NCBI RefSeq assembly: GCF_000186885.1
Contig: NC_014972.1
Location: 660,001-692,000 of the forward strand
Reading direction: 5' to 3'
DNA from: Desulfobulbus propionicus DSM 2032
GTDB lineage: Bacteria > Desulfobacterota > Desulfobulbia > Desulfobulbales > Desulfobulbaceae
Length of the DNA stretch: 32,000 nucleotides
The position numbers were made by a program, and so were the translations under genes. This document shows, piece by piece, positions 1 through 32,000 of the stretch; position 1 is the first letter of the stretch, and each line of letters begins with the position of its first letter. The notes beneath the pieces were generated by a model. The model did not search any database and had not been told where the DNA came from. It saw nothing but the letters and a program-made list of their open reading frames with translations.

Positions 1-192
1 TACATCTACGTCAAGAAGGCCCATGTGGGTGTGATCCCCGGCATGGCCGAGTATCTGGCCGAGTTCACCAGCGACCGCGCCTGGGGCGAGGAAGGCTATC
101 TGGCTGAAAAAGGCCTGATCCCCGCGCCCGCGGAGGAGCGGACCCGGATGGCCGCCGACGCCAAGGCCCTCAAGCCGGTGGCGCTCGACTGA
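1..192 (+). CDS. PstS-family periplasmic phosphate-binding protein, C-terminal fragment (5' end outside window)
   Basis: Frame +1 is open from base 1 to TGA at 190-192. The translation [41 protein letters not shown]... resembles C-termini of PBP-like phosphate-binding proteins, and the ORF lies directly upstream of pstB. Confidence 0.55.
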
Positions 193-263
193 TCATCGGC
201 ACAAGACCGCCGGGGGATCGTTTCGGTCCTCTGGCGGATACGGAACACAATGGAGTCACAACC

Positions 264-1139
<876 letters not shown>

Positions 1140-1164
1140 GCGGCCGGTTTCGCGACCCGGCCGC
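1140..1164. terminator. Hairpin between convergent pstB and the hybrid kinase gene (possible bidirectional terminator)
   Basis: GCGGCCGG (1140-1147) pairs with CCGGCCGC (1157-1164) around a 9-nt loop, lying exactly between the two stop codons. There is no clear U-tract. Confidence 0.4.
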
Positions 1165-1165
1165 A

Positions 1166-4100
1166 TCAGGAATCGGTTTCCAGGGCCTCGCGCACCTTGG
1201 CGGCCAGCGCCGCCATGGTGAATGGTTTTTGCAGAAAGTGCATGCCCTGGTCGAGCACGCCGTGGTGGGCGATGACATTGGCCGTGTAGCCGGACATGAA
1301 CAGCATCTTGAGCCGTGGATGGAGCGCGCCGAGCGTTTTGGCCAGGTCGCGGCCGTTCATTTCCGGCATGATCACATCGGTGATCAGCAGCCGGATGGCC
1401 CCTTCGTGCTCCCGGGCCAGGCGGATGGCCTCGCTCGGGGTGGCGGCGGCCAGCACCGTGTATCCCAGATGTTCGAGCATGGACATGGTCATGTCCAAAT
1501 TCATCGGTTCATCCTCGACCAGGAGAAGGGTCTCGGGGCCGCCCGCCATCGGCGGCGCGGGTTCTTCCGGCTCTCGCTCCTCCGTTTCCCGCTCGTGCAG
1601 GGGCAGGTACATCCTGAAGGTCGTGCCCCTGCCCTGTTCGCTGTCGACATGGATGCAGCCGTTGTTCTGGCGGATGATCCCGTAGACTGTTGCCAAGCCC
1701 AGCCCGGTGCCCTTGCCCGTTTCCTTGGTGGTGAAAAACGGTTCAAACAGATGGGAGATGGTCTCCGGGGCCATGCCGCAGCCGGTATCGCTCACCGCCA
1801 GCAGCACATAGGCGCCGGGCTGACAGTCCCGGTGGGTGGTGCAGTAGGCCTCGTCCAGGGACACGGTGGCGGTTTGGATGGTGATTCGGCCGGTTTCGCC
1901 GATGGCGTCGCGGGCGTTGACGCACAGATTGACCAGGATCTGATCGAGCTGTGACGGATCGATCTTGACCGCGCCGAGATTCCTGCCCGGCAGCCAGGCC
2001 AGATCGATATCCTCGCCGATCAGCCGGCGGAGCATCTTGAGCATGCCTTCGACCGTCTCGTTGAGGTCGAGCACCTTGGGGGCCACGGTCTGCCTGCGGG
2101 CGAAGGCCAAGAGCTGGCGGGTGAGATCGGCGGAACGCTCGCCCGCCTCCCGGATGTTCTGCAGGCGGGTGAAAAGGGGATGTTCCGGGGGCAGCCCCTT
2201 GAGAGCCAGTTCGCAGTGGCCGAGAATCACGCTCAGCATATTGTTGAAATCGTGGGCCACGCCGCCGGCCAACCGGCCGATGGACTCCATTTTTTGCGCC
2301 TGGAGCAGCTGGTCTTCCAGGGCCATGCGATCGCTGACGTCCAGGTTGACGACAATGGCGCCGTCCACCCTCCCGTCGTCGTCCAGAATCGGTGTCGAGT
2401 AGTTGAGGATGGTTTTGCGCTTGCCGTCAAAGGCCTCGATTTCCAGCAGTTCGTCGACAATGGTCACGCCGTCGCGGATGGTTTTCGCCAGGGCCCAGTC
2501 ATCCGCTTCCACTGGTTCGCGCGACGGCAGGCGCCAAGCCTTGAACAGACCGAGCTCGCCGATTGACACGGTGGGTTCCCCGCCCCAGATTCGTATCCCC
2601 ATGGGGTTGCAACGCAGCAGGGTGCCGTGTTTGTCGGCAAACCACAGCCCTATGGGCAGGATCTCGAGGATGCGCTGCAACTGATTTTCCCGCCGGCGCA
2701 GTTCTTCCTCGGCCTGTTGGCGCTCGGTGATGTCGATGTTGATGCCCAGGATGCCGAGGATTTCCGTCCCCTCTCGGATCGGGGCGACGATGTTGTGAAA
2801 CTGCCGTTGCTCACCGCTGCCGATGATCAGGGCGCAGTCCTCGGAGACGATCTCGCCTCCAAGGACGCGGCGGTTGTTGGCGCGCCAGTGCTCCACGGTC
2901 TGCTGGTCGAACCGCCAGCCGGCGGACGGCTCCACGGTCAGATCGCCCCACAGGCGGATCGATTCGTCGCTCTGCATGATGATCCGCTGGCTGGTATCGC
3001 GGGCCCAGAAATCAAAAGGCAGGTTGCGCAGCATGGCCTTGAGCAGGGCATCCATGCGCATCAGGGCCTGCTCGGCCTGCTTGCGTTCGGTGATGTCGAT
3101 GGTGTAACCGGCCAGTAGATGGGTGCCGCCGAGCTCGATGGGGAACTTGATGGTCGTGTAGCTGCGGCCGTTGAATTCCTCGTCCAGGCGGAGGATCTCG
3201 CCACCGGAGACCACCGCCCAGTCATCGGCGGTCATTTGGGCGGCGAAGTCGGCGGGGAACAGCTCGTCCATGGTCTTGCCGATCATCTCGGCGGGCGGCA
3301 TGCCGATCATGTCGATAAAATTGTCACTGGCCTTGAGGGTGCGGCTCGCGGTGGGGGTGACCTCCTTGATGAAGGCGTAGATGGGCGAATGCTGGATGAA
3401 CCGGGAGAGCAGGTCGTTGCTCGTGCGCAGCGCCTCGTCGGCCCGCCGGCGTTCGGAAATGTCCCTGGCCACCCCAAGGACCAGCGGTTGGTGTTCGGAG
3501 GGGAGATAGGCTATCCGTACCTCCACCGGCAAGAGGCTGCCGTTCTTGCACCGGTGCACCGTGTCCACGGTCGCCACGTGGCGTTGCGGGATCTCTGCGA
3601 GGAAATCGGCCAAAGTCTGGGGCGTGGTCTGGGCGTCGACATCGATAATGCCCATGCCGAGCAGTTCTTTCCGGCTGTAGCCGGTCTGTTGTTCCGCGGC
3701 GACATTGACATTGATGATTCGGCCCTCCATGTCGGCGAGATAGATGGCATCCGCCGCATGCTCGACCAGGGTGCGGAACCGATGCTCACTCTCTCGTAGT
3801 TCCTTGGCGTGCTGCTGGTGCAGCCGGTCTTCCTGCTCCAGGGCGGCGGTCATCGCGTCAATGGCCTGGGCGAGGGCGCCGAATTCCGTTGCCTGGTAGG
3901 ACAGTCCGGTGCGGGCAGTCAGATCGCCGCCCGCCACCCGCGCGGTGGTGCGGATCAGTGTTTGCAGCGGTGCGGTCAGCACCCGCCGTCCGTAGCCGAA
4001 AAGCACCAGGGAGGAGCCCAGCATCAGGGCCAACAGCAGCGACAGGTTGATCACCAGCTGCCGCCGTGATTGGGCCAGCAGGTCGGCCTTGGGAAGGCCG

Positions 4101-4906
4101 ACCACCAGGGTGAACAGGTTGTCGTCCTGGCCGATGACCACCCGTTCCACCACGTAGAGCATGGGTTTCGCTTCTCCCTCTCGCACCTCGTGCAGGCCGG
4201 GCGAGGCCGCCGTCAGAGAGGCGGGCAGAAGTTCGCTCGCCGGCTTGCCGACAGCCGTGGCTGGCGATCCGCTGGCATGGAGGAGGGTTTGGTGGTGATC
4301 GAGCAGGAAAATCCGCACTCCCTGGCGGGTGGCCAAGTCGGCGAACAGTTCCTCGAAATACGACAGTTTCAGCGCCGCTCCCAGGATGACCCGCACCCGG
4401 CCGTCGGCGTCGAGGACCGGCAGGGCAAAGGGGAGGGAGGCGGTCCGGGAGGATTTGCTGATGATGAATTCATCGACCACAAAGGACTTGGCGGCCATCA
4501 CCCGTGTGAACCAGGAGCGGTCGCGGACATCGATCGGCAACTCGGCGGGGACGGAGGAGGCATGGACAAAGCCCTGGGGAGAAGCGGCCACCAGGGTGGC
4601 ATACTGCGGCATTTCCCGATGCATCCGGGTGAGCAGGGCGGCGAGGACCGCCGGCTCCAGGGAGTGGACCGCTTCGCTCTGGGCCAGGGCAACAAGGATT
4701 TGGCGGGTCTCCCGGCTTACCGATTGATAGCGGTTGGTGATCCTCTCGCCGAGCAAACGGACCTCGCCCCGGGCCTGCTTGATCTGCACCCGCTCAAGGG
4801 AATCATGGACATACAGGGTCCAGCCGGCCATGCACAGGCCAAACACGGCGATGATCGCCAGGAAATGCGTTCTGATGGCCCACTGTCTGGGGTGGCGGAT
4901 AGGCAT
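1166..4906 (-). CDS. Hybrid sensor histidine kinase (periplasmic sensor domain, HAMP, multiple PAS, HisKA, HATPase_c, C-terminal receiver)
   Basis: 1246-aa ORF. It has two TM helices flanking a ~260-aa extracytoplasmic domain and several PAS-like repeats. H-box LAGGVAHDFNNML, G-boxes DTGCGM and GKGTGLGLATV, and a receiver LLLVEDEP...LLITDVIMPEMNG. Confidence 0.9.
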   Translation of the reverse strand: MPIRHPRQWAIRTHFLAIIAVFGLCMAGWTLYVHDSLERVQIKQARGEVRLLGERITNRYQSVSRETRQILVALAQSEAVHSLEPAVLAALLTRMHREMPQYATLVAASPQGFVHASSVPAELPIDVRDRSWFTRVMAAKSFVVDEFIISKSSRTASLPFALPVLDADGRVRVILGAALKLSYFEELFADLATRQGVRIFLLDHHQTLLHASGSPATAVGKPASELLPASLTAASPGLHEVREGEAKPMLYVVERVVIGQDDNLFTLVVGLPKADLLAQSRRQLVINLSLLLALMLGSSLVLFGYGRRVLTAPLQTLIRTTARVAGGDLTARTGLSYQATEFGALAQAIDAMTAALEQEDRLHQQHAKELRESEHRFRTLVEHAADAIYLADMEGRIINVNVAAEQQTGYSRKELLGMGIIDVDAQTTPQTLADFLAEIPQRHVATVDTVHRCKNGSLLPVEVRIAYLPSEHQPLVLGVARDISERRRADEALRTSNDLLSRFIQHSPIYAFIKEVTPTASRTLKASDNFIDMIGMPPAEMIGKTMDELFPADFAAQMTADDWAVVSGGEILRLDEEFNGRSYTTIKFPIELGGTHLLAGYTIDITERKQAEQALMRMDALLKAMLRNLPFDFWARDTSQRIIMQSDESIRLWGDLTVEPSAGWRFDQQTVEHWRANNRRVLGGEIVSEDCALIIGSGEQRQFHNIVAPIREGTEILGILGINIDITERQQAEEELRRRENQLQRILEILPIGLWFADKHGTLLRCNPMGIRIWGGEPTVSIGELGLFKAWRLPSREPVEADDWALAKTIRDGVTIVDELLEIEAFDGKRKTILNYSTPILDDDGRVDGAIVVNLDVSDRMALEDQLLQAQKMESIGRLAGGVAHDFNNMLSVILGHCELALKGLPPEHPLFTRLQNIREAGERSADLTRQLLAFARRQTVAPKVLDLNETVEGMLKMLRRLIGEDIDLAWLPGRNLGAVKIDPSQLDQILVNLCVNARDAIGETGRITIQTATVSLDEAYCTTHRDCQPGAYVLLAVSDTGCGMAPETISHLFEPFFTTKETGKGTGLGLATVYGIIRQNNGCIHVDSEQGRGTTFRMYLPLHERETEEREPEEPAPPMAGGPETLLLVEDEPMNLDMTMSMLEHLGYTVLAAATPSEAIRLAREHEGAIRLLITDVIMPEMNGRDLAKTLGALHPRLKMLFMSGYTANVIAHHGVLDQGMHFLQKPFTMAALAAKVREALETDS

Positions 4907-4911
4907 CGAGA

Positions 4912-5727
4912 TTACCCCAGGGCCACGTCAAGAATCATCATGGTGGCAAAACCGCTCAGGGTGGCCATGGTCACCAGGTCGATATGTTTGGTGTTGCGCT
5001 GCGATTCCGGAATCAGTTCCTCCACCACCACGAAGATCATCGCCCCGGCGGCGAAACAGAGGGCATAGGGAAGGATCGGCTGCATCTTGAGGACGAACAG
5101 CGCTCCCAAAACGCCGGCGATCGGCTCGACCAGCCCCGAGGCCTGGCCGAGAAAGAAACTTTTCCGGCGGCTGAGGCCCTCGCGCCGCAACGGCATGGAC
5201 ACCGCCGTGCCCTCGGGAAAATTCTGCAGGCCGATGCCGATGGCCAGCGCCATGGCCCCGCCGATGGAGGCCGAGGGCAGATCCGCGGCCACCGCGCCGA
5301 AGGCCACGCCCACCGCCAGCCCCTCGGGGATGTTGTGCAGGGTGATGGCCAGCACCAGCAGCGTGCTGCGCTGCCAGGAGGTTTTGATCCCTTCCCGTTG
5401 GGACATGGCCAGGCCGGGATGGAGATGGGGCAGGATTCTGTCGATCAGGCGCATGAACACACCTCCGGCCATGAAGCCGACGGCAGCGGTCAGCCAGGGA
5501 GTGTGGCCCAGGGCTTCGGCCATCTCGATTCCCGGCGCCAGCAGCGACCAGAAGCTGGCCGCGATCATCACCCCGGCGGCAAAGCCGAGCAGTCCGTCGA
5601 GGAGCCGCTGGTTGATCTCGCGGTGCATGAACACCAGGCCGGCGCCGGCAGCGGTCATGGCCCAGGTGAACAGGGTGGCCAGCAGGGCCAGGAAAACAGG
5701 GTGGACATGTTGCAGAAATCCAAACAT
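4912..5727 (-). CDS. ZIP-family divalent metal (zinc/iron) transporter
   Basis: ATG at 5727 is preceded by GGGAGG. The 271-aa polytopic protein carries ZIP motifs [10 protein letters not shown] and [10 protein letters not shown]. The 677-aa ORF in the track is an upstream read-through artefact. The stop lies 5 nt before the hybrid kinase start. Confidence 0.85.
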
Positions 5728-5840
5728 GAGGAGGCCTCCCGTGGGTGGATGAGCGGTAAGAGCGTCTGCGGCGGGAAAATCGTCCGCCGGCCCTGAATAT
5801 ACTCCGTGGTCCCCTCGGACGGATATGGAAAAATGCGCGG

Positions 5841-6755
5841 TCAGCAGCGAGGAGCGGCTGTCCCGCCCGGCTCCCGCGGCAGAGAACGCATCCGTCCCGG
5901 GAGGCGGCGTTCGAGCAGGGTCTCGAAGTGGCGGACCACCTGCCAGTAGCGGCCGAGATCGATCCCGGTTTCGATCCCCATGCCGTTGAAGAGGTGGAGG
6001 GCCTCCTCGGTGGCCACGTTGCCGCCCGCTCCCTCGATGCAGGGGCAGCCGCCCAGGCCGCCCGCGGCCACGTCGAAAATGCGTACCCCGGCCTCGTAAC
6101 CGGCGTACAGGTTGACCAATCCCATGCCCCAGGTATCGTGGCAATGGAGCGACAGCTCGACCTGTGGATGGGCGGTGCGCACCAGGCCCACCAGCCGTTT
6201 GATCTGCAGGGGACCGGCCATGCCGGCGGTGTCGGCCAGGTTGATCTCCTGCGCGCCGGCCTCGACCATCCGCGCCACCGCCTCCAGCACCGTATTTTCG
6301 GCAATGACGCCTTCCTCGGCGCAACCGAAGGCGCACTGCAAACCGGCCCGCACCCGGATGCCGCCGGCCACGGCCCGGGTGATCAACCCGGTCATGGCCT
6401 CCAGGGCCTCGGCCGTGGAGCGGCCGGTGTTTGTGCGGCTGTGGCTGTCGGAGACCGAGGCGGACATGCTCAGATGGCCAAGGCCGCTGCGCGCCGCCCG
6501 TTCCAGCCCCTTTTCGTTGAGCACCAGGGCTGTGCACAGGATGTCCGGATACTGCCGCCGCACCAGGGAGACGAGCACGTCGGTGTTGGCCACCTGCGGC
6601 ACGGAACGCGGGCTGACAAAGCTGCCGAGCTGCACCCTGCGCACCCCGGCCTCGGCCAGCAGCCGGACAATCTCCATCTTTTCCGTCAGGCTGAACAGCC
6701 GGTTTTCCGCCTGCAATCCGTCCCGCAGCGACTCTTCTTCCAAGACAACCCGCAT
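5841..6755 (-). CDS. HMG-CoA lyase-like (DRE-TIM metallolyase family) protein
   Basis: ATG at 6755 follows AAGGAG. N-terminus EESLRDGLQ, metal/active-site region [10 protein letters not shown] and HCHDTWGMG, and GLGGCP near the C-terminus. Confidence 0.8.
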
Positions 6756-6792
6756 CACTTCTCCTTGATGAAATTCCCCCTCCCTGTCCAGT

Positions 6793-6808
6793 CGGCACGT
6801 TCGATGCA
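6793..6808 (+). promoter_or_regulatory. Candidate sigma-54 (-24/-12) promoter facing the kinase/PAS/activator operon
   Basis: CGGCACGTTCGATGCA has GG and GC separated by exactly 10 nt, and its -12 element ATGCA is identical to that of the strong site at 11773. The palindromic sites would lie downstream of it, which is atypical. Confidence 0.35.
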
Positions 6809-6833
6809 GGAGCGAGGGAGAAAACGACATTTT

Positions 6834-6849
6834 TGCTGCGCGCATGCCA
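6834..6849 (-). promoter_or_regulatory. Candidate sigma-54 promoter facing the HMG-CoA-lyase-like/ZIP/hybrid kinase genes
   Basis: The minus strand reads TGGCATGCGCGCAGCA with correct GG-N10-GC spacing, about 80 nt upstream of ATG 6755. It overlaps palindrome 6846-6861, so it may be a chance by-product of that motif. Confidence 0.3.
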
Positions 6850-6903
6850 CATAGGTGTGGTATGAGTGTGGCAGCGTGCCACTGGATGCCGCACAACTGT
6901 GGC
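6846..6903. promoter_or_regulatory. Pair of 16-bp palindromic sites (candidate activator binding sites), region A
   Basis: GCCACATAGGTGTGGT (6846-6861) and GCCGCACAACTGTGGC (6888-6903), starts 42 bp apart. An inverted GTGGC-N5-GCCAC lies between them at 6868-6882. Confidence 0.45.
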
Positions 6904-6943
6904 GCATTTCGATCTGGTAACGAATGAAAAATAATAGCATGTC

Positions 6944-8989
6944 ATGGACCAAGAAGCGAAAAGAATAGCGCTGTATGTGCAGCGCTACAAGCTGTTACGG
7001 GAGATCGGCGAGCTCCAGGTCGAGGCGGCGGCGGATGAGGCGGCCTTTCTCACCCGCTGTTGCGCGCTGCTGCTCCAGGATCCGGAATACTGCCTGATCT
7101 GGGTGGGCCGCGAGGAACAGGACGGCACGCTCACCCCGGTGACCACCGTGGTCCAGCAGGGACTGCCGGCCCCGCAGTGCCGGGGCTTGGTGGTTCAGCT
7201 CGTGTCCGAGGCGGCGGTCACCATCACCGCGGCCCAGGCCTTGGCCAAGGGCGAACCGGTCGTGACCAGCCTCGCGCCCGCCGAGGAATCGGAGCCGTCG
7301 CCCCTGACCCTGCTGACCACGATCACCGGCAGCCGCGTCTGCGGATCCTGGCCCCTGCTGCATGATCGGCAGAAATATGGGGTACTGACCATCCATTCGA
7401 TCCGCGAGGGCGGGTTGAGCGGCATCGAGCTCGATTTCATCGCCAACGTGGTGGCCACCATCTCGCGCACCCTCTTCCTGCGCCACACCTCGCATCACCT
7501 CCGCCTGGAGCACGACTTCAACTGCGAGATCGTGCAGACCGTGCAGGCCCTTTTGGTGTCGCTCTCCCATTGCGGCGAGATCCTCTCCTTCAACCGCACC
7601 GCCCAGGAGGTCACCGGCTACGGCGAGGCCGAGGTCAAGGGGAGGTTCTGGGTCGATGTGCTCATCAGTCCGGAGCGGCGGGCGGCCAGCCAGAACCAGC
7701 TGTCGCGGGTGCTCAAGGGAGGCCAGTCGGAGATGAATTTCCGGGCCGAACTCCAGACCCGCGGCGGCGACAAGCGGATGATCGAGTGGCACGGCTCCAT
7801 TCGGCCGGACATCGAGCAGGGCCGGGTGGGGCTGGTGCTGTTCGGCATCGACATCACCAACCGGATGGCGGCGGACCGGGCGCTCACCCATGCCCTGGCC
7901 AAGTGGGAAAACATCTTTTCCTCGGTCCAGGATCCGGCCCTGATTGTTTCCGCCCAGGGCACCATCCTCGATGTCAACCCCGCGACCGTGGCGGCGGCGC
8001 GCCGCCCCCGCGAGGAAATCATCGGCCGGGGGGTGTGCGAGATTCTCCACGGCGGCCGCAGACCGGGGGCCATCTGCCCTCTGGAGGTCCTGCTCGGCCA
8101 GCAGAAGAGCCGGATCTTCGAGACCGAGCTGCGCGGCCTGCGCGGCAACTTCCTGCTCACCGTCAGCCCCCTGCGCCAGGAGGACGGCACCTCCGAGGTC
8201 TCCCTGCTGCTCGCCCGCGACCTGACCGAAGAGCAGCTGATGAAGGCCGAGGCCTTCCGCGCCGCTCAACTGGCCTCGGTGGGCGAGCTGGCCGCCGGCG
8301 TGGCCCACGAGATCAACAACCCGATCAACGGCATCATCAACTACGCCCAGATCCTGCTCGACTCCAACCAGAGTCAGCAGCACACCCATTTCCTCCACTG
8401 CATCATCAAGGAAGGGCGGCGGATCGCCGGAATCACCAAGAATCTGCTCGATTTTTCCCGCAAGCGGGAAGAGTCGCCCGAACCGGTCAGCGTGCCCACC
8501 CTGTTCCGCCACTGCATCGAGCTGATCCAGCACCAGTACCTGATCGACGGTATTGCCCTGTCCGAGGAGTATGCCGCCGATCTGCCGCTGGCCTTCTGCA
8601 ATCCGCAGCAGATCCAGCAGGTGTTTCTCAACGTGTTCAGCAACGCCCGCTACGCCCTCAATGAACGCTACCCCCTGCCGCACGCCAACAAACGCATTGC
8701 CATCGCCGCCCTGCGCCGACAGCGCGATAACCGGGAATTCGTGCGCATCACCATCACCGATTACGGTACCGGCATCGAGCACGATTTGATGGATCGGGTG
8801 ATGGACCCCTTTTTTTCCACCAAGACCAAGGGCGAGGGCACCGGCCTGGGCTTGAGCATCAGCCACAGCCTGGTGCGGGAGAACAAGGGCTTGTTCCGCC
8901 TCCAGAGTCAGTGGGGCAAATGGACCATGGTCACCATCGATTTGCCGGCGGCTGAGGAACAGCGTGCCCGGGACGAACGTCCTCGCTGA
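6944..8989 (+). CDS. Soluble sensor histidine kinase (GAF-like N-terminus, two PAS domains, HisKA, HATPase_c)
   Basis: 681 aa with no predicted TM helix. H-box [22 protein letters not shown] (His codon 8306-8308), N-box [12 protein letters not shown]1 DYGTGI and G2 GEGTGLGLS. No Shine-Dalgarno is visible upstream of ATG 6944. Confidence 0.9.
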
Positions 8990-9034
8990 TCGAGGGCGCC
9001 CTTTCCCGTCAACATCCTTCAAGAGGAGCATCTC

Positions 9035-9801
9035 ATGCCTGAACAGACCCGTTTCATCGTCCAACTGGGAATCCTGTTCCTGGTGGCGGCCATCCTTCTG
9101 CTGCTGATGGACCGGCAGATGCTCATCGGTCCGGAGGAACTGGCGCAGTGGCCCTTTGCGCTGTTGTCCCTGGTGGTGGTCGCAGGACTGTTTGCGGTGG
9201 TGGCCCTGCTGACCCATGCGCGGCTGCGCGCCCTGGACCGCTCGCTCGCCGCCCTGGAGCACCAGCTGGCCGAGGCCAACCATGAACTGACCCTGACCCG
9301 CAACACCCTCGAACAGCGGGTGGAGCGGCGGACCTTTGAAATTTCGGTGGCCAACGCTTCGCTCAACCGGGAGATCGCCGAGCGGATCCAGGCCGAGGCC
9401 GAGACCAGGCGGATCAAGCGGCGGATGGAGCTGATCCTCGAATCAGCGGGCGAGGGCATCTTCGGCCTGGACATCGACGGCAAGGTGACCTTTGTCAACA
9501 AGGCCGCGGCGCTGATGCTCGGCTGGGAGGCGGACGATCTGGTCGGACAGTCGCACCATGCGCTCATTCACCACACCCGGGCCGACGGCACCTCCTACCC
9601 GGTCAGCCAGTGCCCGATCCACCAGGCCTACCGCGACGGCAAGGTCCATTTCGGCGACGACGAGGTATTCTGGAAGCGTGACGGCGCCAGTTTTCCGGTG
9701 GCATACATCAGCACCCCCATTCTGGAAAACCGCCGCCTGACCGGCGCGGTGGTGGTCTTCCGCGACCTGACCTCCTATCGCCAACCCCAGCCCCTGGGAG
9801 A

Positions 9802-9805
<4 letters not shown>
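9035..9805 (+). CDS. Membrane-anchored stand-alone PAS-domain protein (2 TM, coiled coil, PAS; no output domain)
   Basis: AAGAGGAG RBS upstream. Two hydrophobic helices (LGILFLVAAILLLL and LLSLVVVAGLFAVVALL), a heptad-rich linker, and a PAS core EGIFGLDIDGKVTFVN...CPIHQAYRDG...FWKRDGASFPV. The stop overlaps the next start (ATGA at 9802-9805). Confidence 0.8.
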
Positions 9806-11598
<1,793 letters not shown>

Positions 11599-11602
11599 GC
11601 GC

Positions 11603-11651
11603 GCCACGATTGTGTGGTCACGAAACTGTGGCGATGCCACGGTTTCGTGGT
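11603..11651. promoter_or_regulatory. Pair of 16-bp palindromic sites, region B (overlaps a hairpin that may also terminate the activator gene)
   Basis: GCCACGATTGTGTGGT (11603-11618) and GCCACGGTTTCGTGGT (11636-11651), starts 33 bp apart and about 120-170 bp upstream of the sigma-54 promoter at 11773. CACGAAACTGTGGC (11619-11632) pairs with GCCACGGTTTCGTG (11636-11649), followed by GTTTTCC. Confidence 0.5.
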
Positions 11652-11772
11652 TTTCCCTCCTGCCCGCCGCCGCGTGCCTGCCGGCTGCCCCTCGGTTGTG
11701 TCTCGATTGTTTTGTGCGGAGTCAAAGGCGGATAGGGCTAAATCGCCGGTGCGGCACCAATCCGGTTCAGTG

Positions 11773-11788
11773 TGGCACTTCCCATGCA
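11773..11788 (+). promoter_or_regulatory. Sigma-54 (-24/-12) promoter
   Basis: TGGCACTTCCCATGCA: perfect TGGCAC, exact GG-N10-GC spacing, and a -12 ATGCA. It lies 54 nt upstream of ATG 11842 and immediately downstream of a sigma-54 activator gene. Confidence 0.65.
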
Positions 11789-11841
11789 AACGTCCGTAGC
11801 CAAGTGGATAGGTATGTCCCCTCAGCTCCTGGACCGCCATC

Positions 11842-12776
11842 ATGGACACGACCAGCGCCGAAAACCAGAGTCCCATTCTCAAGACCTTTGACCAGCTCTT
11901 TCCCACGGAAGAGGACTGCGTTGCCTTTCTGTTTCCCTTGCGCTGGCCGCAGGGATTTGTCTGCCCCTTCTGCCGCACCCGTCATCCGCAGCTGACGCCC
12001 CGTCGCTACCCGGTCTGTCCGCACTGCGGCAACCGCAGTTCGCTGACCACCGGCACCCTGATGCACGGGGCCAAGAAACCGCTCCGGGAATGGCTGCTGA
12101 CCATCTGGTGGTTCAGCGCCCAGCCGCTGGATGTCAGCGCCAAGGAGTTGCAGCGGCTGCTGGGCACCTCCTGCTACCAGACGGCCTGGACCTGGCTGCA
12201 GAAACTGCGCCTGGCCATGGGGCGGGCCGATGACGAACGCTGCCGGGGGGTGGTGGAGATCGGCTGCGGCCTCGTGGCCCCGGCGTACGAGCGCAAGGAA
12301 CGCGCCCTGGTGCTGACCGCCGCCGAAATCGTGCTCGCCCTCGGCATCACCGGCCGTATTCGCATGCGCCACATCCCCCAGCTCGACCGCAAGCAGCTGG
12401 TGCTGTTTCTCCACGACGCGGTCCAGGTCAACAGTACCCTGCTCAGCGGCGACGCACAGCTGCTCGCCCTCCTGGACCAGGCAGGCCCCTATGCCGTGGC
12501 CCCGACGCAGCCCGATTCCTTGCTGCAGCCGTCGCGGGCCTTCGAGCTGGGTCGTAGTTTCGAGACCTGCCTGCACACCGTGCACCGCGGCGGGGTCACG
12601 GTCAAGCACCTCCAGCTCTACCTCGATGAATTCTGCTTTCGCAACAATGCCTCGCTCCTGTCCGATCACCAGGCGGTGTTCAGGGCCCTGCTCAGCGGCG
12701 TGCTGGGAAGCGCGGGGCATCCGGAGCAGGCGACCCGGCCGCTGCACGAGGCGGCGCGCCGCGGCGGGAGGCAGCC

Positions 12777-12780
<4 letters not shown>
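11842..12780 (+). CDS. IS1595-family transposase homolog (zinc-ribbon plus ISXO2-like domain), apparently catalytically degenerate and without IS ends
   Basis: N-terminus FPTEEDCVAFLFPLRWPQGFVCPFC...CPHCG...TTGTLMH and C-terminus KHLQLYLDEFCFRNN are hallmark IS1595 transposase motifs. The usual VE(V/I)DET catalytic motif reads VEIGCG (12256-12270). The stop overlaps the ftsH start. Confidence 0.75.
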
Positions 12781-14629
<1,849 letters not shown>

Positions 14630-14633
<4 letters not shown>

Positions 14634-15160
14634 CGATTAATCCCAAGGCCGTGCTCGCGGCCGCGGTTGTACTGCTGGCCGGGGCCTTGCCAACGCCTGG
14701 CCTGGCCCTGGAGCAGATCGATGCGCCGGAGACGGTGACCATCGATGCCCTGGCCAATCTGTATCAGCCGGTCCAATTCAGCCACAAACGACATGCGCAG
14801 CTGGCCCGATGCAAGGATTGCCATCACCACACCACCGGCCACCAGGACATGGATCCCAACTGCGTCCGCTGCCATGCCCATTCCCCGGAAGCCAGCACCG
14901 TGTCGTGCAAGGACTGCCATACCCACAAGCAGTTCTATCCCGAACAGGTCACCGCTACCGACAACCGCAACCTCTATCACATCGACAAACCGGGACTGAA
15001 GGGCGCCTACCACCTCAACTGCGTGCCCTGCCACGTGAAGAAGAACGCGCCGTCGCACTGCGAGGGCTGCCACGCCATGACCGATGCCGGCAAAACCTTC
15101 TTTCATCTTGACGGCAAGGGGCAGGGCAAGGCCAACGCCAAGGACAGCCACGGTAAATGA
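14630..15160 (+). CDS. Periplasmic pentaheme c-type cytochrome (cytochrome c3-like)
   Basis: Sec signal peptide (AVVLLAGALPTPGLA) and five CxxCH motifs: CKDCH, CVRCH, CKDCH, CVPCH, CEGCH. A c3-like VQFSHKRH motif is present. GGAGG RBS upstream, with ATGA overlap to the ftsH stop. Confidence 0.85.
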
Positions 15161-15197
15161 TCCCGCATACACATTAACGCCACAACCACAGAGGTAC

Positions 15198-16133
15198 ATG
15201 ACCATGAAGACATTGATCAATCGGAGAAGGTTTCTGCGGGGCAGTCTGGCTGCCTCGGCCGCGGCAACCGTCTCCCTGGCCAAGAAAACAGACGCCGCGA
15301 CCTTTGAGGGCTATCCCGACGCCATGGGCGTGCTGGTCGACCTGTCGCGCTGCGTCGGCTGCCGCAGCTGCGAGGCCGCGTGCAACAAGGAGCAGCACCT
15401 GCCCGCGCCGGAAAAGCCGTTCAACGATTTTTCGGTCTTCGACGAGCTGCACCACGGTCAGAAGCGACGCACCGACGAGACCCGCTACACGGTGGTCAAC
15501 CGCTACGACATTCCCGGCAGCGAGCATCCGCTCTTTCGCAAGATCCAGTGCAACCATTGCCTGGAGCCGGCCTGCCTGACCAGCTGTTTCGTCAATGCCT
15601 ACACCAAGACCCCAGAGGGCGCGGTCGTCTACGACCCCAGCGTGTGCGTGGGCTGCCGGACCTGCATGATCGCCTGCCCCTTCTATATCCCGACCTTCCG
15701 CTACTCCAGCGCGTTCAAGCCGCGGATCATGAAGTGCGTCTTCTGCCACGATACCCGCTTGACCAAGGGACTGCCGCCGGCCTGCGTCGAAGCCTGTCCG
15801 CAGGAGGCCCTGACCTTCGGCCGCCGTTCCGACCTGGTGGCCATGGGCACGCAGCGCATTCGCGAGAATCCCGGCGCCTATGTCGACCATATCTACGGCG
15901 AGCACGAAGCCGGCGGAACCTCCTGGATGTATCTGTCACCGGCGCCCTTCGACCAGGTGGGCATGGACACCTCGGTTCCCAAGGAGCCCATCCTCAACTA
16001 TGTCAAGGACTTCCTGTCCATCGTCCCCATGGTGCTGACCATCTGGCCGGCCTTGTTTGCCGGGTTCAATCTCCTGGCGACCAGGAAAGACACAATGGAA
16101 CAACAGAAGAACAACAACGAGGGGGAGGTCTGA
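15198..16133 (+). CDS. NrfC/HybA-like 4Fe-4S ferredoxin subunit with Tat signal and C-terminal TM anchor
   Basis: Twin-arginine signal NRRRFLRGSLAASAAA. Four cluster motifs: CVGCRSCEAAC, CNHCLEPAC, CVGCRTCMIACP and CVFCHD...ACVEACP. A C-terminal hydrophobic helix is present. The start may be ATG 15204 instead. Confidence 0.88.
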   Translation: MTMKTLINRRRFLRGSLAASAAATVSLAKKTDAATFEGYPDAMGVLVDLSRCVGCRSCEAACNKEQHLPAPEKPFNDFSVFDELHHGQKRRTDETRYTVVNRYDIPGSEHPLFRKIQCNHCLEPACLTSCFVNAYTKTPEGAVVYDPSVCVGCRTCMIACPFYIPTFRYSSAFKPRIMKCVFCHDTRLTKGLPPACVEACPQEALTFGRRSDLVAMGTQRIRENPGAYVDHIYGEHEAGGTSWMYLSPAPFDQVGMDTSVPKEPILNYVKDFLSIVPMVLTIWPALFAGFNLLATRKDTMEQQKNNNEGEV

Positions 16134-16136
16134 GCC

Positions 16137-17390
16137 ATGCACACCTTTATCAACAACAAGCAGGAAATTCCGGTTGTCTCCCATCTCAAGCCGGATGGGG
16201 GGGTGTGGACCGTCAAGGAAAAACTCTGGCTGGGCCTGAGCCGCGAGGACTACAAGGCCCAGTTCCTGCGCAACCCGGTCAATTGGGTACTGATCTTCAT
16301 TTTCGCCATCGGCGTGCCGCTGCTCATCCAGCGCTACCTGTTCGGGCTCGATACCGTCACCCACGCCTCCAACGACTATCCCTGGGGCCTGTTTTTGGGG
16401 TTCGGGCTGTTCGGCATGGTGCCCCTGTCCGCCTCGGGGTTTCTGCTGGGCACCACGGTGGAGATTTTCGGCCGCAAGGATTTCGCGCCCATCGAACGGC
16501 TGGCCCTGCTCAACGGCCTGCTCGGCTACTTCTTTGCCGTCGTCTATCTTCTGGTCGATTTGGGCATGCCCTGGCGCCTCTACTACCCGATGTTCATCTC
16601 GCTCGGGCCGGCGGCGGTGCTCTTCCTCGTGGCCTGGCATGTGGCCACCTACCTGTCGGTGCAGATCGCCGAGGTGTCGTCGGCTTATTTCGAGTGGGTC
16701 GGCTGGCTCAAGGGCAAACGATTTGTCAAGTCGATCACCATCGGTCTGACCATCGCCGGCATCATCCTGTCCACCCTGCACCAGGGGGCGTTGGGCGCGC
16801 TGTTCACCTACGCGCCCACCAAGGTCCACCCGCTCTGGTTTTCGGCCAACTTTCAGTGGATCCATTTCTTCTGCTCGGCCATCTTCGCCGGCCTGTCCAT
16901 GGTCATCTGCTCCGCGACCCTGTGCAAGCATTTCATGATCTGGCGCTGCGACCGCCGCTTCCTGGACAACGTCGACCGATGCACTCTCGGGCTGGGCAAG
17001 GGATGTGCCTATGCCCTGATCACCTATCTGGTGATCAAGCTGGTCGGGGTGGCGCATGACCAGGATTGGGCCTACCTGCTGACCGGCTGGGGGCAATATT
17101 TCCTCCTGGAAATGGCGGTGGCCGTGGTGCTGCCGATGATCCTCTTCGCCTACGGGGTCAAGCACCGGCGCGTGGCCATGGTGCGCTTCGCCGCCCTGAT
17201 CAGCGTGCTCGGCATTGTCTGGAACCGGCTCAACACCTCGATGATCTGCTTCAACTGGCAGCTCTACCAGGAGATCCCGCATTGGAAGGAGGTGTGGATC
17301 ACCATCACCATCTTCGCCCTCTATTTCATCGTCTATCGGTTCATTCTCTACCGGTTGCCGATCCTGTATGAATGGCGGGGCGAAAAATGA
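16137..17390 (+). CDS. NrfD/PsrC-family integral membrane quinol-interacting subunit
   Basis: 417-aa polytopic membrane protein with about 8-10 helices, placed immediately after the NrfC-like gene (3-nt gap, GGGGGAGG RBS). This is the typical NrfC-NrfD pairing. Confidence 0.85.
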   Translation: MHTFINNKQEIPVVSHLKPDGGVWTVKEKLWLGLSREDYKAQFLRNPVNWVLIFIFAIGVPLLIQRYLFGLDTVTHASNDYPWGLFLGFGLFGMVPLSASGFLLGTTVEIFGRKDFAPIERLALLNGLLGYFFAVVYLLVDLGMPWRLYYPMFISLGPAAVLFLVAWHVATYLSVQIAEVSSAYFEWVGWLKGKRFVKSITIGLTIAGIILSTLHQGALGALFTYAPTKVHPLWFSANFQWIHFFCSAIFAGLSMVICSATLCKHFMIWRCDRRFLDNVDRCTLGLGKGCAYALITYLVIKLVGVAHDQDWAYLLTGWGQYFLLEMAVAVVLPMILFAYGVKHRRVAMVRFAALISVLGIVWNRLNTSMICFNWQLYQEIPHWKEVWITITIFALYFIVYRFILYRLPILYEWRGEK

Positions 17391-17402
17391 TGTGGCAGGT
17401 TG

Positions 17403-17445
17403 CGGATTCCGGCAGCCCCCTGGCCTCTTCCCGTGCCGGAATCCG
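17403..17445 (+). other. Strong intercistronic stem-loop (12-bp perfect stem)
   Basis: CGGATTCCGGCA (17403-17414) pairs with TGCCGGAATCCG (17434-17445) around a 19-nt loop. No U-tract follows. It lies between the nrfD-like stop and the GGAGG RBS of the next gene. Confidence 0.5.
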
Positions 17446-17466
17446 TGACCACCTCGGAGGTCTGTC

Positions 17467-18918
17467 GTGACGTCCCGCAGACAAGGCGCTCGCCGGTGGC
17501 CATGGACCGATTGGCCGCTCAACCGGCTGTTTGCCGCCATCACCGTCTCGGTGCTGCTGTTTCTTTCGGCGGTCCTGGTTCTCGGCGTCCGCCAGTATCT
17601 GCTCTATCACCAATGCCGCCAGGCGGTGGCTGCGGGCGACCGGCTGCTGTTCCAGTTCACCGCCATCAAGGATCATCTCGACGGCTCCCTGATTGTCGGC
17701 GAGGAGGTCAATCTTCATGCCCTTGACGCGGAATTGCAGAGCCTTGAAAAAGAGGTGGGCGCATTGGCGGCCAACATCCTGGTGCCCGAGGGGCTGAAGC
17801 GGATGCTGCCCTCCCGGGTGGACCTGGTCGGTCTGGAGGTGCGGCTGCGGGCGGTGCAGGAGAACCGCCCGCAAAAGATCCGGGAAGCGGCGGAACTGGT
17901 CCGTTCCCTTGGCGGGATCAATGTCGGCTTGCAGCAGTTTCGCTTTAGCCTGAGTGATCATACGCAAATTATCCTTCTGGGCCTGCACAAGATCATTGCC
18001 GGCGCCCTGGGGCTGATCGTGGTCGTGTCCTGTTCGCTGCTGTTCGTGCTCAACCGCCGCCTGGCCGGCCCGATCCTGGCCCTGTGCAGGCTGACCGCCG
18101 CCGCTGGCCCGGACGAGGAGGATTCGAGCTGTTCCCTGCACACCCTGACCGATCGCATTCGCCAACTGCTGGACCGGGAGAGGGAACGGGAGCAATCCCC
18201 AGCGCCGGCCGCGCCGACCACCCCCGATCAGCTTCGTCTGGCCGCGCTCCGCTACCGGTACGGCGTGACGGGCTGGATCGGCACGGAACTGGCGAGCGAG
18301 CTGACCAACCGCATCAACGGGGTGATCAACTACACGCAGGCGCTGATCGATCTCAACGAGCAAGGGAAGGGGGACCGGCAGCAGATGGCTCGGGTCTGCG
18401 AGCTGCTGGCCAGCGAGGAAAAGAAGACCGCAGAACTGGTCGGAGCCCTGCAACGGATCTGTCAGTGGCAGCCCGCGCGGACATCAAGCGTCTCCCTGCG
18501 CACCCTGTTTCATCTCCTGGGCCTGATTTTCGAGAAATCGCTGCGGGCCGAATCCATTCTCCTCACCCTGCCGGCCGACTGCGATGCCGAGGCCGCGGTC
18601 GCCGCCGGCGATCTCTGGCTGGTGGCCCTGACCCTGGTGGAGCAGGGCCGCCGGATCCTGCTCGACGGCATGGCCGATCCGCCCGGGGAAAAACGGCTGC
18701 ATATCGAATGCAGGAAACAGCCAGGCGAGCGTTTTCGGCTGACACTGCTGTTCACCAACAGCGCCGGTCTGTGGGAGGCCCCCCTGGACCCAGTTTGGCC
18801 GTCGCTCTCCTTCTGCACGCATCTGTTGCAGGTGCATGACGCCTCGCTCACCCTGGAAGCCTCCGACGGCGGGACGCTCCTGCTCCTTGAACTGCCGTGC
18901 CGCGGTTCCGTGGCATAA
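17467..18918 (+). CDS. Membrane-bound degenerate histidine-kinase paralog (pseudo-kinase: H-box His replaced, ATP-binding boxes absent)
   Basis: GTG start 6 nt after GGAGG, and two TM segments. The DHp-like segment ELASELTNRINGVINYTQALIDL aligns with [26 protein letters not shown] of the kinase at 6944, with Ser (AGC 18295-18297) at the His position. No recognisable N, G1 or G2 boxes. Confidence 0.7.
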   Translation: MTSRRQGARRWPWTDWPLNRLFAAITVSVLLFLSAVLVLGVRQYLLYHQCRQAVAAGDRLLFQFTAIKDHLDGSLIVGEEVNLHALDAELQSLEKEVGALAANILVPEGLKRMLPSRVDLVGLEVRLRAVQENRPQKIREAAELVRSLGGINVGLQQFRFSLSDHTQIILLGLHKIIAGALGLIVVVSCSLLFVLNRRLAGPILALCRLTAAAGPDEEDSSCSLHTLTDRIRQLLDREREREQSPAPAAPTTPDQLRLAALRYRYGVTGWIGTELASELTNRINGVINYTQALIDLNEQGKGDRQQMARVCELLASEEKKTAELVGALQRICQWQPARTSSVSLRTLFHLLGLIFEKSLRAESILLTLPADCDAEAAVAAGDLWLVALTLVEQGRRILLDGMADPPGEKRLHIECRKQPGERFRLTLLFTNSAGLWEAPLDPVWPSLSFCTHLLQVHDASLTLEASDGGTLLLLELPCRGSVA

Positions 18919-18940
18919 CGCCGTTTTCATGAAGACGATG

Positions 18941-18971
18941 ACGCCGCACTGTGGTGCGGCGTTTGTTTATT
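18941..18971 (+). terminator. Rho-independent terminator ending the six-gene operon
   Basis: ACGCCGCAC (18941-18949) pairs with GTGCGGCGT (18954-18962) around the loop TGTG, followed by TTGTTTATT. Confidence 0.7.
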
Positions 18972-19058
18972 CGTGACGCGAACCCCCCGCCGCCCAACCT
19001 GTCCGCCACGCTTCGCAACAGAACCGTGACAGACGCGCCACAGCATTGGCAGCCGCAC

Positions 19059-19104
19059 GCCACGGTCTTGTGGCCGCCATGGTGTGGTGCCACATAAGCG
19101 TGGT
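19059..19104. promoter_or_regulatory. Pair of 16-bp palindromic sites, region C
   Basis: GCCACGGTCTTGTGGC (19059-19074) and GCCACATAAGCGTGGT (19089-19104), starts 30 bp apart and about 100-145 bp upstream of the sigma-54 promoter at 19205. An AT-rich tract (19131-19195) lies between them and the promoter. Confidence 0.5.
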
Positions 19105-19204
19105 GGCGCAATGCCTGCCAGCCGTCGGGGGATTTGAGAAAAAATTGTATTTATATCGGATTGTTGGACGTTGTGGTTGATTTTTCGTTCACAAGAGATC
19201 TTCC

Positions 19205-19220
19205 TGGCATCGCGGGTGCA
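19205..19220 (+). promoter_or_regulatory. Sigma-54 (-24/-12) promoter
   Basis: TGGCATCGCGGGTGCA with exact GG-N10-GC spacing, 53 nt upstream of ATG 19273. Confidence 0.6.
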
Positions 19221-19272
19221 CTGTCAAGGGCAAAACGAAGTCTATCACCCTCACCACTTCAAGGAGGACACC

Positions 19273-19470
19273 ATGACAACCCAAATTATCAACAAGAACG
19301 AGACCAAGACCGATGTCGCCCAGGAAACGTCCAAATTCACCGTGCGGATCGTGATGACCATGGCCGGCCTGATTGGCATCTGGGCGTTGGCCTGCCTGAT
19401 TGGCGGCTTGGCCAGCGGCGGGGTCGGCAATCTGATTCAAGGATACATCAGTACGATTATTGGGCACTGA
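19273..19470 (+). CDS. Small single-pass membrane protein (65 aa), unknown function
   Basis: AAGGAGG RBS at 19261-19267. Sequence MTTQIINKNETKTDVAQETSKFTVRIVMTMAGLIGIWALACLIGGLASGGVGNLIQGYISTIIGH, with one Gly-rich TM helix. The longer ORF-track start at 19171 has no RBS. Confidence 0.65.
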   Translation: MTTQIINKNETKTDVAQETSKFTVRIVMTMAGLIGIWALACLIGGLASGGVGNLIQGYISTIIGH

Positions 19471-19505
19471 TTTTGACACATCTAAACGGTTCAAGGAGAA
19501 AAACA

Positions 19506-19808
19506 ATGTCTGACAACAAAAGCAGCAAACGTGTATCGGCCATCATGCTGGGATTGGGCACCATCGTGGTTTTGTGGGTGGTGGCGGCCTTTGTCGGCGC
19601 CCTGCACCACACCAACTGGCAGTTCGGCGAATTGGCCCGGCAGTACATGTTGGCCACCGGGATGATGAAGTCGTTGCACACCGCGGTCGATTTTTACACC
19701 CATATCAAGGGCATCGAATATCTGATCTGCGTGGCCTTCTTCGTCGCCTTCCCCATCTTCTTCAAGTATGTCAACAAGGAGAAGCGCACCGTGCCGGTGA
19801 GCAAGTAG
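19506..19808 (+). CDS. Small two-pass membrane protein (100 aa), unknown function
   Basis: AAGGAG RBS at 19493-19498. TM1 is VSAIMLGLGTIVVLWVVAAFVGAL and TM2 is IEYLICVAFFVAFPIFFKYV. The 224-aa ORF-track version has an implausible N-terminal extension. Confidence 0.7.
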   Translation: MSDNKSSKRVSAIMLGLGTIVVLWVVAAFVGALHHTNWQFGELARQYMLATGMMKSLHTAVDFYTHIKGIEYLICVAFFVAFPIFFKYVNKEKRTVPVSK

Positions 19809-19857
19809 AAGCAGGCAGGGTTCGGGGAGCCATGGCGGTTTCCCGAACAAGACGGAA

Positions 19858-19891
19858 AGCCCCATCCCTCCGCGGGGATGGGGCTTTTCTT
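19858..19891 (+). terminator. Rho-independent terminator after the small-protein pair
   Basis: AGCCCCATCCC pairs with GGGATGGGGCT, followed by TTTCTTC. A second weaker hairpin sits at 19820-19848 and a T8 run at 19933-19940. Confidence 0.7.
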
Positions 19892-20317
19892 CGTGTAGAG
19901 GGCGGGAGGCGTGGGAATGGCGGCACGCGGCGTTTTTTTTGTCGCCCGTCCCTGGGTAGAATGGAGCGCACGATTTTGCCTTGAAGTGCGCGGGTGTTCG
20001 AGGTATGACTCTCCCCGTTTTTTCGATTATCGATCCTGGGCAGGGATCAAGGAAACCATCGAGGTTCGGCGCAATGGCCACAATATATGTCGTCCTATCG
20101 TTGACAGGGTAACACGAGCACGGCCACGCCGTGCATAGGCCTGTTGTCTGCTCGCTGCCCCTTCCTTCAGCAGATTTCTCCCTTCATTTTCAATCAGCCC
20201 GCGCCATCGGCAACCGATGCGCGCGTCGAGTGCAATTCGAACGAGAAACCGCACTGGTGTGCGGCCGCGCTTGCAACGGGCTGACTGGTCTATTCAATCA
20301 AAGACAAAGGAACACAC

Positions 20318-20986
20318 ATGTCGATCATCACAATCGCAAGAGGCTCATACAGCCGTGGCAAGGAGGTCGCCGAGAGACTGGCGAAGAAATTGGGATACGA
20401 ATGCATTTCCCGCGATATCCTGCTTGAAGCCTCCGAGGAATTCAATATTCCTGAAATGAAACTGGTGCGCATGCTCCATGATTGCCCCAAGATTCTTGAT
20501 CGGCTGTTCGACGGGCCCGAGCGCTATGTCGCCTACTACCGGTCGGCCCTGCTGCAGCATGCTCGTAACGACAATATCGTCTACCATGGCCTGGCCGGCC
20601 ATTTCTTTCTCAAGGACATCCCCCATGTGCTCAAAATCAGGATCAACGCCGATATGGAGAGCCGGGTGCGGGAGGAAATGAAGCGGGAGAACATTTCGGC
20701 CGAGGAGGCGCTTGCCGTCCTGAAGAAAGACGATGAGGAGCGGCGGAAATGGAGCCTGGAGGTCTACGGCACGGACACGTGGGATAGCCGCCTGTACGAC
20801 ATGGTCATCAATATCAGCACGCTGACGCTTGAGGACGCGGTCGACATCATCCACGGCGTGTTGCAAAAACCGACCTTCCAGTCAACGGTTGCGTCCCGAA
20901 AGTTGGTTGCCGACCTGGCGATCGCGGCAAAAAAACGAGCGGAGATCGTGAAGGCCAAGGGGAAAATCGAAACCGAGGTGATCTGA
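20318..20986 (+). CDS. Cytidylate kinase-like family (AAA_33-like) protein
   Basis: N-terminus IITIARGSYSRGKEVAERLAKKLGYECISRDIL and overall length and pattern resemble the cytidylate-kinase-like family; this is recalled from memory, not searched. Confidence 0.7.
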   Translation: MSIITIARGSYSRGKEVAERLAKKLGYECISRDILLEASEEFNIPEMKLVRMLHDCPKILDRLFDGPERYVAYYRSALLQHARNDNIVYHGLAGHFFLKDIPHVLKIRINADMESRVREEMKRENISAEEALAVLKKDDEERRKWSLEVYGTDTWDSRLYDMVINISTLTLEDAVDIIHGVLQKPTFQSTVASRKLVADLAIAAKKRAEIVKAKGKIETEVI

Positions 20987-21085
20987 TGCACGATCGGCTC
21001 GTGGCGCGTCCGAGCGCACCACGAGCCGTTGCCCTGTCCCGGTCGGCGGACGGCGGCGGCAACAGGCCGCCCGTCTCGGGGCTGT

Positions 21086-21832
21086 TCATTCCTCCAGGAT
21101 GAACTTCCAGGCGCAGAACCAGTTGTCCGGGTGGTCATCCGGCGGGCAGCCGACGCATTCGGTCTTGATGCGGGGATCAATGGTCTGGGCAAAGGTGGGG
21201 TATTCGACCATGCCCGCCGACTTGCACGGATAATCGGCCAGGCCCTTGCGCTTGCGCGCCGCCTGCACCCGACAGTTGTTCATGTAGAAGATGATGCAGT
21301 GGTCGTTGACCTCCTCGATCGACTGCTCGTTGATGAAGGCGTACATCCGCAGGCCCAGCGCCCTTTTCAGCGCCGGGATGCCGCCGGCCTCGGGCAGGTC
21401 GAGCAGTTTTTTGATCCGCGCCGCCTCGAAGGGGGAAAAGCGGGTCCAGCAGGTGTCGTTGCACCGTTTGGCGTCGCCCATGCCGAACCGGTTCTCCACC
21501 GCCTGGAACCAGATACCGTCGTTGGCCAGCCAGTTGATGCTCAACTTTTCGATCAGATCGGCCAGCACCTCCTTGGGCAGGGTCTTCAACACGGCGGGAA
21601 TGCCCCCCTCGGTGGGAAAATCCAGGGTCTTGCCCAACCGGTCGAGCTGATTGCCCACGCTGGCCTGCCAGACATCGTCCTCCACGGCCAGGGCCTTCTC
21701 CAGGCCCACCTGATGCTCCACCTCGGCGAACCAGGCGCCATAGTGGACAATAATCCGGCGAAAGCCGTCCATCACCATCCGCACCAGCAGATCCTGATCA
21801 GCCTGTTCGAGTATCACCTTGCCACTGCTCAT
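21086..21832 (-). CDS. Conserved hypothetical Cys-rich protein (possibly DUF6125-like)
   Basis: ATG 21832 is preceded by AAGGAGG. 248 aa with clustered Cys toward the C-terminus (CNDTC, NNC, PCKSAG, ECVGCPPDDHPDNWFC). The family assignment is tentative. Confidence 0.6.
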   Translation of the reverse strand: MSSGKVILEQADQDLLVRMVMDGFRRIIVHYGAWFAEVEHQVGLEKALAVEDDVWQASVGNQLDRLGKTLDFPTEGGIPAVLKTLPKEVLADLIEKLSINWLANDGIWFQAVENRFGMGDAKRCNDTCWTRFSPFEAARIKKLLDLPEAGGIPALKRALGLRMYAFINEQSIEEVNDHCIIFYMNNCRVQAARKRKGLADYPCKSAGMVEYPTFAQTIDPRIKTECVGCPPDDHPDNWFCAWKFILEE

Positions 21833-21903
21833 CCGTGCTCCTCCTTGGTTGCTGTTGTTCTTGCAGAACGCCACTCTTTACCTTCACCGACACTACTTGA
21901 ATT

Positions 21904-22959
21904 TTAGCCCGAGCGCATCCGCATCCTCACGCAGTCCCGGCAGGGAAGGGGCGGGCGGCCCGACCGATGCGCCCGGCGGAAGGCGGCATAGGGCGGCGCA
22001 TGCCAGAGGGCCGCAAAAGATTGCTCGGCGACCGAACCAAAGACGAGGGGATGAAAGGGAGTTTCTTGGCCGGCGGTCCAAACATGGGCGCCGGCGGCGA
22101 GCGGCAGATGGGTGTAGACGCAGGGCGAAAGGCTGCCGTCAACAGCGATAACCGCAGCTTTGTCGATGTTTTCGGAGCAGTCGCCCTTGCCGGACGGCGA
22201 TGTTCCCGAATCGCCACCCAAGCCGGCTGCCGGCCGGGCCAGCCAGGCATGGATGGGCAGGCTCAGCCCGGCACCGGCCGCGATCACCGCGTCCAATCGC
22301 TGTCGCAGGGCGGCATATTCCACCTCGTTGGCCGGGACAATCGCCTCGCCGAGCAGACCGTGATCGGCCACCAGGTCCAGGGTACTGATCACCACCTGCC
22401 CGATGCCCCGCCCGGCGAGCAAGGCAGGCAGGGCTTCCACGTCGTCCAGCCGGGAGCGGAGCAGCAGATAGGCGATATGAATGGCTGGCGTGTCCGAGGT
22501 CAGCGCATGCTTGAGTCGGTCGAGCCGTTCGATTGCCGCCAGGACCTGGCGCACACTGGTTCCACGGCGGATACGGTCGTTTTCCTGGTCAATGCCGGCC
22601 AGGGACAAGGCGACCACGTCCACCTGGGAGGCAATCAGGCGGCGGCAGCATTCCTCGGTCAGCAGCAGGCCGTTGGTGGTGGTGCCGACCGCGCAGCCGG
22701 CGGCCTTGGCCTGGTCGACGAAATCAAAAAAGGCGGGATGGGTCAGGGGTTCGCCCCAGCCCTGGAGATAGAGCAGGCGGGTTGTGGCGAGCAGCGGCCG
22801 CAGGGCGGCGAAGAGCTCGGGCGCGAGCAGCCGATTCTGCCAGCGGGAGGCGTAGCAGGTCCGCGGACAGTACAGGCAGGCGGCGTTGCAGTGGGTGCTG
22901 ATTTCCACCTGCAGCCAGTCGAGCCGGGGCGGGCGGTGAAACGGCCAGGGCCAGCGCAT
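21904..22959 (-). CDS. Radical SAM enzyme with a C-terminal Cys-rich (SPASM/twitch-like) extension
   Basis: CxxxCxxC motif in STHCNAACLYCP, a GGEP-like GWGEPL, and C-terminal CSENIDKAAVIAVDGSLSPC...PCRDC. ATG 22959 is preferred over the TTG at 22980. Confidence 0.85.
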   Translation of the reverse strand: MRWPWPFHRPPRLDWLQVEISTHCNAACLYCPRTCYASRWQNRLLAPELFAALRPLLATTRLLYLQGWGEPLTHPAFFDFVDQAKAAGCAVGTTTNGLLLTEECCRRLIASQVDVVALSLAGIDQENDRIRRGTSVRQVLAAIERLDRLKHALTSDTPAIHIAYLLLRSRLDDVEALPALLAGRGIGQVVISTLDLVADHGLLGEAIVPANEVEYAALRQRLDAVIAAGAGLSLPIHAWLARPAAGLGGDSGTSPSGKGDCSENIDKAAVIAVDGSLSPCVYTHLPLAAGAHVWTAGQETPFHPLVFGSVAEQSFAALWHAPPYAAFRRAHRSGRPPLPCRDCVRMRMRSG

Positions 22960-22973
22960 GGTCCCCCGTGCGC

Positions 22974-23876
22974 TCAGCAATCGGGCGGAACGAAAAGAGG
23001 GGGTGTGGCCCCAGCTGTTCCGGCCTGGTCAAACAAGAGGGTCATGCCCGCCATGCCCGGCCGGCAGCGGACGCCGAAGGCATCCTTCAGGGCGCGCACG
23101 GCCTGTTCGCCGGTGCAGTGGCAGGGAAGGAGCAATTCCGGTTGCAGTGGGCGCAGGGCCTGGATGGTCTGGCTCAGGCGCCGCCGGTCGGCGTTGAGCA
23201 GATGGAAGCCGCCGATCACCGCCCGGATGGGCAGACCGTCATTGAGTCGCCGCACCTGCTGGAGGGTGTTGATCAGGCCCGCATGGGCGCAGCCGACGCA
23301 AACGACCAGGCCCTTGCCGGTGCGCACCCACAGGGCCAGGTCGTCGTCCACCGGGTCCGGCCGGTGGCCTGCCTGGTCGAGATAAAAAGGACCGCCGGTC
23401 TCTTCATAGGCGGTTTCGCGGGCGATGGGGCCGGTCAAGCCGACGATGCCGTCGAGCATGGTTGGTTGCTGCACCCAGTGCACCTGTTCCTGGGGATGAC
23501 GGTCCAGGGCGGCCATGGCGTCACGCGGCATCTGCAGGGGCTTGGCGATCCGGTTGCGGATGGCGTAACGGGGATTGACCGCGGCCGGATGGCAGTGGAG
23601 TTGCAGGGCGCGCGACTGGCGCAGAACCGGAGCCAGGCCGCCGCTGTGATCGTAATGGCCGTGACTGAGCACCAGGTGATCGGCGCTGGTCGGATCGATG
23701 CCCAGGGCCGGGCCATTGTGCAGCAGGGCCGCCCCCTGACCGGTGTCGAACAGAATGCGCCTGCCGCCGGTTTCCAGCCACAGGGCCAGGCCGTGCTCGG
23801 CCATGAGGCCGGCCCCGGCCTCGTTGTCGACCACGATGGTAAGTTGGAGGTGTTGGCGCGGGCCATCAAAGCTCAT
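22974..23876 (-). CDS. MBL-fold metallo-hydrolase (COG1237-like)
   Basis: N-terminus LTIVVDNEAGAGLMAEHGLALWLE..ILFDTGQG and the metal motif LVLSHGHYDHSGGL. The start overlaps the upstream stop (ATGA at 23873-23876). Confidence 0.85.
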   Translation of the reverse strand: MSFDGPRQHLQLTIVVDNEAGAGLMAEHGLALWLETGGRRILFDTGQGAALLHNGPALGIDPTSADHLVLSHGHYDHSGGLAPVLRQSRALQLHCHPAAVNPRYAIRNRIAKPLQMPRDAMAALDRHPQEQVHWVQQPTMLDGIVGLTGPIARETAYEETGGPFYLDQAGHRPDPVDDDLALWVRTGKGLVVCVGCAHAGLINTLQQVRRLNDGLPIRAVIGGFHLLNADRRRLSQTIQALRPLQPELLLPCHCTGEQAVRALKDAFGVRCRPGMAGMTLLFDQAGTAGATPPLFVPPDC

Positions 23877-24316
23877 GGTTGTTCTCGCCGCATGAATTTG
23901 CCTTCGCCCCGGGCCATGCGTTGTTCGCCGCACCGTATCTCTGCCTGGAGATGATAGAGCGGCGGGCAGGCGAAGAGCAGGCGGGCACGGAGTTCGAGGG
24001 GGGTGTCGCAGGCAACCGGATGGAGAAATCGAACGCGCAGATCGCCGGTCACCGCCTGGATGCCGTGATGCAGCAGCCAATGGGTCATGGCCGCGTCCAG
24101 CAGGGAGGCAAGGACGCCGCCGTGGACGATGTTATCGTACCCCTGCAGCTCGGTTCCCGCCACAACGAATGTTCGCACCTCGTCCGCTTTGGTCGGTTCG
24201 AAGGAAAGACGCCAGGAGCGGGGATGCAACGTGCCGCACAGCAGGCAGTGCTCATGCCCCCGCAGGACCTCGGCCGGAGGCAGCCGGCCGAGAACGGACT
24301 CTTCCACGATTTTCAT
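23873..24316 (-). CDS. PaaI-family hotdog-fold thioesterase
   Basis: HCLLCGTLHP... followed by NIVHGGVLASLLDAAM, typical of PaaI/4HBT-type thioesterases. ATGA overlap with the upstream gene at 24313-24316. Confidence 0.85.
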   Translation of the reverse strand: MKIVEESVLGRLPPAEVLRGHEHCLLCGTLHPRSWRLSFEPTKADEVRTFVVAGTELQGYDNIVHGGVLASLLDAAMTHWLLHHGIQAVTGDLRVRFLHPVACDTPLELRARLLFACPPLYHLQAEIRCGEQRMARGEGKFMRREQP

Positions 24317-24813
24317 GGCGTCGTGGCCTGGTACTCGCGGCGGCCCAGCTGTTGGGCGGTGGTCTCGTCGACCTCGTCCTGCCAGCCGTTGCGGGTGGCG
24401 GCAATACGGTCGAACTTGGCGGTGTAGGGTTTGATGTCCAACAGCGGCGTGTGGTCGAGGATATCCACGCCATCCAGGTGGAGCACGTTGCCTTCGATCC
24501 GGAGCAGTTCGACGATGCTCAGGCCGATGGCGTTGGGCCGGCAGGGGGCGCGGGTGGCAAAGATGCCGCGCTCGATGTCCTGAAGAAAGGGCTTGACGAT
24601 CAGCTGGGCTGGTTCCGCCCGGTGAAAATGGAAGAGCAGGTAGAGATGGGAAAATCCCTCCAGGTCTTGCAAGCCTTGGGCGAACGGGGGGAAAAGCTCG
24701 ACCCGGCCCTGACAGCCCTTGGCGTAGGCGGGCTGGATCGGCGTCTGCTTGGCCACGGTGTGTTCGCTGCGAATCACTCCGATGGGAAAATAGGTGAACC
24801 CTTGATCGCTCAT
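24313..24813 (-). CDS. tsaA: TsaA/TrmO-family SAM-binding methyltransferase-like protein
   Basis: IGVIRSEH...LEGFSHLYLLFHFH...TRAPCRPNAIGLSIVELL...LDGVDILDHTPLLDIKPY matches the TsaA/YaeB (UPF0066) pattern. ATG 24813 has GGAGG 8 nt upstream. Confidence 0.85.
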   Translation of the reverse strand: MSDQGFTYFPIGVIRSEHTVAKQTPIQPAYAKGCQGRVELFPPFAQGLQDLEGFSHLYLLFHFHRAEPAQLIVKPFLQDIERGIFATRAPCRPNAIGLSIVELLRIEGNVLHLDGVDILDHTPLLDIKPYTAKFDRIAATRNGWQDEVDETTAQQLGRREYQATTP

Positions 24814-24928
24814 GGTCGATGCCTCCGGCCGGGGCCGCCGTCGCCCGTCAAGGGTTCTGTTCCGTCTCCTCGCGGCATTATCGCGTCCTCCTGTGGATGA
24901 AAGGCAATCCAAGATTGCCGTCAACGAT

Positions 24929-24960
24929 GGCGGGACGACGTCCCGCCTTGCTCTTTTTTA
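24929..24960 (+). terminator. Plus-strand-oriented intrinsic terminator with no obvious plus-strand gene upstream
   Basis: GGCGGGAC (24929-24936) pairs with GTCCCGCC (24940-24947) around a 3-nt loop, then TTGCTCTTTTTTA. It is preceded by a second hairpin, GGCAATC-CAA-GATTGCC (24903-24919). Confidence 0.5.
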
Positions 24961-25176
24961 TGTTGAAGCAAGGGGGATGCCAAGTCGATACCCCTGGACA
25001 AGAGTGGCTAAGGGCTTGCTTCTGTGTATGCATGGAGGATTGGTCGTGCGGCGGGATAGCGCGAGGTGGCGGTTGTGCGACTGTTAACGATGCAATACGG
25101 TCGCGCGAGCGCTACTGTTTGAGGGCACGGGAAGATCGCGCGCCCCGTCCCTGGCAGGGCGCGTTGCGTCTGGCCC

Positions 25177-26736
25177 TCAGCGCGCCGGGCGATCGGTTCG
25201 CGGATGTTCGGCGGCCGACAGGTGGGCGCGGAGCAACAGTCGAGCCACCTCCTCGGGATTGCGCAGGTCGATACCGTTATCGGTGGGTGTGGCGTTCGCG
25301 CGACCGACGGCGGTACCGGCCCAGGCCTCGGCTTGACGGGGGTACTCCTTGCCCAGGGCGTCCAGGTTGTGGCTGGCCACCAGTTCCGGAAATTCGACCA
25401 GCACGTCGTAGGGGCCGGGCCGGGACATCACCTTGGCAAGGATGGCGATCAGGTCGAGGAGGAACAGGGTGCCGAAGACGATGGTGAACTGGAACAGGGC
25501 CGCCATCCACTTGTAGCGCTGGACAAGGGGGTGGGCGTCGTTGCCTGTTTCGGGAACAAAGATCACCTTGAACAGACCGATGGTCTCCTCCATGGGGTCA
25601 AAGCGGCCCTCGGCCTTGGCGTGGTAGCTCTTGAGCACCGGATCGAAGCGCAGCTTGTGGCTGGCCAGTTGCTCGTCGTGTTCCTGTTCCGCGCGGGTGA
25701 TCGCCTGGGTGAGTTTGTCGATCCGTTCCTTGCGTTCCCTGGCCTCGCCGAGCAGCGCCGCCTGGCGGTCGGCATCCAGCTGGGCCAGCGCCTGGTGGGG
25801 GGAATCGGCGGGATCGATCGCGGCCGCGCGTGCAAGCAGCTGCTCGTAGCGCTGCCGCGCCGCCTGCTCCGCCTTGGAGAGCAGCTCGAGATCGCGCGCC
25901 AGTTCATTGTATTTGGCGCCCTGGCCAGGCTTGCCGGTTCCGCCGCGCTCGCCGGCCAGCCGGCCCCGGGCCTCGTCCTTGAGATCCTGCTCGACCTGGC
26001 GGATGCGGGCCGAGAGCCCTTTCCACTCGGTCAGGGCCGCGGCTGTTTCCTGGTCAAGGGCCTGCCGGCGGCCGCGGGCGCTGTCCTCCTGCTGGCGAAC
26101 GGCCTGCTTGGCCAGCTCCTCGGCGAACAGCTTGGGATCGGTGGGGCCAACGGCCCGTTCCCTGGCCAGCTGCGCCCGCAGCTCGCCAATGCGGGCGCCG
26201 TCGCGGGTTTCGAGGGCCAGGCGTTCCGTGCGCTCCGCGGTTTGCAGCTCGTTGAGCCGTGCGCGGTACTCGCCCTGGAGCCGTTCGCTGATCGCCCCCT
26301 GGTACTGTTCCAGGCAGAAGGGAAAGGCGATGGCCACGCTGATCACCCCGGCCAAGCCGATGCGGAAGCAGACCTGTACCATTTTGTGCCGCCAGGGCTG
26401 AAAGGGCCGGTAGGTGGCCAGGAGGATGCGGTCGACGTTCATGATGACAAAGGCCCAGACCAGGGCAAGGAACAGGGCCAGGAGGGGCCGGGGCGACGCG
26501 AAGCGGCTGGAGGCGTACAGATACATGCCGAAAAAGGCAAGCAGGGTCGGGATCAGCACCGAGGAGCCAAGGATGGCGACCCGCTCGCGTTCGCTTTCCG
26601 GCAGCTGCTCGAGGGTGGCCGTGCGTGCTCCGGCCAGCCAGTAGAGGAGGGCCAACGGCCAGCTCCAGCGGCCTGTTTGCCGGGTCGGTCGGTCGGTCAA
26701 TCGTTTCAGGTGATCAAGAGGGGTGTTCAGGTCCAT
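25177..26736 (-). CDS. DUF4407-family membrane protein with long central coiled coil
   Basis: The N-terminal pattern WLAGA...ILGSSVLIPTLLAFFGMYLYA...LVWAFVIMNVDRILL matches the DUF4407 signature as I recall it. It has about 230 aa of Glu/Arg/Ala/Leu-rich coiled coil and a further TM helix (ALFQFTIVFGTLFLLDLIAILA). Confidence 0.75.
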   Translation of the reverse strand: MDLNTPLDHLKRLTDRPTRQTGRWSWPLALLYWLAGARTATLEQLPESERERVAILGSSVLIPTLLAFFGMYLYASSRFASPRPLLALFLALVWAFVIMNVDRILLATYRPFQPWRHKMVQVCFRIGLAGVISVAIAFPFCLEQYQGAISERLQGEYRARLNELQTAERTERLALETRDGARIGELRAQLARERAVGPTDPKLFAEELAKQAVRQQEDSARGRRQALDQETAAALTEWKGLSARIRQVEQDLKDEARGRLAGERGGTGKPGQGAKYNELARDLELLSKAEQAARQRYEQLLARAAAIDPADSPHQALAQLDADRQAALLGEARERKERIDKLTQAITRAEQEHDEQLASHKLRFDPVLKSYHAKAEGRFDPMEETIGLFKVIFVPETGNDAHPLVQRYKWMAALFQFTIVFGTLFLLDLIAILAKVMSRPGPYDVLVEFPELVASHNLDALGKEYPRQAEAWAGTAVGRANATPTDNGIDLRNPEEVARLLLRAHLSAAEHPRTDRPAR

Positions 26737-27042
26737 GAGATTCGGTATCCTTGAGGCCTCCCCTGGCAGGGAGGCGCGGGGTCGGTGGTGATGACGGCGC
26801 GCGGCCGGGGCGGTGTTTGCCCGCCACGGATCGGTCAGCGGCAGGCGGCGAAGAGGGGGAAAGGATACCCAAAAATCGGTTTTTTTGCGAGAAGAATAAC
26901 GAAAGTGAAATTAGCGCCCGGTTTTCTTGACGATAATTCCCTGGAAAAATCCCCGTCGGACTCGTACAATGCCGACCAGCAACCCCTGTTTTTCCGGCCC
27001 GGCCCACCCGCCCGGCCGAAACCGCTCAGCAAAGGAACGCCC

Positions 27043-27612
27043 GTGAAAATCGTCAACATCCTTGGCAGTCCGCGAAAAAACGGCACCAGCGCCCGCATTG
27101 CCCGGGCCTTCACCGAAACCGCCGCCACCTACGGCGCGACGATCACCGAGTATCCGCTCAACAGCATGCACTACCGGGGCTGCCAGGGCTGCGAAGGCTG
27201 CCACACCCGCTCCGAGCGTTGCGTGCTGCTCGACGACGTGACCGCGGTGCTTGACGACCTCCACCGGGCCGATATCGTCGTTTTTTCCGCGCCGGTCTAT
27301 TTCGGCGACACCTGCGGCCAGTTCAAGTCCTTTTACGATCGGATGTGGTCGTTGATCCGCACCGACGCCGGCGAGGACGAGCGCGGCAGCCGTCTGCTGC
27401 CGGGCAAGACCGCGGTGCTCATCCTCACCCATGTCGATGCCGCCGGCGCGCATGACGATGTGGTTCAACGCTATACCCTCCATCTGGAGCTGTTCGGCTT
27501 CGAGGTGCGGCCCCTCGTCGCCACCGGCCTTCGCCTGCAGTCCAGCGCCGATGTGGATGCCCAGTTGAGCGCGGCGGCCGCCCTGGCGCGCGAACTGGTA
27601 CGCGCCGGCTAG
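27043..27612 (+). CDS. Iron-sulfur flavoprotein (Isf-like, NADPH-dependent FMN reductase fold)
   Basis: GTG start 6 nt after AAAGGA. N-terminus KIVNILGSPRKNGTS is flavodoxin-like. The compact Cys motif CQGCEGCHTRSERC (CX2CX2CX6C) is characteristic of Isf proteins. Confidence 0.75.
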   Translation: MKIVNILGSPRKNGTSARIARAFTETAATYGATITEYPLNSMHYRGCQGCEGCHTRSERCVLLDDVTAVLDDLHRADIVVFSAPVYFGDTCGQFKSFYDRMWSLIRTDAGEDERGSRLLPGKTAVLILTHVDAAGAHDDVVQRYTLHLELFGFEVRPLVATGLRLQSSADVDAQLSAAAALARELVRAG

Positions 27613-28088
27613 CCCCCCGGCCGCGCGGCGCCAAGGGCGTGAAAAAGGGCATCGCCCACGGCGAGGATGTCCCGGCCGTAGCGGGCAAAGGCGCTCAGTC
27701 GCCGGCGCAGCTGCGGGTAGGCCGCCAGGGGGAGATCGCCCCGGGCGCAGAGGGCGAGGAGCAGCATCAGGGTGTTGTAATAGCCCAGCCCCAGCCGCCG
27801 GGCGGCGAGCAGCACCTGCCGATCTTCCGACAGCACGGGCAGATGCAGCAGGGATGCGCTCCGGCAGACCGCCTGGTCCGTGGTCCCGGTCGGGGCGGTC
27901 GCAAGCAGGGTGGCACCGGCGATTTCGCCGCCGAATTCGGCGATGACCTGGGGAATGAGCACCAGCTGAACGCAACCGGCCACGCGGGGCAGCAGCTCCA
28001 GTCGTTCCAGGTAGATGAGGGTGGAGGTATCGACGACTCCGCCCGCAAGTCCCCGCAGTGCCGCCAGCAATTTGTCCGTATCGACCAT
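27609..28088 (-). CDS. PIN-like domain protein (tentative), orphan
   Basis: ATG 28088 has GGAG 8 nt upstream. 159 aa; VVDTSTLIYLERLELL and LSEDRQVLLAARRLGL resemble PIN/DUF3368-type motifs. This is the C-terminal part of a 576-aa track ORF whose remainder looks spurious. Confidence 0.5.
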   Translation of the reverse strand: MVDTDKLLAALRGLAGGVVDTSTLIYLERLELLPRVAGCVQLVLIPQVIAEFGGEIAGATLLATAPTGTTDQAVCRSASLLHLPVLSEDRQVLLAARRLGLGYYNTLMLLLALCARGDLPLAAYPQLRRRLSAFARYGRDILAVGDALFHALGAARPGG

Positions 28089-28187
28089 GCCAAAGCTCCG
28101 GTTCAGTGGTTCAGCCCGTCTCGATTGTGACCCTGCGTGGCCCAAGGTACCGAGAGCCAACCCTTTTCGCAACCCCAGGAGGTTCCC

Positions 28188-29018
28188 ATGGACCTGCACT
28201 TCACCATTGACCGCGACCTGTGCATCCAGTGCGGTGCCTGTGCCGACGACTGTCCGTTTCATATCATCGACCTGACCGACGGGTATCCGGCCCTCAATCC
28301 CGCCCGAGAGCACCATTGCATCCAATGCCAGCACTGTCTGGCGGTCTGCCCGACCGCCGCCCTGTCCATCTGCGGCTGCGATCCGCACCAGTCGCTGCCC
28401 CTGCCGCAGAGTCTGCCCAGCGGTCAGCAGATGGAGGCCCTGATCCGCGGGCGACGATCGGTGCGCCGCTATCATCCGGAAGCGCTGGACCCCGCCCTGA
28501 TCGCGGACCTGCTCCGCACCGTGGCCAACGCCCCCACCGGAAAGAACAACCGCCAGTGTCTGTTCACCGTGATCGAGGACCGGGCGAGCATGGATGTCTT
28601 CCGCCGGGAAACCATGGAGGGGCTGCGCCGGGCCGTGGCCAGCAAGCGGCTTTCCGAAGGCTTGAGCTACTTCCGCCACGTGGTCACCGCCTGGGATCAG
28701 GGCAAGGACATCATCTTCCGCAACGCCCCCCATTTGCTGATGGTATCGGCTCCCCCGACCATCACCACCCCGGATGCCGACCTGCTGATCGCCATGAGCT
28801 ACTTCGAGCTGCTGGCCGCCTCCAAGGGCATCGGCACCCTGTGGAACGCCATGATCCGCTGGGCCCTGGCAACGATCGACACCGACCTGTACCGACTGCT
28901 CGGTATCCCCGATGACCACGTCAAGGGCTACACCCTGCTCTTTGGCCGACCGGCGGTCCACTATCATCGCACCGTGCAGCGCGACGAGGCGCGGATCAAC
29001 CGGGTGCGGCTGCCCTGA
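28188..29018 (+). CDS. Ferredoxin (2x[4Fe-4S]) fused to a nitroreductase-family domain
   Basis: AGGAGG RBS upstream. Cluster motifs CIQCGACADDCP and CIQCQHCLAVCP, then the nitroreductase pattern RRSVRRY...APTGKNNQ-like (APTGKNNRQ). Confidence 0.85.
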   Translation: MDLHFTIDRDLCIQCGACADDCPFHIIDLTDGYPALNPAREHHCIQCQHCLAVCPTAALSICGCDPHQSLPLPQSLPSGQQMEALIRGRRSVRRYHPEALDPALIADLLRTVANAPTGKNNRQCLFTVIEDRASMDVFRRETMEGLRRAVASKRLSEGLSYFRHVVTAWDQGKDIIFRNAPHLLMVSAPPTITTPDADLLIAMSYFELLAASKGIGTLWNAMIRWALATIDTDLYRLLGIPDDHVKGYTLLFGRPAVHYHRTVQRDEARINRVRLP

Positions 29019-29032
29019 TGCACCGGCGGCGC

Positions 29033-29066
29033 GGTCGCCAGCCCGTCTCGATGCGGGCTGGCGACC
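29033..29066 (+). terminator. Perfect 13-bp stem hairpin after the nitroreductase gene
   Basis: GGTCGCCAGCCCG pairs with CGGGCTGGCGACC around an 8-nt loop, 15 nt after the stop codon. No U-tract follows. A second hairpin lies at 29158-29181 (CCGACCGA/TCGGTCGG). Confidence 0.5.
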
Positions 29067-29229
29067 GTGCCAACCTTCCCTGCCAGGCCAACGACCATCC
29101 TGGCGTTCCCCCCGTGTCTTCTCCTGCCCCGCCATTGCACTGATCGCGCCCATGAGGCCGACCGATTCCCGTGTCGGTCGGTTGCCACCTACTTTTGCCC
29201 CGAACAAGGGAAGATAACCGCAGTCAGCT

Positions 29230-29724
29230 TGAATAACAAAAATGCAACTCTCTTTGTTGCTGTTTTTATTGGTTAAAATTGAGGGATCCGCATGCGATAT
29301 TTTTTTCTCCGCTCTTGTTTGGCTGAAATCATGGAGCAAAGGGAGGTTAAAGAAAGAAGCTGTCTGCTAAGCAAGAAATGGAGTATTGGCGAGCTTTAAC
29401 GAGTAAATTGAAGATATGGTGAAATAGTGTTTTGTGCACAACCTGTTGATAACTTTTTGAACCAAAATTTAATTATTTGAAATTATATGATATTTTCTGA
29501 TTTTTTGTAAAATTGACGCTTTCATTGGGGGTTGCGGTTGCCCCGCCGTGGAAAGCCCATTGCCTGCAAGGGATTCCAGACTGTGGACAAACTTCTTGTT
29601 TGTACCGTGAAATCGACTCAAACCGCTTTTGACCGGTGGCGGGATTTTCTGTAGATCATGGCCTATCCAACGGGCCGTTTGCGGTCCCGGGAAAAATTGT
29701 TCACGAGGAAGGGAAAAGAATTGT
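29230..29724. other. Candidate chromosomal replication origin (oriC) upstream of dnaA
   Basis: A sharp drop in GC content with a very AT-rich core at about 29455-29515. DnaA-box-like 9-mers: TGTTGATAA (29444-29452, 1 mismatch), TGTGGACAA (29582-29590, 1 mismatch) and TGTGCACAA (29433-29441, 2 mismatches). It is adjacent to dnaA. Confidence 0.5.
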
Positions 29725-31044
29725 ATGCTGTGGAACGCGATTAAAACCTCTTTGCACGGAGCCATACCGGAGAGCGAATTCGGCCTGTGGATCAAACCGC
29801 TGGAATGCCGGCGGCACGATGACGGGGTGTTGGAGCTTGTCGGACCGGACCGGTTTTTCTGCGCCTGGGTGGAAGATCGTTATCTGGGGCTTATTCGCAC
29901 CAAGGCGGCGGAACTGGGCGAGATCACCGACGTGCGGCTGCAAGCGGCCGCCACTCCGCCCCTGCGCTTTGAGAGCGGCAAGGGTGGTCAGCTCAAGCTG
30001 CCGGGCGTGACCAGCGCCGGGCCCCGACTGCGCTCCCTCCATCCGGCCTTCACCTTTGAGCAGTTCATGGTCGGCGAATCAAACCTGTTGGCCCGATCCG
30101 CCTGCCAGGCACTGGCCACCGGCGACGCCACCTTCGGCAACTGCCTGTTCATGAACAGCACCACCGGGCTGGGCAAGAGCCATCTGACCCAGGCCGTGGT
30201 TCACCAGGTGCTGCGCTCCGCCCCGTCCACCCGGTTGCACTATCTCACCGCCCAGCAGTTTTCCGCCGAGATGGTCAAGGGCATCCGCACCAACGCCATG
30301 GAGCAGTTCTCCAAAAAATACATCAACGACTGCGACATGCTACTGGTCGAGGACGTCCATACCCTGACCGGCAAGACCAAGACCCAGGAAGAACTCAACA
30401 CCATCCTCGACTACCTGATCAAATCCGGCCGTCGGGTCATCCTGACCTCGGCCCTGCCGCCGACCAAGCTGGCGGGCATTGACGACGATTTCCGCAGTCG
30501 CATGACCTCGGGCCTGGTCACCGGCATTGAGTCGCCCGATTACGAAACCCGGGCGCGGATCATCCGCCACAAGCTGCAGATGCACGGCCTGGGCGCGGAC
30601 GAGGACTTGGTGGGTTTCATGGCCGAGAGTCTGCAGGGCGATGTCCGCCGCATGGAGAGCGCGATCATCGGCATCAAGGCCAAGTCCTGCCTGCTGGGCG
30701 CGCCGCCGGATCTGGGCATGGTCCGGGAGGTGGTGTACGGGCTGATCGGCAGCCGGGCGGACATCACCGGCGAGGCGATCCGCGAGCTGATCGGCCGCCA
30801 GTTTCGGGTCAGCATCGAGGACCTGTGCTCCCGCTCGCGCAAGCGCTCGATCACCTTTCCCCGCCAGCTGGCCATGTACCTCACCCGCAAGTACACCACC
30901 AAGTCGCTGGCCGACATCGGCAGTCTGTACAACCGCGACCATTCGACCGTGCTCTACGCTATCAAGACCATCACCAAGGACATGTCGCAGCAGACCACGG
31001 TGCGGCAGCAGGTGGAACTGCTCTCCGCCAAGCTGAAGAACTAG
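29725..31044 (+). CDS. dnaA: Chromosomal replication initiator protein DnaA
   Basis: Walker A GLGKSHL, Walker B LLVEDVH, and the C-terminal DNA-binding signature LADIGSLYNRDHSTVLYAIKTI. ATG 29725 gives 439 aa. Confidence 0.95.
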   Translation: MLWNAIKTSLHGAIPESEFGLWIKPLECRRHDDGVLELVGPDRFFCAWVEDRYLGLIRTKAAELGEITDVRLQAAATPPLRFESGKGGQLKLPGVTSAGPRLRSLHPAFTFEQFMVGESNLLARSACQALATGDATFGNCLFMNSTTGLGKSHLTQAVVHQVLRSAPSTRLHYLTAQQFSAEMVKGIRTNAMEQFSKKYINDCDMLLVEDVHTLTGKTKTQEELNTILDYLIKSGRRVILTSALPPTKLAGIDDDFRSRMTSGLVTGIESPDYETRARIIRHKLQMHGLGADEDLVGFMAESLQGDVRRMESAIIGIKAKSCLLGAPPDLGMVREVVYGLIGSRADITGEAIRELIGRQFRVSIEDLCSRSRKRSITFPRQLAMYLTRKYTTKSLADIGSLYNRDHSTVLYAIKTITKDMSQQTTVRQQVELLSAKLKN

Positions 31045-31083
31045 CCCGCCCGCCTCGCGGTCCGGCCAGCTTTCGGGCCGAGG

Positions 31084-32000
31084 TCAGAAGTAGACCCCCT
31101 TGACCTCGGCCCGGTTCGTTGCGGTGACACCGGTCCCGATCCGGTGTGCCATCCGGCACGCCTCCTTGACCATGTCGTTGATCCCGATTCCCTTCCAGCC
31201 AAAACCGCACAGATGGAGATCGGCGTGGGCGGCATGGATCTCGTCCCGCCAGCGGAGCAACTCGGGATAGCCGGCCTCCAGCTGGGGAATGGCGGCCCGG
31301 GGCCGGAGCACGGCGCTGAAGCAGGGCGGCGGCAGCTCCATCAGCTCCTGGAGATCGGCGTGGACCGACTCGATCAGTTGATCATCGCTCAGTTCCAGCC
31401 GCTCGGGATGGCGGCGGCCGCCGACCAGGGCCTCGACGAGCTGACACCCTTGCGGCGCCCGGCCGGGAAACATGTGCGAGGAAAACAGGGCGCCGAGGGC
31501 GAAGCGTTGCTCGCGCTCGGGTGCCAGGTAGCCGAAACCAAAGGGGATGCGGGCGCGCTGGTCATAACCGAGCAACACCGAGAGGATGCGGGCTTCGGGA
31601 ATCTGGGGCAACGGCGGAGGCGTTTCCGGCAGGGCGGGGGCAAGGAGATGCAGGCAAGGATTGACCGGCAGGGCCACCACCAGGTGGCGGCAGGTGATGT
31701 CCGCCTGTTCGGTCTGCACCAGCCAGCCGCCCTCATCGCGCTCGATACCCCGGACCGGGTTGCCGTACAGGATCTCTTTTCCCGCCCGCAGACCGGCCGC
31801 CAGCCGGGTCGGCAGCATGGCCATGCCGCCGCTGAAACTGGTCATGGCCGGCAGGTGTTTCTTGCCTTTTTTCGCTCCCTTACCCTTCCGCATTTTGTGG
31901 ACCACGCCGCGAATCACCGAGCCGTGCATCCGCTCCAGCTCACGCACCCCGGGCATGACCGCGTCGATCTTCAGCCGCTCGAAGTCGCCGGCATAGGTGC
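31084..32000 (-). CDS. Protoporphyrinogen oxidase-like FAD-dependent oxidoreductase (HemY family), N-terminus outside window
   Basis: The frame remains open to the window edge. The central and C-terminal pattern (LERMHGSVIRG...LLGYD...GFGYL...FSSHMFPGRAP...GWKGIGINDMVKEA) resembles the HemY/PPOX family. Confidence 0.7.
   Translation of the reverse strand, partial: TYAGDFERLKIDAVMPGVRELERMHGSVIRGVVHKMRKGKGAKKGKKHLPAMTSFSGGMAMLPTRLAAGLRAGKEILYGNPVRGIERDEGGWLVQTEQADITCRHLVVALPVNPCLHLLAPALPETPPPLPQIPEARILSVLLGYDQRARIPFGFGYLAPEREQRFALGALFSSHMFPGRAPQGCQLVEALVGGRRHPERLELSDDQLIESVHADLQELMELPPPCFSAVLRPRAAIPQLEAGYPELLRWRDEIHAAHADLHLCGFGWKGIGINDMVKEACRMAHRIGTGVTATNRAEVKGVYF

Follow-up and report, generated by a model that had tools for sequence, protein, structure and literature searches.

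The DNA analysed here, a window of 32,000 nucleotides from Desulfobulbus propionicus DSM 2032, contains a 16 bp dyad that recurs in three regions (A, B and C), and the question raised by this locus is what function these dyads serve. A sequence-only reading had proposed that they are candidate enhancer sites of a local sigma-54 regulon, and both the motif enrichment and the conserved adjoining promoters described below support this proposal. The six sites on which it was based lie where it had placed them and have the sequences it quoted, and their start-to-start spacings were recomputed as 42, 33 and 30 bp. The identity of the extended A and C copies at 15 of 17 positions was likewise confirmed. 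Two points needed correction. The dyads were said to occur always in pairs, but region B holds a third dyad (11617–11632) and region C has extra dyads at 19015–19030 and, in a weak form, at 19073–19088. Nor is the motif purely intergenic, because a seventh strict match (18899–18914) falls within the ORF 17467–18918, in its last codons.

In D. propionicus the dyad takes the form GCCACR-N4-YGTGGY. The strict pattern GCCRCRN4YGTGGY is found at seven distinct sites in the 32 kb window, compared with 0.31 expected, and none of 100 dinucleotide shuffles of the window matched this count. A scoring matrix trained only on orthologous sites in other genomes gave nine matches in the window against a shuffle mean of 1.2, all of them in regions A, B and C. 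A set of 80 related loci from the Desulfobulbales, 1.36 Mb in all, has 71 strict matches, and all but one of these (70) lie within three syntenic zones, located 5' of the sensor kinase gene, directly 3' of the activator gene and 5' of two small-membrane-protein genes. These zones make up 4.8% of the DNA, and the enrichment of strict matches within them is about 1,400-fold. Across the family the dyad reads GYNACR-N4-YGTNRC with AA/TT at its centre, and its core can be written as nC-n-AC-R, an N4 with the same AA/TT centre, and Y-GT-n-G-n. The half-site centres are 10 bp apart, a gap that suits a dimer of a Fis-type helix-turn-helix protein. Variation at dyad position 3 is independent of that at position 14: the two are complementary in 48 of 123 cases compared with 48.6 expected, which we count in favour of the dyads being recognized by a protein and not through base pairing. 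The D. propionicus genome has a GC content of about 64%.

Each of the three regions contains a sigma-54 (–24/–12) promoter. The sequence-only reading had correctly placed those of region B (TGGCACTTCCCATGCA, 11773–11788, with an inferred start near 11799) and region C (TGGCATCGCGGGTGCA, 19205–19220, inferred start 19231), but had overlooked that of region A (CGGCACGTTCGATGCA, 6793–6808, GG-N10-GC, inferred start near 6819). These promoters, and the genes, leader and terminator given with coordinates below, are on the forward strand. Each promoter has between two and five sites, which lie upstream of it in B (–155 to –188) and in C (–134 to –324) and downstream of it in A; sigma-54 enhancer sites are usually located 80–200 bp upstream. 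Among the related loci, a –24/–12 promoter is found next to the sites in every one of the 32 tested for region B, in nearly all of those for region C and in most of those for region A. Where the gene order is rearranged (two loci) the sites follow the target promoters, not the activator gene's 3' end, and in these two loci and a third, in which the FtsH operon lies elsewhere, sites are absent 3' of the activator gene. In our view, the dyads are very probably UAS enhancer sites for dimers of the local activator (9802–11598) and serve all three promoters; we infer the binding from the sequence comparisons. An IHF site or a bend between enhancer and promoter is common but not obligatory, and a search of regions A–C for the IHF consensus WATCAANNNNTTR, allowing up to one mismatch, gave no match; region C offers only an AT-rich tract. 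The rpoN gene is not within the 32 kb window, and the presence of sigma-54 is therefore assumed.

The activator is the Fis-type protein that had been noted between regions A and B. The ORF 9802–11598 encodes an enhancer-binding protein with REC, PAS, AAA+ and HTH_8 domains (Sigma54_activat, E = 6e-67; HTH_8, E = 7e-14), and it contains the sequence GESGTGKE, intact Walker motifs, a GSFTGA loop (a variant of GAFTGA) and a C-terminal helix-turn-helix. The NtrC, AtoC and ZraR equivalogs were rejected as assignments (403 versus 559, 400 versus 714 and 385 versus 760 bits, respectively). Its helix-turn-helix is nearly invariant across the loci that retain the AC/GT core, and comparison of its sequence with the half-site position that varies gave no clean covariation. 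Two genes precede it: a cytoplasmic sensor kinase with the Pfam architecture GAF-PAS-PAS-HisKA-HATPase (6944–8989), which is syntenic in nearly all loci, and a PAS protein with no kinase domain (9035–9805), also syntenic, whose hydrophobic N-terminus we read as a membrane anchor. In the mechanism that we propose, the kinase would phosphorylate the receiver domain of the activator, possibly with the assistance of the PAS protein. Activator dimers on the clustered dyads would then assemble into an active AAA+ hexamer, which would contact sigma-54 RNA polymerase at the –24/–12 promoter and open the promoter with ATP.

Region B contains the sites B1 (GCCACGATTGTGTGGT, 11603–11618), B2 (GTCACGAAACTGTGGC, 11617–11632) and B3 (GCCACGGTTTCGTGGT, 11636–11651), of which B1 and B3 match the strict pattern and B2 overlaps B1 by 2 bp. 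Their offsets are 0/14/33, and their centres lie at –188, –174 and –155 relative to the inferred start. A triplet with offsets of 14 and 33–35 bp is present in 41 loci from Desulfobulbus, Desulfogranum, Desulfocapsa, Desulfofustis and Desulforhopalus, and its conservation extends across families. By analogy with the NorR model, the three dyads may nucleate the hexamer. The distance from enhancer to promoter varies between genomes, from about –155 to –400, and on this comparison the variation is enhancer-like. The alignment also reveals a conserved leader (CCGTAGCCAAGTGGATAGGTA, 11794–11814) at the predicted transcript start, for which Rfam and tRNA searches gave no match. The operon that promoter B would drive begins with an IS1595-like zinc-ribbon/DDE protein (Despr_0623, 11842–12780), the DDE domain match of which is sub-threshold (21 versus 27 bits). 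We rejected its identification as an active IS1595 insertion sequence, as it is a single gene that heads the FtsH operon at a fixed syntenic position across the order. It is followed by an FtsH-family AAA+ metalloprotease (12777–14633; TIGR01241, 725 bits, over its cut-off) and by three genes of a redox module of the Hmc/Tmc/Ohc type (14630–17390, with uncertain internal start codons), which encode a small multihaem cytochrome c, an HmcB-like TAT iron–sulfur protein and an HmcC-like membrane subunit. The equivalog scores fall below their cut-offs (HmcB, 401 versus 420 bits; HmcC, 359 versus 550 bits), and the cytochrome, at only 176 residues, scores 49 versus 400 against HmcA. Identification as the Hmc complex (HmcA–F) was therefore rejected given these scores and the lack of a 16-haem HmcA, and we speak only of a resemblance to Hmc/Tmc/Ohc. 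The last gene of the operon (17467–18918) encodes a predicted protein of 483 residues with no family assignment, and an intrinsic terminator with a 10 bp stem and a T-rich tail (18940–18963) ends the operon.

Since the binder of the dyads is identified by inference, they could conceivably be operators of another protein, either the IS1595-like protein or a regulator encoded elsewhere, with the sigma-54 activator then binding elsewhere on the DNA or working from solution. In favour of the IS1595-like protein are its zinc ribbon, its transposase-type fold and its synteny with the sites in most loci. However, the triplet and its promoter are kept in five Desulfogranum-type loci without the IS1595-like gene, and the activator is the only helix-turn-helix protein present in every locus that has the motif. 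Moreover, 16 bp dyads with a 10 bp half-site spacing, clustered by –24/–12 promoters, are the standard signature of sigma-54 activators. We consider this alternative to be quite improbable, and the local activator is retained as the binder in what follows.

Region C carries an upstream array of which the most distal member is the site in the last codons of the 483-residue ORF (GCCGCGGTTCCGTGGC, 18899–18914), about –324 from the C start; sites at –313 to –357 are found again in six Desulfobulbus loci. The next site (GCAACAGAACCGTGAC, 19015–19030) is centred at about –208, a position found again in three loci. The two proximal sites (GCCACGGTCTTGTGGC, 19059–19074, and GCCACATAAGCGTGGT, 19089–19104) have their centres at –164 and –134, and these positions are unchanged across Desulfobulbus and differ by no more than 1 bp in Desulfogranum. 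Between them lies the weak middle dyad (GCCGCCATGGTGTGGT, 19073–19088), of which only the right half is good and which is degenerate in orthologues. An AT-rich tract (approximately 19130–19200) precedes the promoter. The predicted targets are sm1 (19273–19470), a predicted membrane protein of 65 residues with a conserved ribosome-binding site (AGGAGGACACC) before its ATG, and sm2 (19506–19808), a predicted membrane protein of 100 residues (PF28260) whose homologues are all unnamed. Promoter C would drive sm1 and sm2 from an enhancer consisting of the array at rigid positions –134, –164, –208 and about –324.

In region A the GG-N10-GC element is kept in most of 36 loci (35 orthologous loci and the window). 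Because this promoter is upstream of the sites, A1 (GCCACATAGGTGTGGT, 6846–6861) and A2 (GCCGCACAACTGTGGC, 6888–6903) would act from about +35 and +77, the positions of their centres, both of which fall in the inferred 5' UTR. Most loci have 34–38 bp between the –12 GC and the first dyad (one has 44 bp), and in the orthologues the second site follows the –12 GC at 78–87 bp. Two minor elements accompany them. A weak dyad between the promoter and A1 (ACGACATTTTTGCTGC, 6824–6839), a candidate low-affinity site, scores under the matrix threshold and has no conservation beyond the Desulfobulbus clade, and an extra half-site, TGTGGC (6867–6872), lies one helical turn past the right half of A1, the surrounding string tttgTGTGGca being kept in Desulfobulbus loci. 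Promoter A would place the kinase, PAS-protein and activator operon under the control of its own activator. Such an arrangement would give autoregulation, presumably positive; the rigid downstream placement is atypical and could equally reflect repression.

The location of A1 and A2 in the inferred leader bears on a further possibility, namely that the palindromes act mainly as nucleic acid hairpins, with an RNA terminator in B, leader hairpins or attenuators in A, or DNA cruciforms. As RNA, B2 and B3 form a perfect 14 bp hairpin followed by UUUU, 21 nt past the activator stop codon, and several Desulfobulbus loci have a T-run after B3. The T-run is missing from others, including loci L013 and L022, and the B2/B3 fold only modestly beats shuffles (z = –2.2). 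It is the half-site sequence itself that is conserved, and positions 3 and 14 often break the pairing (71 mismatches in 123). The C sites lie 3' of a strong terminator and 5' of a promoter, and are therefore probably untranscribed. This explanation seems to us very improbable. The B2/B3 hairpin may terminate the activator operon in a secondary role, which we regard as unlikely, and such a role would leave regions A and C unexplained. The weakest alternative is that the matches lack any regulatory function and arise from base composition or from a dispersed REP- or MITE-like repeat. It draws on the GC-rich genome and on the paired GCCAC..GTGGC sequences that turn up across numerous unrelated metagenome contigs, a recurrent soil element among them. 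It is essentially refuted by the counts in the window, in the shuffles and in the syntenic zones, which also exclude the GC-composition artefact named in the sequence-only reading. The preservation of site positions relative to promoters across genera speaks against it too, and the metagenome matches themselves have GC-rich spacers and neither an activator gene nor a sigma-54 promoter nearby.

Read as enhancers of the local activator, the sites resemble the NtrC/glnAp2 system in several respects. In both, the sigma-54 activator combines a receiver domain with a Fis-type helix-turn-helix; both also have clustered dyads (of about 17 bp for NtrC), two strong sites about three helical turns apart and 100–150 bp upstream of a –24/–12 promoter, and distance-independent action. 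The motifs differ (TGCACC-N5-GGTGCA for NtrC versus GCCACR-N4-YGTGGY), the Desulfobulbus activator has an extra PAS domain between the receiver and AAA+ domains, and its targets are not nitrogen genes. ZraSR also has a sigma-54 promoter on a kinase and activator operon that is activated by its own product, and ZraR is among the best-scoring named models for the activator, but the site geometry of ZraSR differs, and the ZIP transporter gene that is adjacent here is syntenic in only one other locus. Activator sites tens of base pairs downstream, as in region A, are also found for Vibrio FlrC and Caulobacter FlbD, counted from the sigma-54 promoter or the transcript start. In D. vulgaris the DVU1063 sites are of this kind, and some enhancers lie 40–70 bp downstream of their promoters (PMC4641369). 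DVU1063, FlrC and FlbD are flagellar regulators, whereas region A has such sites on the operon of the activator itself, with the 34–38 bp distance kept across several genera. The B triplet has its closest parallel in the three adjacent dyads per sigma-54 promoter of NorR, for which all three enhancer sites at E. coli norVW are required for ATPase activity and oligomer formation (PMC2831303). NorR differs in having a GAF sensor instead of being a response regulator, in its site (GT-N7-AC) and in the spacing. A further parallel is DVU3142 of D. vulgaris, a sigma-54 activator predicted to control the adjoining ohcBAC (Kazakov et al., 2015; PMC4641369). There too, a comparative argument of the same kind led to an activator encoded beside a redox complex of periplasmic cytochrome, iron–sulfur and membrane subunits in a sulfate reducer. 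The DVU3142 motif (ACATGTGTTTAAACATGTGT) and helix-turn-helix (GNISEAARLLGVYRGTVRNRM) differ from those in Desulfobulbus, and its regulon, from a different bacterial order, lacks FtsH, the IS1595-like gene and the small membrane proteins.

The sites are conserved and the biology is that of ordinary bacterial enhancers, but the regulon, which would join the operon of the activator itself to the two membrane/redox operons next to it in Desulfobulbus, is previously undescribed; a search by locus tag of the available literature library found no paper mentioning these genes. A wider reading, which we put forward only as a speculative proposal, is that one dyad serves three long-separated architectures: an upstream triplet at a flexible distance, an upstream array in rigid phase and, on the promoter of the activator itself, a downstream pair that is also rigidly phased. 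This last pair might activate, yet at high occupancy block its own transcription, and so form a built-in limiter. The same reading would see an order-wide module in the Desulfobulbales that couples an IS1595 transposase, by now domesticated, and an FtsH paralogue to an Hmc-like periplasmic redox complex and to sm1/sm2. If so, the module would point to a so far undescribed response dedicated to membrane-redox quality control.

The dyads are associated with a cluster of plus-strand genes assigned with Pfam and NCBIfam. The first operon encodes a GAF-PAS-PAS histidine kinase (6944–8989), a PAS protein with a hydrophobic N-terminus (9035–9805) and a REC-PAS-AAA+-HTH_8 sigma-54 activator (9802–11598). 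These are followed by an IS1595-like zinc-ribbon protein (11842–12780), FtsH (12777–14633), a small multihaem cytochrome with an HmcB-like iron–sulfur protein and an HmcC-like membrane subunit (14630–17390) and a 483-residue ORF without a family (17467–18918). Beyond a strong plus-strand terminator (18940–18963) lie the genes for two small predicted membrane proteins, sm1 (19273–19470) and sm2 (19506–19808). The activator contains the GESGTGKE motif, the GSFTGA loop and a C-terminal helix-turn-helix, and its score falls below the NCBIfam equivalog cut-offs of NtrC, AtoC and ZraR; a look-up of its exact sequence returned no record. No copy of rpoN was seen in the 32 kb window. The 483-residue ORF gave no match in Pfam, NCBIfam or the PDB sequences, and neither it nor sm1 or sm2 could be tied to an informative family or to a relative of solved structure, sm2 belonging to the unannotated family PF28260. 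The product of ORF 11842–12780 is Despr_0623 (100% identity), which places the window in Desulfobulbus propionicus DSM 2032; the match to its DDE domain is sub-threshold, and its features resemble those of a transposase that has been domesticated more than those of a mobile element.

All six sites described in the sequence-only reading were found in the window with the coordinates, sequences and spacings that it reported. The strict pattern GCCRCRN4YGTGGY has seven distinct matches in the 32 kb window, where 0.31 would be expected, and none of 100 dinucleotide-preserving shuffles gave as many. The motif is not restricted to intergenic DNA as had been proposed, because the seventh strict site (18899–18914) lies within the final codons of the 483-residue ORF. 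We note that this ORF closes the FtsH/cytochrome operon and that its synteny extends across the order. A relaxed search added dyads at 11617–11632 and 19015–19030 and a weak one at 19073–19088. When the window was scanned with a position matrix built exclusively from the sites of other genomes, all nine hits at or above the threshold of 9 bits fell in regions A (6846–6903), B (11603–11651) and C (18899–19104), compared with a mean of 1.2 for shuffled sequence.

A genome scan based on the activator identified 80 loci, all from Desulfobulbales, with genera including Desulfobulbus, Desulfogranum, Desulfocapsa, Desulfofustis, Desulforhopalus and Desulfurivibrio. Almost all of these loci keep the entire cluster in synteny, in the order kinase, PAS protein, activator, IS1595-like gene (most loci), FtsH, cytochrome, HmcB-like, HmcC-like, 483-residue ORF (many loci), sm1 and sm2. 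In the relatives the strict motif occupies the same three places as in the window: 70 of the 71 strict matches in 1.36 Mb are inside the three syntenic zones (66 kb), and this enrichment of about 1,400-fold disposes of an explanation based on GC composition. The third base of the half-site is relaxed in distant genomes (GCCACA, GCAACA, GCTACA), with the AC...GT core and the 4 bp spacer retained, and AA or TT stands at the spacer centre in 73 of 102 strict sites. The Desulfurivibrio-type loci L072 and L077 are the most distant relatives, and in them the dyad itself has seemingly changed: the spacer is 5 bp long in L072 (GCCACA-N5-TGTTGC), and the arrangements in L077 are everted (GTGTTGCAT...ATGCAACAC). 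This suggests that the site architecture evolved along with the activator. The ZIP transporter gene divergent from region A (minus strand, ending near 6756) is syntenic only in L001 and is therefore probably outside the regulon. The ZIP/ZupT domain is confined to the last 260 residues of a long minus-strand ORF (4912–6945).

Each of the three regions is accompanied by a predicted sigma-54 (-24/-12) promoter, but the geometry differs between them. The region B promoter (11773), TGGCAC-N5-RTGCA, recurs in every one of the 32 loci tested. Its enhancer is a dyad triplet (11603–11618, 11617–11632 and 11636–11651 in the window) with offsets of 0, 14 and 33–35 bp that is kept in 41 loci, and the distance from triplet to promoter ranges among loci from about -155 to about -400, a variability that is enhancer-like. 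The region C promoter (19205), TGGCAY-N5-nTGCW, lies approximately 63–97 nt 5' of the sm1 start codon in most of the order. Two dyads centred at -164 and -134 are placed identically in Desulfobulbus and at most 1 bp away in Desulfogranum, with more sites at -208 and between roughly -315 and -335. Promoter C is preceded by an AT-rich tract, and a scan with the IHF consensus gave no site between enhancers and promoters. No promoter had been proposed for region A in the sequence-only reading, but a conserved (C/G)GGCAC-N5-ATGCA element (6793) is present upstream of its dyads. From the -12 GC the first dyad is 34–38 bp away in most loci and the second 78–87 bp, which would place the dyads within the kinase/activator operon leader, near +35 and +77. 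Downstream enhancers are likewise used by FlrC of Vibrio and FlbD of Caulobacter. Region A also resembles D. vulgaris, where a few enhancers lie 40–70 bp downstream of promoters (PMC4641369). One more sigma-54-like match (24967, minus strand) precedes a TrmO-like gene; there are no dyads in its vicinity, and it was judged to be a chance match.

We infer that the dyads are bound by the local activator, since it is the only helix-turn-helix protein encoded in every motif-bearing locus and since the dyads travel with the target genes. Where the FtsH operon or sm1–sm2 has been relocated (L008, L078 and L079), the dyads and promoters have relocated too and none are found after the activator gene. 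The IS1595-like gene leads the sigma-54 operon with FtsH, a position kept in most Desulfobulbales loci (compared at equivalent positions in L002–L064), and is missing from Desulfogranum-type and Desulfurivibrio-type loci. Its product could be proposed as the dyad-binding protein, but the triplet is retained in loci that lack the gene (L022, L023, L026, L029 and L042), which argues against such a role. Were the dyads to act instead as hairpins, paired positions should covary, but positions 3 and 14 vary independently (complementary in 48 of 123 cases against 48.6 expected), so that selection acts on the sequence of the half-sites rather than on their pairing, which argues against a hairpin role. 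A comparison of the activator helix-turn-helix with the half-sites gave no usable covariation signal among the loci, as the recognition helix hardly varies and the dyad position that does vary is degenerate even within a genome.

With the activator as the binding protein, a partly inferred model would be as follows. The kinase would phosphorylate the receiver domain of the activator, dimers of which would occupy the dyads, and three adjacent dyads would correspond to the six subunits of an AAA+ ring. The ring would then contact the sigma-54 polymerase through DNA looping, and the promoter would be opened. We liken the three-dyad enhancer to that of NorR, which requires its three enhancer sites (PMC2831303). 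Region A would provide feedback on the regulator's own operon through activation, a roadblock or both.

Functionally, the nearest parallel is DVU3142 of D. vulgaris, which controls the Ohc cytochrome complex but differs in its motif and its helix-turn-helix. None of the published D. vulgaris activator motifs inspected matches the dyad, and the literature library, queried with the organism, the gene content and the locus tags, yielded no earlier account of these genes. Paired strict sites were found in at least 120 metagenome contigs. Among the matches listed, two belong to this cluster (L146 and L177) and the others are unrelated high-GC repeats or coding sequence without an activator gene or a sigma-54 promoter, so that these matches are uninformative about a wider regulon. 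A 47 bp element, GCCACATCGCCGTGGTCAGGACCACTACAAAGCCACATCGCCGTGGT, recurs in many high-GC soil contigs (L081, L095, L097, L098, L100, L109, L119, L120 and L128); neither an activator gene nor a promoter of the sigma-54 type lies near it, and it is thus unrelated to this system.

In our view, the dyads are a well-supported candidate member of a well-known class of regulatory element. The regulatory principle is textbook, and the interest lies in the order-wide conservation, the three geometries adopted for one motif and the unusual target operon. The predicted targets comprise an FtsH paralogue and an Hmc-like cytochrome complex, together with small proteins of PF28260 and a gene in conserved synteny that derives from a transposase, and they point to an uncharacterized membrane or redox function. 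The analysis supplies a specific motif, three promoters and the genes that they would control for a predicted Desulfobulbales-wide sigma-54 two-component system. Transcriptional regulation is almost entirely uncharted in this order, whose members reduce sulfate or disproportionate sulfur. The conserved three-dyad enhancer, together with the rigid downstream sites on a putatively autoregulated promoter, offers a compact test of how geometry controls hexamer assembly.

Several further elements were noted. The second and third dyads of region B (11617–11655) are inverted copies, spacers included, and as RNA form a perfect 14 bp hairpin followed by UUUU, 21 nt past the activator stop codon. In other loci the inverted copies are the first and third dyads or the first and second, and the U-rich tail is not universal. 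In this lineage the pair may act as enhancer and terminator alike. The leader CCGTAGCCAAGTGGATAGGTA (11794–11814) stands right at the beginning of the predicted region B transcript, and an alignment of 13 loci, some of them distant, shows little or no change in its core, AAGTGGATAAGT. Nowhere in the window was there a match to Rfam at its gathering thresholds or to a tRNA, and this leader is therefore not a known RNA. About 10–20 nt past the region C promoter is a conserved purine-rich string (19221–19250), AAGGGCAAAA in the window and AAGGYAAAG in other loci; its counterpart in region A, similarly placed, is GAGGGAGAAAACGACA, and these may represent a shared leader element. Finally, within 29000–31041, a full-length dnaA gene occupies 29629–31041 on the plus strand, and the stretch ahead of it, the most AT-rich of the window (GC 0.53), may be the replication origin region.

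Follow-up and report, generated by a model that had tools for sequence, protein, structure and literature searches.

The open reading frame Despr_0623 of Desulfobulbus propionicus encodes a homologue of IS1595-family transposases and ends inside the start of ftsH, which raises the question of whether it is a mobile element or a gene taken over by the host and, if the latter, what it does there. Several of its orthologues carry the source annotation 'IS1595 family transposase'. A preliminary description, made from the sequence alone, had judged the gene to be domesticated and had proposed checks of the catalytic residues by HMM alignment, of orthologues upstream of ftsH, of dN/dS and of additional copies. 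This judgement held, and all of the proposed tests that were run favoured domestication. The window analysed was a stretch of 32,000 nucleotides (positions 660,001 to 692,000 of contig NC_014972.1), whose features at this locus are listed in Table 1.

Table 1. Features of the Despr_0623 locus, in window coordinates.
Feature	Position	Strand	Basis or remark
Sensor histidine kinase (PAS, HisKA, HATPase_c), first gene of conserved cluster	6944..8989	+	Pfam; 47 related loci
PAS-domain protein	9035..9805	+	Pfam, NCBIfam; 47 related loci
NtrC-type sigma-54 activator (receiver, PAS, Sigma54_activat, HTH_8)	9802..11598	+	Sigma54_activat 225 bits, Pfam
Hairpin (14-nt arms, 3-nt loop) followed by T-run; likely terminator of regulator gene (function inferred)	11619..11649	+	Inverted repeat
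Sigma-54 (-24/-12) promoter TGGCACTTCCCATGCA, TGGCAC-N5-ATGCA	11773..11788	+	Predicted transcription start near 11799
AAGTGGATAGG, proposed operator and repeat relic, ~+4 to +14	11802..11812	+	Conserved; single window match
Despr_0623, exapted IS1595-family transposase homologue (very likely), 312 aa	11842..12780	+	Desulfobulbus propionicus
Zinc ribbon, C41-x2-C44 ... C59-x2-C62 (CPFC, CPHC)	11962..12027	+	PF12760 above cut-off
Helical HTH-like region, residues 69-130, including SCYQTAWTWLQKLR	12046..12231	+	Most conserved part
RNase H-like core, residues 131-230, catalytic residues gone	12232..12531	+	Confident predicted fold, Foldseek
KHLQLYLDEFCFRNN block, K255-N269	12604..12648	+	E263 and R267 retained
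ATGA stop/start overlap (TGA of Despr_0623, ATG of ftsH)	12777..12780	+	Sequence
ftsH, membrane AAA+ zinc metalloprotease, 618 aa	12777..14633	+	TIGR01241 725 bits; Pfam AAA, Peptidase_M41, FtsH_ext
HmcA-like cytochrome c, five CxxCH motifs	14630..15160	+	NCBIfam partial matches, translation, syntenic
HmcB-like periplasmic FeS protein	15084..16133	+	NF045715 401 bits (cut-off 420); 58 loci
HmcC-like (NrfD-type) integral membrane subunit	16137..17390	+	NF045714 359 bits (cut-off 550); 57 loci
orf483, membrane protein weakly like histidine kinases, last gene of operon	17467..18918	+	40 loci
Intrinsic terminator-like hairpin ending operon (10 pairs, 7 G-C)	18940..18963	+	Hairpin

Family assignment and catalytic residues

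The IS1595 family has been described (PMC8101967). Despr_0623 passed the Pfam profile Zn_ribbon_IS1595 (PF12760; 42 bits, cut-off 25.4) and, marginally, the NCBIfam profile transpos_IS1595 (NF033547; 76.7 bits, cut-off 75). It failed the Pfam profile DDE_Tnp_IS1595 (PF12762; 21.3 bits, cut-off 27), to which its match begins only at profile position 34, past the block with the first Asp. In an AF2 model (pLDDT 90, pTM 0.86), the zinc ribbon and the HTH region precede an RNase H-like core and a disordered C-terminal tail, and a Foldseek search returned DDE transposases and integrases, namely the ISCth4 transposase and retroviral integrases.

The N-terminal part of the protein was best preserved. 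All four zinc-ribbon cysteines were invariant (64/64 orthologues), and the HTH-like region, modelled with helices at residues 81-93, 100-107 and 112-129, was 63% identical between orthologues; its identity to active IS transposases was 47%, that of the RNase H-like core only 20%. Judged by sequence and predicted fold, Despr_0623 retains the DNA-recognition module of a transposase, made up of the N-terminal helices, the zinc ribbon with its four Cys and the HTH region, together with the RNase H-like domain as a folded scaffold.

The closest active relatives, which we take to be the ISSod11-like group of the ISfinder classification, have a D-D-H-K plus E-R4-R7 pattern. Their VEVDET motif aligns with VEIGCG of Despr_0623, so that the first Asp is replaced by G141; G204 occupies the position of the second, and the complete signature reads G/G/F/E in place of D-D-H-K. 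For the IS1595 family in general, an intact catalytic set consists of D, D and then N/H/E with K. The D-D-H-K(R) set was kept in 0/64 syntenic orthologues, none of which had more than part of it, versus 10/10 aligned non-syntenic relatives. Within the E-R4-R7 pattern, the syntenic orthologues retained the Glu in 63/64 cases, the +4 Arg in 56/64 and the +7 Arg in none of the 64, the last being Ala in Despr_0623. E139 and E162 are conserved across most members, and Asp is present in the first-Asp column of 11 members of the deeper clade.

The preliminary description had noted the retention of CPFC, CPHC and the KHLQLYLDEFCFRNN block, all three of which are indeed present, and the replacement of the first-Asp motif by VEIGCG, which was confirmed with its start moved one codon upstream (12253-12270 instead of 12256). 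Its reading of the HxVNH and TNxIEG motifs as divergent was correct only in part: these motifs belong to other IS1595 subgroups, and those of the closest active relatives are TDGW and HRxxSLLKRW, both of which are missing from Despr_0623.

Mobility hallmarks

Six relatives had terminal inverted repeats 26-48 nt long and approximately 1 kb apart, with the form GGGG(C)TATCCACTT, and 8-bp target duplications were clear in the relatives L057, L075, L076 and L077 and likely in L060 and L069. Elements of the IS1595 family are expected to have terminal repeats that start with GG at either end; no IS-type inverted-repeat pair flanked Despr_0623, around which only GC-rich 15-16-nt matches were detected. 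The criterion of an 8-bp target-site duplication was not met, because there were no element ends for it to flank. The window contained no second copy of the gene, and the exact protein was found in one gene context only (23 contigs; the whole D. propionicus genome was not covered). An active IS at Despr_0623 was rejected on the basis of the dead catalytic set, the lack of a repeat pair and target duplication, and the single context. The earlier statement that IS ends are absent therefore held for the repeat pair, yet one 11-nt match to the repeat core, AAGTGGATAGG, remains near the gene and is considered below with the promoter.

Conservation, descent and selection

In 68 species-level Desulfobulbales genomes, an orthologue of Despr_0623 was located upstream of ftsH, and the order sigma-54 regulator, Despr_0623 orthologue, ftsH and Hmc-like redox genes was conserved in 68 of 80 genome loci. 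The nonsynonymous divergence of the orthologues followed that of FtsH closely (Spearman 0.92, 990 pairs). Full-length intact reading frames were maintained in 64 aligned species with identities down to 33%, and dN/dS in close pairs ranged from 0.08 to 0.32, the medians by domain being 0.12 in the DNA-binding part (residues 1-130), 0.13 in the C-terminal helices and 0.25 in the RNase H-like core. In a neighbour-joining tree without bootstrap support, the syntenic proteins formed one clade that contained no intact transposase.

Three sequence-based criteria for domestication were hence satisfied, namely conserved synteny together with co-divergence with a host gene, an intact reading frame under purifying selection and loss of the hallmarks of mobility, the host function itself being inferred. 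Despr_0623 very likely descends from an IS1595-family transposase with the D-D-H-K plus E-R4-R7 pattern and is now exapted and catalytically dead. There is similarly strong support for the view that its ancestor was fixed once in the ancestor of the Desulfobulbales and then inherited vertically as a single-copy host gene, with the reservations that the tree lacks bootstrap values and that copy number was not assessed over a whole genome.

Outside the syntenic clade, degenerate catalytic signatures were seen in many representatives of clusters formed at 50%. The only one followed up, P0160, was a singleton, and its closest relatives were ordinary IS copies located on ~1-kb contigs; it is therefore probably a decaying copy, and its candidacy as another domesticated IS1595 clade was rejected.

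The ftsH operon

Despr_0623 is likely the first cistron of a sigma-54-dependent operon that further comprises ftsH, the hmcA-, hmcB- and hmcC-like genes and orf483, an assignment inferred from sequence. The Shine-Dalgarno sequence of ftsH (GGGAGG) lies inside the 3' end of the Despr_0623 reading frame, and in 63 of 65 loci the stop codon of the orthologue was found no more than 26 nt from the start of ftsH (33 ATGA overlaps, 5 one-nt overlaps, 24 gaps of 0-20 nt and 1 gap of 26 nt). Farther downstream, the true start of the HmcB-like gene is perhaps near 15204, as in the gene call of locus L081, and searches of Pfam and NCBIfam with orf483 gave no match.

Upstream of the operon, the NtrC-type activator was syntenic in most loci (53-82% identity) and is probably the activator of the downstream sigma-54 promoter; the operon is likely switched on by this protein together with the adjacent histidine kinase and PAS protein. 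The promoter consensus TGGCAY-N5-NTGCW occurred in 62 of the syntenic loci, in most cases 57-78 nt upstream of the ATG, versus 0/12 IS loci, and an AGGCAY variant was observed in further loci. The criterion for a sigma-54 operon, a -24/-12 promoter of the type TGGCAC-N5-TTGCW with a cognate enhancer-binding protein, was thus satisfied by the promoter and the NtrC-type activator directly upstream, with promoter activity inferred from sequence. Accordingly, the placement of Despr_0623 as first gene behind a sigma-54 promoter and the overlap of its stop codon with the ftsH ATG, both noted in the preliminary description, were upheld. The claim of co-translation with ftsH was upheld in part: the close joining of the genes is conserved, and co-translation itself is an inference, because it rests on gene arrangement only.

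The repeat-core-like motif

Across loci, a conserved motif, AAGTGGATA(A/G)G, was identified at approximately +4 to +14 of the sigma-54 promoter, where an anchored alignment placed it at a constant distance from the -12 element. Read on the opposite strand, the motif corresponds to the core of the IS terminal repeat, CTATCCACTT, which can also be written C(C/T)TATCCACTT. The 773 kb of syntenic loci contained 40 exact matches, of which 37 were at the promoter site on the + strand, and the 7-mer core of the motif was enriched 12-fold upstream of Despr_0623 orthologues. A conserved DNA-binding domain and a conserved cis element at the promoter thus coincide, which satisfies the criterion for a regulatory pair, with binding and an effect on transcription being inferred. 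Locus L051 has three copies of the 7-mer core.

The extent of this match is limited. The motif and the IS repeat have only 9-10 nt in common, a core relic rather than a full repeat being claimed for this reason, and a 22-nt matrix of the whole IS end did not score above shuffled sequence across loci, so that a match to the full end was rejected. Because its orientation is opposite to that of a left-end repeat, the motif cannot simply be what remains of the left end. Only GGATAGG is retained in the deeper clade (Desulfopila, Desulforhopalus), and a recognisable motif is absent from a few syntenic loci. A chance 9-mer match of the only conserved element other than the promoter to the repeat core of the closest active relatives is improbable (rough estimate, 1e-4 to 5e-3).

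RNA structure in the 5' UTRs was rejected as the reason for motif conservation, since no structural signal was found there (mean z +0.35) and pairing of the motif was inconsistent between loci. A regulon within the cluster was likewise rejected, as the motif was not found before other cluster genes in the roughly 12 kb scanned per locus.

The survival of a repeat-core-like motif just downstream of the promoter strengthens the DNA-binding reading, and the view of Despr_0623 as an exapted DNA-binding or zinc-ribbon protein rather than a mobile element was largely supported, DNA binding remaining an inference.

Proposed function

The best reading, for and against which the evidence is about evenly balanced, is that Despr_0623 has lost catalysis but continues to bind an operator of repeat origin, through which it autoregulates the ftsH-hmc operon; this model is inferred, and no binding, expression or phenotype data exist for it. 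In this model, Despr_0623 would bind AAGTGGATA(A/G)G in its own promoter region, a site that would descend from the core of the IS terminal repeat, to which the transposase binds, the cleaved GGGG tip having been lost. Other DDE transposases bind the inner part of their terminal repeat via an N-terminal HTH, and it is by analogy with them that Despr_0623 is proposed to bind the motif. Binding would set the output of the operon by autoregulation, in the simplest form as a promoter-proximal repressor, and the stop/start overlap would tie the synthesis of Despr_0623 to that of FtsH, which, more speculatively, may control the stability of Despr_0623. Alternatively, another factor may bind the motif, or the motif may act in the transcript as single-stranded RNA. 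The dead core is under purifying selection (dN/dS 0.25) and coupling to ftsH is universal; both observations hint at a role beyond DNA binding.

A bolder version of the autoregulation model, which we consider unlikely, is a proteolysis-coupled feedback loop in which Despr_0623 represses from the repeat relic and is degraded by the co-made FtsH. If this were true, operon output would report FtsH load and tune a membrane Hmc-like redox complex across the Desulfobulbales, and Despr_0623 would provide the first demonstrated example of a bacterial transcription factor derived from a DDE transposase together with an operator of repeat origin.

Alternative explanations

The main rival, which remains possible, is that Despr_0623 works mainly through contacts with FtsH, as an adaptor, modulator, assembly factor or dedicated substrate, and that the motif is unrelated to it; translational coupling would then hold the protein in fixed proportion to FtsH, and this reading is compatible with the regulator model. 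In its favour are the short distance between stop and start codons (63/65 loci, with overlap in 38), the ftsH Shine-Dalgarno sequence within the 3' end of Despr_0623, the lack of any separation from ftsH in 68 species, purifying selection on the non-catalytic core and C-terminal helices (dN/dS 0.25 and 0.13) and the disordered C-terminal tail. FtsH begins degradation at disordered tails. On the other hand, the most conserved part of the protein is the DNA-recognition region shared with active transposases, with its invariant zinc-ribbon cysteines; the conserved motif at the promoter is left unexplained; and tight overlaps occur commonly within operons and are no proof of an interaction.

Less probably, Despr_0623 could be a DNA-binding regulator with its real targets elsewhere in the genome, the motif at its promoter belonging to another factor or being an element of the mRNA 5' end. 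This regulon hypothesis is supported by the conserved DNA-binding module, by the shortness of the match to the IS repeat (9-10 nt) and by the fact that the scan covered just ~12 kb per genome. Against it stand the near confinement of the motif to the promoter site within the 773 kb of syntenic loci, the low estimated chance of a 9-mer match to the repeat core and the absence of an RNA structure signal.

A functionless, decaying IS relic hitch-hiking before ftsH is very unlikely and already contradicted. The loss of catalytic residues, the sub-threshold Pfam DDE domain and the existence elsewhere of isolated degenerate IS1595-like copies such as P0160 would fit such a relic, but not the conservation of promoter, motif and ftsH overlap or the confident predicted fold, and a neutral relic was rejected on the basis of dN/dS (0.08-0.32) and of intact full-length frames in 64 aligned species down to 33% identity.

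A still-active transposase or site-specific recombinase with unconventional catalytic residues, for which the retained RNase H-like fold, the conservation of E139 and E162 in most members and the first-column Asp in 11 deeper-clade members could be cited, is all but excluded, as no member has more than part of the catalytic set and the gene is single-copy, without repeat pair or target duplication, at a position fixed over order-level divergence.

Comparison with known systems

In the literature searched, neither a prior description of the Despr_0623 locus or of bacterial IS1595 domestication nor a case of a classical DDE IS transposase recruited as a bacterial host gene was found. Transposase domestication is well documented in eukaryotes, and bacterial cases are known among RNA-guided nucleases, for example TnpB, which gave rise to Cas12 and TldR. 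The present case is unusually clean: the phylogeny dates the event as order-wide with a single origin, and a direct comparison can be made with active relatives whose terminal repeats are known. Since the candidate operator, proposed to be repeat-derived, lies at a defined promoter, the operator hypothesis is directly testable. The label 'IS1595 family transposase' on several orthologues represents a systematic annotation error that inflates counts of mobile elements, and the locus draws attention to a module of FtsH and Hmc-like proteins in sulfur-cycling Desulfobulbales that is under sigma-54 control and has not been studied.

IS1595 elements of the D-D-H-K plus E-R4-R7 subgroup are homologous to Despr_0623 over its whole length (32-38% identity), with the same order of N-terminal helices, zinc ribbon, HTH, RNase H-like core and YLDEFxFRxN helix, and their terminal-repeat core is matched by the motif upstream of the gene. 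In contrast to them, Despr_0623 lacks the catalytic D, D, H and K and the +7 Arg as well as the repeat pair and the 8-bp target duplication, occurs as a single copy at a fixed syntenic position, and is joined to ftsH behind a host sigma-54 promoter.

TldR proteins derive from TnpB, have lost its nuclease activity and repress transcription in bacteria under RNA guidance (PMC10705468). Like Despr_0623, they are transposon-encoded DNA-targeting proteins that have lost catalysis and become fixed beside host genes, with a role in transcription control that is only proposed for Despr_0623. They differ in their RuvC/TnpB fold and ancestry, as opposed to a DDE transposase, and in being guided by RNA, whereas Despr_0623 would recognise DNA directly via its zinc ribbon and HTH; moreover, their function has been shown experimentally, whereas that of Despr_0623 is inferred.

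Ciliate proteins with DDE_Tnp_IS1595/Merlin domains that are encoded in the somatic genome are domesticated (PMC3558436, PMC9942806). Eukaryotes also have transposase-derived transcription factors. Domesticated DDE transposases of eukaryotes resemble Despr_0623 in their exaptation, the retention of the DNA-binding domain and their persistence as single-copy orthologues under purifying selection; the ciliate proteins differ in that they are discussed as candidate excisases and that some are catalytically intact.

Autoregulation of transposases at the left terminal repeat is known, for example, from InsA of IS1. There, as proposed for Despr_0623, a DNA-binding module acts on terminal-repeat sequence that overlaps its own promoter and thereby controls its own transcription. 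The arrangement at Despr_0623 differs from that of IS1 in its host sigma-54 promoter, in the opposite orientation of the motif and in that the genes regulated would be those of the host.

Family membership and loss of the catalytic set

The protein encoded by Despr_0623 (312 aa) of Desulfobulbus propionicus DSM 2032, here called the tamed gene, is a homologue of IS1595 transposases. The gene is identical to the ORF listed in the table and publicly annotated as 'hypothetical protein'. The profile Zn_ribbon_IS1595 matched above threshold (42 bits), whereas DDE_Tnp_IS1595 remained under its threshold of 27 (21.3 bits), with a match that starts at profile position 34 and thus does not cover the first-Asp block; the NCBIfam model transpos_IS1595 was barely passed (76.7 bits, cut-off 75). 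Structure prediction with AF2 from 72 family members gave a confident model (pLDDT 90, pTM 0.86) with N-terminal helices, a zinc ribbon and three HTH-like helices, together with an RNase H-like alpha/beta core and a tail that is disordered. Foldseek matched it to the ISCth4 transposase, retroviral integrases and Metnase.

The tamed protein has lost the catalytic residues. Sixty-four syntenic proteins, i.e. homologues encoded between a sigma-54 activator gene and ftsH, were aligned with 10 IS proteins from other loci. All ten IS proteins contained VEVDETYVGG, TDGW, HRxxSLLKRW and DEYTFRFNRR, corresponding to the D-D-H-K(R) set plus E-R4-R7, whereas the D-D-H-K(R) set was found in 0/64 syntenic proteins. 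The first-Asp column of the latter contained G in 25, S in 11 and D in 11 cases, the last representing a deeper clade without the other catalytic residues. The second-Asp column contained P in 32 and the Lys column E in 44 proteins; the His column was variable, and the +7 Arg was kept in none. The four zinc-ribbon cysteines were invariant (64/64). The preliminary description had reported a lost catalytic motif, which held in this alignment, as well as the blocks CPFC, CPHC and KHLQLYLDEFCFRNN, each of which was found, and VEIGCG, whose coordinates (12253–12270) show it to have been right to within one codon.

The deepest syntenic member (locus L051) retains the second Asp (D2) and a His in the catalytic-His column. 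Outside the syntenic clade, catalytic residues are likewise missing from many IS1595-like cluster representatives (among P0122–P0267), in which Gly often replaces the first Asp, and some small clades are degenerate in every member. The sole representative checked (P0160) is an isolated copy with ordinary IS relatives around it, on contigs of ~1 kb; the others could reflect decay or further exaptations.

Conserved position, selection and loss of mobility

The gene has lost its mobility and, under selection and by vertical descent, has long been kept at one fixed operon position. Screening GTDB at one genome per species yielded 80 loci with a homologue. Orthologues at the same locus, between the sigma-54 activator gene and ftsH with the cytochrome gene next, were found in 68 of them, derived from Desulfobulbus, Desulfocapsa, Desulforhopalus, Desulfopila, Desulfoprunum and related metagenome-assembled genomes. 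The named genera are those of what we take to be Desulfobulbaceae and Desulfocapsaceae, both of the order Desulfobulbales. Identity to the Despr_0623 protein fell from 77% to 33% over these loci, that of FtsH just from 85% to 56%. The remaining 12 loci, mostly non-Desulfobulbales, lacked the sigma-54 activator/ftsH context. Terminal inverted repeats of 26–48 nt (GGGG(C)TATCCACTT...), ~1 kb apart, were present in all six non-syntenic loci searched, and 8-bp direct repeats flanked the IS clearly in four loci (L057, L075, L076, L077) and probably in another two, in agreement with the description of the IS1595 family (PMC8101967).

Because dS was close to saturation in distant pairs, dN/dS was determined from close pairs only (dS 0.2–0.8). 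Values of 0.08–0.32 indicate purifying selection on the tamed gene (ftsH, 0.07–0.22; activator, 0.07–0.18). Median values per domain were 0.12 (residues 1–130), 0.25 (former catalytic core) and 0.13 (C-terminal helices), with a near-neutral tail. Nonsynonymous divergence correlated with that of FtsH (Spearman 0.92, 990 pairs), the tamed gene evolving about twice as fast. A neighbour-joining tree that included 103 further representatives placed all syntenic proteins in one clade together with 20 metagenomic sequences, none of which has an intact catalytic set; this clade contains no intact transposase. The tree, although without bootstrap support, agrees with what was probably a single domestication. 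The exact protein occurs in one gene context only, and no second copy was found within the window (the search did not extend to other parts of the D. propionicus genome).

One metagenome-assembled genome, CAZMNU01 (Desulfobulbus; L015 and L069), carries both a tamed syntenic gene and, on a 2-kb contig, an intact IS1595-type element with 26-nt terminal repeats; tamed and active relatives therefore coexist.

Operon structure and promoter

Features of the tamed-gene cluster.
Feature	Position	Strand	Remarks
PAS histidine kinase	6944–8989		upstream of tamed gene
PAS protein	9035–9805		upstream of tamed gene
NtrC-type sigma-54 activator	9802–11598		upstream of tamed gene
Hairpin with T-run	11619–11649		near-perfect, 14 nt; 20 nt past activator stop
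Sigma-54 promoter TGGCACTTCCCATGCA	11773–11788		TGGCAY-N5-NTGCW; predicted from sequence
Conserved motif AAGTGGATA(A/G)GT	11802–11812		14–15 nt past -12 TGCA, about +4 to +14
Tamed gene (Despr_0623)	11842–12780	+	ORF
ftsH	12777–14633		full-length; TIGR01241, 725 bits; AAA, Peptidase_M41, FtsH_ext
Cytochrome c			downstream of ftsH; five CxxCH motifs
HmcB-like FeS protein			downstream of ftsH; 401 bits, slightly below cut-off (420)
HmcC-like membrane subunit (NrfD-type)			downstream of ftsH
orf483			downstream of HmcC-like gene; 483-aa membrane protein, conserved
Terminator-like hairpin	18940–18963		strong; after orf483

The entire cluster, from the kinase gene through orf483 (which gave no family hits), is conserved among related loci. 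The promoter pattern was detected in 62 syntenic loci, mostly 57–78 nt ahead of the ATG, and in 0/12 IS loci; further loci have an AGGCAY variant. The hairpin behind the activator gene is, judged from sequence alone, likely its terminator; the downstream operon would therefore rely on its own sigma-54 promoter. The ftsH start lies at most 26 nt from the tamed-gene stop in 63/65 loci; the two genes overlap as ATGA in 33 loci and by one nt in 5, and are 0–20 nt apart in 24. Both the sigma-54 promoter (as a sequence pattern) and the stop/ATG overlap with ftsH had been proposed previously and were confirmed, the overlap reading ATGA.

Past ftsH (14630–18963), the operon comprises an Hmc-like membrane redox module, orf483 and the terminator; a respiratory operon with an embedded protease gene is unusual. 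Divergent from the two-component genes, and adjoining this operon, which encodes both a zinc metalloprotease and a zinc-ribbon protein, is a gene (4912–6945, -) whose 677-aa product carries a ZIP zinc-transporter domain at its C-terminus.

A motif resembling the IS repeat core

A search of upstream regions anchored on the sigma-54 promoter identified the motif listed in the table, for which the Desulfopila/Desulforhopalus clade has the version (A/C)CAGGATAGG. Reverse-complemented, the motif gives C(C/T)TATCCACTT, which is the best conserved internal stretch of the terminal repeats in the active relatives. Exact matches to AGTGGATA(A/G)G numbered 40 in 773 kb of syntenic loci, against ~3 expected by chance, and 37 of them were + strand matches no more than 200 nt ahead of the gene; the 7-mer core was 12-fold enriched upstream. 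In L051, a 1.2-kb AT-rich spacer separates the activator gene from the tamed gene (4790–5990) and contains three GGATAGGT copies, one directly after the sigma-54 promoter. The likeness to the IS repeat is confined to 9–10 nt, the GGGG tip and inner repeat being lost; a 22-nt matrix of the IS end did not outscore shuffles across loci, and the motif is oriented as in the right, not the left, end of the IS. No folding signal was detected in the 5' UTRs. The motif is proposed to be a relic of an IS end, limited to the repeat core, an inference drawn from sequence alone. A second GGATAGG copy upstream of the promoter (11730–11736) is not conserved in the closest relatives.

Possible function

The HTH region is the part best conserved between tamed proteins and active transposases (47%, versus 20% for the core). 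The retained zinc-ribbon and HTH module may still recognise the repeat core, an assumption based on analogy with other DDE transposases and without binding data. If it does, the tamed protein would autoregulate the sigma-54 ftsH-hmc operon, for which there are no experimental data. Coupling to ftsH is inferred, from the gene arrangement, to tie the amounts of both proteins together. The main rival, a partnership of the tamed protein with FtsH at the protein level, remains possible, being neither directly supported nor excluded by the data; it and the autoregulator model are not mutually exclusive.

Comparison with annotation and known systems

Although its protein is an IS1595 transposase homologue, the locus itself does not qualify as an IS1595 element on any of the tests. 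Several orthologues are publicly named 'IS1595 family transposase', with the NCBIfam model exceeded by just 1.7 bits; a non-mobile gene is here being mis-annotated systematically. In the literature searched, neither the tamed gene nor any exaptation of IS1595 in bacteria was described. The tamed protein is alike in kind to eukaryotic domesticated transposases, including ciliate genes with a DDE_Tnp_IS1595 domain (PMC3558436, PMC9942806), and, among bacteria, to the TnpB-derived TldR proteins (PMC10705468).
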